Shown here piece after piece: positions 1 through 64,000 of a DNA stretch of 64,000 nt. The DNA lies in NCBI GenBank assembly GCA_051599415.1, contig AP039699.1, positions 1 through 64,000 of the forward strand, in the 5' to 3' direction. The stretch's first letter is position 1. Each line of letters opens with the position of its first letter. The notes under the pieces were generated by a model. It was not told the origin of the DNA, did no database searches, and worked only from the letters and a program-made list of their open reading frames with translations. The stretch is from Savitreella phatthalungensis (lineage: Eukaryota). A program made the position numbers and the translations under genes.

Positions 1-65
1 TTACTTCGTTCAGTTACGTATTGCTAAGGTTAAGACTACTTTCTGCCTTTGCGAGAACAGCACCT
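1..65 (+). other. Untrimmed Oxford Nanopore ligation adapter plus native barcode 06 (artefact, not genomic)
   Basis: 2-25 TACTTCGTTCAGTTACGTATTGCT is the ONT adapter top strand. 26-33 AAGGTTAA and 58-65 CAGCACCT are the native-barcode flanks. 34-57 GACTACTTTCTGCCTTTGCGAGAA is NB06. Confidence 0.97.
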
Positions 66-129
66 AACCCTAACCCTAACCCTAACCCTAACCCTAACCC
101 TAACCCTAACCCTAACCCTAACCCTAACC

Positions 130-170
<41 letters not shown>

Positions 171-174
171 CCCT
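66..174 (-). repeat. Telomere (TTAGGG)n, C-strand on +
   Basis: 18 AACCCT units with one extra A at ~150, at the contig end in left-telomere orientation. Confidence 0.98.
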
Positions 175-2130
175 TGCTCTGCTTTGCTCGCTTCCTTGCT
201 CACTCACTCGCTTGCTAACCTTGTTTCTCTGCTCATGCCTGCTGCCTCGCTACACTACACTTGTCCGCATGCATACGCGCCTGCTGGTCTTCAACATCAT
301 CATCATCTTGCTGTCTCCTTGCTGCCTCTTTCTGCTGCTCCTCTCTCTGCTGTACTCCTGCCCTCAATCCCTCATCTGTCTGACACTCTTCCTCCTGTTT
401 ACCTGAAACATCCCATGCCATTTGCTCCCCACATTCCTTCTCCCAAAAACCCTGCCATCTGTTTCATCTGCAACTGCACCGTCACCTGCCAAATACTGTT
501 ACCCGTATGATACCTGCCTTACGCTGTTACCTGCATGTCACCTGCCACACGCTGCTGCCTGCATGTTGCCTGTCAAATGCCGTTATCTGCACTGCCACCT
601 GTCAAACATGTTTACCTGCTACGCTCCTGCTGGTCCTCAACATCATCACCTTGCTACCTCCTGGCTGCCCCCTGGCTGCCCCTTTGCTGCTTCGCTCCCT
701 GCTGTGCTCCTGCTCTCACTCCTGCTGCTGTTGCTTACTTTGTCACTCCATGTCACTTCACTCTCCTTGACCCATACACTGCTCATCCTACTCACTTCTA
801 TCACCCTCATCTATTTGACATTCTTCTCCATTTACCCAACACACCCCATGCAAAATCACTCCACATTCTTATTGTTAATTGCCTCCCCATCTGTTTCATC
901 TGCAACTGCACCGTCACCTGCTAAATGCTGTTACCTGCATGTCACCTGCTAAATCCTGCTACCTGAACTGCCACCTGTCAAATGCCGTTACCCGCACTGC
1001 CACTTGTCAAACACTGTTACCCGCCCTGCCGCCTGGCAAATGCCACTACCTGCCAAAACGCCTGTCAACTGTCAAATCCACTCATCAATCCCATTACCTG
1101 CCCTGTCATCCCGTCAAATGCTGTTGCTGCCCTGTCTCTGTCAAATGTCATTACCTGCCTGGTCTCCTTCAAATGCTGTTATCTGCACCGTTGTCTGCCA
1201 TGTGCTGTTGCCTGCACCATCATCTTGTCACCTGGTCTTATCTGCACTGTCACTTATGTCATCATCTCTCAAACACCGTTACCTGCGCTACTACTTGCCT
1301 CATTGCCCTGCTCTGTGGCCTGGCATTTGTCAAACCCTGGATCGGCCAATTGCTGTTGACCTGTCAACCCCTGTTGTGTATCACACACTTGTTGCCCGCA
1401 CTGTACCTTGTTTCATTACTGCACTGCCATTGGCTGAATGATGTCATCTGTTCAAACTGTGCTGTCACTGGATGCGTCATTGCTGCACTGTCACTTGTCA
1501 CTGTCATTTGTCACCTGGCCCTGCCACTGACTCTGTCTCTGCTTGTTATAAACACCACCTGCTTGGCCCTGGCCCTATCCTGTTGCCTGCATTCTCATTC
1601 CTCTGTCTGTAATTGGCACTGGCGCCTGTTGTGCAACATCAATTAAGTGCAATTGATTGCAATGTCACATGGCATGCACTGTTTCCTCCACTGTTGCTTG
1701 TCCAATCCATTGCTTGCACTGCGCTGTGCCCTTTATGCCACAACTGACTTCAGTTCACTCTCACTTGCTCCAATTGCCTGTCTTGTGCGCTGTCACCTGT
1801 ACTTGCCACTGTCATGCACTGTAATCTGTCAACTACATTGTGACTGTGCCTGTCTGTGCTTTCTCTCTAGCTTGTTTGATCTCCCTGTCTACTTTTGATT
1901 GACTGTGATCACTGTCATCTATCTCCTGTTCTCCACACCCATTCCACACCATTTCATTTGTTGTCAATGCATGCCAGTCTATGCCATATAGATGTGCACT
2001 GCTTAATTGATCCATTTTATTCCTATCTTATCTCCTATCTCATCTTATCTCTGCCTCCATGTGTGCGCAACATCACATCATTTTCTCATTCTGTCAACTT
2101 TAATTGGCCATATCTTCTGATCCAGATGTC
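175..2130. repeat. Telomere-associated low-complexity, CpG-depleted repeat region with a 28-29 bp minisatellite and an internal duplication
   Basis: Degenerate unit TCACCTGYCAAATGCTGTTACCTGCA(C)TG is tandem at ~482-620 and ~914-1200. 455-489 is identical to 887-921. CTGCTGGTCYTCAACATCATCA occurs at 281 and 627. Confidence 0.85.
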
Positions 2131-2147
2131 AGATGATCATGAGACTA

Positions 2148-2292
2148 GTCTCATCATGAAGCGATTGATCAACTCTATAAAAAGTATTTCGATATGTACA
2201 ACGGTTTTTCATCTATATACTGAGCTTGTCTCATCATGACGCCATTGATTGACTCTATAAAAAACATTTTCACATGTACAATGGTTTTTCAT
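2148..2292. repeat. Direct repeat, 2 copies, 80-bp period
   Basis: GTCTCATCATGA...CTCTATAAAAA...ATGTACAAYGGTTTTTCAT at 2148-2212 and 2228-2292. A perfect palindrome ATGAGACTAGTCTCAT lies at 2139-2154. Confidence 0.9.
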
Positions 2293-2643
2293 TGTCTGAA
2301 TTAGACTGGGTTTATATACTGTGCCTGCCACATGCTCACAATGCAAGGCCCTTGGTCTTGTGGCACAGTGGTCTGGCCCCCACTGAGCTACTGAGTCACA
2401 AGCTCTGTGCATGGAGGGTAGATGCAGGTCTGGCAGAACTTGAACTTTGAGTTTGAGTTCTTGGGTCCAAATCCTGCTTGGAGCAACAATTAACTGCCAA
2501 TAAGCTCTAGGCAGTCAGGGAGCAAGAGCGCTCTCAGGGGCTTTCCCTCCATGCATGAGGTCAGAACATTTCTCTGAGTGTTCTGATACAGGGGGTTTTG
2601 CCAAATTTTTTCATGATTCAGGCACAGAGAGATGAACACAGCA

Positions 2644-2721
2644 AATGCAGAGAATACAGCGGAATGCAGGGGATGCAGGGGATGCAGGGGATGCAGGGAA
2701 TGTAGGGAATGCAGAGAATGC
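2644..2721. repeat. 9-bp tandem repeat (GGGATGCAG and variants)
   Basis: GGGATGCAG x3 flanked by GGAATGCAG, GGAATGTAG and AGAATGCA variants. Confidence 0.85.
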
Positions 2722-2882
2722 AATTTGGTTTTTGCAATTTGGTTTTTACAGTTTGGTTTACAGTTTGGTTTTGCAGTTTGGTTTTGCAGTTTGGTTCACG
2801 GCTGCACTTAGGTTTTACAGTTTGGTTTTACAGTTTGGTTTTTACAGTTTGGTTTTACAGTTTGGTTCTACAGTTTGGTTCG
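2722..2882. repeat. ~13-bp tandem array TTTGGTTTT(A/G)CAG
   Basis: About a dozen units with variable T-run length. Confidence 0.9.
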
Positions 2883-3000
2883 TCCCTAACTGTTGACTTA
2901 CAGTTAGGGTTGCCATGCAGTGTTTCATCCCTAACTTCATGGCTATAATCTGGCGCTGCTGGAAACAGTTTGGGATTTTTGAACGGAATATATATATAGA

Positions 3001-3403
3001 GTAATTGCAGAAGTGACAGCGTTGTGTACAAATCATACACAATCGACCCGGGCCACGGAGTGGTTGCGACACATGGGTCAGCAACGCTGCTTAGACCAAC
3101 CTCTGTCATGGTCCTTCTGTGTCTGTTTGTATTTGTTTGTGTCTGTTTATGCTTGTTTGTGTCCCTTGTTGGACTTCTGTTTGGAACCTCCTGTGCTGTC
3201 TGGTTTGAGTCCATGTTGCTTTGTCCGTCGCTCTTAGGTCCTACAATCGTCTTCCGCGACACAAATCACCGCTGACACCTAGCACAGATTCATGGGTATC
3301 GGATGTTACGACTGCTCAAGTTATCTGAGACTCCCTGTGATGTCTGATCCGTGTCCGGATTGCTTCGTCCGCCGCTCACGGGTTCTGCGGCTGTCCAGTG
3401 ACA
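3001..3403. mobile_element. Degenerate LTR fragments of the same family as 4801-5314
   Basis: 3001-3071 is the reverse complement of 4801-4871 (LTR 5' end). 3075-3310 aligns with the 3' half, ~5055-5314 (CGGATGTTACG vs CGGATGTGACA). 3330-3400 is a further partial copy (TGCTTCGTCCGCCGCTCACGGGTTCTGCGG). Confidence 0.7.
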
Positions 3404-4454
3404 ATGTGATAGACAGTGTACTTGTTGTCTCAGCATGCTGTCAATGTTGCGGCAGCAAAGCAGAACAACGTGTAGCATTCACAGGTGCCTTTCTCAAGGA
3501 CAAAGCTTTCTGTGGCGGAATTCTATGTTTCAGTACAAGTAAGTAAGACTGTGAAAAATAGACATGCATTATGCAATGTTGTATGATATAGCCGAAGATC
3601 TTGGGCGAGACGTAATCATTTCATAGAGCCTCGGTCGTTTGTGCTCCCAAAGTCATGCACTGAAGGCTATCTCATGCTTTCAGCTTGCCGCGCCTAGTTC
3701 AGAGATGGTAATGTGTCGGAAAAGGTCATACACCCGTTGCTCAATTGTTAATACTTTGACGAGTGTACACATGCCAAAACTGCGCAGCTGCGATGCAGTC
3801 CTTGCCTTGTACTTTCAGCCTGTACATCGATGTATGCTCGCGTGTGCGGTCCGATGAGCTGATCACTAAATGTGGGCGATAAATCCATTTTGTTGTCGAA
3901 TTTGCACGCGCAAGTAGTCAAGCCGCCTGACCTTTGGCGCATAATTTCAGTGACCTGAATGATAATGGATCCGCTGAATAGCTCACTTCTGACAAGGTAT
4001 TAACTGTTCTTGCCGGGATGTGCATTCTGTTCTCAGACACCACGATCCTGTGAAGTCAAGATGCTGCATGTTTGGACGTCAGCACCCTTCTGCCACAGCG
4101 CATGCAAGATCTTTCATGAGATATTGCTCAAGCTATCGCCTCCATCGGGCATGCTTAGTCGATTGGCAGAAATGCCATTTATTGAACGCCCGAAATGCTT
4201 TTGATAAGACTTCTACTTATCTGGACTGACCATGAGAGTACAGGTCCCATAGATGCAAATCATGGCAGGACATCTACTCCCTCAAAGGAGCGGGAGTGTT
4301 TCGTTGCTTCGAAACGTGCAGCCTGTCAATGGTTCTTCCTGTCGCAACTGTCTGCCGTTGAAACACAGCGCAGGGGAGCACACTTTGGAAGGACAATTTG
4401 GCCTGAAGATGCGTTTTGTCTTATCTCGATTGCATTCGACAAATAAGGCAGTTA

Positions 4455-4800
4455 CTGCGGAGTACTGGTGCAAGAGTCGGAAACCACGGACAAATAACGC
4501 AGACACGAGCCAGACGATTCAAAAGGACTCACATGGAGCTGGCAAAAAGCACATACAAACACAAACAGACATAAATCCACATAAACATCTACAAAGAGAC
4601 ACAAGGAGGACTGCAAGAGACCAGGTCAAGTCAGTGTCCTGACCTGTGCGGATGCTAGGCTGACGCATGCCTCAACTCTGCTGTCATAGCAGATTGCGTT
4701 GTGGACCTTAGGTATAAGAGCACGCAGCACGCTGCATACGAATCACATGCAAGTTACTGGTGGACTAAGCTCAGAACAATTCCATTTGAGAGCTCCACAC
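4455..4800 (-). mobile_element. Older inverted LTR copy interrupted at 4800
   Basis: Its reverse complement aligns with 4901-5220 (GTGTGGAGCTCTCAAATGGAATTGTTCTG vs GTATGGAGGTGTCAAAGAGTATTGTTCTG; shared CAGCGTGCTGCGT; shared GTCTGGCTCGTGTC). A probable remainder lies at ~5349-5383. Confidence 0.7.
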
Positions 4801-5314
4801 TGTCACAACCACTCTGTGGGCCGGGTCAATTGTATATGATTTGTACACAACGCCATCACTTCCGCAATCACTTGGTTTATGTATGACAAGATAGCAGCCC
4901 CGTATGGAGGTGTCAAAGAGTATTGTTCTGTGCTAGGTCCTGATCTTTGTGATATCTGGCCCACTGTCTCCATACAGCGTGCTGCGTCCTCTGGTACCCT
5001 ACCAACCTGCCACGTCAGCAGAGTCGTGGTATGTTTCAGTTATAGCATGGTTGGCGTCACTGCCTAGACCGTCTCGTAGCCCCTCTGTGTCTGTTTGTGC
5101 TTGTTTGTATCTCTTAGTGTTCTTCGGTGGGCTCCGTCTGTGTTCTCCTGTGTGGTCTGGCTCGTGTCCGTGTCGCTTCGTCCGTCGCTCTCGGGTCCTG
5201 CGGCCGTCCTCCGCAACACACACCGGGTCGCAATCTTGTCATTTGTGTACCGAGTAATTGTTGTAGTGACGGTGTCGTCTTCAAGCAGCTCGTACAGATA
5301 GTCCGGATGTGACA
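4801..5314 (+). mobile_element. Solo LTR (Ty3/gypsy-type termini), 514 bp
   Basis: Termini TGTCACAACC...GGATGTGACA match at 9/10 as an inverted repeat. Several diverged copies lie nearby. No PBS/PPT or coding region and no clean TSD. Strand is arbitrary. Confidence 0.7.
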
Positions 5315-5906
5315 AGCTCCCCAGAGTCACAATCCTTCAGATGCAGCGCCAAGTGATTCGGGATTGATGGCACCGTGCACAAGTGTGTAGGAATGGTACG
5401 GACAATTCAATGAGTCGTGACAGACAATCACAAGGGACGTAAGGCAGGCAAAATCAAACGATGGGCAGTTCGAGGGGAGTGTCGCACCTCAGAGCATTCT
5501 CAGTTCTGCGAAGAAGCCATAAGACAAGGTCTATACAATAAGACCCACGTTCAGAAGGATGGCCGCTCCAGTTACACTCGTATACGCTGTGCATGCCTCG
5601 ATGTGAAGGGAAGTGCCTGATGTGGCGCAGATCATGGCATGTCGACCTGCTGTGAGGCACGGCAATCCTGACATAGCCAGCCAGCCAGCCCGTGGAGCAA
5701 CATACAGCTCAAAGCACTGCTTGATCGTTGCGTAAGCAAGAGAAGGTACATTAATGAGCACTGTGAGCACTACATCATCACGTGCGAGGGGACCGGAGCC
5801 GGAGTGGCGTTTCGCATTAGCCAGTCTACTGCTCGTACACAACGGGTGCTGAGCCTATGTGAGGCAGCTTCAGATCGCATTTTCAGCACCCAGAGGACCG
5901 TATCGC

Positions 5907-7553
5907 TTACATGATGCTGCATTGGCTCCGGAACCACCAGTGATTCTGCAGTCTTCGGAGCCAATGGAGGACGATGGCCAGTCGAATTTTTACGCTGCGA
6001 GCCTTCAGCATTAGATATTTCTCTTCCTCGTCAACAGGAATGACGCTTGCAACCCAGAACGCAAATACGCTGGGGTCACTCGGAACCAGACCGTGGGTCA
6101 TTTCAAGTCGCTGAAGCATCCATGGCGCAGAACCATTGCGCAGCGTGTCAACAAATGAAGAAGCCTCATTGAGAAGTTCTTGAGTTGTCTTATCAAGGTC
6201 AGTCTCGGACAAATCGAATCCGAGCTCACTCGCGGACAGCAGACTGCTGGCCTGTTCTTCTTCTGAGTCACCATCGATACCGTCATCGGGAAGAAGCTCA
6301 CAGTGGCCCATGATGTAACCGTCGACAATGCCCCATCGCAACAGCTTGAACCTGTCCTCACCCGTGGTCTCAATCAGACTACGGCCGTCGTCCAAATACT
6401 GTACGCTGTTGATGCGGAGCACCGTTCCGTACTGCGCGACCGGACAATCCTGCTGTTCTGAGGCGCGCGCGCCGGGACTGCCCATCTTTGGCAGACACAT
6501 GCCAAATCTCCGATCACTTTGCATGCAACGGCGAATCATGAGCCGATAGCGCGGCTCGAATATATGCAAGAAGGTGGGCATGTAGGGAAATGCCAGTGAG
6601 CAAACGAAAATTGGTATCGTCAACCCGGGACCGAGTCTTTCCTCCTCCGAGATGCCGAAAAGCGCGCGCGGAGAGCTTTCAGTCGCTTCAATATCCGCCT
6701 TACGCTCAGCCCATAGAAGCGGCCAAAAATTCAGCATAAGCGAGGTAACGATACCGCTGCGTGGAGCGTGATAGAGGTTCGCAAATGGTGGCGGAACAGT
6801 GGCTCTGCATGTGGGGCAGGTCGGCGTGTGATCGACCGAGCGTAATAGGCAGGTCCGACAAAAAGTGTGGCCACACGGCGTTGTGAGCGGGTCGTAGAGG
6901 CTACCATAGCAGATCTGACATTCGAGTTCCGCAAGCACTGAAGGAAGCACAGTGCTCGGAATCGACGCCGTATCGGAGGGCAAGTGGAAGGTGTGATTTG
7001 CAAGCGTCGGTACCTCCTTCAACCCATCAAGCACCTCTTTAATGTCGAATGCGGCTGCCGGTGTTTTCTGTCTTTTGAGCTGCAGTAGTGCGCTAATCAG
7101 CGATAAGAACTCTTGGCCACGCTGCACTGAATCGATCTGACCAGCCCAGGTCTGCTGCTCCTGGCGTAGTACGTTCCAGATTTTTGCGAGCACAACGTCG
7201 TGGGCAATGTGCGTCCAGTGTCGTCCTTTCGCACAGTCGAAAGGACACGATCGCATCTCGCCTACGATCCCCTGATCAGCCCAACAATCGTCGCAAAGCG
7301 AATTGCCACAGGGCAAGGTTCGCGCGCTCTCAAGGGGCCGACCACAGAGCGGACATGTCAGGAGGCCTAGTAGCACTGTTGCAGTCGAATGCCTCTTATC
7401 ACTGATGCGCACCGGAGTGTTCCCGCCGGGGACCCGAGAAACCGACGAAGCGGACGAATTGCCCGCTGTCCCATGCACTCCCGGAGTTTGCGGATCTTGC
7501 TCGTCGCCAAGCGCAGCATCTAGCCACGCGCTCTTTGCATTGCGCAAATCCAT
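5907..7553 (-). CDS. RING finger / LON N-terminal domain protein (LONRF/CrgA-like E3 ligase) with C-terminal CaaX
   Basis: Two RING-type motifs (CPLC..CGNSLCDDC..CPFDC; CQIC..CGHTFCRTC..CPTC), a LON domain (FPYMPTFLHIFEPRYRLMIRRC) and a CSIM end. First ATG is 7553; the frame stays open upstream. Confidence 0.9.
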   Translation of the reverse strand: MDLRNAKSAWLDAALGDEQDPQTPGVHGTAGNSSASSVSRVPGGNTPVRISDKRHSTATVLLGLLTCPLCGRPLESARTLPCGNSLCDDCWADQGIVGEMRSCPFDCAKGRHWTHIAHDVVLAKIWNVLRQEQQTWAGQIDSVQRGQEFLSLISALLQLKRQKTPAAAFDIKEVLDGLKEVPTLANHTFHLPSDTASIPSTVLPSVLAELECQICYGSLYDPLTTPCGHTFCRTCLLRSVDHTPTCPTCRATVPPPFANLYHAPRSGIVTSLMLNFWPLLWAERKADIEATESSPRALFGISEEERLGPGLTIPIFVCSLAFPYMPTFLHIFEPRYRLMIRRCMQSDRRFGMCLPKMGSPGARASEQQDCPVAQYGTVLRINSVQYLDDGRSLIETTGEDRFKLLRWGIVDGYIMGHCELLPDDGIDGDSEEEQASSLLSASELGFDLSETDLDKTTQELLNEASSFVDTLRNGSAPWMLQRLEMTHGLVPSDPSVFAFWVASVIPVDEEEKYLMLKARSVKIRLAIVLHWLRRLQNHWWFRSQCSIM

Positions 7554-8701
7554 ATGCCTGTTTTGCCGCGGTGTAGCCTGACGTTTGCAATTTGGCGCGG
7601 CAGTCACTGCACCAAGCAGCTTTCGAGGACACCCTTTTGCACAACCTACGGACCCTCCTTTGAATATCGTGCCTACAGAGGCCCCTTAGCGCTAGCGCTG
7701 CTTATGATTCCTCTTCTCTTGGGCTGGAGATCTGCTTACTTTTGTGTTCTCCGAATCATTCGTGATGAATTCATGCACGTAATCCGGAAGTTCAACCGTT
7801 TCCAGCTTGTCAATGCAAAATCTGGCCAATGAAATGACGTCGTACGTAAACATCCTTAGGTGATTTCGTCCTGTGACGGCATGAGTCAGTTTCAGATGAT
7901 GCACATAAGAGATCGAAGAATTGGCAATATCTTTATTGGAGACTTCTTGGTGACAGCGACATGATGTACGCCCAAGCGTTTGTGTGACCTGGTGTTTCCG
8001 GTCAGTACTGACAAAGCATCCGTGAATGACACGCCTTACACTGGCTCGCCCTGCTGCGTCCAGCCTGTCAAGTGCCTTGTATCTGAATGAATGACCTCAC
8101 AGACCTTGCAGCAGTAGCGACTCCGGAGACGGCAGATTTAGCGACGAGAGTAGGAACTGCGAAGACAACGCCTGTCTCTCGTGCTTATGAATCGCTATGC
8201 TATTCAGACAGACATGATTAGACACATATTGCGGCAGGAACCTATCTGCGCCATAGTCACTGTCGAGGAAAACCAGGCATGATCGCTCGCACAGACTCTC
8301 TTGTGTAGAGGGTGGCTTATAGTAACGACATGTTGGGGAAACAAGTATCTCAGTCTCAAATGATGGTGTTTGCCAGCGCTTCATGATTTCTGAGCAGCCG
8401 TGTCGAAAGCACAGCCTGCAATACAAAGCTGACAGCCTTAACTCTGGCAACTCGTGACAGAAGGGCCCTGGATGGACGGAGTCGCACGACTGTCGCCCAA
8501 CAACGCGCACACGAGCAATGTTGAGCTGCTTTGCGATGAGCCTCTCGTGATTTGACCAAGCCGATGAGCTGAACAAGGAAAGGGCATCATCGCATTAAGA
8601 GCATATTTAGACGCAATAACTTTCATAGTCGGCTGTCCCGATAGAAAAGTTGGAGACAAAAAACGCGCCTCTACGATGCGGCAAGAAATTGAGACGACGC
8701 T

Positions 8702-10495
8702 ATGCCTTCTCGCGACGTCTCTACCAACGCAAATTATTCGTCATGGCGGACGCGGCACACCGTACTGGATTGCACAATAGATTTTGTGCAACAATGTTTG
8801 ATCGGCAAGGTGGGTTTGACGGTAGACAAGGTTGGAAGCGAGGCAACCGACGAGCTGGTGCTCGACACATCATTCCTGAATATCGATCGTGTCGATGTCG
8901 ACGGCAATCCTGTCTCATACGAAGTTCGACAGAGAAAGGAGCCTCTCGGCAGCCCTCTTGTGATCCGGTTACCTGCAGATGCCGCCGGAAGCATCGCAAT
9001 AACCATTCACTACTCCACGACCGCGCGCTGCACAGCGCTACAATGGCTTGACCCACCGTACGTCTTCAGTCAGTGCCAGGCGATTCATGCACGATCGATG
9101 TTTCCATGTCAAGATACACCATCGGTCAAGTCAACATATGAAATGAAGCTGCGCAGCCCCTTCCCCGTTGTAGCCACGGGCAATGCTCGTGGTGCGCTTG
9201 ATTTTCACAATGGCGCCCTAATGTACGTCTTCGATCAACCGGTGCCCATTCCGTCCTATCTCTGCGCCATAGCCTCAGGTGACCTGGCTGCTGCACAGAT
9301 CGGCCCGCGATCGACTGTCTATCGTGAGCCACGCTTCATTCATGAGACACAGATGGAAATGGCGCCTGTTGTCGAGAACTTTATCGCCGTTGCTGAATCG
9401 TTTCTGCCAGCATATGCATGGACGTCCTACAATGTCCTTATCCTACCACAGAGCTTCCCTTACGGAGGTATGGAGAACCCGCAAATAACGTTCGCGACTC
9501 CTACTATCCTCTCCGGCGACGGCTCGAACTTGGACGTGATTATCCACGAGCTAGCACATAGTTGGTCCGGAAATCTTGTCACAGCGGCTAGTTGGGCACA
9601 TTTCTATCTGAACGAAGGGTGGACCGTGTGGCTAGAGCGTAAGATCCTCGAAAAGCTTCACGGGCGAGCAGTTGCACAGTTCAGCGCACTCATCGGGTGG
9701 CGCGCGCTTGAGGAGTCCGTTGCCAATTTTGGGCCCGAGCACGAATTCACCAAGCTTCTGCCAGATCTCGACGGGCAGGACCCGGACGATGCCTTCAGCA
9801 GCGTGCCGTACGAGAAGGGCTTCAATTTGCTGTACGAAATCGAGAACCTCGTTGGGTCGGCAAAGTTCGAGCCATTCGTCTACTCGTGGTTCTCCACCTT
9901 TGCAGGAAACTCCGTGACCACAGATGATCTGCAGACCCACCTCAGCACATTCTTCGCCGCCGATGCCGACGCTACGGAACAGCTGCAAAAAGTAGACTGG
10001 CAGATGTGGCTGCACGCTCCCGGGCTGCCGAAGAAGCCAGACTTTGATCTTAGCCTTGCGCAGCCGTGCTACGCTCTGGCTGATGCATGGTGTTCGCATT
10101 CAACGACAGAAGATTTCAATGCTGACGACATTGCGGAATTCGACGGATCCCAGCGCGTGCTATTCCTTGAAACGTTGACGAAAAATCCCAGTCCGCTGTT
10201 CGACGATGACCGCGTCCAGAAGCTTGACGAGATCTACAATCTGACCTCATCGCGCAACGCAGAGGTTCTGCACCGATTCCTCCTACTGGCGCTCCGCCTC
10301 CGAGCGAGGCCGTTTTATGAACGTACAGCAGACTTTCTCGGTACCGTCGGTCGCATGAAATATGTGCGTACATTGTTCCGCGAGCTCAACGTCTGCGACG
10401 CTGAATTCGCAAAGGCGACTTTCAACACGATCAAAAGTCGTCTCCATCCAATTTGTAGGACGATGGTGGCACGCGATCTCGGCATCCAAACATAG
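8702..10495 (+). CDS. LAP2: Leukotriene A4 hydrolase / M1 leucyl aminopeptidase
   Basis: FSQCQAIHARS, YGGMEN, HELAH..NEG and AFSSVPYEKG motifs. Confidence 0.95.
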   Translation: MPSRDVSTNANYSSWRTRHTVLDCTIDFVQQCLIGKVGLTVDKVGSEATDELVLDTSFLNIDRVDVDGNPVSYEVRQRKEPLGSPLVIRLPADAAGSIAITIHYSTTARCTALQWLDPPYVFSQCQAIHARSMFPCQDTPSVKSTYEMKLRSPFPVVATGNARGALDFHNGALMYVFDQPVPIPSYLCAIASGDLAAAQIGPRSTVYREPRFIHETQMEMAPVVENFIAVAESFLPAYAWTSYNVLILPQSFPYGGMENPQITFATPTILSGDGSNLDVIIHELAHSWSGNLVTAASWAHFYLNEGWTVWLERKILEKLHGRAVAQFSALIGWRALEESVANFGPEHEFTKLLPDLDGQDPDDAFSSVPYEKGFNLLYEIENLVGSAKFEPFVYSWFSTFAGNSVTTDDLQTHLSTFFAADADATEQLQKVDWQMWLHAPGLPKKPDFDLSLAQPCYALADAWCSHSTTEDFNADDIAEFDGSQRVLFLETLTKNPSPLFDDDRVQKLDEIYNLTSSRNAEVLHRFLLLALRLRARPFYERTADFLGTVGRMKYVRTLFRELNVCDAEFAKATFNTIKSRLHPICRTMVARDLGIQT

Positions 10496-10518
10496 AAATC
10501 GAATAGTGTTAATGGCTA

Positions 10519-13500
10519 CTAAGATGAGGACGTGAGGCGCCGGATAATCTCTTGCCTGTCGTCCTCGGACATGGCAAGCAGAGTGTTGCTCATGCCGTCA
10601 AGGACACCAGTTTTGTTGTGCTTCAGGGCCTTGGCAACTCTCGAGAACATGTCTTGTACGGCGAGATGGCCGTTATCTGCTTCAAGGCGTGCAATGATCT
10701 GCTTACTGTCGCGTTCCAGCCAGCCAGCGATCTCGCGATCATCATGTTCCCAGTCAGCGCTGCCGCTGTTGCTCTCCAGATACCATCTGAAGAGCTTTGC
10801 AGACTTTTGCGCGTATCCGCCTGCGTCCATCTTGTTAATGATGTAATGCTCGTTGAGGCGTCTGCGTATGCGCCAGTAGAAGAAGCGTCGAGCATTACGC
10901 CACTCCAAGGCCTTCCGAATCGTGCCCTTCGCCTGCATGCGCCCCGCCCGATCGTGCAGATCCGCGAACTGAATGCTGATTTGCTGGTATACAGGCATCA
11001 GCATTTGCTCTCGCTCCTGAAGCTTCACCTTGAGCTCTGGAATCTGCGAATCGCCCGCATCGCATAGGTCGAGTTGCCGTTTGAGGGACGCGTATGATTG
11101 GTCCAGCCGAGACATGGTCTCGAGCAGCTTTTCTCGTCGGAATTTGATGCCGACGATGCCTTCTGGCTCCAATACACCAGCGCGGGAGTCGACATCGGCA
11201 TACATCTCCATCATGTCTGGGTTGATTGTTGGATCAACAACGACCCAGGAGCCGCCTCGAAGCTCACCGAAAGGCGGGATGTAGACGAAAATAGGCTGTT
11301 TGTAAGCGACCAGTGCATCGACGATATAAGACCCGTACTTCAGCACTTCGTTGAACATGTCGCGCTGCCCGCCGGAGAATCCTCGCCAGTTTGCCAAGAT
11401 CATCAATGGTAACTGCTCGCCGTGATTGAAGTCGTTGATAGCTTGAGCAGTCTTGAATGCTGAGTTAGGGTACCAGACCTGCCCTGCCTCCATAAATAGC
11501 TGCTCGGTACTTTCCGGATTCGCCGGATCAGCAGGCACGACGTTCTCGACAGACCGCGTCTCGACTGCGATGACTCCCATAGGAATACCGCCGAGACGAG
11601 CACGGCCGACGACAACAGTGCGAGCCCAGCCTCCGAGAGATTCCTGGAAGGAGTCTCTGTCGAAGAGACCGCTGATGAACGTCCCGTCAGTCTCAACTCC
11701 GCCGATCAGGTGGCGCACATCGTACGCGCCCTTAGGTGGCGCGAAATCAATGTCGCGGTCCCAGGAGTCGCTGTGAACGAGGGAAATGGGTACCGGGGAT
11801 CCGCGCTTGTCCGGCACGAACGAGAGCCACTTCACGATGCCAGCCACGCCATCGAGGTCGTCGCGTGCTGTGATGTGCGATACACCGTTCTTGTACATAA
11901 TCTGAGTTCCTCCAAGCTGCAAATTTGATGCGTAGACCTCGCGTCCCAGAAGCTTGTTTATTGCAGGAGCTCCGGTCAAGATGATGGGTTGTCCTTCGAC
12001 TTGCACAGCACGCTGACCGAGGCGAACCAAATAGGCGCCAATACCGACGGAGCGGCACGTAACGAGAGTGCAGGTGAAGATGTCCCTGTAAGCGCGTGAT
12101 GTCTCGCCGGCGATGAGACCCGAGCCGCGCAGACATTCGACGCCGAGGCCATCCTCGGCGCCAATGATGGTATTAATGCGGAAACGCGTCTCACCGTCAT
12201 CCGTGACTGGCTCAGTGATGACGTCTTTGCGGCCCGTCTGTTGGAGCTGTCTTTCAACGTCTGGTGTAAGATAGAGGTACTTGAAGCCCTTGTCGGGATT
12301 CGACGGATCATGCCATGCGACCGAGAAGAGCGGGATGAGCTCTTCAGCTATGCCGATACGTGCCCCAGAATTGGCTGAAAGGTAAATACGCGGAATGCCA
12401 AGCTTGCGTGCGAGTTCCGTCGCCTTGTGGAAATAGCGGTCTTCCTGTGGGCCGAAGCTACCGATCTTGTAGGTAATGTCGTTGGCGACTAGGATCATCC
12501 GGCGCCCCTTGGGATACTCCGGTGTTTTTGCCACACAAAGCCATGCCACCATGCCGATATTGTTAGTTCCGGGCTCACGAGACACCTCCTGCAGGACGCC
12601 TTGGTCGTCAAGCACGAGCTCTCGGGCGACAAAGATATCCTCGGGCACACCAGCGGCAGCGCCGTGTGCAATCGCTCGAGTCCATTCGTTCCGGATTGCT
12701 TGCCTGAAAAGCTCCTGGAAGTCGTAAAGATAGGTCGTTCCCATAAGATGAGCTTTGTAACGCTTTGGTTGCAACCATTCTTTTGTCGGGTAGGGAGTGG
12801 TGATGGGTCTGAGATGCATCGAGCCATTGGGGCCGATCGATTTGAAAATCCACTTGCCGTTTGTGTCTTTCACCTCCGCGTACAGCTCAATCTTAACGAC
12901 AAAGCCAGAGACATTGGAAATAATCACACGCAGCGGGAATGCAATGCCTGTGGAAGAGTCTGTGCACATGATTCGCACCTCACAGCCTGTGACGCGAAGG
13001 CGCCAAAGTCGGCGACCGAACCGCTCGAGGAAGCCTCCAAGGGCTGCTTCGACCATATCTGGCTTGAGATCGACAAACGTTTGAGTGAAAAAGATGTGGA
13101 TGTGATTGAGATCAGTGTTCTCCGTTCCGATGATCTCGAGTGCATCAAGGATGTCGTTGACGAGCCTGTCGGTCTCGGAGATGAGGTACTCAGCAGCCGG
13201 AATGTCCGCCCGCAGACGTCCAGGTCGCACAATAGCTCGGGTGAAGAAACGCTGATCTGTTGGCGCTTTCTTGGCGGTCGCCTTGTAGACGTGGACATTG
13301 TGATTGCCCGTAAACACGGGATTGATGTCGAAGTTCGACAAACGGCCAAGCTCGAGCTGAAAGGCGAGCGCCGGCTCGATATGACGAATACTTTGATCCT
13401 CAACGTATTCGGTGCTGCGCTGTTCGCGGAAATAGCCAGGATGACGGAACGTGAAATACGATGGATAAGACTTGCCTTCTCGGCCGACGAGGAAAGTAAT

Positions 13501-16500
13501 GCGTCGCACACCGTTCTTGAGCAAGTCCTGCTGATTGACCTTCAGAATGGGACGGACGTATTGTAGGAATGCCTCGTCGTCCATGTCACGATCACGAATG
13601 GCCACATTCAACACATTGACAAGCTCCTCTGGTCGCGTCTTGATTTCGATAGCCGCCTCGGATTTTTGACCGCCGATTGTCGGCATGTAGTCGTCCTCGT
13701 CGTCCTCGTCGGCGGGCGTGTTTCCGGGCCTTCGCGGTCCGTCACCGTTCAGGTACAGCTGATTTCCCAAAGCTTCTATCGCGCGGGGCAACTGCTCCTC
13801 GACATCGTCGACAGAAGCACAGGGCACAATCGCACCTACCCTGATAGGCTCGCTTGCGCTTTTAAAGAATGTCAGGTCGCTGATCGACATGACGCGGGAT
13901 ACGCGTCGCGCAAAGTCATCATTGCTTTCGCCGTCGCGTGGAGTTGCAGGTGTCTGGGTGCCCGTTAGCGCCCCTGGGCGCGATTCGCTGCGTAATTGGA
14001 AGTCCCATGTCAGGATGAAGGGCGACTCAGTTTCAGTCACGTAATTCAGTCCGTGGAGTGAATAGGCCCGATAAGCACGGCGTACGTAGACTTCCAGAGC
14101 GGCGAGTGCAACCCAGGGATCATGTGATGCGAAGAAGATCGGCAAGACGTCGAAAACTGTGAAGCGGGAGTCGATAAGCTCGCGCAGCATCTCTTCGTTC
14201 GGCGAGCGGTGTGAAGAAGTTTGCTCCCCGTAGCGTGAGTCAACCACGGACGATTTGAGGATATGCTCCATCTGGCTAGCGCGTTCTTGCACTGAAGGCA
14301 GACTCGACTGAATAAGGATTTCACGAGCCTTCAGGGCGACCTTCGCCGTGGCTCGGGATTCCAGTTCGGCAAGGCGCTTCAGGATGATACCAAATCCACG
14401 CGAAACATCGCCGGTACTCGTTCTCACAACCTCAAGTATCGCAAGGACGAGATTGTTCTTGGACCCTACGCGTGAGTGTGAGAGAGACATTTGTACGACC
14501 TTTCTGATATCGTCCTTGTTCTCCTCGCGCAGTTTCAAGATGACGTCTTCGTGCCTGTTGTTGCCAGTGAAGAGCGATTCGACATGCCAATACGATTCGA
14601 GCAGGCTGTTCATGACGGCAATCTCATGTGCTTGCAAACCACCCTTGTAGCGTTCCAGAACTGCTATGAGAGGGCTCAGTGCAGCGCGTGTTAATTCGGC
14701 CTCTTTCGCGTTCATTGACTCTCTCAAAAACGTCTCTAGAGTCCTGAGAAGAGCCTTTGCTGGGAATTCGAGTTTGCGAGTGGCCGCTTTCTCAACTTGA
14801 CCTTGGAGCATAGCCTCGAGCTTCGATGGCATGCGACTCGCAAGAGCAGCATGTATTGATGCCCATTCACCAAAGGGCAACTCCGGATTGCGCAGAACCT
14901 CGACGAGCTCTTTCAAGGATGCGCTCATGACAATCTGATTGTCGAAGCCATTCAAAATGTTTTGCAGGATATTCAGCAGCAACGGAAAGCGTTGGGAGGG
15001 ACGGTCACCGACAATTTGAGGAGGCTTCCACGCGGGAAACTGACCTTCAAATGGCTTTGCATGCTTTACACGTGAAGGATCGTCAAGCTGCAAGACGCCC
15101 AAAATGTCGCCGGCCTCCAGCGAAGCGCCTGGTTGCTTGATCAGGTTGACAGTGCCGTCCTCGAGTGCCACAAGAGGCATGATCATCTTCATGACCTCGA
15201 CTTCGGCATACGGCTGACCCGCCTTGATGGTCTCCCCCGAGTCGACGAGGAATCGGACCAATTTGCCTGGCGATGGACTCCGCAGCTGCGTCGGATCGTT
15301 TTCCTGCTCGAGCAAGCATGTCTTGCTGTCCACGGACATGCGAGTCGAGCCGACCTCTTCACGCCAATATACCGTGTGGCTCCGACCGTCCAGAAGTACC
15401 AGGAGACCGCCATCTGAAAGGGTACGGACGCCGACGGTGCATTTTGAACCATTCAAGAAGAGATGGTACGCATCGAGACTCGCACGTGTGGCGGTAAAAC
15501 GGAAGCGCTCTCCCTCATAAATGAAGTCCACTGGAAACACAGTTTTCAGCACATCCTTCCCCGGAACCTGGCCGCGCTCGAGTGAGACTTGGTACTCGGA
15601 AAGACCCGCCTCACTGGCCAGGTGAGCCTTTGTTATTGCGCCACAAACGACTGCAAGCATGGTGTCCGGCCGCTCAGCCGTCAGTCGAGCGCTGATGAGG
15701 TCGTCCAACCACGCCGTCGTGATAGCGTTGTCCTCAAAAGCGGGTGTCTCGAGCAGCTTGATGAGATATTCGACTGTTGTTTTGAAATCGCCGCGGATGG
15801 ACAGCTCTTTGAGCGCCACAACCATGTTCTTCCGACTCGCGCTACGATTCTCTCCGAAGGCAAAGATGTGACCAAATTGGGAATCAGCGAATTGATGAAT
15901 GCCACCAGCTGTTCCGACAGAAAAGTAACCCCAGACATTGCTCGAAGAACGGAAGTTCAAATCTGTGAGCATACCAGAGGAGGGTTTGAAGCCCGCACCA
16001 GGATCTTCCGAGGTGATACGGCATGCCGTTGTGTGGCCCTTTGGAGCAGGTCTGCGCTGTGTCTTGTGGCTCTCCGAGTCCGTGAAATCGAAGTCAATCG
16101 GTGTAGCGAGCTTTGGATCAACGCCGTAAAGCAGTCGAATATCCTTGATGCGATGCAACGGCAAGCCCATCGCAATCTGCAGCTGCGCCGCTGGTAAGTT
16201 GACACCTGTGACCATCTCCGTAGTCGGATGCTCCACCTGGAGACGCGGATTCAGCTCCAGAAAGTAGAACTTGTCGTCCGCATGGGAATACAGGTATTCG
16301 ACAGTGCCTGCAGAGACGTAGCCAACGAGGCGCCCAAGACGCACAGCTGCTTGCTCCATGGCTGTGAATGTTTCTGGTTTCGCAATCGTAACCGGGGCCT
16401 CTTCAATTATCTTTTGATGCCGTCGCTGGACCGAACAGTCGCGTCCGAACAGTGAGATGTTGTTGCCATATTGATCCGCGAGCAGCTGTACTTCGAGATG

Positions 16501-17319
16501 TCTAGCGCTGTTTGCAAGTTTCATAATGAAGATGGGCGAGCCTGGGACTTCGGCAGCCACTTGGTCATACAGCGATTTGAAATTCGCTTCATTCTCAACC
16601 TTGCGAATACCTTTGCCGCCACCACCCTCTGAAGCTTTGATCATGACCGGAAAGCCTATCAAGCGAGAACGCGACAATCCTTCGTCCGCGTCATGAGTGC
16701 AAGCTTTGTGATAAATCTCGTCTGCGACCGTCACGATCCCTTTCTCATCGACAAGGACTTCACTGACGCCTGTGCCGGACCAGCCCATACAGGGAACCTG
16801 TGCGCTCTGTGCAACAATCGTAGATGAAATCTTGTCTCCCAGAGAACGCATGGCCGAACCAGGAGGTCCAATGAAGACTATGTTGTGTTTTGCCAGGGTC
16901 TCCGGCAGCCGTGGGTTCTCCGATGCATGTCCCCAGCCGGCCCAGACAGCGTGTACCTTGTAACGGATGGCGACCTCTACGATCAGATCCACGTTAGCAT
17001 AATTGTTGTTATTCGACCCCCCAGGAACTTCGACAAACTCATCAGCCATGCGAATGTAGTCGGCATTGACAGCAAGATCTTCGGGGGTGCACATGACGGT
17101 GAACTGGACAGCTCGCTCGTCATTGAACTCGTCGTAGGCCCATTTGCGAACAGAGCGAATCTCTTTCACCGCGGCAATGCCGTTGTTGGCAATGAGGACT
17201 TTGGTGATGACGGTGTGTCCGTCGTGTTTCTGGACGAAATCACGCACAGGAGAATTACTGGCAGATTCGAGCGAGTTGAAGCCGTAGAAATGATCGGCCA
17301 GCTTGGTTAGCGACGCCAT
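10519..17319 (-). CDS. ACC1: Acetyl-CoA carboxylase (multidomain BC-BCCP-CT)
   Basis: KVLIANNGIAAVK, RDCSVQRRHQK, biotin motif EVMKM, CT motifs ANWRGFSGGQ, and Snf1/AMPK-type site SRVMSISDL. First ATG is 17319, with an in-frame upstream extension (see findings). Confidence 0.98.
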   Translation of the reverse strand: MASLTKLADHFYGFNSLESASNSPVRDFVQKHDGHTVITKVLIANNGIAAVKEIRSVRKWAYDEFNDERAVQFTVMCTPEDLAVNADYIRMADEFVEVPGGSNNNNYANVDLIVEVAIRYKVHAVWAGWGHASENPRLPETLAKHNIVFIGPPGSAMRSLGDKISSTIVAQSAQVPCMGWSGTGVSEVLVDEKGIVTVADEIYHKACTHDADEGLSRSRLIGFPVMIKASEGGGGKGIRKVENEANFKSLYDQVAAEVPGSPIFIMKLANSARHLEVQLLADQYGNNISLFGRDCSVQRRHQKIIEEAPVTIAKPETFTAMEQAAVRLGRLVGYVSAGTVEYLYSHADDKFYFLELNPRLQVEHPTTEMVTGVNLPAAQLQIAMGLPLHRIKDIRLLYGVDPKLATPIDFDFTDSESHKTQRRPAPKGHTTACRITSEDPGAGFKPSSGMLTDLNFRSSSNVWGYFSVGTAGGIHQFADSQFGHIFAFGENRSASRKNMVVALKELSIRGDFKTTVEYLIKLLETPAFEDNAITTAWLDDLISARLTAERPDTMLAVVCGAITKAHLASEAGLSEYQVSLERGQVPGKDVLKTVFPVDFIYEGERFRFTATRASLDAYHLFLNGSKCTVGVRTLSDGGLLVLLDGRSHTVYWREEVGSTRMSVDSKTCLLEQENDPTQLRSPSPGKLVRFLVDSGETIKAGQPYAEVEVMKMIMPLVALEDGTVNLIKQPGASLEAGDILGVLQLDDPSRVKHAKPFEGQFPAWKPPQIVGDRPSQRFPLLLNILQNILNGFDNQIVMSASLKELVEVLRNPELPFGEWASIHAALASRMPSKLEAMLQGQVEKAATRKLEFPAKALLRTLETFLRESMNAKEAELTRAALSPLIAVLERYKGGLQAHEIAVMNSLLESYWHVESLFTGNNRHEDVILKLREENKDDIRKVVQMSLSHSRVGSKNNLVLAILEVVRTSTGDVSRGFGIILKRLAELESRATAKVALKAREILIQSSLPSVQERASQMEHILKSSVVDSRYGEQTSSHRSPNEEMLRELIDSRFTVFDVLPIFFASHDPWVALAALEVYVRRAYRAYSLHGLNYVTETESPFILTWDFQLRSESRPGALTGTQTPATPRDGESNDDFARRVSRVMSISDLTFFKSASEPIRVGAIVPCASVDDVEEQLPRAIEALGNQLYLNGDGPRRPGNTPADEDDEDDYMPTIGGQKSEAAIEIKTRPEELVNVLNVAIRDRDMDDEAFLQYVRPILKVNQQDLLKNGVRRITFLVGREGKSYPSYFTFRHPGYFREQRSTEYVEDQSIRHIEPALAFQLELGRLSNFDINPVFTGNHNVHVYKATAKKAPTDQRFFTRAIVRPGRLRADIPAAEYLISETDRLVNDILDALEIIGTENTDLNHIHIFFTQTFVDLKPDMVEAALGGFLERFGRRLWRLRVTGCEVRIMCTDSSTGIAFPLRVIISNVSGFVVKIELYAEVKDTNGKWIFKSIGPNGSMHLRPITTPYPTKEWLQPKRYKAHLMGTTYLYDFQELFRQAIRNEWTRAIAHGAAAGVPEDIFVARELVLDDQGVLQEVSREPGTNNIGMVAWLCVAKTPEYPKGRRMILVANDITYKIGSFGPQEDRYFHKATELARKLGIPRIYLSANSGARIGIAEELIPLFSVAWHDPSNPDKGFKYLYLTPDVERQLQQTGRKDVITEPVTDDGETRFRINTIIGAEDGLGVECLRGSGLIAGETSRAYRDIFTCTLVTCRSVGIGAYLVRLGQRAVQVEGQPIILTGAPAINKLLGREVYASNLQLGGTQIMYKNGVSHITARDDLDGVAGIVKWLSFVPDKRGSPVPISLVHSDSWDRDIDFAPPKGAYDVRHLIGGVETDGTFISGLFDRDSFQESLGGWARTVVVGRARLGGIPMGVIAVETRSVENVVPADPANPESTEQLFMEAGQVWYPNSAFKTAQAINDFNHGEQLPLMILANWRGFSGGQRDMFNEVLKYGSYIVDALVAYKQPIFVYIPPFGELRGGSWVVVDPTINPDMMEMYADVDSRAGVLEPEGIVGIKFRREKLLETMSRLDQSYASLKRQLDLCDAGDSQIPELKVKLQEREQMLMPVYQQISIQFADLHDRAGRMQAKGTIRKALEWRNARRFFYWRIRRRLNEHYIINKMDAGGYAQKSAKLFRWYLESNSGSADWEHDDREIAGWLERDSKQIIARLEADNGHLAVQDMFSRVAKALKHNKTGVLDGMSNTLLAMSEDDRQEIIRRLTSSS

Positions 17320-17914
17320 CGTTTTTGATCGCTTCTGTATCGACAATGTCGGAGCGGTAAATTTGGCCGCAGTACTCAATCGACAACAAGCAATCGAACG
17401 TCTTTTCAGGAATTGTCCGCTCGTCTTCTGCCTGAGGATTGCTCGCGATAAACTTGACTGGTGAGCCCTCGTTTTCTAAAGTGAGCACTGGTGCTGTCGC
17501 GACGGACTGCGAACGGCACAAGAAGAAAAGGGTGTCGACGATATCTGACCGGGTTCGTGCGGTGTCAAGTGGCAGGGGCAAGCGTAACCCGAGTTGTCGT
17601 GGTATTAGGCCCGCTGGCGCGCGAATGAATGTCGATGGAACAAACCACTTATCGGCTTGATCGTTGAGAATCTATATCCCACCGCAATTAGCCTCCACGC
17701 GTCATGGCTGAATCGAACTCGCAGATCGTCTTGGGGATGACAGAGTTGGGCCAAAGAAATTTGATCAAACAGCTGATCAATGCAGGTAAGGATGGTGGGA
17801 CGGGTGAATGCCATACGTGCATATTTTAACCAAACCCTGACAAAGATGTGAGCAAGTCAATTAATGGGCTAATCACTGAGAGTTACTGATTACCCTGAAG
17901 TATTAACTATACAA

Positions 17915-18521
17915 TCAGCGAGCTCGGATCTGACTATATTTTTCCTGTCTTGTCTTGAGCTTCTGCTGTCTCTTACTCAGAGTATCTTGTCCAGACGCGG
18001 CTGGATCTGTCGCAGATGAGCTCATGCGTCCATCAGCATTTGCGCTCGTGCGGGCAGATACAACGCTACGGATGTACGGCCAAATTTTGACCACAGCGTA
18101 GCAAGGAATCTATATGTGTCAGTTTCCGGTAATGGATGAGCTCCCTGGGACATACCAGCAGATATAAAGTCCAGGCGTAGTCAGTGACAGCGGCGACAAG
18201 GGCGAATACAATCCAGGTGAGATAGATGAAGTCGAACAGATACTCGGTTACTCCCGCTTGTGAAAGATCATCCCCCGGAGATAACAAGGTCCCGTCGGGC
18301 GCGAAGCAAGGTTTTCCGATACGTTCAAGTTGTAGTTGAACCCCGATTGCGACAATGTTGGTTAGGAAGTAGAGTGCGAAGGTCTTCTTGTTGGTCGAGC
18401 CATATTGCCAGACTAGTCGGATAAGGATGAAGGCGAGATTGATGCAGGCTGCGATCTTGCGCATGCCAGCTATCTTGGTCGCATTGTTCTTCGCCAGTTG
18501 CTTTTCTGCTTGTCGCGCCAT
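17915..18521 (-). CDS. SND2: SRP-independent targeting protein 2 / TMEM208, 2 exons
   Basis: Motif G.DL...G.TEY.FD.IY.TW. Intron 18110-18155 (GTATGT..CTGAC..TAG) yields a C-terminus ...SKRQQKLKTRQEKYSQIRAR*. Confidence 0.9.
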
Positions 18522-18658
18522 GTAGACACGCCGAACCAGGACACCTGTGAATGCCGTCAGCCTGGTCTACGCTGAACCAAGAAATCGAAAGATTAACGTA
18601 GTGTGGAGTTGGTCTGGATGTATGCAAGAGCTGAAATCTAATTCCACAATCCGCAGCA

Positions 18659-19123
18659 ATGATGGACGAGGACAGGCAGGGGCAGCTTCTCGAACATCTG
18701 CCCATAGTCGTACGCAATCACATTTCAGACATATTGTCTGTTAGCTTCCATCGCCACATCGGACTGCGACTGAGCGCAATAGATGCCGCAGACCACGCTG
18801 TAATCGTGACTTTCCTAACTTCCGAGAAGACAATCACCCCGGCCGGGACATTGCACGGCGGCATCACGAATGCGCTTCTGGACGCAGCATGTGCGATTGC
18901 CACATGCACTACGATTCAGTGCGATGGCATCGTGCCCGCTACGTTGACCTCAAGCTTCCAAATGCTTGGTACTGTCAAAGGCACTGGTCACGTTATAACA
19001 ATTCAAGCAGCCGTCACCGGCAGGACGCGCCGTTTTGCGTTCGCGCGCGCCACGGCATCTGCTGGCGGTCGCATACTTGCAGAAGCCGTCCTGACGAAGG
19101 TTATGACAACAGCGGTCTTGTAA
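18659..19123 (+). CDS. PaaI-type hotdog-fold acyl-CoA thioesterase
   Basis: GTLHGG..ALLDAA motif, 154 aa. Confidence 0.85.
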   Translation: MMDEDRQGQLLEHLPIVVRNHISDILSVSFHRHIGLRLSAIDAADHAVIVTFLTSEKTITPAGTLHGGITNALLDAACAIATCTTIQCDGIVPATLTSSFQMLGTVKGTGHVITIQAAVTGRTRRFAFARATASAGGRILAEAVLTKVMTTAVL

Positions 19124-20104
19124 AGTGGGCACCCTGACTTAGGATCTTCATGGTATAATGCCTCAGGGTCGTCCGCTTCGCGCATTCCACCGCAGTAAGT
19201 GATCAGTGGCCTCGATATTGGTACATAGAACTTGGGCATGTCTCGCAGGCATGACATGCAGAACATATTCAATGAAGTCATCCTGAAGATACCAGCAGTA
19301 AAATTGTAATGTACGTACGTTTTATGTTCGCTGCTGTTTTAAGGACCCTGCAAGACCTTGAAAGAGATCGAAACGCAAGTCCAGCTGCTTCTACGCTTTG
19401 AGAGCACTGGTCTCTGTTCTAGATACCCAACTGGTGTCAAGTGCAGCACTCATGTGAATGATCAGGTAATACACGCAGCTGGAGAGCCCATGTCCTGCTC
19501 ATGAGCAGTCTCGGGACATTCCCGTGATACAGACAGACGCGAGCGGTCAAGCGAAGCCCATAAAGGCTGCTTCAAGGAGAACCCCGACCGAAATGGCAGG
19601 ATTGCGTCAACAATGCGTCTATGCTCTTGCAGGTCGACATGCTTTGCCAATTGATCCATATGAGCTGATCGGCCCTATGAAATTGGCTTTCTATGTCTCC
19701 AAGATTTGTGCAAGTAGGCATCTGTGGCAATCTCAGACAACGGATCGCCACGTGTATCGGCCCTGACTGTTCAATTCTACTCAACTTTGAGGCTTTCCTG
19801 CAGGTAGATGTTGTTGTGTGACGGGGAGAAGTAATATTATATCACGAAATCAGGAATTCTACGACGCTCGCGGCATCAGCTCTAGGGCTGCTTTGCAATT
19901 TATCTGCCTCGTTTGGGCACTGATGAAGTGAAGGTGTGGATTAAATAAATCAAGGTGCGCGTATGGTAATGTGATTGAAACACCGAATTCGTACATGAAT
20001 AGCGTGGCTTAGCCAACAGCTCAAAACTCGGAACCTGGACCTACCTGCAAGCAGATAATGTGCACGTATTTGCTCACAGGACACCAGAGGACCTACGTCA
20101 TGCA

Positions 20105-20914
20105 ATGTTTCGCTTGGTCGGCAGACGTGAAATAACCTCTTGGCAAGGCCGACAAATGTCAAGCTCATTTGGCACGATGTCCGCAGCGCGTAAGGACCAG
20201 TGTTTGATTTTCACAGGGTCTGATCGTGAGCAATATACGCGCGGCGAATTGAGCATCGAAGATATTGATCAAAGCTCGCCCTTCAATACTTTCCGGCAGT
20301 GGTTTGATGCTGCAAAAGAAGACGGCCTGACAGCCGATGCCGCCTGCCTCTCGACGGCTGAGCTTCCGAGTGGGAAGATCTCGTCTCGAATGGTGTTGCT
20401 CAAGGAACTCGACACGCGAGGCTTTGTCATCTATTCGAATTTCAAGACATCGCGTAAAGCTGCCGATCTGCGTACCAACCCGAACGCTTCGTTGTGCTTC
20501 TGGTACGAATCGATGGAGCGATCGATTCGAGTAGAGGGCACTGTAGAGCGCTTGACCTCGGAGGAGTCGCAGGTATACTTCGATACCAGACCTATGGGTA
20601 GTCGCATCGGTGCCTGGGCATCGCAACAAAGCAGCGTCATCAAGAACCGAGAAGTCCTGGAAATTCAAATAGCTGAGTGCGAGGAGAAGTTCGGGATGCG
20701 GTCCTGCGGTGACGTGAAAGATCAATCGCAAGAAATACTCGCACAATCTTGGCAGAAACGCATCCCTGTCCCTGATTACTGGGGAGGCTTGCGCATTGTG
20801 CCCGAACGCATCGAATTCTGGTCCGGGAGGAACAACAGACTACACGATCGGCTTGTGTTTGATAAGAACGTGGATTCTGATTCGGGCTGGCGAATCAGCA
20901 GGCTTTCACCATGA
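20105..20914 (+). CDS. PDX3: Pyridoxamine 5'-phosphate oxidase
   Basis: SSRMVLLKELD, SRKA, SRIGAWASQQS and EFWSGRNNRLHDR motifs. Start is uncertain (in-frame ATGs at 20105, 20156 and 20177). Confidence 0.95.
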   Translation: MFRLVGRREITSWQGRQMSSSFGTMSAARKDQCLIFTGSDREQYTRGELSIEDIDQSSPFNTFRQWFDAAKEDGLTADAACLSTAELPSGKISSRMVLLKELDTRGFVIYSNFKTSRKAADLRTNPNASLCFWYESMERSIRVEGTVERLTSEESQVYFDTRPMGSRIGAWASQQSSVIKNREVLEIQIAECEEKFGMRSCGDVKDQSQEILAQSWQKRIPVPDYWGGLRIVPERIEFWSGRNNRLHDRLVFDKNVDSDSGWRISRLSP

Positions 20915-21063
20915 TTCCACGGCTCAGGTCGATCATCTATTCATTATGTTTCAGGACGTCTTGAAACGTCTTTGAGCATGAAAAGGGGTTTGGTGTGCAC
21001 GAGCACTGGGATTTCTAAATCAAGGTGCATGGGACATATGACGTCGTCTGTCGCCATCGCTTC

Positions 21064-24000
21064 TCATGTGAGAAGGCTTGCGATGCGGGTTGCGACAGCT
21101 GGCGGGTAATCCTGAATATCCAACTCGTGCAGGATCTCCTTCGCTTTATCGGGTTCGCCCGCTGTCAGATACAGCCGAATCATGGCCTCATAGGTGGAAG
21201 GCTCTTTGCCGTTTGTACCGCTATCCAGAGGCAGAGCGTCGAAAAGCTTTCTACCCTTCACTGATTCGCCAGTCTTTTCGTAACCCTGGATCGCCAAATT
21301 CGTAGTATACGCATTCGGCTTCAGTTTCTGCTTCGACATCAGCCTAAGGGTCGCTTCCATGCCAGAAACATCGTCGTTCGCGACATAAGCTTCAAGCATT
21401 GCCTGTGCAAGCGTGTGGTCCAATGCGCAGGACGACAACGCACGCTCAAAATGTAGCTTTGCCATGTGCGAGTCTCGGAGGACAACACCATACATGAGAA
21501 TGATTTGCGCATGATGAATCGATTCGACCTGCACTCTGCAGGTCCGCATGTGTCGGATGACGTCCTCTGCGATGGTTGGATTAGCAGGTTGGATGTGTCC
21601 GTGTGCTTCGATCAGAAGACGATACGTGTGCGAAGACGGTGAGATGGCCCGACGCTGCAATTTGTCGAAATAGTGCAGAGCTTTTGCACGGTCTTTCTTG
21701 ACTTGCACAAAATGCTGTATCAAGGTATTATAGGGAGCGATCCGAGGCTGGTGGCCAGGCTGATCCTCAAGTTCTTGGAGGAATTGCTCGGCCTGTTCGG
21801 TCTTGCCCACTCGACAACACGCGTTGATGAGTGTACCAAAGGTAACAGCAGTAGGTGTGAGGCCGCAAGCCTTCATCTGTTCAAACATATCAAGAGCATC
21901 GTCTGATCTGCGAGCACGAGCCAGCTTAGCGATAACAGTGTTGAAGAGATAAACATCCGGTCGGACACCGTGTTCGACGGCTTGTCGAAAGATACCGATC
22001 GCTTCAGAGGCAGAGTCGTGACATTGCGCATCATCGATCTTCGCGATTCGTGCGGCGAATGAGCGGGCAGACGGCATATAGCCGAGATCGACAATACGCT
22101 TTTGCGCGGCTTGACCTTGCGTCGAGTGCGCCATATCGAACCACGCTATGGCGATGAAGTCCAGCAAGAGTGCTTGGCCGGCAGCATCCTCAGCCGAATC
22201 AATGAGGCTTCCTCGCACAGATCGCAGGAGGGGCTCCTGAAGATCTCGAAGCGTGTGAGCTGCGCCGACCTGTCCCAGAAATGAAATGAGCTGGATTGCT
22301 ACTTCACCGGGCAGGAACCCGCCACCATTGAGTTCTTTCGAAACTGCTGAGATGAGAATTTCCGGCGCACTCGTCGGTGAATTTCGCAGAGTCTGGCGCA
22401 GAGTAGCACAAAGTGTGCGTGTGCCGTCGTGAGACCTTGCGTGCATCGGAGTGAAAACTTGCCGGGCGATCGAAAGGTGTTTTCCGGTGCGTTGAGGCAA
22501 AGCATTTTGCTCAATGATAATCAATCTGCGTATGTCTGCTTGTATAGACGGGAGACTGAGGCGATCGGCAATCAAAGCCAATTCGGAAAGTGTTCTTCGG
22601 TCGAGTGAGGCGGCGAAAGCTTCAAGCTTGGCACTCAGCCTCGCGAAGCACCGCGAGAAGACTTCCGCTGCACGGGCTAAATTGGCTTCTTCCACAACTC
22701 CGTCTCGCCGACCAAGCAGTAATCTTGCAATATTGGTGAACCGCTCGAGTAGTAGAATGTCAATTTCTTCAGCTTCAACAGCCTCTGCTATCCCGTCAAT
22801 CCAAAGCGCGGCCGTGCGCTCCGTCGCGAGCCCTGGACGTGACGAGATCGGGCCAGCCAGAGCACGAAGATTTTCGGAGCTTAAATGATGCCCATCGTAC
22901 ATTTGCTGTAACAAGATTTCAAGGAGAACGGCTCTGTGCTGTACCTTTGCGTCTCGGCCTGATGTCTGGACCTCCAGCAGGCGACAAAGCATTTCTACAG
23001 CGTCCCTGTCCCGTCCTGCAGCGAGTAGTCGGGAAAGCGCTGCCTCCCAAGCACCTAGATGCAGGTCAAGCGCTTGACCGCTCAAACATCTTGCGCAGAA
23101 TTGTGCGAGCTCGTCTATGAGCCCATGGTGACATAGCGCGGCGAGGATCTCGGTGGACGCATTCTGCACGCTGTGGAAGGATGGGTAGTGCAAGATCAGC
23201 GTGAGCACTTTCCGCAGTGTCTCGATGTCATCGCATCGCGCAGCTGCGCAGCCGATTGTAGCTAGAACTCGATCCTGCTGTGCTTTTGAACCAGGGCTGA
23301 TGTCGGCATAGCAAGATAGCGCGAGCTCTCCGTGACCGTTCGCTACGAGCGTCGAGATTATCTTTTGGGAATGCCAAGTGAGCTGCGACGTATCCCTGTG
23401 TAGGTGGATGACACGCTTCCAAAATTTCAACCCTTTCTCCGGCTGTTTAGCGACCACGTATGCCTCGGCTACCGCGGCATAGACGGCATGAATATTGTGC
23501 TGCGCGATATGTGCTATGCGCGCCTTGTATAGGTCAAACACACTAATTGCTTCCTCGAGCTCGCCTGCAGCAGCCAAGCATTCGACCATGTGAATGTAAC
23601 TCTGAGACGATTGTGCCACGTTGTGTTCTCCAAAGTAATCAAAAATTTGGATCGCTGTGCTTCTGTCCGCACGCTGCGCGCATATCGCTAGGAGAGCGTC
23701 CAGTGTCTCCACGTCGTAGCTTGGCCTCGCTGAAGACAGGCTCGCTGTGAAGAGCTCTACAGCATTTCTGCCGACCTCGTTTCCCACAGCCATATCAACC
23801 ATAGCCAGCTCGTCTCCGGCTGATTGCAGGCCAGACGCATGTCGCGATAACCAGGAAAACTTATTCAGCAGATCAACCTCGGACTTCCAATGTCGAATGA
23901 GTATCCTCATCAGCAGGACGTATGTCTGCTCATCTGGGAGCTGATTGCCCTGCAACAGTCGGCCGAACAGGTCGATGCCATGTTCGAGGCTCGCTTGATA

Positions 24001-24627
24001 TCTCTTGTGGATCCCGAGCGATGTGTAGTATGCTTGATCAGATCGCGCTCGGTAGTCCAAAGCGTCCACGGCTACCAGAGCGATATTGAATGCTTCAAGT
24101 CCTGCTGTCGCGCCTGTGTCAAGATGATGTATGAGCCTGTCATAGACGTCCGTGTAGCACTCGGTCTGCAAACGACCCGCCAGATCAGCGATAAGCTCGC
24201 TATCTCCCTTTCTTGAAGGCACGCTCGATGTGTCCGGTCCTGCCACAAGTGCTGCGACACCATCTTGATCGGAGACTACTCGACCTTCAAACAATAGGGT
24301 TTCTGAGGATGTAGAGTACGACCTCTTATTGAAGTGAGTCAGGAGCTGCGCTCGCCGATGATCGTGTTTCGAATCTTGCGAAGCGTCATCATTGCTTGAA
24401 CCACCGATGATCAAAGCCTGCTGCGCAAAGTGCTGGACACCTTGGGAAGCTGTGTAGGATTGGCCGCTCCAGGAAGAGAACCCGGCGCTATCGGCTGCAA
24501 GGCTCAATTTCGGCCTTACGGCTGTGAGAGCTGAGGAATGTGTAGTATTCGCCGTGAAGAATGCTTGACCATGCTGCTTGGTGATGCGCGAAAGGTGCGA
24601 CAGTAGACTCGACTTCAGATACACCAT
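21064..24627 (-). CDS. Mitochondrial pentatricopeptide repeat protein (Ppr5-like)
   Basis: Tandem 35-aa PPR units (PDVYLFNTVIAKLAR.., PTAVTFGTLINACCRVG.., PYNTLIQ.., PSSHTYRLLI..) and a basic N-terminus. Confidence 0.9.
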   Translation of the reverse strand: MVYLKSSLLSHLSRITKQHGQAFFTANTTHSSALTAVRPKLSLAADSAGFSSWSGQSYTASQGVQHFAQQALIIGGSSNDDASQDSKHDHRRAQLLTHFNKRSYSTSSETLLFEGRVVSDQDGVAALVAGPDTSSVPSRKGDSELIADLAGRLQTECYTDVYDRLIHHLDTGATAGLEAFNIALVAVDALDYRARSDQAYYTSLGIHKRYQASLEHGIDLFGRLLQGNQLPDEQTYVLLMRILIRHWKSEVDLLNKFSWLSRHASGLQSAGDELAMVDMAVGNEVGRNAVELFTASLSSARPSYDVETLDALLAICAQRADRSTAIQIFDYFGEHNVAQSSQSYIHMVECLAAAGELEEAISVFDLYKARIAHIAQHNIHAVYAAVAEAYVVAKQPEKGLKFWKRVIHLHRDTSQLTWHSQKIISTLVANGHGELALSCYADISPGSKAQQDRVLATIGCAAARCDDIETLRKVLTLILHYPSFHSVQNASTEILAALCHHGLIDELAQFCARCLSGQALDLHLGAWEAALSRLLAAGRDRDAVEMLCRLLEVQTSGRDAKVQHRAVLLEILLQQMYDGHHLSSENLRALAGPISSRPGLATERTAALWIDGIAEAVEAEEIDILLLERFTNIARLLLGRRDGVVEEANLARAAEVFSRCFARLSAKLEAFAASLDRRTLSELALIADRLSLPSIQADIRRLIIIEQNALPQRTGKHLSIARQVFTPMHARSHDGTRTLCATLRQTLRNSPTSAPEILISAVSKELNGGGFLPGEVAIQLISFLGQVGAAHTLRDLQEPLLRSVRGSLIDSAEDAAGQALLLDFIAIAWFDMAHSTQGQAAQKRIVDLGYMPSARSFAARIAKIDDAQCHDSASEAIGIFRQAVEHGVRPDVYLFNTVIAKLARARRSDDALDMFEQMKACGLTPTAVTFGTLINACCRVGKTEQAEQFLQELEDQPGHQPRIAPYNTLIQHFVQVKKDRAKALHYFDKLQRRAISPSSHTYRLLIEAHGHIQPANPTIAEDVIRHMRTCRVQVESIHHAQIILMYGVVLRDSHMAKLHFERALSSCALDHTLAQAMLEAYVANDDVSGMEATLRLMSKQKLKPNAYTTNLAIQGYEKTGESVKGRKLFDALPLDSGTNGKEPSTYEAMIRLYLTAGEPDKAKEILHELDIQDYPPAVATRIASLLT

Positions 24628-25252
24628 CTAGGCAAGCCAGCCGAGTGGCGGACCTCGTCGTTCTACGTTTGCACCTATAGGGGGCACGCGACCAATGCGT
24701 TCCGATAGGTCGTAGTCACTGGATGTGTCGAGATAAAAATGTGAAGCTAGACAAGTCATATTTGTATGTGCTCGAGATCAGAAGCACATGTAAGCACGTG
24801 AGCCACTGATCTCGTAATTTATATGTGGTGTATATAGATATACTCATTGCAAGATTCGGATATGCAAAATATCCGTCCAGGGATACTCATACCATCAATA
24901 TATATATGTATAATATCGAATTGATTTTTAATAATGTACGTATGTCAAATGTGCGTTAAGTTCCCCGAATGACTATAGCTAGTTCTGATCGATGAATATC
25001 GGGGATCAGCCGCGATCGAGGGGAGGATGGAGCCTTGAGCATCTTGCCGTGGCACGCTCTGCCGAATTGATGGGATCAGATGCAGGAAGTTGTCATGGCG
25101 TCCGGAGGATAGAAACCGGGTAGGGACCTATTGAATCGTCTGGCAGCATGTGTTGAACCTGTGCGGACTGTTCAGGCGAGCCGAAGAATTTTAGCTGGCA
25201 TAGCCAGTTGGGCTCGTGTATTTGAGACATCACTCCTCGAGCCGCATGATCA

Positions 25253-26797
25253 ATGGAACGCAAGTCAAGTATGTCGGTTCTTCTCGTATGTTCACTAGCG
25301 ACAGTCTTTGCACGGACGCAAGAAGTCTTCACGGAGATGGATTGTCCGGATTACCAGGATCATTCGACCCGCATTCATAATCCATTGAGCAGAGGGCCCA
25401 TAGGTCTGCCGTTTCAGCGCCCTTCAGTAGCATGTCGGACCTTTCGGTCTGAGGGCGTCGAGCGATTGATCGAACACACGAAATCCCGAATCAGAGACCC
25501 TGACTTGGCACGATTATTCGAGAACTGCTTTCCCAACACGCTAGATACGACGGTCCGATGGCATGACGACGCCTTGCCGGAGACGTTTGTCATCACAGGC
25601 GATATCAATGCTATGTGGCTACGCGATTCGACCTTCCAACTAGAAGGATATCATGACATCAGCAGTACAGACATGCCTTTGGCGAGACTTATTGCGGGCG
25701 TCGTACAGACACAGGCCAAGTTTCTCTTGCAGAACCCTTACTGTAATGCCTTTCAGCCGCCGCGTGCCTCAGGACTGAAACCAGTCGGCAACAATTTTCG
25801 CGATACAGTCGAGCCGGCGTATGATCCCGACGTGGTGTTCGAATGCAAATATGAGATCGATTCGATCGCCTCCTTCTTACATATTTCATGGCGCCACTGG
25901 CAGGCAACCGCAGATATCAAGATGTTCACTCCCGTATGGATAGAAGCCGTGGAAGCTGTGATGCGCGTCATTAGCGAGCAGTCGCAGCCTTCATTTGATG
26001 TTCGGACAGGCAAGTATCAGCCAAATAAGTATACTTGGCGACGTCAGACGGATTCCGCCACTGAAACGCTTGCACTCGATGGCAGTGGCTTTCCCGTTGC
26101 AGCGAACACATCGCTGGTACGCTCGGCTTTCCGTCCATCAGACGACGCATCCGTGTTACAGTTCCTGATTCCTGCGAACGCTTTTCTTGCAGTCGAGCTC
26201 GACCATCTGTCTAATATCCTCGAGACTGCACAGACATTGGGAATCAATGGCGCGTCAAAATGGGTAGTAAAGGCTCTGGAAATCAGCAAATCATTGCATG
26301 ATGGTATAAACAAGCACGGAGTGGTCGAGCATGCTGAATTTGGACGCGTGTTCGCCTATGAGGTCGACGGCTTTGGATCGAGACTGCATATGGATGATGC
26401 GAACACGCCAAGCTTACTAGGCCTGCCTCTTTTGGGATTCGTCAATCGCGATGACGTCCTGTACAAAAATACTCGGCGATTGGTCCTGAGCAAGAATGGA
26501 AATCCCTGGTTCGTGCGGGGCGCCGAGCTTGAGGGAGTCGGGTCTCCGCACACGCCACCAGACAATGTATGGCCCATGTCAATCATCGTGCGCATCATGA
26601 CCAGCGACGACGAGATCGAGATCAGAAAGAATCTCGACGTGTTGGTGCGTACAACTGGCAACTTAGGCCTGATGCATGAATCCATCAATGCATGGAATCC
26701 TGGCATTTATACACGGCCCTGGTTCGCTTGGGCAAATGCCCTCTTTGGTCAGATGATCGTCGACCTACTCGATCGCTTCCCTCAAGTTCTTTCTTGA
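25253..26797 (+). CDS. GH125 exo-alpha-1,6-mannosidase (DUF1237, Mug157-like)
   Basis: FENCFPNTLDTT, ITGDINAMWLRDS, KYEIDS, FRPSDD, MDDAN and TRPWFAWAN motifs, with a signal-like N-terminus. Confidence 0.93.
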   Translation: MERKSSMSVLLVCSLATVFARTQEVFTEMDCPDYQDHSTRIHNPLSRGPIGLPFQRPSVACRTFRSEGVERLIEHTKSRIRDPDLARLFENCFPNTLDTTVRWHDDALPETFVITGDINAMWLRDSTFQLEGYHDISSTDMPLARLIAGVVQTQAKFLLQNPYCNAFQPPRASGLKPVGNNFRDTVEPAYDPDVVFECKYEIDSIASFLHISWRHWQATADIKMFTPVWIEAVEAVMRVISEQSQPSFDVRTGKYQPNKYTWRRQTDSATETLALDGSGFPVAANTSLVRSAFRPSDDASVLQFLIPANAFLAVELDHLSNILETAQTLGINGASKWVVKALEISKSLHDGINKHGVVEHAEFGRVFAYEVDGFGSRLHMDDANTPSLLGLPLLGFVNRDDVLYKNTRRLVLSKNGNPWFVRGAELEGVGSPHTPPDNVWPMSIIVRIMTSDDEIEIRKNLDVLVRTTGNLGLMHESINAWNPGIYTRPWFAWANALFGQMIVDLLDRFPQVLS

Positions 26798-26804
26798 CTC
26801 TGCT

Positions 26805-27923
26805 TCAAGCCTTCTTTTTTGTGAAGTATGTAGCGATCGACGCAGACCCAGCTGGCTTCCTTGTCTTTACTGCAGCAGTCTCAGCCGTCTTACTGCTTTT
26901 TGCTGCTTTCTGCTGCTTCGGGGTCGGAGCACGTCTCGCCTCACATGAATTGCTCATCTCATCGTCGCTAACCCAAACATATTCGTCCTTAGTGACCATA
27001 TAACCTTTCGAATCCATGCTGTGGGTTTGTCGTTTGATGCGCTTCTTTCCACGCTGCAATGGCGGTTTCTCTCTGCCACTGTCCATGTCAGCATTTTCCG
27101 TGACAGACATGCACTGATCGCGGGCCAGGTGCCGTGTGTCGTCGCTCGCGGTCGTTTCAACGCAATGTTCCAGGGAAGCGACGATAGGTAAAGGGTCATC
27201 AAGATCCATCATCACCTGCAACGCAGCGCGCTCCACGGAACGCTGATCTTGTTGACCAGACATACCTGTTAATCCCTGTGACTCAGCGAGCGAGCGATTC
27301 GTGGTGGATGACGGGTGTACCGGTGTTTCAATCATTTCCTGCGCAGTCGGGACGGTGAGACTCTGCCTGACCGTAAGATCGTGCCGCCTGCTCTCTCTTG
27401 CCTGAATATCTATGTGGGCACAAACACCAAAGACCTCTGACATATAGGCGTTATTGGATGGTTGATCAGCCATAGCTGCCTCGACATCATATGAAACAGA
27501 GAGTATAGGTGCCACATCCTGTAGCCTCGCTGGTTCAACACTGTATATCACGCAGTGCCGCACATCTAGGCTGGCTTTTTCATGCTGAAGGTCTTCCTCG
27601 GAGACGAGGACCATCCTGCTGTATTCAACAGCACCAGTGAGTCCCGGGTTTTCGCTTGCAGCATGACGAAGCGATACAGACGCCCCATCGGGAGCGACCC
27701 GCTCCGACCTATCACTCGCGCTCTTGGCGTTGTACTCTCGCTGACTCCCGTACAACATGTATGTTGCATGTGTATCGGGGCGAAGAGATCGCCAGCGGAG
27801 AAGATGATCACGCGCCTCGGAGACTTTGCATCTGAGCAGCCTTGACAAGAGCTTCTGGGTCACGATCTTCCTCTCGGCGATGACCCATTTGTCGAGGAGA
27901 TGCTCTATCTCCGCATCTGTCAT
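26805..27923 (-). CDS. cdc27: DNA polymerase delta subunit 3 (Cdc27/Pol32/POLD3)
   Basis: N-terminal KIVTQKLLSRLL and IYSVEP; DPIM-like MDSKGYMVTKDEYVW; C-terminal PIP-like SIATYF. Confidence 0.85.
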   Translation of the reverse strand: MTDAEIEHLLDKWVIAERKIVTQKLLSRLLRCKVSEARDHLLRWRSLRPDTHATYMLYGSQREYNAKSASDRSERVAPDGASVSLRHAASENPGLTGAVEYSRMVLVSEEDLQHEKASLDVRHCVIYSVEPARLQDVAPILSVSYDVEAAMADQPSNNAYMSEVFGVCAHIDIQARESRRHDLTVRQSLTVPTAQEMIETPVHPSSTTNRSLAESQGLTGMSGQQDQRSVERAALQVMMDLDDPLPIVASLEHCVETTASDDTRHLARDQCMSVTENADMDSGREKPPLQRGKKRIKRQTHSMDSKGYMVTKDEYVWVSDDEMSNSCEARRAPTPKQQKAAKSSKTAETAAVKTRKPAGSASIATYFTKKKA

Positions 27924-28155
27924 GCCGTGACAAGATGTCGCAGTCCTCCTTTCATCGCAGCATTTCGTTTGGCTCGCATTTGGAACATTTGACAAGCGGG
28001 CACACGGAGAATTGACGTCGAGCTCGTTGAATCACACCAAATTTCGATTGATCCGCATTAACAATTAAAATTTATGTTGAGCTCGGCGGAAAATCAAGGT
28101 TAAGTAATCGTTTCAGCTAGCGATAGGCGATTACATATAGGACTGCGAATGAGTC

Positions 28156-29356
28156 CTATTTCCAAACGTCACTCGTTGAATAAAGGTCGTCAAAGGCGCC
28201 AGTCACTGGTACATTTGATTTCGTCTGCGACGGTGAATGCGCGCCTGACTGAAACCCACCAAACTCGTCCGTATTGTAGGCACCCCATGGGTCGAGCGGT
28301 TCTTGCGCCTGTGTCGTTCCTCTGGTGGCTGTCGACTGCGCCTGTGGAATGGGTCGCTGCGACGGCTGCAAAGCTTGTGAGCCACGTGCTGCAGAATTGA
28401 CGTTCATGCCGCCAAAAAGACCCGTGAGTTCGTCGAAAGCGCCGGGACGGCTTGTGCCATCGGCGACAGGCCGTTTTGGCGCTGACCATGATGTATGCAT
28501 CGAATTAGGAGCTGTCTCATGGCTCCTGAGACTTTGTGATCGCGGTGCGCTGGCGTATAGAGACATGATAGACATCTTCAAGTCGTTCCGTCCAGGCTTA
28601 GGTTCTGATAATTTTATCGAGGCGTGCCTATCCGCGAAAAGCGAGCCTGACGATGGGGTATCTGTGCTTGTCAGCAAGTCGACATTTGTCGCACAGCTTG
28701 CTGAAGATCCTGCTTCTCGCGACTGTGAAGCGCGCGGTTGCGGTTGCGTTGTGAAGTCGAGTCCAAGCAAAGACTCCTGCGGTTTGATCTCACGGGCAGG
28801 CGAACGCAATCTGCGCTGCGCAAATCGCTCTGGGGACGGTCCGTGATCTGCATGAATTGTGCGGTCGGGCTGCTCGGTCTTCACTATGGTTGTTTGGCTG
28901 TCGACAGACAAAGTGGAAGGGTCTGGTGTTTCCGTAGATGCTGCCCATTTTCGCGCAACGTACTTTGCCTTGATGAATGCGTCAACTCTCGCGTCGCTAG
29001 GAGTGTAATTGTCTTCCAACTTGGCTTCCCAATAGCTATTAGCCCGTTCATTTCCCCATATCACCATCGATCGTGCCTGCTCATCTGTCCATGCATCGAG
29101 ATCAACGGATTTCACTCGAGAGATGTGCGTTCCTAGGCTGCGGTGAATGCCTGAGCATCGTATACAGAGAAAAATGCCAAGGTTCCACGATGCCCAACGG
29201 GGATGATCCGCAGTCTTGCAATCACAGCAGAACTTGTTTGACTAGTTGGTTAGCAATGATCGTTAGAAAGGGTGAAGGACTTACAGATTGTCTGAGCAGA
29301 CCTTTGAGTAAGGTGGCATTATTGTCCGCTCTGGACTTGGCCACTCGTGAAGTCAT
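28156..29356 (-). CDS. ArfGAP (Age2/SMAP-type), 2 exons
   Basis: Intron 29242-29284 (GTAAGT..CTAAC..TAG) gives NKFCCDC..PRWASWNLGIFLCIRCSGIHRSLGTHISRVKSVDLD. Confidence 0.93.
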
Positions 29357-29738
29357 TCTCGCGCTGTAGCTGTCCAGAGAAGCGCTCGGACAAAGCTGGC
29401 GGCTGTTCTGCGCTCGGATTGAGCGATCGCGAGCGCTGTGGCCGACGTAATTAAAGACAAGGTGTTACAATGGATGTGAGTAGGTTCAGCCAGGTTGCAA
29501 AGTACGTACGTATATATGCTCAAATCGCGCTTGTCCTTTGATTGAATTCACGCATAGGTAGGAATAAGTTATGCATGCGGTCGATTTCCATCGTCACTTT
29601 CTGACGCGGCGCAACACATGCATGATCTGAGAACAGACATAGTCAAATGCGAAATCAGGGAAACTGCAAAGTTACGTCTCGTCGTCATTTCCAGAACATC
29701 ATGGAGGGTAGCTCAGAGGTCTAGGAACACTCAGGAGC

Positions 29739-30416
29739 ATGGAATCTGCCGCCTCGCCAGGATCGACGCGGCGCACGACAGCTGATGGCAGTAATCGTCA
29801 AGGCCTGCGATCGGTGCCTTCCGAGGCTAGTCTGTCTGAAACAGTGGCTCGACTGTCAAAGCTGCGCGATGTTACGCATACGAGTGACGCGCCATCTCTC
29901 CGGCTGGCCAAAGGTCCAAGAAGCAAGTCGACTTCAATGTACATAGACGTCGCGACACCACAGGCAGATTTCATTTCGGCTGAAAACGGTGATAGCGAAG
30001 TCGATGAGGCTGATTTCGGAGAAGCTCAAGATCATTCTGATCAAGACCTCGAGGGCGTTGCTGCTGACAAGGCACGTGTGAAGGTCTTGCTCGACTGCTT
30101 CGACAAGCAGCAGATCGGCCGCTACGAAGTGTACCGTCGCGCTGTCCTCAATAAAGCGAATGTCCGCCGCGTTGCGAACCAGCTCTCGGGTCAGACCTTG
30201 TCGCAAAACATTGCGGTCGTTATAGCCGGCAGTGCGAAAGTCTTCGTCGGCGAGATTGTCGAGCTTGCGCTAGCTATGCGGGCGAATAGAGGAAGTGTTG
30301 GACCCCTAGCCCCTCTCGACTTGCAAGAAGCTTACCGAGCACACAGACAGATGCGTCGCCATGTTACGGGTGAGAACGACGCACGATCCTCGCACAAACG
30401 ACGCGTGCTGCGGTAG
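29739..30416 (+). CDS. TAF11: TFIID subunit 11
   Basis: TAFII28 histone fold: Q..RYEVYRR..L.K..., AKVFVGEIVE, GPL.P..L.EAYR. Confidence 0.92.
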   Translation: MESAASPGSTRRTTADGSNRQGLRSVPSEASLSETVARLSKLRDVTHTSDAPSLRLAKGPRSKSTSMYIDVATPQADFISAENGDSEVDEADFGEAQDHSDQDLEGVAADKARVKVLLDCFDKQQIGRYEVYRRAVLNKANVRRVANQLSGQTLSQNIAVVIAGSAKVFVGEIVELALAMRANRGSVGPLAPLDLQEAYRAHRQMRRHVTGENDARSSHKRRVLR

Positions 30417-30421
30417 AATAA

Positions 30422-30832
30422 TTATGCTCCATGAAGTTTGTAGGATTTCTGCTCCAGGCTAGCGATTTGCGTAGACGCGCTCCTTGTCATCCATATTAGC
30501 GACCAGCACAAGGCACCAATTATTGAAGCAACCGCCCAAATCGCATCCCACGGAGCCGCAATCCACAGTGCCGTGCAGATCATTGTGTTGACTAGCAAAA
30601 GTTGCATGAGATCCGTCACACCGGCGCGACCTTTTGCTGCCGAAACGGCGCTGCAGCAAATGCTAGCGATGGCTAGAGATGTAGTCGCCCATGGTGTCGT
30701 CCTCACTTTTACGAAAATAAATATCAACGCGAGTAGGCAAAGACCAAGCACAGTGGTATTATACTGCTTTGCTGCTGCCGACAGCTCTCGCCAAAAAGTG
30801 TCAACGGTCTCTTGTTGCTCTTGCTCATCCAT
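30422..30832 (-). CDS. Small multi-pass membrane protein, conserved fungal hypothetical
   Basis: MDEQEQ start motif, about 4 hydrophobic segments and a C-terminal LEQKSYKLHGA. An upstream exon is possible. Confidence 0.7.
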   Translation of the reverse strand: MDEQEQQETVDTFWRELSAAAKQYNTTVLGLCLLALIFIFVKVRTTPWATTSLAIASICCSAVSAAKGRAGVTDLMQLLLVNTMICTALWIAAPWDAIWAVASIIGALCWSLIWMTRSASTQIASLEQKSYKLHGA

Positions 30833-31375
30833 GAATATATTCGCTGAGTGACACTTGTTGTGTAACTCCATCAAAGCGGCAAACGTAGTTTGTGATTAGC
30901 TTTTGTGCGACCCACCAGTCTGCTGAATACCCTCGCAGCTCCCTGTGCTATTGTTTAGAGTCCATCGAGTCGTACGATACTGTCTGTGCAGGATTCAAGG
31001 TGCCGTCAGAATGCCCGAGCTCAAGATGCAGAATTACAGACGATCCTTCGACAAATTGGGCCGCATCGCACGAACTCGCCGGGGAACTGCAGCGCAGCGT
31101 GCGTGCCTCTGATCGAATCAATATCGTCGCGACCAGATCTCATGATCTACCCTCTGCAGCGAGCAGATCAATTCTGAACTGTAAGCGATCAAAATGATAC
31201 GTACGGGACAATGTGCAAGTCATCGCAAACTGTTTACTAAACGAATTGTGCTCATATATATTTGCCAATGATGCTGGATCAATAAACGAGGAAGCAGCCC
31301 GAAGGGGAGTGAAGTCAGCACGGTGAGAAGACGTCCACGGCGCATTGTGCTTAGGCGAGGCATGACTGAGTGGCC

Positions 31376-32518
31376 ATGAGCTTCAAGTCGACAACGCGGC
31401 CTCTGCGCTGCACTTCGCTTCACCAAAGCTCGCTGCCTCAAGACTTAGGGACCGAACTCAGTGGAAGTCTTTCGAAGTCGCTCCAACAACAAGAGAGCGC
31501 CCTGGCTTCTCCTTTAGACTCAAGCGATGAGGACAACAGCCTGTCGGACTCATCCGACGCGCAACCTGCAACCTGTCTAACTCCACTGAGGGGTTCGATG
31601 GGCGACGCTAGTATCCAATCTGGCTCGAAGGCGGCCGATCGCAGAGCCGAGGAGACTCGCTGCGATCCCTTAGCAGCTGAAGCTGGACGGCGTCGTCCGA
31701 CGTCGCGCAGAACAAGCTCCATTAGCCAACTTAGCAAACGCCCCAAAGGTCTTCTTTTCAGTTCCTCTACCACTTTCAGCGCTATCGATGCTATTCAGGA
31801 GTCTTTGCGCAAGAGATCAAGTCGCTCGGACGCCTGCAGCGAAGAGTCGATATCGGAGGCCCGCCGTGCCGCTGTACTTGCCGAACTCCCTGCCGCAGTC
31901 GAGGAAATTCGTCGCGTCAGCTATCGGCGCACATCTATGCTGCCAAAGCCGCGCTCTTTTACCCGCGTAAAGGAAACTCTGCAGGACGAGTCGGCCCCAG
32001 TCGAGACGGACGCTCGGAAAGAAGCCCGACTTGCCGCGATACTTCGAGGAAAGCTCGGCACAGATACGGATATGGCCAGCTCAGGCGACGACGCACCGAC
32101 GACGCCGGAGTCGAATCGCGCAGGCTCGCAAATCGGACATCTCAAAAAGCACGAGTCATCCGATTGTGCTACGGGCCAAACAGTCGCAAATGGGGTTCCG
32201 GATGAGGGTCACTCGATCTACGTGCTAGGCGCTTACGACAACTCGGACGAAATGATTTTCTCCATGCAGGAGCTCTCACCCACGACGACAGATTTCGGAG
32301 AATCTGCATCAGCACAGCTCGCGCCCGCTTACTCCGAAGTGCAGAACCAGCAAAGATATCGCGGAGGTGTCTCCACCGGGAAGCGCAAATACAGCGAAAT
32401 TTTCGAGCCTTACAGCGCCATCAAGCGACGCGCTGTCTCGCCTTCGATCGTTTCACCATTGAGCTCTCCACCGGTGAAGGCCGGCAGCATTTTTCGCATT
32501 GAAGATTTGACCCTGTAA
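31376..32518 (+). CDS. Conserved fungal Ser-rich disordered protein
   Basis: 380-aa ORF with a GKRK...KRRAVSP motif of the kind found in fungal hypothetical proteins. Confidence 0.75.
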   Translation: MSFKSTTRPLRCTSLHQSSLPQDLGTELSGSLSKSLQQQESALASPLDSSDEDNSLSDSSDAQPATCLTPLRGSMGDASIQSGSKAADRRAEETRCDPLAAEAGRRRPTSRRTSSISQLSKRPKGLLFSSSTTFSAIDAIQESLRKRSSRSDACSEESISEARRAAVLAELPAAVEEIRRVSYRRTSMLPKPRSFTRVKETLQDESAPVETDARKEARLAAILRGKLGTDTDMASSGDDAPTTPESNRAGSQIGHLKKHESSDCATGQTVANGVPDEGHSIYVLGAYDNSDEMIFSMQELSPTTTDFGESASAQLAPAYSEVQNQQRYRGGVSTGKRKYSEIFEPYSAIKRRAVSPSIVSPLSSPPVKAGSIFRIEDLTL

Positions 32519-32553
32519 GACGAAGCACCACTCAGCGCAAAAGACGTAGCTCT

Positions 32554-33873
32554 TCAGTCCTGCCATAGTGACTTCAGCATGGCTTCGATGGCTGCAACAG
32601 TCTGCTCGGCCGGCTGCGCGCGGGAAGACGCGGTGCTTAGTTGCAGGCCCTTCTGGCTGCCGCTATCTGTGTCGTCATCCTTAACAGGCATTTGCGCCGC
32701 AGGTGTCCGGACATTCAAATGGCCAGTCGAGACGGAGCGTTTCCCGATCGAGATGAATGCTTCAGGGCGTCCAAGGGAGCCGCGTCGATGAAGCCGAGTA
32801 CTTAATTCCTGAAGTGGCTGACGATGCCTGCAAACATTACGAAATTCACGGTCTATGCGCTCAAATTCCTTGTTTGCGCGTTGTAGAGTGCCTTGGGGCA
32901 CTTGCTTGTGCCCATTGAATGCATCGGGCTCGTTGAGGTCATAAATGCTTGACGCGCGCTGAAGCAGGAGCTTCTGTTGAGTGCGAGACGTACCACTTCC
33001 GAGATGGGCGCTGGATGAATGTGGGCTCGCGTAGAATGTACTCGTGAATTGATCTGTAGCCGCGAGCCCGGGATCTTCGTGACTTCTCCCACCGCCTGAC
33101 CGAACTGCTCGCCGAGTTGGGGTCTCCAAGAAACGGGATATTAATGGTTGTGAAGCGCTGCTGATATCAAGATCATTCGACTCTGGCGCAGTCAAGTCCC
33201 TGGACACGCGCAGCGCGCTGATCGCATCGTGTGGAACAGCAGGCGTAGACTCATGCTCGAGATTTGCCGCTTGGTCGTCGACCAATAGACCTTTGTCTGC
33301 TTTCGACGAAGGACTTTGAGCATCATCATCGGATTTATCGCCTTCGTCGATGATGAAGGTCGGTTTCTGTCGGTCAGGTGGTGCGCTTACATTTGAAATG
33401 AGGCGATCACCGCGTTTTTCTGCCGTGTCATCTTGCCACTCATCTTGCCCGACCGTATTCGGCGGCCGAGATCTGGCTGCTTGCTGCACTTTTGACCGCG
33501 TGTTGGCATGGATTTGATTAGCGCTCGGCCGTCGTGTCTTTCGGACGTCCTGGGTCGAAGTATTCCGTTTAAGCTGGCGAAGATCCGATAGACTGCGTGC
33601 GCTGGATGTTCTAACAATAGCGGACTTTTGCTTCGGTGAGCCAGCGACCGGTTCAGCGCTGCCGCGACCATCAAAGTTGGTCAAAGCTGTCAGCTTGCCG
33701 AGCTGGTTGAGCTTCTTGCCGTAGCTTGGCACACGAGGATGAGCCTTGCTCTGGGCTCCAACGTGAAATTGTCTCCGTGGCTTAGCGGCCGAGGTCCCGG
33801 ATCCGAGCGCGGCACTGCGTTGTTCTTCTAGATCACTCGCGCTGGCTCCCTGTGGTAGCGCAGGCCTTTCCAT
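32554..33873 (-). CDS. tco89: TORC1 subunit Tco89-domain protein
   Basis: SRTQQKLLLQR..EFERIDREFRNV motif in a disordered ~440-aa ORF. Confidence 0.75.
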   Translation of the reverse strand: MERPALPQGASASDLEEQRSAALGSGTSAAKPRRQFHVGAQSKAHPRVPSYGKKLNQLGKLTALTNFDGRGSAEPVAGSPKQKSAIVRTSSARSLSDLRQLKRNTSTQDVRKTRRPSANQIHANTRSKVQQAARSRPPNTVGQDEWQDDTAEKRGDRLISNVSAPPDRQKPTFIIDEGDKSDDDAQSPSSKADKGLLVDDQAANLEHESTPAVPHDAISALRVSRDLTAPESNDLDISSASQPLISRFLETPTRRAVRSGGGRSHEDPGLAATDQFTSTFYASPHSSSAHLGSGTSRTQQKLLLQRASSIYDLNEPDAFNGHKQVPQGTLQRANKEFERIDREFRNVCRHRQPLQELSTRLHRRGSLGRPEAFISIGKRSVSTGHLNVRTPAAQMPVKDDDTDSGSQKGLQLSTASSRAQPAEQTVAAIEAMLKSLWQD

Positions 33874-34152
33874 CAAACGCTCAATGCTTCAAGTCCTTCC
33901 TGCCAATATTCTTGATAGACTGCGTCCATTGACACAATCGAGTAATTGTCCGCGCTGCGTGAATATATCCTACGTACACGCTTCGACATGCATTATAATT
34001 GGAGTTTCGTCCAGCGCGACATATTTGTGCTGGTCGACCGAGATTGATACCGACTGATCGATCGCGGCTCGTGACGGCAGCAGTGAAATCACAGTCTGTG
34101 AAACTGGAAACGATACCTCGTGTCCTAGACTAGGCATGGCATCAGCTTCGAG

Positions 34153-35371
34153 ATGACCGCGGTGGCGCGCTCCAAGGACGGGCTGCTACTCAAGGGCTCT
34201 TTGCCGTGAGTCGTTCGCTTCTGACCGTTCATCGAGCGCTGCTAATGACATAGCTGGAGGTTTGCTAGCACAGTAACTCTATGCTCCATTGGAGCGGTTT
34301 GCAAAACAGTTCTGCTTGCCCAGAAGACCTCAGTCCATGGTCAGGATGCTTTCGTGAAGCTGCTGCAGAATAGAGAAAGGCCGCTCATTACTATCAGCAA
34401 CCATACAAGCGTGTGAGTTTAAAGATTTCCGAGAGTTTGAAGACTGACATCAAGGGTTGATGATCCTCTAATCTGGGGGTTGATGCCCTGGCGGACACTC
34501 ATCGACCCCACAATGGTCCGATGGTCACTTGGCAGCGCGGACATCTGTTTTACCAACCGGTAAGTGGTTGATTTTTCGTCGATACGTCGCTGACGGTTGC
34601 AGGGTGCTGTCCACCTTCTTTTCACTCGGACAGACAATTCCAACATACAGGCACGGCGTCGGTATCTTCCAAGATGGTATCGATGATGCCATACGACTGC
34701 TGGCTTACAGGCAAGCGTGGCTACATGTTTTCCCAGAAGGACGCATCCGTCAAAGCAAAGATTTATCGATGCGCTATTTTAAGTGGGGCGTAGCAAGGAT
34801 CATACTCGAATCGTCCGCAATCTCCGAGCAGCCGCCCCTTGTGGTGCCAATGTTCATAGAAGGCCTGCAAGACGTCATGTCGGATCGTCGGACTTTCCCG
34901 ACTTTTCTGCCGCGTCTGTGGAAGCAAGTGCATTGCACTTACGGACCGCCCATTGCAGATGAGCTCATTTTGCCGTTCATCGAGCGCTGGCAAGCGCTAG
35001 TGCAGCGTAGCAATCTGCCCGACAATGCGCAGCAAGGATTTCACAAGCGCCATGACGCTATGATCGATCTCGCTGATACAGAGGAGGCGCGCAATATACG
35101 CATTGAGCTTACTGAAGTCTTGCGCACCGCCGTTGCCGATTTGCGTCTATCACGCGGCTATCCGGCCGAGCATCCTGACGCACACCGAGCCGAGTTCTAC
35201 AATTCTGCCGAAGGAAGCATGTATGACTTGCTCGGTAATGTTCCCAGGCCAGCAATTTTCGATCGATACAAAGAGGAGAATCTTCGTCGCAAGAAAGCAG
35301 CCAAAGAGGCTAGACTGTCATGCTCAGCGAAGCGCAACGACAAAGTTATCGAGCAGGAGGTAACAGATTGA
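34153..35371 (+). CDS. TAZ1: Tafazzin (cardiolipin transacylase), 4 exons
   Basis: Introns 34206-34253, 34413-34454 and 34560-34602 join LITISNHTSVVDDPLIWG..RWSLGSADICFTN..FFSLGQ..WLHVFPEG..FKWGVAR. Confidence 0.93.
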
Positions 35372-35411
35372 ACAATGCGTGTCGTAATCGATTGAACTCT
35401 ATGAAAGGGAA

Positions 35412-36485
35412 CTAAATGCGAGCGCTGTCGCCCACGAGTGAGGCGCCACGCTTGAGTTGTTGTACAGCCTCTGCGACCATCTCGTCGATGATCTGCTTGG
35501 CTGGCTGCACGTCGTTGATTGAGGCGGCGACCTGTCCCATGAGGTATGGTCTGGCGGACATCTCGAGATCATCGTCAGCCGTACCTTCCTTCTCCCGGCG
35601 ATCCATGTCGTGCACGGCCGGAATTATACCCTGCTGGACTAGTTTCTGAATCTCGTGAGGCTTCGACTCCCAGTCCATGATGTAAGGGTTCTTACGTACG
35701 CGCATAGGGCGCCCCGTGAAGATGATCGTGCGAATTGTATCGGTGTAGTCGGCTGTGACAACTGCGTCCTGGTGACCCTTCGGTGCGCCAGCCTCCTTCG
35801 CGGCGACGAAGCGAGTGCCAACCCAAACAGCCTCGCATCCGTATGCCAGGGCAGCAGCCAGGGAAGTACCACGATACATCGCCCCGGCGGCCACGACATG
35901 AACCTTTTCACCCGTCAAGGGCGATTTAGCATTCTTGCACAACTCGACCACAGCTGGCAGCAGAATTGAGGTTGGAACGTCTCCTGTGTGGCCACCTCCT
36001 TCTCCGCCTTGTGCGCAGATGAGGTCAACCCCAGCAGCTAGAGCCTTCTTCACATGCTTTGGATGTCCAATCATGTTCATGACCGGGATTCCAGCCTTGT
36101 GGAGCTTCTCGACGATTTCTTTCGGCGGCACACCAACGGCGCAGACGAAGAGCTTTGCGCCTGATGCAATGATCGTGTCGACGAGCTCGGGCAAGGAGCC
36201 ATGAGTGTAGTCATAGTTTGTCTTGCGCGCACCGGCTCCAACCTGTGGCAATAACAAGTCGACGCCAAAGGGAGCGTTCTTATCCTTGAGAGCGGCCTTC
36301 AGGTCGGCAATCTGCTCACGCAACATCTGCGGTGTATATCCTACGCCACCGATGACGCCGAGTCCGCCCGCATTGGTAACAGCCGCGGCGAGATCTGGCC
36401 CGGCGGCGACGTTCATGCCGGCGAGCAAGACCGGGTGCTTGATGCCAAACAATTTGGTTATAGCGGTGTTGATCTGAGGAGCCAT
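35412..36485 (-). CDS. Nitronate monooxygenase / 2-nitropropane dioxygenase family
   Basis: LAAAVTNAGGLG, QGGEGGGHTG and VWVGTRF motifs. The C-terminal ARI is PTS1-like. Confidence 0.92.
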   Translation of the reverse strand: MAPQINTAITKLFGIKHPVLLAGMNVAAGPDLAAAVTNAGGLGVIGGVGYTPQMLREQIADLKAALKDKNAPFGVDLLLPQVGAGARKTNYDYTHGSLPELVDTIIASGAKLFVCAVGVPPKEIVEKLHKAGIPVMNMIGHPKHVKKALAAGVDLICAQGGEGGGHTGDVPTSILLPAVVELCKNAKSPLTGEKVHVVAAGAMYRGTSLAAALAYGCEAVWVGTRFVAAKEAGAPKGHQDAVVTADYTDTIRTIIFTGRPMRVRKNPYIMDWESKPHEIQKLVQQGIIPAVHDMDRREKEGTADDDLEMSARPYLMGQVAASINDVQPAKQIIDEMVAEAVQQLKRGASLVGDSARI

Positions 36486-37255
36486 GACGAGCAAACCAGG
36501 TTATCCGAAGGCGTGTGTAAATTCTACTGACTCATTGATGCGCACTTCAGTTTATATAGTCTACACTGCCCCGCACCGCAATGGAAGGCGATTCAGCCAG
36601 AATCTCCAGGGCTCGGCGATCACCCTGGATCTGGGCGAAGTCAACAGAACGATCGCCGGCAATGGCCGAAATCTTTGATTCGGGAAATCTTTGATTCGGT
36701 GGAAATGTGGGGATCTGGGGAGGTTTTATCTGGAGAGGTTTTAAGATCATACAACATGCAGAATATCCGAACGTTCGTGAAAAATCTACCGGGACAGCCT
36801 GGTCAATGGACGATCTGGACATTCTTAGTGGGCGAAGCCACGGCCGATTTGAGGATTATTTGATCGCTCAATCATGAAAAGAACAAGATCTATCGTATGG
36901 CTGCTCTCATCACTTAAATTTGATCTCTATAAACCCAACAGTCCCTTGATTTTGAAATAAAATTTAGATTTACTGGAGCAAAGCTAAACCCGCACTGTAA
37001 TTAGCTTCTAGTTCAAGGGAGGAGCTCAAGTGGCACGTACTGATACACCAAGCTTGTCTTACAGTGCTTCTTCACAGGTCACTAATTGAAGAGTGCAAGA
37101 CATGTTTCTGACCTCGAAGTTCTGGCTGCGTACGTCGGGTTTTCGAGCATTCATCGCATCATTTGATAGACAGCTTGATCATTGAATTGCTTCTTAGTTT
37201 ACGACCTAGGAAGTGTGTTGTACAAGAAGACCCGGAGTCAAAAGCGAATTCGCGC

Positions 37256-38014
37256 TTACAATTCCTTGAAAACGAGATTCCTTTCATAGAATGCCAAGCA
37301 CTGTCGAGGCAGCTTGTCATATACGATGTCCTTCTCGTGGGTGGTGATCTTTTTGTCTTTGCGCCACGCGACAACAAACCACAGAGCCGATCCGTCCTCG
37401 TCTTTTTCGACGTTGATCACCTCTGCCTCAGTCTCCCAGGACTTGAGCTCGAATGGAGCACGCCAATTTTCGTCGCGTTCGAATCCTTGTTGACTATGCG
37501 GAAAGCCCTCAGCATCATCTGATTGCCTTGTATCATTTCTTCCGCGGTTTTTGGCCTCTGACGCCCGGTCCCCTTGTGCAACATCACTTGCGGCCTGATT
37601 GCGCGATCGTCCTGGGGAAAGCGGCACGACCCTGTCAACACTGGACCCGAACTGAGCAGCTGCCTTTCGGGAAGAATACGCTGGACCTCCATGCGCCGTT
37701 GCTTTCCCGGCTACACCCGGACTACGTTTTCGCTTGCGATTTGTGCTATGAGCAGCTGTCTTTTGTGCACCTGCGTGCTTCGCCAAATATTCCTCCACAA
37801 TCTCATTGGCAGTACTACGCAGCTGTCCCACAGGCTCCCAAGTGTTTTCTTCATCGTCGTATCCTTCCCAGTGAATCAGTAACTCCATATGTCTGCCTGA
37901 ACCGCGATGAGCTAGGATCTCGTCAATAACGTAGCTTTGATTATCAGAAGCAGAGCCCTCGCCATCGCTAGAGCTTTGCTTCTCTTCGTCCACCTCAGCA
38001 ATGCGTGGCGCCAT
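37256..38014 (-). CDS. HP1/Swi6/Chp2-family chromodomain + chromoshadow protein
   Basis: Chromodomain YVIDEILAHR..HWEGY..NTWEP with an intact aromatic cage; chromoshadow SWE..PRQCLAFYERNLVF. Confidence 0.9.
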   Translation of the reverse strand: MAPRIAEVDEEKQSSSDGEGSASDNQSYVIDEILAHRGSGRHMELLIHWEGYDDEENTWEPVGQLRSTANEIVEEYLAKHAGAQKTAAHSTNRKRKRSPGVAGKATAHGGPAYSSRKAAAQFGSSVDRVVPLSPGRSRNQAASDVAQGDRASEAKNRGRNDTRQSDDAEGFPHSQQGFERDENWRAPFELKSWETEAEVINVEKDEDGSALWFVVAWRKDKKITTHEKDIVYDKLPRQCLAFYERNLVFKEL

Positions 38015-38194
38015 TCACTTGACCTTCGACGATTCCCCCTGACGATACCACGAGCGCTCTTTTTCCGTGCGCCTGTAACCAAATGATCGCCAAAATTCCG
38101 CGCAGGAGTGCCGACACGTCGCTGTTGCGGCCATCAATTTGACATATATTTGGTTGAAAAAAACTGCATCACGTGGCCCGTTTTCCCGCTGGAC

Positions 38195-39832
38195 ATGAAC
38201 CAGCTGCCCGAGAACGCCGTGCTGGCGCGCGATGAGAATGGCAATCCTTTCATCATTGTCCGGGATCAGGGTGCCAAGCAGCGGCTACATGGAATAGAAG
38301 CCGTCAAGAGTCATATCCAGGCGACTAAGGCTGTTACGAGCGTTATTCGCACTTCCCTCGGGCCACGAGGTCTTGATAAAATTCTTATCTCGCCCGATGG
38401 AGACATTACGATCACCAATGACGGTGCTACGATCCTCGCTCAGATGGACGTAGACCATCAAATTGCAAAGCTTCTAGTGCAGCTATCCAAGTCTCAAGAC
38501 GATGAAATAGGGGACGGGACAACTGGCGTCGTGGTACTCGCCGGTGCTCTGCTCGAGCAAGCTGAGGCTCTGATCGAAAAAGGAATACATCCTATTCGTA
38601 TCGCCGATGGCTTTGATGCCGCTTGTAAAATTGCTATCGAGTGTCTGGAGCAGATTGCCGACGAAGTGACTTTCAGTCCACACGACACTGTCAATCTCCT
38701 CAAGGTGGCCAAGACGTGCCTGGGATCAAAGATTGTATCCAAGTCACACGATCAGTTCGCTCAAATCGCCGTCGATGCAGTCTTGAGTGTTGCCGACCTC
38801 GATCGCAGGGATGTTGATTTCGAGTTCATCAAGGTGGACGGCAAGACAGGCGGGGCGCTCGAAGACACGATTCTTGTAAAAGGTGTAATCATCGACAAGG
38901 ATTTCTCGCATCCACAAATGCCCAGGCGTGTCGAGGACGCGCGACTTGCGATTCTGACGTGTCCCTTCGAGCCTCCAAAGCCGAAGACTAAGCACAAACT
39001 TGACATTTCATCCGTCGATGAATATAAGAACTTGCAAGCATACGAAAAGGCAAAATTCTCAGAGATGGTACAGCAGATTAAAGAGACCGGAGCCAATCTG
39101 GTAATCTGTCAGTGGGGCTTCGACGATGAGGCGAATCACTTGCTGATGCAGAACGAGCTGCCTGCGGTGCGCTGGGTTGGCGGCCCGGAGATAGAGCTGA
39201 TCGCCATTGCCACTAACGGGCGCATTGTACCCCGATTCAAAGACCTGTCAGCAGACAAGCTGGGGCGTGCTGGTTCAGTTCGTGAGATATCATTTGGCAC
39301 GCTGCGCGAGCGCATGCTTGTTGTGGAGGACTGCGCAGATCCACGCGCAGTGACGATCTTTGTCCGCGGTTCCAACAAAATGATTGTCGACGAGGCTAAG
39401 CGTGCCCTGCATGACGCGCTTTGCGTTGTTCGCAACCTCGTCAAAGACAATCGGGTGGTCTACGGCGGCGGTGCGGCAGAGCTGGCCTGCAGCGTTCGTG
39501 TCGCCGAAGCCGCTGATCGAACTTCAGGCATCGAACAGTATGCGATTCGCGCTTTCGCCAGTGCCCTAGACGCCACCCCTGCAGCTCTAGCGGAAAATTC
39601 AGGTCTGTCTCCTATCGAGACCTTGACCGATCTTAAAGCCCGTCATGTGAACGAAGGTAACTCAAGGCTCGGAGTCGATTGCCTGAGCAACGGAACCAAT
39701 GATATGAAGGACCTCTTTGTCATCGATCCTTTGATCGGCAAACGACAGCAGCTTCTGCTCGCCACACAGCTTTGTCGACTAGTCCTCAAGATTGACGACA
39801 GCATAGTCTCTGGTGGGGAAGCTGACTATTAA
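38195..39832 (+). CDS. CCT5: T-complex protein 1 subunit epsilon
   Basis: [42 protein letters not shown] and [11 protein letters not shown] motifs. Confidence 0.97.
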
Positions 39833-40162
39833 GACTGATGCAGACAATTTTGATCTGAGATGCGCTCCATCGACACAGTTGTCGTGTAGGAAGACATGCA
39901 TTACGAAGGTAATATATCACCTGGTGCCTTTCAACGGTGTCTTTTATTGGCATATGTCCTCAGAGCCTGTGTCCCTCGTGCTTTCTGAAAATCCGATTGT
40001 GATTGGTTGAGTATATAGACGGATTTTGAACGATCTCAGACGATCTTGCGCCGGCAATAATCTCGCGCACCATTGCACCGGACGGCTGAAATCATACCGA
40101 CTCCGAGAAGCTCAGGTATAATACCGCTGAGAGAAGTTGGGATCAAGGTGTCCGGCTTGCGC

Positions 40163-41901
40163 ATGGCGTCGAGCAGCCCGCCAGTGCTCTCGCTCGCGGT
40201 CGGTGCCATCACCAAAGTTGACAACGTTGATTGTGATCGTTTATCGAAGCTTTGGAATGGTGAGTAGTCCAAGACCAATTCTGTCCAAGCGGTTGCTGAC
40301 CAGCAGTCTTCACGAAATGTGCAGAGAACCTTGAGAATGGCCGACGGCTTGAAAATCTATCCTGGCGCTTATGGTACCGAGAATGTCAGATCGTTGAACG
40401 AGAGAAGTACGGCCACAACTTACCAGCACTGTCATCGTCGGTTGACACAGTCGAAGAGGCACAAGAAGCGTGCAAGCCCGAGCGCGATTGCGAATGCTTG
40501 CCGAATCTCAAGAAGCATCTGACTGCACAACAATTCCGCGCACTTGTTGACCGCTTTGGTCGCGACACCATGACACAAGCTCAATGGTTAGAAGCCCGAC
40601 AGAAAGTGATTCAGCGTAAGCAATCACAACAGCAACAGCAGGAGCAGCGCAAGACGCAGACGCAGGAGCAGACGCCGGCTGCTACGGAGGCGCATTCGGG
40701 AATAAGAGGGGCTTCACAAGCTGATGATAGTCCAACGACGACGATGATCTATTCGGAGCACGATGAAAGGAAGAAGCCTCAGGCAGAGGCTGGCGCAAAT
40801 ATTCGAGCGGAGGCGGCACGTCGGTCAACGACCGGGCTACATGCTCGAAATGATCGAATCACCGCTCATGCAAGCAAAGGCCCTGGGCCATTGCGGAGAG
40901 CCAGTAGCGTTGTCCATGGCTTTGTCCCGGGAGAGTCTCTCATCACTCCATCACCGCTCGCGAGGACTCCGACGATGATTGCGGCGTCAAGCAGCAGGCA
41001 AATCTTCTTCTTTCAGTCCAGCCCCTCGGATACGGATACAGACGACGCAGTAGAACAGGACTCAGATCAGCAGCAGCGACCACAGTCACCCGTACAGCAG
41101 CGGACACTCGAGCAGCCATCGAAGCGCAAGGCCACATTCAGAGACATCGTTGATGAAGCTTCTGGCTACGAGTCAAGCCCGTTCGACAGCGATGAGGAAA
41201 GTGATAGGGAACAAGACAAACTTACGACAGGCAAGGCGCAGACGAGCCATCAATCATTCACACGTTCCAGTTTACGAACAGTCGGACTCCCCATGGACGA
41301 AGCATCCACGCTTGGGTCTGCGAGGAGCTGCAGTGTCGCCGGCGCAGACGATGACGACTGGGCGTCGATCGGATCTGATAGTCCAAGTGACGCGGCAGTG
41401 AGAGGCATCGACGGTGACGCCAGTGGCATCTTTGACAAGATACAGGCGAAGCGCAGATTGAGGCGTCCACCGGTACACAATCGTAAATCATTGCTTTCAA
41501 CAATGCTCATCGATGGCAGCAGGCCTGTGTCGAACATCCATTCAAAATCCTCGCCGGCAATCGCTCAGTCTCGACCTGTTTCTCCAGTTGCGCGAAGCGA
41601 CCTGGAAAACTCTCCTCGCGGCAGCCTTTCTCCACGCTCGACGAGGCGTAGCATGATGGCGAAGGAGCTGTCCGAATCACTTCGTCGACATCTCCTATGG
41701 GAGCGACAGCAGAAGTCGTTTCCATCACAGCAAAGCGATATGGTCCTTCAACGTAGGCATACTGTCTATGATCTTGCTCGATTAAGGGACATGTCGGTCG
41801 AGAAGACGCAGCTTCGCACAGCTGGTTCCGCACTTCAGACAGACATGAAAGTAAGCTCGCAAGATGAGCATGACTTTGGATACCATCAGGCTGGTTGGTA
41901 G
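40163..41901 (+). CDS. DUF1752 + DUF3295 fungal protein (YGR237C-like), 2 exons
   Basis: Intron 40260-40306 yields LWNVFTKCAENLENGRRLENLSWRLW. C-terminal SPRSTRRSM..ELSESLRRHLLWER..YHQAGW. Confidence 0.88.
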
Positions 41902-42025
41902 CAATCGCCTCCAGATCCCCAGGTAATTTTCTTTATGAGGTTTCATCTATAGCTGATCCGATCAAATAGCGACGGCAGAACGTAATAACGCGCAGACACC
42001 GATGTAGCCGTGCAGTTGATCATAC

Positions 42026-45000
42026 ATGACATCTCTTCACAGTGAATCAGAAGGGTCCATTGGTTCTTCATCCCTCTTGCGGGATGATGTCGATAGGCGC
42101 AGCGAAGGTCCTGACGAACTGAGCCTCGAGCGTGCATTGTCACGGCTTGAAGTGCAGCTCCGACTGAAGGATGGTGCGGAGAACATGCTTCAGGTGCTTG
42201 ACGACCGGCTCAATGGTCTACAGAAGGACATGCGCGATGCGCAACGTGTGCGAGTAGTGGACGAGCTCAATCATACGAACTACCAGATCGCCACCCTTCA
42301 GTCGAGAATAGACCAGCTCTCCGGCAGTCGCAAGCCAGCCAGTCGCCAACGGAGCGACGAGAGGCTAGACAGGCGATTTTTTAAAGAATCACGTCTGCGA
42401 ACAGCTTCATCAGCACGACAGCAGATCCGTTTACAGGCCGATCAAGCCGTTGCAAATCTGCTCAGTGCGGATAAACCGGCCACTTTCTACGTGATCCATG
42501 CCAACGAGCTCGCGAAATGTCTTCGACATGACCGGTCCCTATGTGATGAGCTCTTCACAACAAATCTTGTTCAAGCCCTGCTTATGTTCTCTTCTGAGCT
42601 GCACGTCTCTCTCGGAGCAGCAGGCTTTCGTCTGCTACGTTACTTCTGCGTCGACTCGCACAATGCACTCGTCATGCTAAATATTGGGCTGGATCTTTGC
42701 TTGATCGAGGCTCTCGCTGTTACAGACAAAGGCACACTGGTACAGGAAGAGGCCCTACGTCTTGTCCGAGCGCTGGTCCGACGACTGACGATTCGGCCCC
42801 CTTCTGCTGGACTCGCACTCGTGCGCGCTGTGCTTGCTCTAGCTGATGGCGAAGCTCGACTGGGTGTTTTGGCTACAGAGACACTTGCAGAAATGCTGAC
42901 CGTATGGCCAGATCAGGTTATAGAAGTTGGTGGCCTTCGATGTCTTGTGGATAACATGTTGGGTAACGCGAGCGCTATAGCGAGCACGCTTGTAAAGCCG
43001 ATTCTTTGGCTACTTGAACGATCCGCAACCAGGAATTCGACAGACCTCGGCCAAGAACTCGGAGCGATTTACACTCCTTTCACTACCATTACAAATATGT
43101 CCATCGGCATGGGAGTTGATGCTTTTGATGAAAGAAGAACTACAGCCGCTATCAGTCTGATTGTGGGACTGACCAGGACCTGGTCCGGACTGGTGGCGTT
43201 AAGCTTCAATCGCTTCCAAGGGCTCAGCAGCGTCATCGAGTCCCTTCGCGTCCCCGATCATGCGCTTCGCAACAGCGTTCTTGATTTAGTATTCGAAGCC
43301 TTATCCATCCCACGTTCACTGTTGTCTTCGAGCTTCCTAGCTGGTGGCAGACTGATCGCGAATGCTAAAAGACAAGTGCTCAATACGAGCCTGTCCAATT
43401 TTTCCGGAGCAGATGCGAAAGTCTCAGCACAACTTGCAGCATATAGGCTGATGCTTTTCCTGGAGCTTGGACTGCTCGATACATTGGTCGTTGTCATGGA
43501 GGATGGACGCGATCGAGTTTTGGCTCGAAAGGCGACTCTGCTCGCGTCAGAAGCACTGCATATGACGCGGGACATGCTGCCAATAGAATATTGTCGCCGC
43601 TTCCAGTCGCTCGCTACCCTGTTCGAACATGCATCGCAAATGATCGAGGGAGACGACGGTCGCCTCGAGTCCACCAGAGCCATCTTTCAAATAGACTCAC
43701 TCACCCGAATGCGCGATCACACTTCCCCACGATTGCAACAAACCACTTCCATCACGACGGCATCTGAGACTGATGGCCAGCGCGGACAACGACAGGTCGA
43801 ACAGGTCAAGATCAAAATGGGCATCCTCATTGATGACAGTCATTTCCGCAATTTGCTTCTCGATACTCACGTCCTGAGCACGAAGAACTTCGCCAAATGG
43901 AACTGGGACACTCTAAATGAGCTCGTGCAAGGGCCCCTCCTCAATCCGAAGCGCCTCGAAGAGAGTATCAAGGCGACGAAGTTCATGAAGCGGCTGCTTG
44001 CGTTCTTCCGACCGTTCAACAATCGATTTTCCGACATAAAAAACACCAGACCTAATCAGCGATATATTCGCCTCGGCTGCACGTTGATCGAAACACTTTT
44101 GACGAATGTGGAGGGCGTTAAATATCTGTTCGAATCTAAGCTTCTGAGGCAATTGTCAGAATGTCTCGCGCAGCTTGACCCAATGGCTGGCATCGCCACT
44201 GCTCCAGAGGTTTTCTTCTCCCGAGACCGCTTACGAGACACCCTAAGTCACGGCTACTTTGCAATGCTAGGCGTTTTATCTGCTCATACACAAGGCTCTG
44301 CGATGCTGGAACGCTGGCGTGTTTTCACCAGCTTGTATCGAATCACAGACCTTCACTCGCGCCACGACCTTGTGGTAGTGCTGTTAACACATCTGCAATA
44401 TAGCAATGCTGGTCATGCGCGTATCATGCTTGCGAAAGCCTTGACAACAGGCGTGCGCGATGTGAGACTGTTTGCCACGATGCACCTTGGTGGCATCCTG
44501 CTAAATGAGGATCGAGACCGCGATAGGGGCATCGGTCAATGGGCTATGCGTCTTCTCGTGAATCAGTTGTACGATCCCAATGACGACGTTTGCTGCGCCG
44601 CTGTCGACTGTCTGCAAAAGGCTTGCAAAATACGTCATCACCTAGAATACGCTGTTGAGTTGCGCCCTGCTTTGGATCATCTTGGCGACATTGGGAATCC
44701 GCTACTGGTACGCTTCCTGGCAACGCGCATTGGCTTCAGCTACCTTCTTGATCTGAACTATATAGATCGTGAACTCGAGCACTGGCATCGCCATTTAAAC
44801 GTCGACTACGTTCATAAGGTCGAGCAGCATTTTGCGCACCTTACGGCGTCACCATTGCCCTACCATTTCTATGGAGAACTCGCCAAGACGGATGAAGGCT
44901 GTCGACTGCTGAAGTCCAAGGGACATTTGCCGGCGTACGTCGATATTTTAGAGACCGACTGGTCAAGCCCGCATCGAAACGATGAAGAGGTATGCGCGGC

Positions 45001-45631
45001 AAAAGCAGCGCTTTGGGCGATCGGCAACGTCGGCGCTGAAGAATTGGGAATTTCGTTTCTCATCGATACTGGAGCAGTCGATCTCATAGTCGACCTTGTC
45101 AAGACGGCTAGCCACGTAAGCCTACGGGGTACAGCTTATCTCGTCCTGGGGCTGATCGCGAGAACGCAAATTGGCGTCAAGATGATAGAGTCTCATGGCT
45201 GGCATTGTGTTGTCGACGTCCTCGGGAGACCTGGCGGGGTGTGTATTCCGCGAAGTGCGACAGACGTTTTTATGGGACTCGGCGGCCGTATCTCTCGACA
45301 GCAGCCAAGGATCGAAATCGCCCAAAGGTCCGATGCAGTCGTCGATATACTTCTTGGCAATTTGAGCAACCACATCCTTGCCAACGACGCTGCAAAAAAG
45401 CTTCTTGCTTTGCGGCAGCATGATCCCTCGATATTCAATAATCCGGAGCTATTCGCCAGAACAACTGCAACGCTCGCGCAGACGCACTACCGTCTGGCAG
45501 TGCGCAACTTCATATTGCGGCTTTTTCCGCGTGACCAATTGCGCCGACAAATTGCGACGTTATGTCTCCGGCAGGGCGGAGCGATCGGCAACGGCACAAA
45601 GACGCGACCACGCTCACGGACAGTGGTTTGA
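42026..45631 (+). CDS. AVO3: TORC2 subunit Rictor (Avo3/Ste20)
   Basis: N-terminal HR1 (LKDGAENML), Rictor-family motifs RQVEQVKIKMG..IDD..FR, WNWD..LVQGPLLNPKRLEE, P.HFYGEL..T.EG and KAALWAIGN. Confidence 0.93.
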   Translation: MTSLHSESEGSIGSSSLLRDDVDRRSEGPDELSLERALSRLEVQLRLKDGAENMLQVLDDRLNGLQKDMRDAQRVRVVDELNHTNYQIATLQSRIDQLSGSRKPASRQRSDERLDRRFFKESRLRTASSARQQIRLQADQAVANLLSADKPATFYVIHANELAKCLRHDRSLCDELFTTNLVQALLMFSSELHVSLGAAGFRLLRYFCVDSHNALVMLNIGLDLCLIEALAVTDKGTLVQEEALRLVRALVRRLTIRPPSAGLALVRAVLALADGEARLGVLATETLAEMLTVWPDQVIEVGGLRCLVDNMLGNASAIASTLVKPILWLLERSATRNSTDLGQELGAIYTPFTTITNMSIGMGVDAFDERRTTAAISLIVGLTRTWSGLVALSFNRFQGLSSVIESLRVPDHALRNSVLDLVFEALSIPRSLLSSSFLAGGRLIANAKRQVLNTSLSNFSGADAKVSAQLAAYRLMLFLELGLLDTLVVVMEDGRDRVLARKATLLASEALHMTRDMLPIEYCRRFQSLATLFEHASQMIEGDDGRLESTRAIFQIDSLTRMRDHTSPRLQQTTSITTASETDGQRGQRQVEQVKIKMGILIDDSHFRNLLLDTHVLSTKNFAKWNWDTLNELVQGPLLNPKRLEESIKATKFMKRLLAFFRPFNNRFSDIKNTRPNQRYIRLGCTLIETLLTNVEGVKYLFESKLLRQLSECLAQLDPMAGIATAPEVFFSRDRLRDTLSHGYFAMLGVLSAHTQGSAMLERWRVFTSLYRITDLHSRHDLVVVLLTHLQYSNAGHARIMLAKALTTGVRDVRLFATMHLGGILLNEDRDRDRGIGQWAMRLLVNQLYDPNDDVCCAAVDCLQKACKIRHHLEYAVELRPALDHLGDIGNPLLVRFLATRIGFSYLLDLNYIDRELEHWHRHLNVDYVHKVEQHFAHLTASPLPYHFYGELAKTDEGCRLLKSKGHLPAYVDILETDWSSPHRNDEEVCAAKAALWAIGNVGAEELGISFLIDTGAVDLIVDLVKTASHVSLRGTAYLVLGLIARTQIGVKMIESHGWHCVVDVLGRPGGVCIPRSATDVFMGLGGRISRQQPRIEIAQRSDAVVDILLGNLSNHILANDAAKKLLALRQHDPSIFNNPELFARTTATLAQTHYRLAVRNFILRLFPRDQLRRQIATLCLRQGGAIGNGTKTRPRSRTVV

Positions 45632-45988
45632 GCCCGGACTACGAGAGCGAGATTGAGAACGATTGCGCGGTCGAGGGAGTCCATCATCAGGCAGCGCCAC
45701 TTTCGTTGACTCCTTCATTGGATGAACGAACGCGAAGTCAATCTTGAGCTGTTGAGCCGCGAGCTTCAGTCCGTTGGCGCAAGCTATGGCTTCTCTAGCC
45801 TCTGTAAACTGAGCATATTCGACGAGTGCGTAGCCCTTAGCAAAGCCTGTTCGCCTGTCAAGATTGAGATGCAAACTGGCGACTCGTCCGTACTCACTGA
45901 AGATATCTAGGAGCTCTTCTTCATGACATTCTTCGTGCAATCCTGTCACCATTAGAACCCATCCAGAGGCTGATCGAACGGGTTCCAT
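45614..45988 (-). CDS. RBM8A: Exon junction complex RRM protein Y14
   Basis: P.RS..GW.L.VTGLHEE..LHLNLDRRTG..KGYALVEY, with an RS tail. Confidence 0.92.
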   Translation of the reverse strand: MEPVRSASGWVLMVTGLHEECHEEELLDIFSEYGRVASLHLNLDRRTGFAKGYALVEYAQFTEAREAIACANGLKLAAQQLKIDFAFVHPMKESTKVALPDDGLPRPRNRSQSRSRSPGSNHCP

Positions 45989-46442
45989 AATCCATCTCTT
46001 GTGGAGGATGTCCTGCGTCGGGCAATAATATGATATACAATGAATTTGCTTGCATATGCGAAACGATTACCACTTCCAGATCCCTGTCTGCGGCAGGCCG
46101 TGGAGTCATAGGCGGAAAATGAGTGGCTTGCGAGATCTCTCCTGCTCTCGGCCAATTCCATGAAGGATCAATCTCCACTGAATTTCCAGCGCTGAATTTC
46201 AAGAGTCCATCACGTTTTCGGCGGCAGCGTGATTCATTATCCCAAAACCTGCTCGCAAATCTAGCGATATCATCAGTGATGTACACGTGACCTGCATCAT
46301 CTCACTTCGCGCGCTGGAATCGTGAGAAACTGATGGCTGTGACCAAATTCTCAGTGCTCCGCCCAGGGGGTCCTGTCTGGTCATCAGCACATGATCCATA
46401 CAAAGTGGTGGACGACACGGGAGTATAGAGAATCAGCGCAAC

Positions 46443-46967
46443 ATGTCGGACAAGGAGCAGAACCCGATGCGGGAGCTCCGCATCCAGAAGCTTGTGCTCA
46501 ACATTTGTGTCGGCGAGTCTGGCGACAGATTGACACGTGCTGCGAAAGTACTGGAGCAGCTTTCTGGCCAGACACCCGTCTATTCGAAGGCGCGCTATAC
46601 CGTCAGAACTTTCGGTATCCGCAGAAACGAAAAGATCTCTGTCCATGTGACAGTGCGCGGTCCGAAGGCTGAGGAGATTCTCGAACGCGGTCTCAAGGTC
46701 AAGGAGTACGAGCTTCGTCGTCGCAACTTCAGCGCAACTGGCAACTTTGGTTTCGGTATCCAAGAGCACATCGACCTTAACATCAAGTACGATCCCTCGA
46801 TCGGTATTTACGGCATGGACTTCTACGTTGTGATGGGCCGACCCGGAGGGCGGATTGCCATTCGTAAGGAGAAGCAGGCTCGCATTGGTGCTTCTCATCG
46901 TGTGACAGCTGCAGACACGATCAAGTGGTTCAAAAATAAGTACGACGGTATTGTGCTCAACAAGTAA
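46443..46967 (+). CDS. RPL11: 60S ribosomal protein L11 (uL5)
   Basis: [34 protein letters not shown]...[12 protein letters not shown]. Confidence 0.98.
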
Positions 46968-47003
46968 GTGGTTCCTAGCGAAGACTTTCTTACTCAAAAT
47001 TCT

Positions 47004-48518
47004 TTACGACTCTCCCCAACCTTTCAATTTGAATGCCATGGCCGATGTGCGGTCCCGAACGTGTTTGCACGCTTCCCGCGGATCATCCTTGACATGCAGC
47101 GTCTTACTTTCGCATTCGACCCAGCGAATGCCGTTCCAGAGTTTATACTCCAATGTCTCAGTGTCTGGCCAGAAGGTAGCCTTCGCCGTACTGTGTATAA
47201 ACGTGAGATCGAATGGCAAATCTTGCACTTGGAAATTGAGCTTCGGGTCATGGGAGTGCATGAACATTATCTCCGTCTCGTTGAATGGGTTCCTCTGACC
47301 CATCTGTCCTCGTCCTATCACTTGGTCCTCCTCCCGCTCGATGCCTTCTCCAGTCCAAACATGGATTAGCTCGACAGGTGTTGTGACGAAAGAGAAATTT
47401 TTGCCGAGCGCAAGCGCAGCAAACCCGAATGTGTCCTTGTCGCCGGCTCCCATCGAGTCTAGTGTGATGAGCTTGTAGAACATTCCTGGACCGTACCAGT
47501 TGAAGTAATTGGCAAGCACCATGCTGTCGAGATGGCGACGCTTGTCGACCACCACCTGTCCGGACTCGCACGTTCTTTCGAAGCTGTAGTCCACGTTGTA
47601 GATGTCCCTCAGGGTCTTTGAGTACGAATTTGGCCAAAGATCGGGCCACAAGATCATTCCGTGCTTCATGTAGCCTGGGTTAGCAAAAAGATTATCAGGC
47701 AGCATGACCGGCACATTGTCTGCGTCCAGCAAGATCACCTCCTCGAACGAACAGAACAGGATGGCCAGCGCTTTCATCATATAATTTGTATTGTAGTCGC
47801 GCGGGAATTCAGAGGAGTCCAGAAAGTCCGAGAACTTATGTGCTGTAATTTGAATGCCACTGGCTGCAAGCTCGGCCACGACGCGTGAAGTTTCCTCATA
47901 CTCCTCCTCGTCCTTTGTCCATACCTCAATTGGCAACTTGGATCCAAGCTGCTTCAACATCAACGCCCCTACAGGCCAACAGCGATTGAGAAACCAGCCA
48001 GCTGCACTCATGACATAACCCCTGCCTTTGTAGAGCCTTGCGTAGTCGTAGTATGACGGCAAAGCGTCATTGAGCATGAGGAGAGCCTCTCGAGCTTGAT
48101 CGAATTCGTCCTGGCCAAGGACTGGACTAGCAGCCGCGATCTCCTCGCGATCCAATGCTATCAGCTCGGTGCGATAAATCGGCATCGTCGGCCAGTCCTT
48201 TGGCCACTGGAGTTCTGCAAAAGGGGGAGGATAGTCCATGTAGAGCTGCCGGACATATTTCCAAAGTTTTCGTCTCGTTGCCGTTACGTTGAGAGCGTCA
48301 ACTTCGTCACTTACAAGAGAAGGCACCGGGCCAGAATGATAGAATGGATCTGCAGTCTCTTTGGCAGGTGCCACAGGCGGCCTCAGTTTAGCATCACTTG
48401 TCTGAGTCTGCCACGCGTCTCGAATCGCTTGTGGAGCGGCGGCCAGGCGGTCGTACTGGGTCAGTATAAGCAGGACTATCGCGCAGGCCGCCGCGATGAA
48501 AACATTCATTCGACCCAT
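47004..48518 (-). CDS. GT71 alpha-mannosyltransferase (Mnn2/Mnn5-like)
   Basis: Type II N-terminal TM segment; LPIEVW, SFEEVILLDADN, LWPD.W, ESGQ and GAGDKDTF motifs. Confidence 0.9.
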   Translation of the reverse strand: MGRMNVFIAAACAIVLLILTQYDRLAAAPQAIRDAWQTQTSDAKLRPPVAPAKETADPFYHSGPVPSLVSDEVDALNVTATRRKLWKYVRQLYMDYPPPFAELQWPKDWPTMPIYRTELIALDREEIAAASPVLGQDEFDQAREALLMLNDALPSYYDYARLYKGRGYVMSAAGWFLNRCWPVGALMLKQLGSKLPIEVWTKDEEEYEETSRVVAELAASGIQITAHKFSDFLDSSEFPRDYNTNYMMKALAILFCSFEEVILLDADNVPVMLPDNLFANPGYMKHGMILWPDLWPNSYSKTLRDIYNVDYSFERTCESGQVVVDKRRHLDSMVLANYFNWYGPGMFYKLITLDSMGAGDKDTFGFAALALGKNFSFVTTPVELIHVWTGEGIEREEDQVIGRGQMGQRNPFNETEIMFMHSHDPKLNFQVQDLPFDLTFIHSTAKATFWPDTETLEYKLWNGIRWVECESKTLHVKDDPREACKHVRDRTSAMAFKLKGWGES

Positions 48519-49905
48519 CCTGCTGAAGCTGCTCAACGCTAGTCACGATTCTGTCGTTCCCGTGTCACAAGTTGGCCAGCAACGAGCTGCAGACAACTGC
48601 GACTGTGTGCTGCACGGCACGACTCGTTCTAGCAACCCGTGGCGAGTTTGCCAATCGCGCCGGTGTTCCGCAAGATGGGCTGATCTCCTGATGATGGGAT
48701 CTCCTTCTGTTACGAATACTATAGATGTCGGGACTTCACTACTTCGGGTTGCTGCTCGCCTGTGTGCTTTCCAGCGGGGTCATGCACGTGTTGTGTTGAG
48801 TATCTACTACCGGTTGAACTGTTTTCTGCATTCGACACACGATAAGAATATACTGGCTGAATCTGCACCTGCAGCAATTCAACGGCACGCATGGACTGAG
48901 CTTGTGAATACCTTGTACTATATGGCAGGCTGCATGAAACAGTTGTCTTCATGAATCATTGCAAGGACCAAGATGAATCATTGTATTCACACAATCAAAG
49001 GCGGGACTCCGCTGGGGTGACTTAAGTGGTGCAATTCCGTATCTTGTGCATCAATGGCATGAAGAACAACGCCATGGTTGCCAATATCCTGCAAGTATTG
49101 CAGGCACCTCGGCTTCTTCAGCTTGAAGTGCTTCCATATTCTAGTAAGCTCATGTGGTCTTTCCAGGAACAGGGTCATTACTTGCAGTGGGCCGTCATTC
49201 TGTCATCGCCATCGTTCTTCCGACCCAGACAGCGACCATAACAAGTTTGCTGTGGCTATGAATCTTGCTGAGCCGATCATGATTGAGCTTCATAGTGTGT
49301 GATGGATTGACCTATGCGATCTAGAGCTGCATTATATATGGTTCAGACAGCAGGCTGTTGTTAGTTGGCTTGGATACTATTCATCCGAGATGCGTCGCTC
49401 TAAAAGGTTGTACGCTTCGCTCAGCTTCAGCCTACGATCATGGCCTGATCGGGGAATACACTTCCATTCGACTACAATGGACTTTCGCAGGACAGCAGTT
49501 GTGCATACTCGTGGACAATTATCGGGACACACCATACCATGAACAAAGGAAGGTTTTGTGGTCCTGCCACATGTCAAAGTCGGCGTGCATTGTGATATTC
49601 GAAGCTAGCCTTTTGACTGCAGTCTGATATATGGCATTGCAGGAACTCTGGAGATTCAGACACTGAAAGCGCTCGTCACTACTCGGGGCGTTGCCGCGGC
49701 TAAGCCGCATCCATCTTCAAATGCTGATAGGACTCTATGAGAGACGCTTGTGCCTATTTGTCACAGCGACTTCGTAACGGTGTAACTGGGCCTAAAGCAA
49801 GTCTCCCGGCGGGTTGAGGTAACAGATTTGTTGTCCAGTCAGGGACTTCAATTGGCTATGTCAAAGTGGTCCTTCGGAAGGATTAAGTTCTTAAGCGCTG
49901 TATGT

Positions 49906-49945
49906 GATGCGATGCGATGCGATGCGATGCGATGCGATGCGATGC
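49906..49945. repeat. (GATGC)8 microsatellite
   Basis: 8 perfect pentamers. Confidence 0.95.
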
Positions 49946-50559
49946 GGGGGCCGCATTCGGAGATTCCTGCTTTCGAAGTGCTATGGGCGGTGACGTGCAG
50001 CCAAATTGAGCCTAGACAGTGAAGTCCCTGCCTCAACGACGGAGCCATTCTGCGCTCTCCGTAAGACGATTACAGGGCTGTGACGGGCAGATCAGACGAC
50101 GCAGCTTGCAAGATTACAGGACGCAGGTTCGACGATGGGCAGTGTAGGGCACTTCGCGTGGGATGCAGCGGATGATCTCGTTTCTGTGCTTGATATCCGG
50201 CTCAAAATGGCAGTGCTCAGACTGGACGCACTGATTGACCGCTAGAGGGTGGAAATTCTTCCTCTACTCTCAGATTAGGTTGGAGTTCACCCCCACATAA
50301 CCTTATTTCGTGGGCGAAAGAACGAGGCGCAGCCACAAACGGGATCGCAGACGTCGATTAACTACATGCACATTGTTGCATTTAGCCGGTTTGAATAAAT
50401 TCTGATTGGTCGTTCCGAGCACGCAGCGGAGCGGATGTTGGAGCGGAACACATGAGAAAAGGGAATGGCGATATCGTCCTGCTGCAGGTGAATGACATGA
50501 TCTAGGGTGTGAAGCGTTCTCAGCTGAGCTGCTGCATCGTGCTGACATGCATCAAAACT

Positions 50560-50566
50560 ATATAAG
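50560..50566 (+). promoter_or_regulatory. Putative TATA box of the MFS gene
   Basis: TATATAA ~45-50 nt upstream of ATG 50610. Confidence 0.5.
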
Positions 50567-50609
50567 CAGTCTGACGTGCGTCGTTGCTCGCCGTGCTCGA
50601 ATTGACAAT

Positions 50610-52040
50610 ATGGATGAGAAGCCGAAGTTTGAGTATCATGAAGAGGTTGAGTCACTCAAGGACGAAAAGGACATTGGCAATGATGCTGACTATAGCGGTG
50701 CCGCAGCGAAGACTGATCCAAAGGAGATCAGACTTGTCCGGAAGCTTGATCTTTACATTATGCCGACTATTTTCATCATGTACATGCTGAACTATCTCGA
50801 CCGCAACGCCATCGCCCTCGCACGTCTAGACAACCTCGAAAAAGATCTTCACCTCAAGGGAGTACAATACAACACTTGTGTATCCGTCTTGTTCGCTGGT
50901 TACCTTCTTGGTCAAATCCCTTCAAATTTACTCATCACTCGTGTTCGGCCTTCGATCTATATGGCAAGCTGGATGGCCGTGTGGGCCGTAATCTCGACAA
51001 TGCAAGGCCTTGTCAAGGACTTCAAAGGTCTGCTCGTCACTCGTCTTCTTCTTGGTGTCACTGAAGCTCCCTTCTATCCTGGAGCCCTCTACGTTCTCTC
51101 GATCTTCTACACGCGAAAGGAAATTGCCACCCGTATCTCTATTCTGTATTGCGGCAATATCCTCGCCACTGCCTTCGCTGGCCCGATCGCTCTGGGCATA
51201 TTCAACGGGATGAGCGGTTTTGCTGGATATCCGGGCTGGGCCTGGCTCTTTTTCCTACAAGGCGCGATCACTTTTGTGGTGGCGTGTCTAAGCATTTTGA
51301 CGCTTCCTGATACCCCTTTGACGACCCGATGGCTTTCTGACGACGAGCGTCAGCTCGCTAGCTCGCGTGTTAGACGAGACACAGTCGAAGACCAAGGTGA
51401 AACGTCGCCGCTTCGCGGTGCAAGACAGGCTTTGAAAGATCCACTTTTGTACCTCTTTGCTGCGATTCAGACCTTCCACCTTGGTGCGAACGGTTTCAAA
51501 AACCTGCTACCGTCTGTCATTGCTACACTAAAACTTGGTCGAACCAAGTCCTTACTGCTTGTTTGCCCACCATACCTCCTCGCTGGCGCCGTCACAATTG
51601 TCTATTCCATGTCATCTGGCAGGCACAACGAGCGTACTTGGCACATTACAATCTCGAAGCTCGTGGCAATCTTTGGCTTCATCCTCGCCTGTGCGACGCT
51701 GAACGTTGGCGCTCGTTATTTTGCCATCTGTGTCTTTTGCATCGGCACCTACGCCGTGAACTCGCTGATTTTAGGTTGGGCATCGACAGTTCTTTCACAG
51801 ACACCGGACAAGAAGGCCAGCTCACTGGCGATCATTATGACTTGCGCAAACTCATCCTTCATCTACACACCATATTTATTTCCGAAGACTGACGAGCCCC
51901 GCTATACAATCGGCATGGCTTCATCAGCAGGCTTTTCGCTTGCCACGATCATCGGCACCTGGATCTTACGAATCTGGTTGAAGCGTATCAATAATGCTAA
52001 GACTGCTTCGGGTCATCGTGGCATGTTGTATCCTTACTAG
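50610..52040 (+). CDS. MFS transporter, anion:cation symporter (Dal5/Tna1-like)
   Basis: LVRKLD..P, NYLDRN.I..A, EAPFYPG, G..GW.WLF..QG and PRY..G motifs; about 12 TM segments. Confidence 0.93.
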   Translation: MDEKPKFEYHEEVESLKDEKDIGNDADYSGAAAKTDPKEIRLVRKLDLYIMPTIFIMYMLNYLDRNAIALARLDNLEKDLHLKGVQYNTCVSVLFAGYLLGQIPSNLLITRVRPSIYMASWMAVWAVISTMQGLVKDFKGLLVTRLLLGVTEAPFYPGALYVLSIFYTRKEIATRISILYCGNILATAFAGPIALGIFNGMSGFAGYPGWAWLFFLQGAITFVVACLSILTLPDTPLTTRWLSDDERQLASSRVRRDTVEDQGETSPLRGARQALKDPLLYLFAAIQTFHLGANGFKNLLPSVIATLKLGRTKSLLLVCPPYLLAGAVTIVYSMSSGRHNERTWHITISKLVAIFGFILACATLNVGARYFAICVFCIGTYAVNSLILGWASTVLSQTPDKKASSLAIIMTCANSSFIYTPYLFPKTDEPRYTIGMASSAGFSLATIIGTWILRIWLKRINNAKTASGHRGMLYPY

Positions 52041-53830
52041 GCATAGCGTTCTCGCCGACTGTCATAAGCATGTATTGCGAAGTGCCATTATCAACCAAGA
52101 GCGATTGTATTGCAGGCAATAGTTAGTGTAGACCATCTAATTCGAGGTTGATCCACAATAGTACACAGCCCGGAGGTAGGCACTCTACCGACGACATACT
52201 CGCGGCCGCACGAGATAAGATCTCTTGGCAAGCCCATTTGAGAACCCGACTGCTTTAGTATCGCTCGCGCAACACACACTTGCTCCCGGAGCAATTCATA
52301 TCTCGATGAGCAAGATATAGTTAACCGTCTTTTCAACCCACGGGCTGAGGTTCTTGGGGTGCTCTCAGTTGATGTTCAATGAATGCTCGTTTCACCTGTA
52401 GTACTACTCACCTGCCGCCTGGCCGCTATCCTCATGATATCGAACGGACCTTGTCTCAGTCGCACCTGTTCTTCACGATGCTGATTCCCTAATCTCCAAG
52501 TCATTAAGATATGTCACAAGCATCTCTTATACAGTGTAAATGTCCCTTTGCCAGACACGAGAAAAGGCAAGTAATCGCCGATCAAGAGGCGCTTGATCTT
52601 CGTTGAACTTAGCTTGAGCGCAAAGCAGCATGTCCATCCTAGTGCTCAGCGCTTCCCAGATTTTTCAAGTAAAGTGCGCATCATCGGGATTGATGCGTAC
52701 AACGGCGCAAGTGGCACCATCACCGAACCTGGCTGGGTCGACTTGCAGATGACACTATGTAGGCAAGCCGGATCCCGCGATTCACGTGCCGTGCGACGTC
52801 GCATAAGGATGTATCAGAAATTAATTTGCGCGCGTTCGAAAGAGAAACATCGCACGAGCGGCAAGAATGATTGACTATATGACGTACAGTGTCGCGGGCG
52901 GCAGTAGCATGACGAGCCTCAGGCTAACAGCCTTGACAAGCTATCTATCTTGTCGTGCCACCGCGCTGTTGTGGTCGAGATTGAGAGCGACTCAATGACG
53001 ACGAGGCAGGTGAATCGACGTACGTAAGAAAACAAGTGGAGGTTCGGCTGGCCAAGCAGCCTCTGAGGTGAGATCAGAAGCGGCAAGATGATTAGATTTT
53101 GCAGAGAAACGTTGGAGGAGGCAGCATTTAGCGTGCAGAGCTGATTATCCATTATTTTTCACTGAACGCATAGTGTAAATAAAATCAGGCTAGCTCTGGT
53201 AGATCAGATAAGATTATCCCTTCCTGTCCTGAAATACGATGTATACATGAAGCCCGGGCGCCTTGGTCAGTTTGAAAGGAGCTTGCGAGCGTTTCTATTC
53301 GTCTCGCATGCGATATAATGCAATGTCGAATATTCATCTTGCTTAATGTCATCACCTATAGCAATATTGAGTTCTTGAAGCTTTAGAGACCTAAGTCTGA
53401 TCAAACCCTATATTGCAGGCAAGGCCGTGGAAGTGGATTTACAGCATTCATGATGTTTACGGAATCGAAGATATAAAATTGTGCATCCGATCTGAGAGCT
53501 GGATACTCGAAGCAACAGAGCAGGACAAAATCGAATCTGAGTCAGGAGCAATATTGCAGCTAGCGATTCGACCGGCTCAAAAACGGCACAGCACGTCATG
53601 TAGTTTTCTCAGACAGTGCACCTCCGCACATGCTTGATTGTCTTTGACCTGGGGCGCTCGAGGCCTGCCTATACTTTGATCGCACGACCAACGATCGACT
53701 ACTGACGCTGTCTCATCCGTTGTCGAAAGGTTTCGACAACATTCGCTGGGCGGCACTATCGAGGGCTGCCGGACCTATTTGCCGGTCCTCTGGTCACGAA
53801 CATCCTAAAGTCCACCTCCAATTCAGGACA

Positions 53831-55717
53831 ATGGTTTCGATAACACCATGCGGGCCGGCATGTGTCTGCGTCGATGGTATGGAAGCAGTCAATAAATTCT
53901 CTACGTCCTCCGGCGACTCAGGCAGCTCTACGACCACTGTCAAGCTACCCCGGCGAAAGCACGCTCGCCGGCTTTCGCTATTCTCGAATGGCCAAGGACA
54001 ATACGATCAAACGCCACATCCTCTTCAGAGGTCGACGATTGAGCATGCTATAGAACTTGAAAATCTGAGCGACGGTGTTCAGTCGCTTGAGACCGGCGAT
54101 CCTACTGGCTCAGGGACTACATGCGCAGCCTGTTGTGACACGATTGCACCGGAGCTTGATTCAATCGTGCGATTTCCAGATGTTGGGGACTCCAAATCCG
54201 CTCTCGCACGCCTGCGATCTAATCAAGCCTTCAATGCCCTTGAGATAGATCTCCGCGAGTTTCGGACGGGCTTGCGATTGACCTCTGTTTTCAGCCTTCC
54301 TCATACAATTGTCGCTTTTGATGAACTCCCCATGTCGCCTCCTGCAACGCCTCCGGTCGATCCCGGCAGCCAGCAGGACGCACGAGCAAGCGCAGACGAG
54401 CATTCGAAAGTCTGTGTCCCGATTAGAAAGTTTCCAGTTCTGGTGCATCCGCCACCGTTCGTACAACCACATCCACCATTTGAGGTCTTTTCTGCACCCG
54501 TTATTGATGCTCACGAGATGACGAAAGCCGGAGCGCTCAAGCGGGTCTACCATATGAGTATCGATGTCTCCGAGTATCCGTTGCCGCCTGGTGAGCACTG
54601 GCTCGTCGGTGGATCCTTCGGCGTTTGCGCTGCAAATGACGAAGCGACGATATCGGACCTGCTCAAGCTGCTTGGAGAGACGAGGGAGTCTGCTAGTCGT
54701 CCGGTCACATTGCGAACGACCGCTGGAAGATGGCCCACCGTTTGGGGGGATGATGAGCCGCGAGTGCTGCAGACGACCAAGTATGAGCTATTGCGGTGGT
54801 GCTCTGACATCTCATCGTGCCCGATTAAGAAGAGCATCCTCCGCGTACTCGCCGAATACGCTGACGCTCCAATCGAGCGCCAGATCTTATTCTGGCTTGT
54901 CTCGAGGCAGGGCCAGGAGGCGTTCTGCACACTTCGCGGAGGTAGTCCGGTCACTCTCGCGCATCTGCTAGCCGCCTTTCCTTCAAGCCGGCCTCCGTTT
55001 GCCCATCTTTTGTCAGTCTTGCCACAACTGTATCCGCGATGGTACTCTCTTTCCAGCGATCCGGAGAAGAATCATGGCACGCTTGATTTCGCGTTCACTG
55101 TAGCCGAGGTGAAGCATTATCTTGGACATGAGCGTCCCGGCGTCGGGTCCGGCTTTCTTGAACAGATCGCGCGTGGCTTCATTGCTGACAAGGACAAGGA
55201 GCCGATGAAGACCGGAACTCATCGCTTACCGATGTTTCGTGGTCTGCACAGCAATCCTTTCACGAAAGACTTTGCAGACACCGGGCCAATGATTCTCATT
55301 GGAGCTGGCGTCGGCATTGCACCCTTCCGTGGCTTTGTGCAACGACGAGTTGCGAGCGCAAAGTGTGCTGGAAAAGTCTATGTGATCCAGGGTTGTCGAG
55401 ACTCGCAATTCGATGGTATTTATGGCTCGGATCTTCAGACTGGAGCGGAGCACTGCATTGTCGAATCGCAGGCTGGTCGCAAGGAGTATGTGCAGGATGA
55501 AGTTGTTCGTCAAGGTGAGCTGATCTGGCGCGTCATGAACGAAGATGGAGGGCGTGTCTACGTTTGTGGCGCTGCAAAGGGCTTCTTGTCCGGGATTGAA
55601 AAGGCCCTTCGGAAGGTCGCGATGAAACACGGAGGCCTCTCGTCTGATCAAGCTACGGAAGTCTGGAAAAAGTGGCAGGATCCGCTAGACCTCAGACTGA
55701 TTTTAGAGGTCTGGTAA
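53831..55717 (+). CDS. FAD/NADPH-binding diflavin-reductase-like protein lacking the FMN flavodoxin domain
   Basis: PRWYSLSS, IGAGVGIAPFRGF, GCR, KEYVQD, VYVCG and terminal EVW. No flavodoxin YGSQTG-like motif. Confidence 0.88.
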   Translation: MVSITPCGPACVCVDGMEAVNKFSTSSGDSGSSTTTVKLPRRKHARRLSLFSNGQGQYDQTPHPLQRSTIEHAIELENLSDGVQSLETGDPTGSGTTCAACCDTIAPELDSIVRFPDVGDSKSALARLRSNQAFNALEIDLREFRTGLRLTSVFSLPHTIVAFDELPMSPPATPPVDPGSQQDARASADEHSKVCVPIRKFPVLVHPPPFVQPHPPFEVFSAPVIDAHEMTKAGALKRVYHMSIDVSEYPLPPGEHWLVGGSFGVCAANDEATISDLLKLLGETRESASRPVTLRTTAGRWPTVWGDDEPRVLQTTKYELLRWCSDISSCPIKKSILRVLAEYADAPIERQILFWLVSRQGQEAFCTLRGGSPVTLAHLLAAFPSSRPPFAHLLSVLPQLYPRWYSLSSDPEKNHGTLDFAFTVAEVKHYLGHERPGVGSGFLEQIARGFIADKDKEPMKTGTHRLPMFRGLHSNPFTKDFADTGPMILIGAGVGIAPFRGFVQRRVASAKCAGKVYVIQGCRDSQFDGIYGSDLQTGAEHCIVESQAGRKEYVQDEVVRQGELIWRVMNEDGGRVYVCGAAKGFLSGIEKALRKVAMKHGGLSSDQATEVWKKWQDPLDLRLILEVW

Positions 55718-56069
55718 GGCTGGGTGTTACGGAAAATCGTTAAGTCACATTCGGCATCGGAGAGAGCTGGTTCCATTCCGTTCGCATACACGATGACAAC
55801 CCGATACGAAAATATGGATGAACATCGTCGGATCACTATGAGAGCATGTCGTTATATATGACGAAAATATGTACAATCACTTGTTCCGAGCCTTGCGCGT
55901 TGCTGACCCCAGACTGCGACGATCGCACTCGACATTGAGGAACTGGGATGTCATGTGTGGCATTGGTGCATCAGACACACAAGCCATTCTTGCGGATCAA
56001 GCAAGCAGGCTTACTTGGGGAGACGATTTTCCGCTCAGAAAACGATCCTGCCTGCCATATTTTTGAAGC

Positions 56070-57752
56070 TCAGCCAAATAATCTGAAGTCGTTCCCTACC
56101 GTCACTGTGGTGGCGTCAGTGTCAATGTCGCGCTGGTTCACTGTGACGTTCTCGTCTACAACAGCGACGCTCTGTCCCAGCAAGCTACCAAAGAGCTCAT
56201 CCACTTGTCCCTCGTGCCAGTTGTTCTGCATCGTCATCTCCGGGGCTAAGAAGTTCTGCAATTTTTCGTGAATATTGAAGCGTAATTTGCGGCCTTTGCT
56301 AGCCCGCGTATCAAGGGGCGCACCGTCTCTACCACGGCGGTCGAGCTGACGGCGACGTTGCTCTGCATGCATAGCGTTTCGCTGCGCCACTAATCGACTT
56401 GCACCGGTCAGACCGGCATCGGCACTAGTCGACTGGTCGGTGGCATCGATCGTGCGAGAATCAATGAGCTCGCGAAGCAGGTCCTGATAATAGTCACCGT
56501 CGTCGTATACTACCTCATCATCTTCTGCTGTAGCTTGCTGAGATGCTGATAAGAAACGCTTGGTGCGAGCTCGTTGTGCAAAGCGGGACCGGTCACCTTT
56601 CAGATCTCTCAGTTGCTGGACTGGATCGAGTCGTTCGGTACTTCGGAAGGCCTTGAATTTCCGGGAGGAATCTTGTGCATGGCCATTCGTTGCATTGACG
56701 CGTCTGGCCCATTTCATGAGGATGCTGTCGCGCCAGCTGTTCAGAACGTCGCGTTTTTCCGTCACGTCCGCGGAGATGGTGCTCAGGTCGACGGGCTTGT
56801 CCACTTTCGCGGCCCACTTACGCTTCAAATTGCCATACTGATTTGGCTCTAAATCCCGAGCGATCATGCGAGCCCGAAGATCGTATAGAGTTTCGACAAG
56901 CTTGAGGCAACTGTGCGTGGCCTTCAATGCGCCATCATCAGCTTTTTCCGCTGTATGTAGTGGTGAGGCCTTGTTCGCATCCTGGACGAGTCGTTGCATG
57001 CGGATGCGAGCGTCTAGAAGAGTTTCAAAGACAGTGATTTGAGCCTTCACTGCGCGCCCCTTGTTGGCGTCCGATGAAAGAGTCTTTGCCGCTTCGCTTA
57101 CTGTCGAGTTACTGTCATTAGCTAGCATTGATTTTAAAGCGGAAATTCTGTCGACTTCTTGACGTCGGTCAACCGATTCGTCGTCGTCATCAGGTCGATT
57201 TTCTCCTTCAGAGACACTATCGTCATCAAAATCATCCTTGGCCTCCTGATTGTTCGCGCGATATTTCGTGGCCTCGGCAGCGAAATCGTCGGCCTGTTCG
57301 CTGCTTTCGACCTCGCGCGATTCACCAGCAGTCGTGCTTTCGGAAGATACGTCGAAATTTGAACTGGACTGGGTCGGATCAGTCCTGGATCTGGAAAGTG
57401 GTGATGATGACCGATCCGACGCACGGGCGTTAAAGATAGCCGCGCGGTCAGTCCTTTCTCCGGCGTAGAGGTGTAAGTCGTTCGCATCCGCTGGTCCGCG
57501 CGCTCGCAAAAGACTTGTGCCGACTGTCAGATAGTGTGCGCGCGCTAGGTCTGACGACTTGTCCGGCGAGCTATTGTCCTGCGACGGGGCTTCGTCGGCG
57601 CTATTGGCTGCGGCATCATCAGTCTCGAGTCGATCGACATCCTCGACATCAATGTCATTTGAGCTCGGTCGATCGAGAGCCTGTAGCTTATGAATCAGCG
57701 ACCTGCGTCCAAGAGTCCCGCGATGCGCATCCTCTGAGGTCGCATTCGCCAT
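56070..57752 (-). CDS. BFR2: AATF/Bfr2 (90S pre-ribosome factor)
   Basis: D..KG.AVK.Q...LLD.RI..Q, YDDGDYYQ.LLRELID and DTRASKGRKLRF..HEKLQNF.AP motifs. Confidence 0.93.
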   Translation of the reverse strand: MANATSEDAHRGTLGRRSLIHKLQALDRPSSNDIDVEDVDRLETDDAAANSADEAPSQDNSSPDKSSDLARAHYLTVGTSLLRARGPADANDLHLYAGERTDRAAIFNARASDRSSSPLSRSRTDPTQSSSNFDVSSESTTAGESREVESSEQADDFAAEATKYRANNQEAKDDFDDDSVSEGENRPDDDDESVDRRQEVDRISALKSMLANDSNSTVSEAAKTLSSDANKGRAVKAQITVFETLLDARIRMQRLVQDANKASPLHTAEKADDGALKATHSCLKLVETLYDLRARMIARDLEPNQYGNLKRKWAAKVDKPVDLSTISADVTEKRDVLNSWRDSILMKWARRVNATNGHAQDSSRKFKAFRSTERLDPVQQLRDLKGDRSRFAQRARTKRFLSASQQATAEDDEVVYDDGDYYQDLLRELIDSRTIDATDQSTSADAGLTGASRLVAQRNAMHAEQRRRQLDRRGRDGAPLDTRASKGRKLRFNIHEKLQNFLAPEMTMQNNWHEGQVDELFGSLLGQSVAVVDENVTVNQRDIDTDATTVTVGNDFRLFG

Positions 57753-58590
57753 GCTTCCAGAGTGACAGGCTCTTGCGGCCGTGCCTGACGTCAACAGGGA
57801 GGAACAATATGTTCCACAATATTTGTGTCAGATCACGGGCTTGTTATATATAGTGATCACCTGTGGAGCTTCAGGAGAACTTCAATATATGCCAGTGGAA
57901 TCAATTGATGTATTAAATTTTATCATTTTTGAATATGGCTAGAGAGGTCTACCATGTATGACAATTAGTGGCTCAAGGATATATATGAGCTGAAGCTTGA
58001 GCTGCGATCAACGTTTTAAGTGCATGAACGATCCACCTCAGAGTTCCCGAATTCGAAGACATCCTCGTCGACGTGTAGCCAGCAGTACCTTGATTCGGCC
58101 CGCTGAGGAAGCCGCGAAATTTGTGCGCCGTCCACTCCAGTGGAACCCAAATCAATTTTATTTCAGCTGATGGATTGCTGAAATTGGAATTGATCAGGAT
58201 CGATCCTATGAGATATCGATCAAATGCATTTGAGTGACCGTTGATTGACTCTAGAGCTTTCCAACTCTTCGAAATCGAAATGAAACATGCACGAAACTCC
58301 AGCTGAACTTGACTTAAATTTCGTGGGCGACTCGATCGGACATCATATGCCGCGATAGCTGGATAAAAGCTGGATGACAGAATGGCTGGATCAATCTTTG
58401 AACACACATAGAATATTGCAGGCTAGACAATTAAAAGGTAGACGACGTCAACATATCGACATAAGCATTCTTTCCCAAGGCGTTCACATACGTGTACAGG
58501 CACGCACACTTAGACAGTCTTCTGGGCAGAGGTCATCCGCATCAGACGTCTTCTGTTGTTCCTCTCCATTATCGAGCGGAAGGATAGATC

Positions 58591-59663
58591 ATGATCAATC
58601 CCTGCAGACGGACCATGATTTCCACGAAACCGGCCAAGGTTTTCATGAGACGCTATAGTCACAATAATCCACTTGTACGTATCACTCTTGCTCTTTACTG
58701 GACTCGCCAGCTCTGACATACCGCAGGGTTTGCCGAGGATGAGCGAGGCGCGGCCATTTCCTCGAATGCAACGCGGTCTACCGCAACGGCGTCCTATTCC
58801 TGGCGTCAACCATGTCGTTGCGATCAGTTCGGCAAAGGGCGGAGTTGGCAAGTCCACGGTCGCAGGTAAAACTAAGACAGAGTGACAACGAGCTCAGTGG
58901 CTGACGTCGATGCTAGTTAACACAGCACTTGCTATGGCTCAGCGTGGTCTAAAAATCGGACTCCTTGACGCAGACATTTTCGGGCCCTCGGTACCTCGCT
59001 TGCTTGATCTCGATGGCCAGCCCGAGCTGTCAGCTCAGGGCAAGCTTCTTCCTCTATCGAACTACGGGATAAGAGCAATGTCAATGGGATTTCTGATAGA
59101 TGATGGCGCCCCCGTGGTCTGGCGTGGCCTGATGGTTATGAAAGCGCTGCAGCAGCTCCTTCACGAGGTCGATTGGGGGACGGATCTGGACGTGCTTGTA
59201 ATCGATATGCCGCCAGGTACAGGTGACGTCCAGCTGACGATTACGCAGCAGATCACTCTGAGTGGCGCTATCATTGTCAGCACTCCGCAGGACATATCTT
59301 TGATAGACGCGGTTCGGGGAATCAGCATGTTTGAAAAGACTGATACTAAGGTGAGCCGTGCATAAGCTGTAAATTCCGAATTCCTTACTGACAATCGAGG
59401 TCATTGGTCTCGTGCAGAACATGAGCCGCTTTGTATGCCCTAATTGCTCCCACGAGACACATGTCTTCGGCGAGGGCGGCGTAGAGAGAGAGGCCCGCCG
59501 AAGGAACATCAAGCTCATCGGCGATATCCCGTTGCACGCGCAGCTGTGTGCCGATGCGGATGCAGGCAAACCGACAGTCGTTTTCGATTCCCAGGGAGTC
59601 CTGAGCCAAAGCTACCACTCTCTCGCTGCTGCAATCGTCCAAGAGATTGGCCTCACCGTATAA
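58591..59663 (+). CDS. IND1: Mitochondrial Fe-S assembly P-loop NTPase Ind1/NUBPL, 4 exons
   Basis: Introns 58675-58726, 58866-58916 and 59351-59399. [41 protein letters not shown] and NMS.F.CPNC motifs. Confidence 0.92.
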
Positions 59664-60064
59664 TCATAGCATCACGATGTCCAATCACACGACCAAGCCT
59701 GAACCCCGGCACAATACTTGGCACTTGATCTTAGCAGTTCCGACCGAGATAGTCAGGGTGGCCTTTACATGCGGAGCACGTGCGAACGAGATTGATCTGT
59801 GATCCTTAATCGATCTTAAATATATGTGTACATATGCGCGCCTCCATGTGTCTAACTTCGTCTCAAACCATCGCGACGCTGCAAACCTACGGCGTATGAT
59901 CGTTCGTGCGAGGACTTTCTTTCTGGTGACATCGGTGCTCTGACAGGGAAGACTGCGACACTGAGGGATACACTTCCGTCCCTGGAACGACCGAACATGG
60001 CGAGGATGCGACTTCAGCATTAACGGCGGTGTCCATACAGATTGTCACGGGACCACCGATCCCA

Positions 60065-61894
60065 ATGTCGGACTGGCGATCGCGCTCGATGCAGCGATTA
60101 TCTAGCTTCTCGGGTCTCGGCCTTGTACCGACCTCGAAGAGAAGATCCGAAAACAATGCCCAGAACGAAAAACATGATCTAGACTCGCTCCAGAATATGA
60201 CGCTACCGGTGGAGCTCGCCCAATCAATCCAGTCTTTCATTGTCAACTTGACAAGTCCGGTTCATAGAGCGCCTTTTTCACCTGAGCGCCTGAGTCGGAT
60301 GTTCCAGGACTTTTACACCGGAACATCTGACTTCATCGACGAGCTGCTGCCAGACCCCAAGAGGCAGACTCATGGAGAGATGCTCACATCCTCGCAGATG
60401 GCCGAACTACGCCAGCACGCAGAGATTCTTGATGATAAACGAGCCACTTTTCGCGAGGAAATCGAGGAGCGTGTCTGCATAGAGATGTATGATCGGATTT
60501 TTGAGCTCCGGACAAGCGACGACGAAGTCCGTGACAAAGCATTAGCAAGCAAGATCGCCGAGATGAATGACGCCGGCTTCAGCTTGGATCACATTGGTGT
60601 CCAGCTGGCAGACATGGATCCCGCTGCAGTACAGAAGACGATTGACAGGATAGGCGAGGATCTCAAGTCGCTCGACAACGCGCTCACGCCGAGATCCAAG
60701 CTTGATATTGTTGTGACATGCCACAAGAGCATTGTTGATGCAATTCAGCAGGCAAACGATCCACATGTGGCCGGATCGAGTCATGCAAACACGATCGGCG
60801 CAGATGACCTCGGGTACCATGGCGACAAGTCCACCACAGATCAACAAGCTGAACAGGCAATCATGCATGGAGAAGTTCCAAAGACGCATGACGACTCGCC
60901 TAGTTCGTCGCAGTCGCAGTTTGCCGTGCGCGGACTCTCTGCAGATGCGATCTTGCCAATTCTCATATATGCCATCGTCCGATCCGGTCCCGGAAAGCTG
61001 ATTTCCCACTTGACGTTCATCCAGAGATTTCGTGCCGCGGAAAGCCTATCTGGCGAGTCCGCGTACTGTCTAACGAATCTCGAGGCTGCCGTCACTTTCC
61101 TGGAAAACTTCGGCGGGGATACTGACGAGGTCAGTGCGCCGCGATGCGGTCCCGAGCCGCACGAGAAAGTGCCTAATGATGATTTGGAAGCAGATCGTAC
61201 GAAGCATACTCGGATTTTGTCTAGAGAACTCCTGTCATCCACGCATGATGATAACAGTAACGCGGACGAGCCAGCGAACTACCTCGGCGCTCGGTCCAGC
61301 TCCTCTGTGGCAAGCGCGAGCCCACACACTGGCAAAGACGAGTCTCGCGGTATCGCGAATAAGTCCCTTCCGGGAGATTCAAGAATGCCACCACGTGCCG
61401 AGCAACGCGAGCGATTTGATCAGGTTGAACAACGCGTTCGTGCCAGGAAAGCGCTCGATGCGTCCAGCAGCTCACGAAATCCGAGCTCTTCCAACAGGAC
61501 CAATATCACTACATCCAGTACAAACCTTCTGGACACCGTTATCCGCGGGGTTAGAGCGACACCAGCGACGACATCGACCATAGCGGCACCGGCCACGGGC
61601 TCAAGCGGGCTGACCAGGCTAGCTAACCTCGGTATGATACGCAGTATTAGCAACAGCTTCCAGGCCACCACAAGAAGCTCGCCCGAGGTCGACAGCAGGC
61701 ATTTTCCACAGGCAGAAGCCCATGTCAACTCGCCGGGAGTCGCCGATATGAGTTCTGCTACAACGCCGTTTCCTCCTAATTCCTCACAGGAGTCACGCTT
61801 CTTGAATATGCACGCGGATGAGTTGACTTTGAGCGACGTTCGTCAATTACTGGCCGCATACAAGCGACTTGTCGGTGGTCAACGACCAAGTTGA
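60065..61894 (+). CDS. VPS9-domain Rab5 GEF
   Basis: P..KL, SADAILPILIY and FIQRFR..GE.AYCLTNLEAA..FLE motifs. Confidence 0.9.
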   Translation: MSDWRSRSMQRLSSFSGLGLVPTSKRRSENNAQNEKHDLDSLQNMTLPVELAQSIQSFIVNLTSPVHRAPFSPERLSRMFQDFYTGTSDFIDELLPDPKRQTHGEMLTSSQMAELRQHAEILDDKRATFREEIEERVCIEMYDRIFELRTSDDEVRDKALASKIAEMNDAGFSLDHIGVQLADMDPAAVQKTIDRIGEDLKSLDNALTPRSKLDIVVTCHKSIVDAIQQANDPHVAGSSHANTIGADDLGYHGDKSTTDQQAEQAIMHGEVPKTHDDSPSSSQSQFAVRGLSADAILPILIYAIVRSGPGKLISHLTFIQRFRAAESLSGESAYCLTNLEAAVTFLENFGGDTDEVSAPRCGPEPHEKVPNDDLEADRTKHTRILSRELLSSTHDDNSNADEPANYLGARSSSSVASASPHTGKDESRGIANKSLPGDSRMPPRAEQRERFDQVEQRVRARKALDASSSSRNPSSSNRTNITTSSTNLLDTVIRGVRATPATTSTIAAPATGSSGLTRLANLGMIRSISNSFQATTRSSPEVDSRHFPQAEAHVNSPGVADMSSATTPFPPNSSQESRFLNMHADELTLSDVRQLLAAYKRLVGGQRPS

Positions 61895-62426
61895 GCTAAT
61901 AGCTGGTCAGGACAAATTTTGGTTTGGACGCCATCTACGTCAACCTGCATCCTCATTTCGATGGCGCTCAGATTGTAAGAATCGTCGGCAGGAATTGCAC
62001 CTGATCTCCAATTTAGACGTGATAGGCGAGATGACAGAATTCTATCAGATTGCCCCAGGCGGCTTCAGCTTCGGGAGATCTGCAGCTAATCTGGCCACAG
62101 TGTCAGTCTGCTATCTGACGAGTAGACCGTCTGGTGGAATCCTTGGCTACTTCATGGGCACCAGTTCATAGAATGGATAGCCGCCGCCAAGAGATGATGG
62201 CGATTCTAAAAATGATAATTGGTCTAGCCGATACATGCATGATGCACCCTAGCTTCGACAACCTCTCATGGCCATCTGGACAGGCCGATCACTCAGTCCT
62301 GTGGACTGACCCCGCATACCACTGTGCCACATAGAACAACTGGATGTGGTTGCTGACCCACTTAGTGGTGCTTGTTCGTTCGCCGGGTGACGTGTCGATC
62401 GACTGTGATCATGTCAAACAAGCACA

Positions 62427-62434
62427 TATATAAA
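62427..62434 (+). promoter_or_regulatory. Putative TATA box of the CipC-like gene
   Basis: TATATAAA ~45 nt upstream of the ATG, followed by an A/C-rich leader. Confidence 0.55.
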
Positions 62435-62472
62435 GTGCTTCCCACACTCTTTAGAACACAAACATCTTAAAC

Positions 62473-62853
62473 ATGTTCGGCTTCGGAGAATCGCATGATG
62501 CGTATCAGCAGGTCTACAACGGTGACGAACGTCACGAGGGCAAATTCTCCCACGAGCTGATTGCCGGTGCTGCTTCGTTTGAAGCCATGAAGGTATTCGA
62601 GGACCGTCAACGTCGCGAGGGTAAGCCGGTGTCACACCAGTTTGCCAAGGAGCTGCTTGCTGGTATCGCCGGAGGTGAGGCCGACAAGCTTTTTGAGACC
62701 AAGGGCCTGGACTACATTGACCAAGAGCGTGCCCGCAATGACGCACGCAAGAATGCAGAGCGCTTGTATGACGAACACTACGGAGGATACGACGAGTACA
62801 ACCCGCAAGAGCAGCGTCCGCATGAGCACATCCAGCGCTACGGTGACTACTAG
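62473..62853 (+). CDS. CipC-like protein (DUF3759)
   Basis: SHELIAGAASFEAMK.FED..R.EGKP.SH.FAKELLAG..D.L.ETKGLD. Confidence 0.9.
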   Translation: MFGFGESHDAYQQVYNGDERHEGKFSHELIAGAASFEAMKVFEDRQRREGKPVSHQFAKELLAGIAGGEADKLFETKGLDYIDQERARNDARKNAERLYDEHYGGYDEYNPQEQRPHEHIQRYGDY

Positions 62854-62969
62854 GCTATGAGAATTCATTAGATTTATGAAGAGGTCATGTACTATCCGTG
62901 ATGAAGGTGGAAATCGTGTAAGTCATGTCAAAAGATCGTCGAGGTCGTTGCGTTTGACGGAGATCTCCC

Positions 62970-63767
62970 TCACCCGGTCGAACTCCCTTGTCGGCGGAGA
63001 AGATCAGTCGCGCTCTGGAGATCGTCTGCCGAGCCTATCGCCTGCAAATCGGCCGCTTCGCGTTCATACGAGCCTTCTGGCACTGTCTCCAGCAGTACTT
63101 TCTCGATGTACTGGCTGCGTTCTGTTTGCTCGAGTCGATCCAAAATGAGCGTTTTGTTCGTGAGCTTTTTGACTTCAGACAGACCACCCTTCAGTGCGTG
63201 GACTTGCTCCTGAAGGAATTCGACGTTGTCTCGCACCGGAGCAACTTCTGCGGCCTTGGCTGCTGTCTCTAAAAATGTCAGCTCCGCAGAGTGTTTCATG
63301 AGCAGCTCCGACTGTCTCGCAATTGCGGCGTTCTCGCGCAACAATGCTTGTCGGACGCGCAGCTCCGCGGCATAGGTCCGGCGAGCGCGCGCAAGCTCTT
63401 CATCGATTTCTTCGTTGGCTCCTGATCCTGGAGCAGCCCCGACCACATCAATATCTTCTTGATGAGCAAGCTTGACGTGTCCCAGCAGATCTGCTGGTAT
63501 ATGGACAATGTTGCGGAGTACAAATAGTTCAAAAGCATCGAAATTACGATCCACGGCAGACTCCAGTAAGGTCTCGAACTTGTGTATGCCCGTCTCGAGC
63601 TCGTCGTCAGGCATGGCATCGGCTGGTAAGGTGCGGAAAAGGGTCTCTATCGCACTCACACTCTTGTACAGCAGAGCATTAGCAGTGTTGATGATGTCGT
63701 CTATCAGCGACAGTGGCGGAAACGTCAGATGTTCAGTGATGAGCACCTCTTGCGCCGGGAAGGCCAT
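62970..63767 (-). CDS. mis12: Kinetochore protein Mis12/Mtw1
   Basis: ITEHL.FPPLSLIDDIIN..N...G.H.FETLLE..VD.NFD.FEL.VLRNI. Confidence 0.92.
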   Translation of the reverse strand: MAFPAQEVLITEHLTFPPLSLIDDIINTANALLYKSVSAIETLFRTLPADAMPDDELETGIHKFETLLESAVDRNFDAFELFVLRNIVHIPADLLGHVKLAHQEDIDVVGAAPGSGANEEIDEELARARRTYAAELRVRQALLRENAAIARQSELLMKHSAELTFLETAAKAAEVAPVRDNVEFLQEQVHALKGGLSEVKKLTNKTLILDRLEQTERSQYIEKVLLETVPEGSYEREAADLQAIGSADDLQSATDLLRRQGSSTG

Positions 63768-64000
63768 GATTGAGTCTAGTCAGCAAAACGACTACTCTTC
63801 TTACTTACCCTCCAAGTTGCACTACTCGCGCACGTGCTTAGGAGAGATCAGTCGAGACGCTGACTCGAACGCAGCGCGCAAGTGCTGCTTGACCGTGCTA
63901 GTCTACCTGTCCTGCGGAAGGCACGAAAGGCAGTGTAGACTATCGCAACGAACGTCACGGCTCGACATCGGGTAAGACGCGAGGCTTCAATTGGCATTGT

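Follow-up and report, generated by a model that had tools for sequence, protein, structure and literature searches.

In Neurospora, RIP changes C to T in repeated DNA; it targets CpA, raises TpA, leaves an AT-rich product and involves a cytosine-methyltransferase homologue. To our knowledge, the Taphrinomycotina are usually regarded as being without DNA methylation, after fission yeast and Pneumocystis. A regional system is described for the yeast Cryptococcus neoformans, in which, according to the sections of the report that deal with it, Dnmt5 methylates only CG at centromeric and subtelomeric repeats and genes are unmethylated (bioRxiv 10.1101/149385). Repeats of Tuber melanosporum, Microbotryum, Puccinia and Melampsora show a C>T bias at CpG that has been ascribed to methylation and subsequent deamination (PMC4352252), and repeat mutation in Pucciniomycotina prefers TCG (PMC3318451); in the passages of both papers devoted to this CpG signature, the Taphrinomycotina stand outside the taxa described for it. 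The chromosome ends of the microsporidian Encephalitozoon consist of telomere, telomere-associated repeats and subtelomere, and strong shifts in nucleotide bias coincide there with 5mC called from long reads; the hypermethylated loci are rRNA genes, and the part of the paper concerned reports no methyltransferase (PMC10158259). For Taphrina deformans, homologues of DIM-2 and RID are recorded in a section of PMC7882544. In the portion of a survey that covers this species, it encodes UHRF1, DNMT4, a CDCA7-like reader of hemimethylated CG and HELLS, and with DNMT4 and UHRF1 it departs from a group of species otherwise equipped with DNMT1 or DNMT5 (bioRxiv 10.1101/2023.01.30.526367).

Here we describe a telomere-adjacent domain that has lost most of its CG, in a window of 64,000 nucleotides (the whole stretch of DNA that was analysed). 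As in C. neoformans, the source is a yeast, and the regional pattern that we propose matches the one described there; methylation is, however, read here from CpG loss alone, and the block is satellite-like, not transposon-rich. With Tuber, Microbotryum, Puccinia and Melampsora the locus shares CpG loss in repeated DNA; by composition, with both strands pooled, TCG is the most depleted context here. In those cases, however, dispersed transposable elements are affected genome-wide, whereas the loss here strikes a non-coding block beside the telomere and spares a repeat 2 kb away. The layout of the chromosome end is the same as in Encephalitozoon, with the nucleotide bias known here only from the letters themselves.

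Organisation of the chromosome end

The source is, judging by protein similarity, a Taphrina-like yeast of the Taphrinomycotina and thus an early-diverging ascomycete, as the preliminary description of this DNA had supposed: T. deformans is the closest named relative, with 59% identity in a GH125 enzyme (one enzyme compared). The window opens with a leader (1..60, no strand) that, as read from the sequence, is non-genomic and still sits untrimmed on the contig end. It presumably represents Oxford Nanopore adapter and barcode flanks, which it resembles, and its three CG (at 7, 17 and 52) were not counted as genome. It is followed by the telomere repeat (63..174, + strand; 18.5 units of CCCTAA, TRF period 6, 98% matches), which contains one CCCTAAA variant near 148-154.

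The adjoining block begins with a pyrimidine-rich, CTG-rich and CpG-poor part (175..2100, + strand; C+T 67%) with 30 CG, 243 TG and 177 CA, in which degenerate tandem units of 28-29 nt at about 481-1215 sit within a larger, higher-order duplication of about 350-430 nt (274-606 and 620-1040). An 80-nt tandem repeat (2140..2292, + strand; 1.9 copies, 83% alike by TRF and alignment) precedes a non-tandem stretch of balanced base composition (2293..2643, no strand). CpG depletion is deepest in this stretch, with a single CG and an observed-to-expected ratio (o/e) of 0.05; TG and CA both occur 33 times in 2301-2640. Two short-period arrays found by TRF come next, a 9-nt repeat AATGCAGGG (2644..2722, + strand; 8.7 copies) and a 13-nt repeat TTTGGTTTTACAG (2724..2880, + strand; 11.5 copies). 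A short inverted repeat read from the sequence (2883..2908, no strand), whose arms carry the telomere-like hexamers CCCTAA and TTAGGG, lies where the CpG-poor block ends on its inner side. The gene space with normal CpG opens with a gene (5907..7607, - strand) that encodes a RING finger and a LON substrate-binding domain (Pfam PF02190 at 7e-33, plus RING families).

The block adjoins the telomere array, occurs in several variant copies and is non-coding, and we therefore class it as telomere-associated sequence. No tRNA and no Rfam match (E up to 1) was found in 1-6500, and none of the 20 ORFs of at least 75 aa from 2212-5911 reached the Pfam cut-off; the open frames in 34-2027 are stop-poor low complexity. 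A reading of the block as a transposon or gene relic was dropped because the tRNA, Rfam and Pfam searches were empty, and the tRNA-like look of 2440-2490 is unsupported by the tRNA and Rfam searches. The preliminary description had also spoken of a 'defence', a reading without support in a block of non-coding telomere-associated repeat DNA.

CpG depletion of the block

About three quarters of the CG are missing from 175-2900, where CpG o/e is 0.26: 38 CG are present against 144.7 +/- 9.1 expected from mononucleotide shuffles (z -11.7), and none of 5000 shuffles had a CG count as low. Windows of 500 nt within this range have a CpG o/e of 0.08-0.48, whereas beyond 5.9 kb none of 576 windows of this size falls under 0.56. 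The gene space from 5.9 kb shows no CG loss (o/e 1.11), its non-ORF DNA has an o/e of 1.02 (17 segments, 11.6 kb in total), and comparison DNA elsewhere in the window lies at 1.02-1.12. In a likelihood analysis the depletion ends at a change point near 2954 and not at 2720, the probability of G after C being 0.047 before this point and 0.267 after it; together with CpG o/e, the change point defines the whole depleted domain as 175..2954 (no strand).

In the CpG-poor block, TpG (o/e 1.7-2.0) and CpA (o/e 1.5-1.65) are both in excess, and the mirror dinucleotide GpC is not depleted (o/e 1.27-1.42). CpG is thus reduced, TpG and CpA are raised and GpC is normal, which is the composition associated with 5mC-driven CpG decay. 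Every sub-block is depleted regardless of base composition or repeat type, and CpG o/e is 0.21 outside the tandem arrays of the block compared with 0.33 inside them. A sharply bounded domain beside CpG-rich gene space, marked by CpG loss and TpG/CpA gain, had been proposed before and is confirmed by these values, as are two details: 1441-2100 contains 5 CG in 660 nt (four GCGC and one GCGT) along with 91 TG and 64 CA, and in the CG-rich gene space from 5.9 kb no CpG tetranucleotide is more frequent than TCGA (464).

The context of the remaining CG is less clear-cut. The G-CG-Y context noted earlier holds in 1441-2100 but not in 175-1440, where only 2 of 25 CG are GCG, and the pyrimidine after CG results from nearly every G in that block preceding C or T. 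When both strands are pooled, the fraction XCG/XC is 0.030 for T, 0.054 for A, 0.062 for C and 0.083 for G (chi-square p 0.028), values that describe composition and are unpolarised. GCG is accordingly the most and TCG the least retained (0.083 vs 0.030; p 0.003, uncorrected), but the + strand alone ranks CCG first, so that a sparing of GCGY is only weakly indicated.

RIP is usually diagnosed by a TpA/ApT above about 0.89 and a (CpA+TpG)/(ApC+GpT) below about 1.03. The respective values in 175-2900, 0.55 and 1.71, lie on the non-RIP side and close to those of the gene space (0.52 and 1.32). Unlike in Neurospora, the block has more CpA and TpG than expected and no AT-rich product, GC in the three outermost kilobases being 0.51, 0.49 and 0.42 (42-51%). 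RIP of the Neurospora type, which the preliminary description had already set aside, is thus not what the block displays.

Differences among repeat copies and related contigs

Three copies of a repeat of about 400 nt lie inward of the block. Copy A (2988..3400, + strand) is nearest to it, copy B (4480..4884, - strand) is inverted and forms a palindrome with copy C centred near 4885, and copy C (4885..5290, + strand) is CpG-rich (o/e 0.8-0.94). Compared with copy C, copy A is depleted by loss of CG, 7 against 17 being present in the compared parts, and the three-copy majority assigns five derived C>T changes at CpG to copy A and none to copy C, which we count in favour of methylation decay. The repeat differences quoted in the preliminary description are all present in the alignments (GATCAACTC/GATTGACTC, ACAACGG/ACAATGG, GTGACAGCG/GTGATGGCG, AATCGA/AATTGA and CACGGA/CACAGA), the CA/TG and CG/TG differences among them being carried by the 80-nt repeat at 2140..2292.

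The 'hypermutation' deduced from such differences is visible only weakly in the copies. C/T differences affect 37 of 168 C sites in CG (0.22) and 116 of 857 C sites in other contexts (0.135; OR 1.8, p 0.006), but the polarised three-copy count at CpG (7/27 vs 20/171) gives p 0.065. In the mirror control, which covers in-window copies only, 30 sites are variable between CG and TG/CA and 19 conserved, compared with 29 variable between GC and GT/AC and 37 conserved, an excess of about two-fold that is not significant (OR 2.0, p 0.09). Double differences CA<->TG number six and AC<->GT one. The transition/transversion ratio among these copies, which are 20-30% diverged, is an ordinary 155/94 (1.65) and counts against methylation decay. 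So does the two-fold excess, because an o/e of 0.26 at equilibrium needs a far larger excess in rate.

Near-identical pieces were found in contigs of two runs of one sample (X1 and X2), which may be the source data of the window (library types off record), and in those of two other studies (X3 and X5). Contigs of X1 are identical to the window over 3115-4869 and 4994-9000 and, within the block, match 963-1120 with 1 difference in 158 nt and 585-859 with 6 in 275; a contig of X2 covers 695-1125 with 4 differences. X3 and X5 hold pieces at 90-97% identity, such as 1127-1328 with 6 differences (X3) and 1303-1427 with 7 (X5), and X5, a phyllosphere metagenome run, also contains 2871-2996 with 4 differences; the organism seen in X3 is a related one. 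This recurrence across runs and studies makes an assembly artefact unlikely.

Up to 13 distinct contigs in X1 and 9 in X2 depart from the sequence of the window at one place; 741 (X1) and 295 (X2) contig records were matched to the window, and their depth sums are not read as copy number or expression. Stretches of the block outside the listed pieces and the low word depth of X2 over 3115-4478 carry no weight in our argument. So many variant contigs at one place indicate that the block is a multi-copy telomere-associated family. At the repeat at 4800-5400, up to 17 variant contigs occur at one place. Transitions make up about 70% of the differences to other contigs in the four runs (178/248, 175/254, 184/259 and 66/93). 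Within 175-2950, a CpG of the window is struck by 5 of 36 listed differences to other copies (p 0.003), these 36 being among the 40 listed of 485 differences and CpG bases being 2.7% of the block; this, too, we count in favour of methylation decay. Scans of metagenome contigs with the 26-nt inverted repeat (2883-2908) and with a degenerate two-part motif of the 28-nt unit, which matches three in-window copies, detected no further copies of the block.

Discussion

CpG loss next to a telomere is what DNA methylation commonly leaves behind, although such a trace is not proof. The explanation that we favour, with confidence about evenly balanced, is that cytosines in CG context are, or once were, methylated in subtelomeric chromatin and then deaminated. 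The block from 175 to about 2954 would then be non-coding, multi-copy telomere-associated DNA in subtelomeric silent chromatin, with CG cytosines that were formerly, or still are, methylated. Deamination of 5-methylcytosine to thymine would turn CG into TG on one strand and CA on the other, so that over evolutionary time roughly one in four of the expected CG would survive. Beyond about 5.9 kb, the gene space would be unmethylated and keep its CG, and the intermediate 3 kb would be mildly affected. Since the second multi-variant repeat at 4800-5400 is undepleted, location at the end of the chromosome accounts for the pattern better than repetitiveness does, and chromosome-end chromatin may thus direct the methylation. 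In line with methylation decay, the G-bearing columns of the 28-nt units alternate between TG, CG and CA.

CpG decay alone is, however, insufficient for 175-2100, because a symmetric process cannot yield the strand asymmetry between CTG (136, four times expectation) and CAG (2) found there. T precedes 243 of the 297 G in this part, and 426 of 513 purine runs in the CTG-rich block have length 1. The 1266 nt of 175-1440 contain no AG, 9 GA, 12 GG and 25 CG, and 152 of their 189 G belong to TG. Thus, CG is not the sole missing word, which counts against methylation decay. A replication- or resection-linked, strand-specific deamination was rejected as the source of the asymmetry, as it predicts an A-rich + strand and A amounts to 17%.

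The same counts, the 28-29-nt units and their higher-order duplication favour an alternative that we consider possible but doubtful, namely that the composition is intrinsic to a strand-asymmetric low-complexity satellite whose words were set by origin or constraint and owe nothing to methylation. Such a constraint might conceivably lie in arrays of protein-binding words or in what the chromosome end requires structurally, and the exclusion of CG could then have the same cause as that of AG, GA, GG and CAG, although we doubt it. TG far outnumbers CA in the unit columns, so that much of the TG may predate amplification and need not have been derived independently. However, 2101-2640 has normal AG, GA and GG and a balanced composition, yet its CpG depletion is equally deep, and the same is true of the sequence outside the tandem arrays. 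Moreover, divergence of 20-30% should re-create CG by random change; neither CG nor AG has been re-created, and an ongoing bias is therefore needed. The triad of CG, TG and CA in the G-bearing columns is also what CpG decay predicts.

A premeiotic process set off by repeats, resembling RIP or MIP, with a preference for CpG and carried out by a RID/DNMT4-class enzyme, would respond to the multi-copy state and not to the chromosome end. We regard it as unlikely, although the block belongs to a family with up to 13 variant contigs of one run at one place and about 70% of the differences to other contigs are transitions. CpG-signature repeat mutation is described for Tuber, Microbotryum, Puccinia and Melampsora in the relevant passages of PMC4352252 and PMC3318451, the Pucciniomycotina target TCG is the most depleted context here when strands are pooled, and a RID/DNMT4 homologue in T. 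deformans is recorded in parts of PMC7882544 and bioRxiv 2023.01.30.526367. But the repeat at 4800-5400, with up to 17 contigs, keeps a CpG o/e of 0.8-0.94, which lends no support to the repeat-triggered action assumed in the preliminary description. In addition, the in-window copies show a transition/transversion ratio of only 1.65, the classical RIP indices are negative, and the sections on RIP in PMC7882544 and PMC3648899 report none detected in Taphrinomycotina genomes, by tests of the CpA type. Finally, an artefact, in which the terminal kilobases were mis-called, for instance because methylated CG was read as TG/CA or the contig end was poorly polished, is hardly credible given the exact and near-exact matches in X1 and X2 and the 90-97% identity in X3 and X5, even though the adapter-like leader is still attached to the untrimmed end and the listed contig pieces fall short of confirming the block letter for letter.

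Returning to CG methylation followed by deamination, the methylation gene homologues of T. deformans make it plausible that the lineage can methylate; the 59% identity of the GH125 enzyme, however, denotes distant kinship, and the gene set of T. deformans may not apply to this yeast. It may be speculated, as a long shot, that a RID/DNMT4-class enzyme together with UHRF1, a CDCA7-like reader and HELLS maintains CG-specific methylation confined to the terminal 2.8 kb without DNMT1 or DNMT5. If so, this would be the first maintenance-type role of a RID/DNMT4-class enzyme, and the CTG-rich, AG-free asymmetry of 175-2100 could be the footprint of a strand-biased step in the same end-specific process. 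A sharply bounded domain of CpG decay would show where methylation should be sought in the Taphrina branch, a lineage that has kept methyltransferase-related genes without known use. Should methylation be real, the locus would allow end-specific CG methylation to be studied in a compact yeast system; should there be none, a strong dinucleotide and strand bias would need another mutational or selective cause.

Long reads suited to 5mC calling already exist for this strain.

A sharply bounded CpG-poor domain at the chromosome end

The sequence between the telomere and position 2954 is strongly depleted in CpG. The observed/expected ratio (o/e) was 0.26 over the whole of 175-2900 and 0.08-0.48 in 500-nt windows across it, rising to 0.78 in 2901-5900 and 1.11 in the gene space beyond 5.9 kb (1.12 in ORF-covered DNA, 1.02 in 17 non-ORF segments totalling 11.6 kb), where all 576 windows of 500 nt stayed at or above 0.56. 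Mononucleotide shuffles of 175-2900 gave 144.7 +/- 9.1 CG against the 38 observed, a value as low being reached in 0 of 5000 shuffles, and every sub-block was depleted when taken separately. A change-point fit placed the edge at 2954, where the probability of G after C changes from 0.047 to 0.267, with a second, weak step near 6382. The window scan, the shuffles and the change point therefore establish a real, sharply bounded domain, which extends ~230 nt further inward than the limit of 2720 in the preliminary description, whose counts and quoted repeat differences are all present in the sequence. GpC is not depleted (o/e 1.27-1.42), and TpG and CpA are in excess.

The first 60 letters of the contig (window 1-60), which we take to be a nanopore adapter with barcode flanks, are non-genomic and need trimming off; the 3 CG therein do not come from the genome. 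They are followed by 18.5 units of the telomere repeat CCCTAA (63-174); the unit at 148-154 reads CCCTAAA, through a homopolymer error or as a true repeat variant. A segment that is pyrimidine-rich on the + strand (175-2100) holds degenerate tandem units of 28-29 nt, with 274-606 and 620-1040 forming a higher-order duplication (74-78% identity). Further inward lie 1.9 copies of an 80-nt repeat (2140-2292), a non-tandem stretch of balanced composition (2293-2643), a 9-nt array (2644-2722) and a 13-nt array (2724-2880). CpG loss as a side effect of this repeat structure is ruled out, since o/e was 0.21 outside tandem arrays (1823 nt) versus 0.33 inside (953 nt), and the deepest depletion (0.05) was found in non-tandem 2293-2643.

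At the inner edge of the domain lies a short inverted repeat (2883-2908) with CCCTAA and TTAGGG in its arms. A protein that recognises telomere repeats could bind at this internal position; no exact match to the inverted repeat was found in the metagenome contigs scanned. A ~400-nt repeat follows in three copies between ~2988 and 5290, namely copy A (2988-3400, + strand), copy B (4480-4884, - strand) and copy C (4885-5290, + strand), B and C together making a palindrome (4480-5290) with its centre close to 4885. Searches of the first 6 kb for tRNAs, Rfam families and Pfam domains found none; of the 20 ORFs of 75 aa or more scored against Pfam, all from 2212-5911, 0 reached the cut-off. The 255-aa open frame at 879-1646 was rejected as a gene candidate, being a by-product of scarce stop-forming words (TAG 2, AG-poor). 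Genes begin at 5907 and occupy long open frames in both orientations: first a RING-LON protein gene, then leukotriene-A4 hydrolase, acetyl-CoA carboxylase, a PPR protein, GH125 and others.

Context of the remaining CG and strand asymmetry

With strands pooled, the share of C followed by G in the domain was 0.083 after G, 0.062 after C, 0.054 after A and 0.030 after T, compared to 0.26-0.32 in gene space (chi-square for heterogeneity p 0.028; GCG versus TCG p 0.003). The proposed sparing of GCGY has weak support in its GCG part; the pyrimidine following each CG is no more than an instance of a general rule that G in 175-2100 precedes a pyrimidine.

The + strand of 175-2100 is 67% pyrimidine, G lies nearly always between pyrimidines, and 426 of 513 purine runs are of length 1. 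CTG occurs 136 times versus 2 for its complement CAG, and 175-1440 contains no AG, 9 GA and 12 GG, with T preceding 152 of 189 G. Repeat copies have diverged enough for random change to create AG, yet it is absent from 175-1440. This strand-specific signature cannot be produced by symmetric CG methylation and deamination. Replication- or resection-linked deamination as its source predicts an A-rich + strand, which was not observed. The asymmetry ends near 2100-2300, short of the inner limit of CpG depletion at 2954; they are distinct features with a shared stretch.

Substitution pattern among repeat copies

Six in-window repeat pairs differed by 155 transitions and 94 transversions. The fraction of C sites reading T in the partner was 0.22 for CG, 0.14 for CA, 0.115 for CT and 0.15 for CC (CG versus other contexts, p 0.006). 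In seven pairs, CG<->TG/CA columns were variable in 30 and conserved in 19 cases, and those of the mirror control GC<->GT/AC in 29 and 37 (OR 2.0, p 0.09); CA<->TG exchanges numbered 6 versus 1 for AC<->GT (p 0.125). Polarised by the three-copy majority, derived C>T at CpG affected 5 of 9 ancestral CpG in copy A, 2 in copy B and 0 in copy C; pooled, 7/27 CpG sites versus 20/171 sites in other contexts had changed (p 0.065). Among the 40 of 485 differences listed, 5 of the 36 in-block differences to other copies removed a window CpG (p 0.003), CpG bases making up 2.7% of the block. G-bearing columns of the 28-nt units switch among TG, CG and CA, with TG predominating, a pattern that may have arisen by change in either direction. 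The reciprocal CG differences quoted in the preliminary description are real, and CpG-specific change among copies is only modest.

Related sequences in public runs

We compared contigs of four public runs with window 1-9000. Those of X1 showed 0 differences over 3115-4869 and 4994-9000 and, within the block, 1 difference over 963-1120 and 6 differences plus 11 gap letters over 585-859; those of X2 showed 4 differences over 695-1125. X1 and X2 come from the same sample and may themselves have supplied the assembly's data. Word depths of contigs on 3115-4478 and 5189-9000 were 85 and 62 in X1 and 4-8 and 666 in X2, an odd contrast between the two runs but values unsuited to interpretation, the library types of both runs not being on record; X2 might be RNA, or come from a culture missing this chromosome end.

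Runs of two further studies contain block pieces at 90-97% identity: one in X3 (1127-1328, 6 differences) and two in the phyllosphere metagenome X5 (1303-1427, 7 differences; 2871-2996, 4 differences). These matches indicate that the sequence family occurs beyond this assembly. Up to 13 differing contigs of one run covered a single place in the block, and up to 17 at 4895, which marks the block and the 4800-5400 repeat, by contig comparison, as multi-variant families. Transitions made up ~70% of differences to run contigs (178/248, 175/254, 184/259 and 66/93 in the four runs).

Possible origin of the CpG loss

We favour a reading in which chromosome-end chromatin bears, or formerly bore, regional CG methylation, and deamination of 5mC at methylated CG would have removed CpG from the block. 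We consider the chance that this process, present or past, explains the loss to be about even. Such methylation is consistent with the composition, with the abrupt edge, with the slight loss over the 3 kb beyond it, and with copy A, nearest the block, having lost CG while the distal copy C has not. Of what 5mC-driven decay predicts, the composition was found; among copies the substitution excess over the mirror control was about two-fold (p 0.09). A process triggered by repeats themselves is a poorer fit: the repeat at 4800-5400 is multi-copy yet CpG-normal and retains its CG. Neurospora-type RIP is ruled out by its indices, which lie near gene-space values in 175-2900 (TpA/ApT 0.55, (CpA+TpG)/(ApC+GpT) 1.71); the block is also not AT-rich. 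Of the preliminary interpretation, the CpG-depleted domain and its non-Neurospora pattern stand; the CpG-specific decay of copies and the GCG sparing are weaker than proposed.

The block's pattern is like that of Cryptococcus, whose centromeric and subtelomeric repeats are reported to carry CG methylation (bioRxiv 10.1101/149385), although here we infer the methylation, and similar to the CpG-signature decay of repeats described in Tuber and Pucciniomycotina (PMC4352252; PMC3318451). The GH125 protein (25253-26797) matched Taphrina deformans best (59% identical), followed by Schizosaccharomyces, Protomyces and Saitoella (50-54%), which points to a Taphrinomycotina yeast with no close named relative among the matches. 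T. deformans is reported to encode UHRF1, DNMT4, a CDCA7-like protein with a chromo domain and HELLS (bioRxiv 10.1101/2023.01.30.526367), a gene set by which the lineage plausibly has methylation tools. DIM-2 and RID homologues are likewise described, yet with RIP reported as undetectable (PMC7882544), and the T. deformans genome report describes TTAGGG telomeres and no RIP (PMC3648899). In the main-text literature searched, no report of measured 5mC or of subtelomeres poor in CpG turned up for Taphrina or its relatives; CpG loss of this type is known from other fungi, and we found no earlier description of it from this lineage. The phyllosphere metagenome likewise contains pieces of the genes and of the telomere-associated block, as do runs from a second organism.

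Follow-up and report, generated by a model that had tools for sequence, protein, structure and literature searches.

Introduction

Mitochondrial fatty acid synthesis requires a supply of malonyl-CoA in the matrix. Among budding yeasts, rescue of an hfa1 deletion by the acetyl-CoA carboxylase (ACC) of K. lactis depends on the upstream region of that gene, and upstream mitochondrial signals are predicted for several single-ACC yeasts, according to PMC4263661. The same source places the start of S. cerevisiae HFA1 at an AUU at −372, in agreement with a first-pass annotation of the DNA analyzed below, which had cited the non-AUG start of HFA1 as established; its Table 4 is confined to Saccharomycotina. 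Near-cognate initiation also underlies dual targeting of alanyl-tRNA synthetase (AlaRS) in S. pombe, as well as in S. cerevisiae and C. albicans, and Cryptococcus LeuRS starts at ACG, as given in the main text of PMC7049704, in which the word 'carboxylase' does not occur. A yeast-wide survey (PMC6582344), an earlier one-gene proposal (PMC2704937), and a peroxisomal parallel (PMC7214817), each cited for the portion relevant here, bear on the same question. No report of an ACC leader in Taphrinomycotina was found in the literature searched, which leaves aside most subscription journals as well as supplements, where further species may be listed.

Here we analyze a 64,000-nucleotide stretch of the Savitreella phatthalungensis genome (assembly GCA_051599415.1, contig AP039699.1, positions 1 to 64,000 of the forward strand; hereafter the window). 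A basic reading frame devoid of ATG codons lies directly above its ACC gene, and our reading of the sequences is that this single gene probably makes both the cytosolic and the mitochondrial enzyme.

Results

Features of the ACC locus are collected in Table 1. The ORF contains all seven ACC Pfam domains and thus encodes a complete ACC, and the product read from its first ATG is predicted to be the cytosolic form. The database copy of this protein (P0001, 2266 aa) begins at the same ATG; the corresponding Met aligns with a Met of 13 relatives and lies upstream of the biotin carboxylase domain. No conserved ACC sequence above the first AUG, a feature of the HFA1 type, was found in the alignment with these 13 relatives or among the Pfam domains. 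As a separate observation on this intronless gene, similarity stops or fades at the WAGW motif (near 16933) in most of these 13 relatives, which are fragments, and in a protein of Pneumocystis, which suggests that an intron was lost here from the S. phatthalungensis gene.

Table 1. Positions of features at the ACC locus (window coordinates).
Feature	Position	Strand	Remarks
Acetyl-CoA carboxylase CDS	10519..17319	-	2266 aa, intronless, read from first ATG
First ATG	17317..17319	-	A at −3, G at +4; context score 1.44, upper quartile of 252 ORFs
ATG-less in-frame leader	17320..17472	-	51 codons; 12 K/R, 0 D/E; predicted mitochondrial presequence and linker
R-L-S-T in leader	17371..17382	-	
CTG	17407..17409	-	Alternative near-cognate start
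Second ACG	17422..17424	-	A at −3; alternative near-cognate start
First ACG	17470..17472	-	Most upstream near-cognate codon; leading candidate start
In-frame TAG	17476..17478	-	Bounds leader; also candidate 3' splice site
Branch-point-like GCTCAC	17481..17486	-	Branch A lies 6 nt upstream of the final G in the TAG at 17478-17476
Pyrimidine tract	17520..17532	-	
Five-codon uORF	17688..17705	-	Strong-context ATG; present in any unspliced transcript begun above it
ATG, one codon, then GTATGG	17811..17822	-	Sole ATG exon with a donor in phase for the candidate 341-nt intron
SND2/TMEM208-family gene	17915..18521	-	Upstream of ACC; probable 46-nt intron 18155-18110

The first-pass annotation had described a cryptic presequence above this gene, and its account of the leader stands. 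When the minus strand is re-read from TAG-AAA-ACG (17478-17470), the frame is open through the 51 codons to the ATG at 17319, the ACG carries an A at −3, and ATG is absent from the leader in all frames. Counted over the codons that follow the ACG, the claimed 12 K/R and complete lack of D/E were obtained again; S, L, and A, of which the leader was said to be rich, make up 19 of its 51 residues, and the cleavage-like R-L-S is found within R-L-S-T, which we take to resemble an R-2 cleavage site of the mitochondrial processing peptidase (MPP). The pyrimidine tract upstream may be a core-promoter CT element or the polypyrimidine tract of an intron. A second frame without ATG extends for about 138 codons over both the leader and the start of ACC (17671-17258, minus strand); it is acidic and probably a product of chance.

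To gauge how unusual such a leader is, its 153 nt were shuffled 20,000 times with dinucleotide content preserved. Open frames were retained in 3,166 shuffles, only 5 of which also lacked D/E, and 4 of those carried at least 12 K/R. We also compiled 252 ORFs of at least 300 aa with an upstream stop in view, drawn from 864 kb (the window and 80 further stretches) of the 12.7-Mb genome. A strict test of leaders (ATG-less and in frame, at least 40 codons, K/R at least 20%, D/E at most 2%), whose thresholds were chosen after the candidate had been seen, is passed by ACC alone, and a looser composition test by 5 of the 252; in net charge the ACC leader ranks second. The composition of the leader goes beyond chance.

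These figures bear on whether the leader is translated at all. It could instead be a 5' UTR or promoter that holds a chance frame or a relic presequence, with mitochondrial malonyl-CoA coming from another enzyme. Length by itself is unremarkable and agrees with that account: the median ATG-less leader in the sample is 15 codons long, and at least 52 codons are reached by 32 of 252. The amphipathicity is weak, since the best 11-residue hydrophobic moment (0.54) lies below that of 9 of 10 comparison leaders, and 83% of shuffled versions of the peptide attain it; the candidate was, moreover, chosen post hoc from a genome-wide scan. Other carboxylases are present in the genome, as are 13 AMP-binding matches, among which there may be a malonyl-CoA synthetase. 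Against an untranslated leader stands the joint composition, which only 4 of the 20,000 shuffled sequences and a single one of the 252 ORFs attain, on the very gene for which published work predicts this feature; similar extensions occur in two relatives (below), and an unused frame would be expected to collect stops and acidic codons. We judge an untranslated leader unlikely, though it is the weightiest of the alternatives considered here. RNA folding of 17560-17320 is ordinary (z 0.08).

The low moment, together with a cluster of K/R near the end of the leader, would also suit a translated segment with a different function, such as membrane or nuclear targeting or control of ACC output; the N-terminus of mammalian ACC2, for example, anchors that enzyme to the outer membrane. 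The leader contains no hydrophobic segment, however, and its composition is like that of matrix presequences of the same genome and of budding-yeast ACC leaders, so that such a role appears very improbable. On balance, the leader is quite probably a genuine mitochondrial presequence.

Nine near-cognate codons, the ACG at 17472 and eight others on which the first-pass annotation is silent, are distributed along the leader. A context model built on the 252 first ATGs of this genome, which is noisy because some of these ATGs are not true starts, scores the ACG at 17472 at −1.33, the ACG at 17424 at +0.83, the CTG at 17409 at +1.15, and the ATG at 17319 at +1.44. The first-pass interpretation is upheld in part, and its specific start at the ACG at 17472 stays a reasonable conjecture: this codon has its A at −3 and is the leading candidate, but its context falls below that of the second ACG and the CTG. 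It lies one codon below the TAG, and the 16 codons that separate it from the next ACG are basic and acid-free, which suggests that those codons are used. Initiation at some near-cognate codon upstream of the ATG at 17319 is moderately favored; the ACG at 17472 in particular is a serious candidate whose use we hold to be somewhat short of probable, and several near-cognate starts may share the work. Two upstream ATGs were rejected as leader starts. That at 17814 is in the ACC frame and runs into a stop after 68 codons, that at 17705 after 5, and each is without a consensus donor.

The first-pass annotation had also named a case that would keep the presequence and give it an ordinary AUG start, in which the TTTAG ahead of the leader is a splice acceptor for an upstream ATG exon. 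A candidate for such an exon can be read in the sequence. Two codons beginning at the ATG at 17822 could be spliced over a 341-nt phase-0 intron (17816-17476), the cytosolic form then arising from a promoter within the intron or by leaky scanning. The join would place Met-His in frame on the leader, the ATG at 17822 has an A at −3, and between 17940 and 17300 no GT-type consensus donor other than the GTATGG at 17816 was found. The branch-like GCTCAC, which the first-pass annotation does not mention, is of a kind that precedes 2.9% of 13,796 TAGs, and branch signals are enriched at TAG-bounded ORFs (10 of 68, against 7% of all TAGs), with 2 of those 10 resembling true introns. A comparable 5' intron may lie above a long ORF elsewhere (L155:1445-1935, plus strand), with a GTAAGA donor and a GCTCAC branch. 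At 491 nt, this putative L155 intron far exceeds the other introns seen.

What the spliced structure lacks is a good fit to the introns of this genome, which is intron-poor and whose real-looking introns span 43-54 nt with GTAAGT, GTAAGA, or GTATGT donors. After GTATGG donors there is no enrichment of CTAAC (1 against 1.7 expected) or CTGAC (9 against 9.0), and no excess of CTCAC branches follows four strong donors (24 against 26.9). A nearer branch and TAG (17692-17672) would compete and yield a different frame, and the 11-mer at the candidate acceptor recurs in L159 within apparent coding sequence. From the SND2 stop it is 92 nt down to the ATG at 17822, and about 440 nt to the ACG at 17472; of 73 tandem gaps 3 are below 100 nt, whereas gaps of about 440 nt are typical. 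Finally, in the relatives P0339 and P0219 the extensions are contiguous with the ACC core. We therefore regard a spliced AUG exon as improbable, more so than an untranslated leader, and retain near-cognate initiation as the preferred reading. The 361 candidates of the heuristic intron finder are mostly false and served as leads only. An intron class suggested by a seeming excess of CTCAC 6 nt from the AG (10 of 24) was dropped, most of 63 such sites being without a donor within 90 nt; a bacterial promoter scan was set aside as inapplicable to a fungus.

A tree of 30 proteins places the window's ACC and P0002 outside Pezizomycotina plus Saccharomycotina (SH-aLRT 100). This tree, obtained by a quick method with one long outgroup and no named Taphrinales protein, points to a basal, Taphrinomycotina-like position among ascomycetes. 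By searching for shorter proteins and consulting a cluster, we gathered 13 fragments; together with the window's ACC and P0002 they make up a clade supported at 100/99 (126 columns). Basic, acid-poor N-terminal extensions are seen in 2 of the 13: P0339 has 66 contiguous residues above the conserved Met (11 K/R, 1 D/E), and P0219 has 28 (4 K/R, 0 D/E). For the other 11 and for P0002, the call begins at the downstream Met. Because P0218 shares the core of P0339 and yet is called from the lower Met, the remaining 11 calls say little. P0342 bears an acidic addition of 9 residues.

We assume from the behavior of gene callers that the first residue of P0339 and P0219 may represent ATG, GTG, or TTG, and their extensions thus do not demonstrate non-AUG initiation. 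The leader of the window is not significantly similar to the extension of P0339 (p 0.97) or of P0219 (p 0.18), nor are the two extensions to each other (p 0.22), a lack of conservation that an untranslated leader would account for. An apparent match between the first residues of the leader and P0339 was likewise not significant and was discarded. A Neolecta protein annotated as partial lends weak support; its Met is preceded by 38 residues (5 K/R, 1 D/E). Protein searches with the leader gave no match covering it among the best 120 of 869 and the best 120 of 451, and when 1.84 billion representatives were searched with a profile, the best 150 held no further member of the clade.

Eighty metagenome ACC loci, whose lineage labels denote resemblance to named proteins, included no member of the clade (best identity 79%). 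About 41 of the 80 could be read in one frame from the Met to the conserved motif; the others, with introns in that interval, were dropped. Of the budding-yeast-like loci, L026 has an ATG-less leader of 52 codons with 10 K/R and L027 one of 46 codons with 9 K/R, five other loci (L014, L029, L031, L036, and L042) have AUG-started ACC presequences, and the leaders of three loci like S. cerevisiae ACC1 are 6-18 codons long. The strict composition test is passed by none of the 11 intronless contigs that resemble Pezizomycotina, L011 coming close. Two further observations concern single loci. A TTG in the L026 leader corresponds to the initial Met of the related P0217, so that P0217 either has a TTG start that was called as Met or differs from its relative by an AUG/UUG switch, and on the basidiomycete-like ACC contig L034 the ATG-less leader runs to 23 codons, with 5 K/R and no D/E.

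A search of the genome with the ACC protein returned 9 matches, one of them full (ACC itself). The partial ones, named by reading their sequences, are pyruvate carboxylase, two other biotin carboxylases, and carbamoyl-phosphate synthetases. Of 3 matches to the carboxyltransferase family, 1 is ACC. The check for a second ACC gene proposed at the outset was thus negative in both searches, and the assembly, which may be incomplete, holds no HFA1-like second gene. Stand-alone MCT1-like, CEM1-like, and LIP5-like genes for mitochondrial fatty acid synthesis (mtFAS) and lipoate synthesis are present, and a supply of matrix malonyl-CoA is accordingly needed. Two further acyl-CoA carboxylase pairs occur in the genome. 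In one region (L002, L195, L131; G000:C2, ~908.8-915.0 kb), subunits of a biotin carboxylase and a carboxyltransferase are encoded head to head, the former with a PTS1-like AKL at its end, and the gene for the biotin ligase comes immediately after them; this group is a small acyl-CoA carboxylase cluster, possibly peroxisomal. The biotin ligase leader (L131, minus strand) has 16 codons with 2 R and no D/E.

Leaders of a similar kind occur on tRNA synthetase genes of this genome. AlaRS is encoded by a single gene whose ATG-less, in-frame, presequence-like leader has 66 codons, 9 K/R, 1 D/E, and 12 near-cognate codons (L130:1255-1452, plus strand). CysRS has an ATG-less leader of 65 codons (13 K/R, 3 D/E) above an AUG-started basic segment (L197; G000:C4, above 694700, minus strand), and in GlyRS and ThrRS, named by reading the sequence, two in-frame AUGs flank a presequence-like segment. 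Elsewhere, L187 (G000:C13:87372-92084) is a 1313-codon open frame with a start like folylpolyglutamate synthase, named by reading, and a class I tRNA synthetase match; it is either two genes without an intervening stop or a fusion.

Discussion

The analysis directly establishes the open frame, its composition, the single copy of the gene, the presence of mtFAS genes, and similar extensions in two relatives. That one gene gives rise to cytosolic and mitochondrial ACC, as first proposed, is well supported by the single ACC, the non-random composition of the leader, the extensions in two relatives, and the ATG-less leader of AlaRS. In the mechanism that we infer, the transcript would begin between the uORF at 17705 and about 17480 and would have an unspliced 5' region. 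Most ribosomes would initiate at the strong ATG at 17319 and produce cytosolic ACC, and a minority would initiate weakly upstream, most likely at the ACG at 17472 and otherwise, or in addition, at the ACG at 17424 or the CTG at 17409. Upstream initiation would add a basic, acid-free presequence of 30-51 residues, which would carry the long form into the mitochondrial matrix and would probably be cut near the R-L-S-T. Matrix ACC would then supply malonyl-CoA for mitochondrial fatty acid and lipoate synthesis.

If this mechanism is correct, database protein P0001 omits a mitochondrial isoform, and there is an explanation of where this lineage obtains its mitochondrial malonyl-CoA. A published budding-yeast mechanism would also be carried across the deepest split in the Ascomycota, which is testable in fission yeast and Pneumocystis, for which the literature searched gave no such report. 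Dual targeting of ACC may be ancestral to the Ascomycota or may have been reinvented, and we put forward only tentatively, as a history that may well prove wrong, one in which near-cognate initiation was kept here and in budding yeasts, was lost or its task otherwise solved in filamentous ascomycetes, and has switched with AUG initiation even within the clade of the window's ACC.

The first-pass annotation had presented the mechanism as extended to a distant ascomycete lineage. The distance is borne out by an ACC that falls outside both Saccharomycotina and Pezizomycotina, but the mechanism itself is already published for single-ACC budding yeasts. The closest precedent is the single ACC of the K. 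lactis type and not HFA1, so the mechanism is less new than had been implied; what is new here is the basal, Taphrinomycotina-like lineage. As a mechanism already known from Saccharomycotina ACCs, it is plausible and useful to the specialist and not surprising.

Other described systems share parts of the arrangement. Dual-targeted aminoacyl-tRNA synthetases combine a leaky near-cognate start, a presequence, and a strong AUG, the layout also found in AlaRS of this genome; they are a different enzyme with ribosome profiling support in the main text of PMC7049704, whereas the ACC start proposed here is predicted from sequence. ACCs of CTG-clade yeasts and Yarrowia, as entered in Table 4 of PMC4263661, likewise carry a presequence in frame above the conserved Met, as do the five AUG-started metagenome loci named above, but theirs starts at AUG, and the window has no unspliced in-frame AUG. 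In S. cerevisiae HFA1 a non-AUG upstream start adds a mitochondrial signal to ACC, as proposed here; yet HFA1, as described in the relevant sections of PMC4263661, is a dedicated duplicate that depends on its AUU and has ACC-like sequence above the annotated ATG, in contrast to one gene with a complete product from its ATG.

The nearest counterparts are the ACCs of K. lactis (KLLA0F06072g), K. waltii, A. gossypii, and P. pastoris, each listed in that part of PMC4263661 as a single ACC gene with an ATG-less in-frame upstream region, as here. There, a mitochondrial signal is predicted upstream and a downstream AUG gives the cytosolic form, which is the layout proposed for our locus. Those genes are from Saccharomycotina, and that of K. 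lactis is backed by the hfa1 rescue experiment; the gene described here lies outside Saccharomycotina and Pezizomycotina. The protein search with the leader found no sequence similar to it among the best 120 of 869 matches. Three features of the K. lactis type are clear at this locus, namely a full multidomain ACC read from the first AUG, a sole ACC gene in the assembly, and a stop-free, AUG-free leader with near-cognate codons. As to presequence character, the charge and the lack of acidic residues fit whereas the hydrophobic moment does not exceed that of shuffles, and as to retention in relatives, extensions are seen in 2 of the 13 clade fragments, with no similarity in sequence. By analogy, the S. 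phatthalungensis gene would work like the single-gene ACC of K. lactis and not like HFA1.
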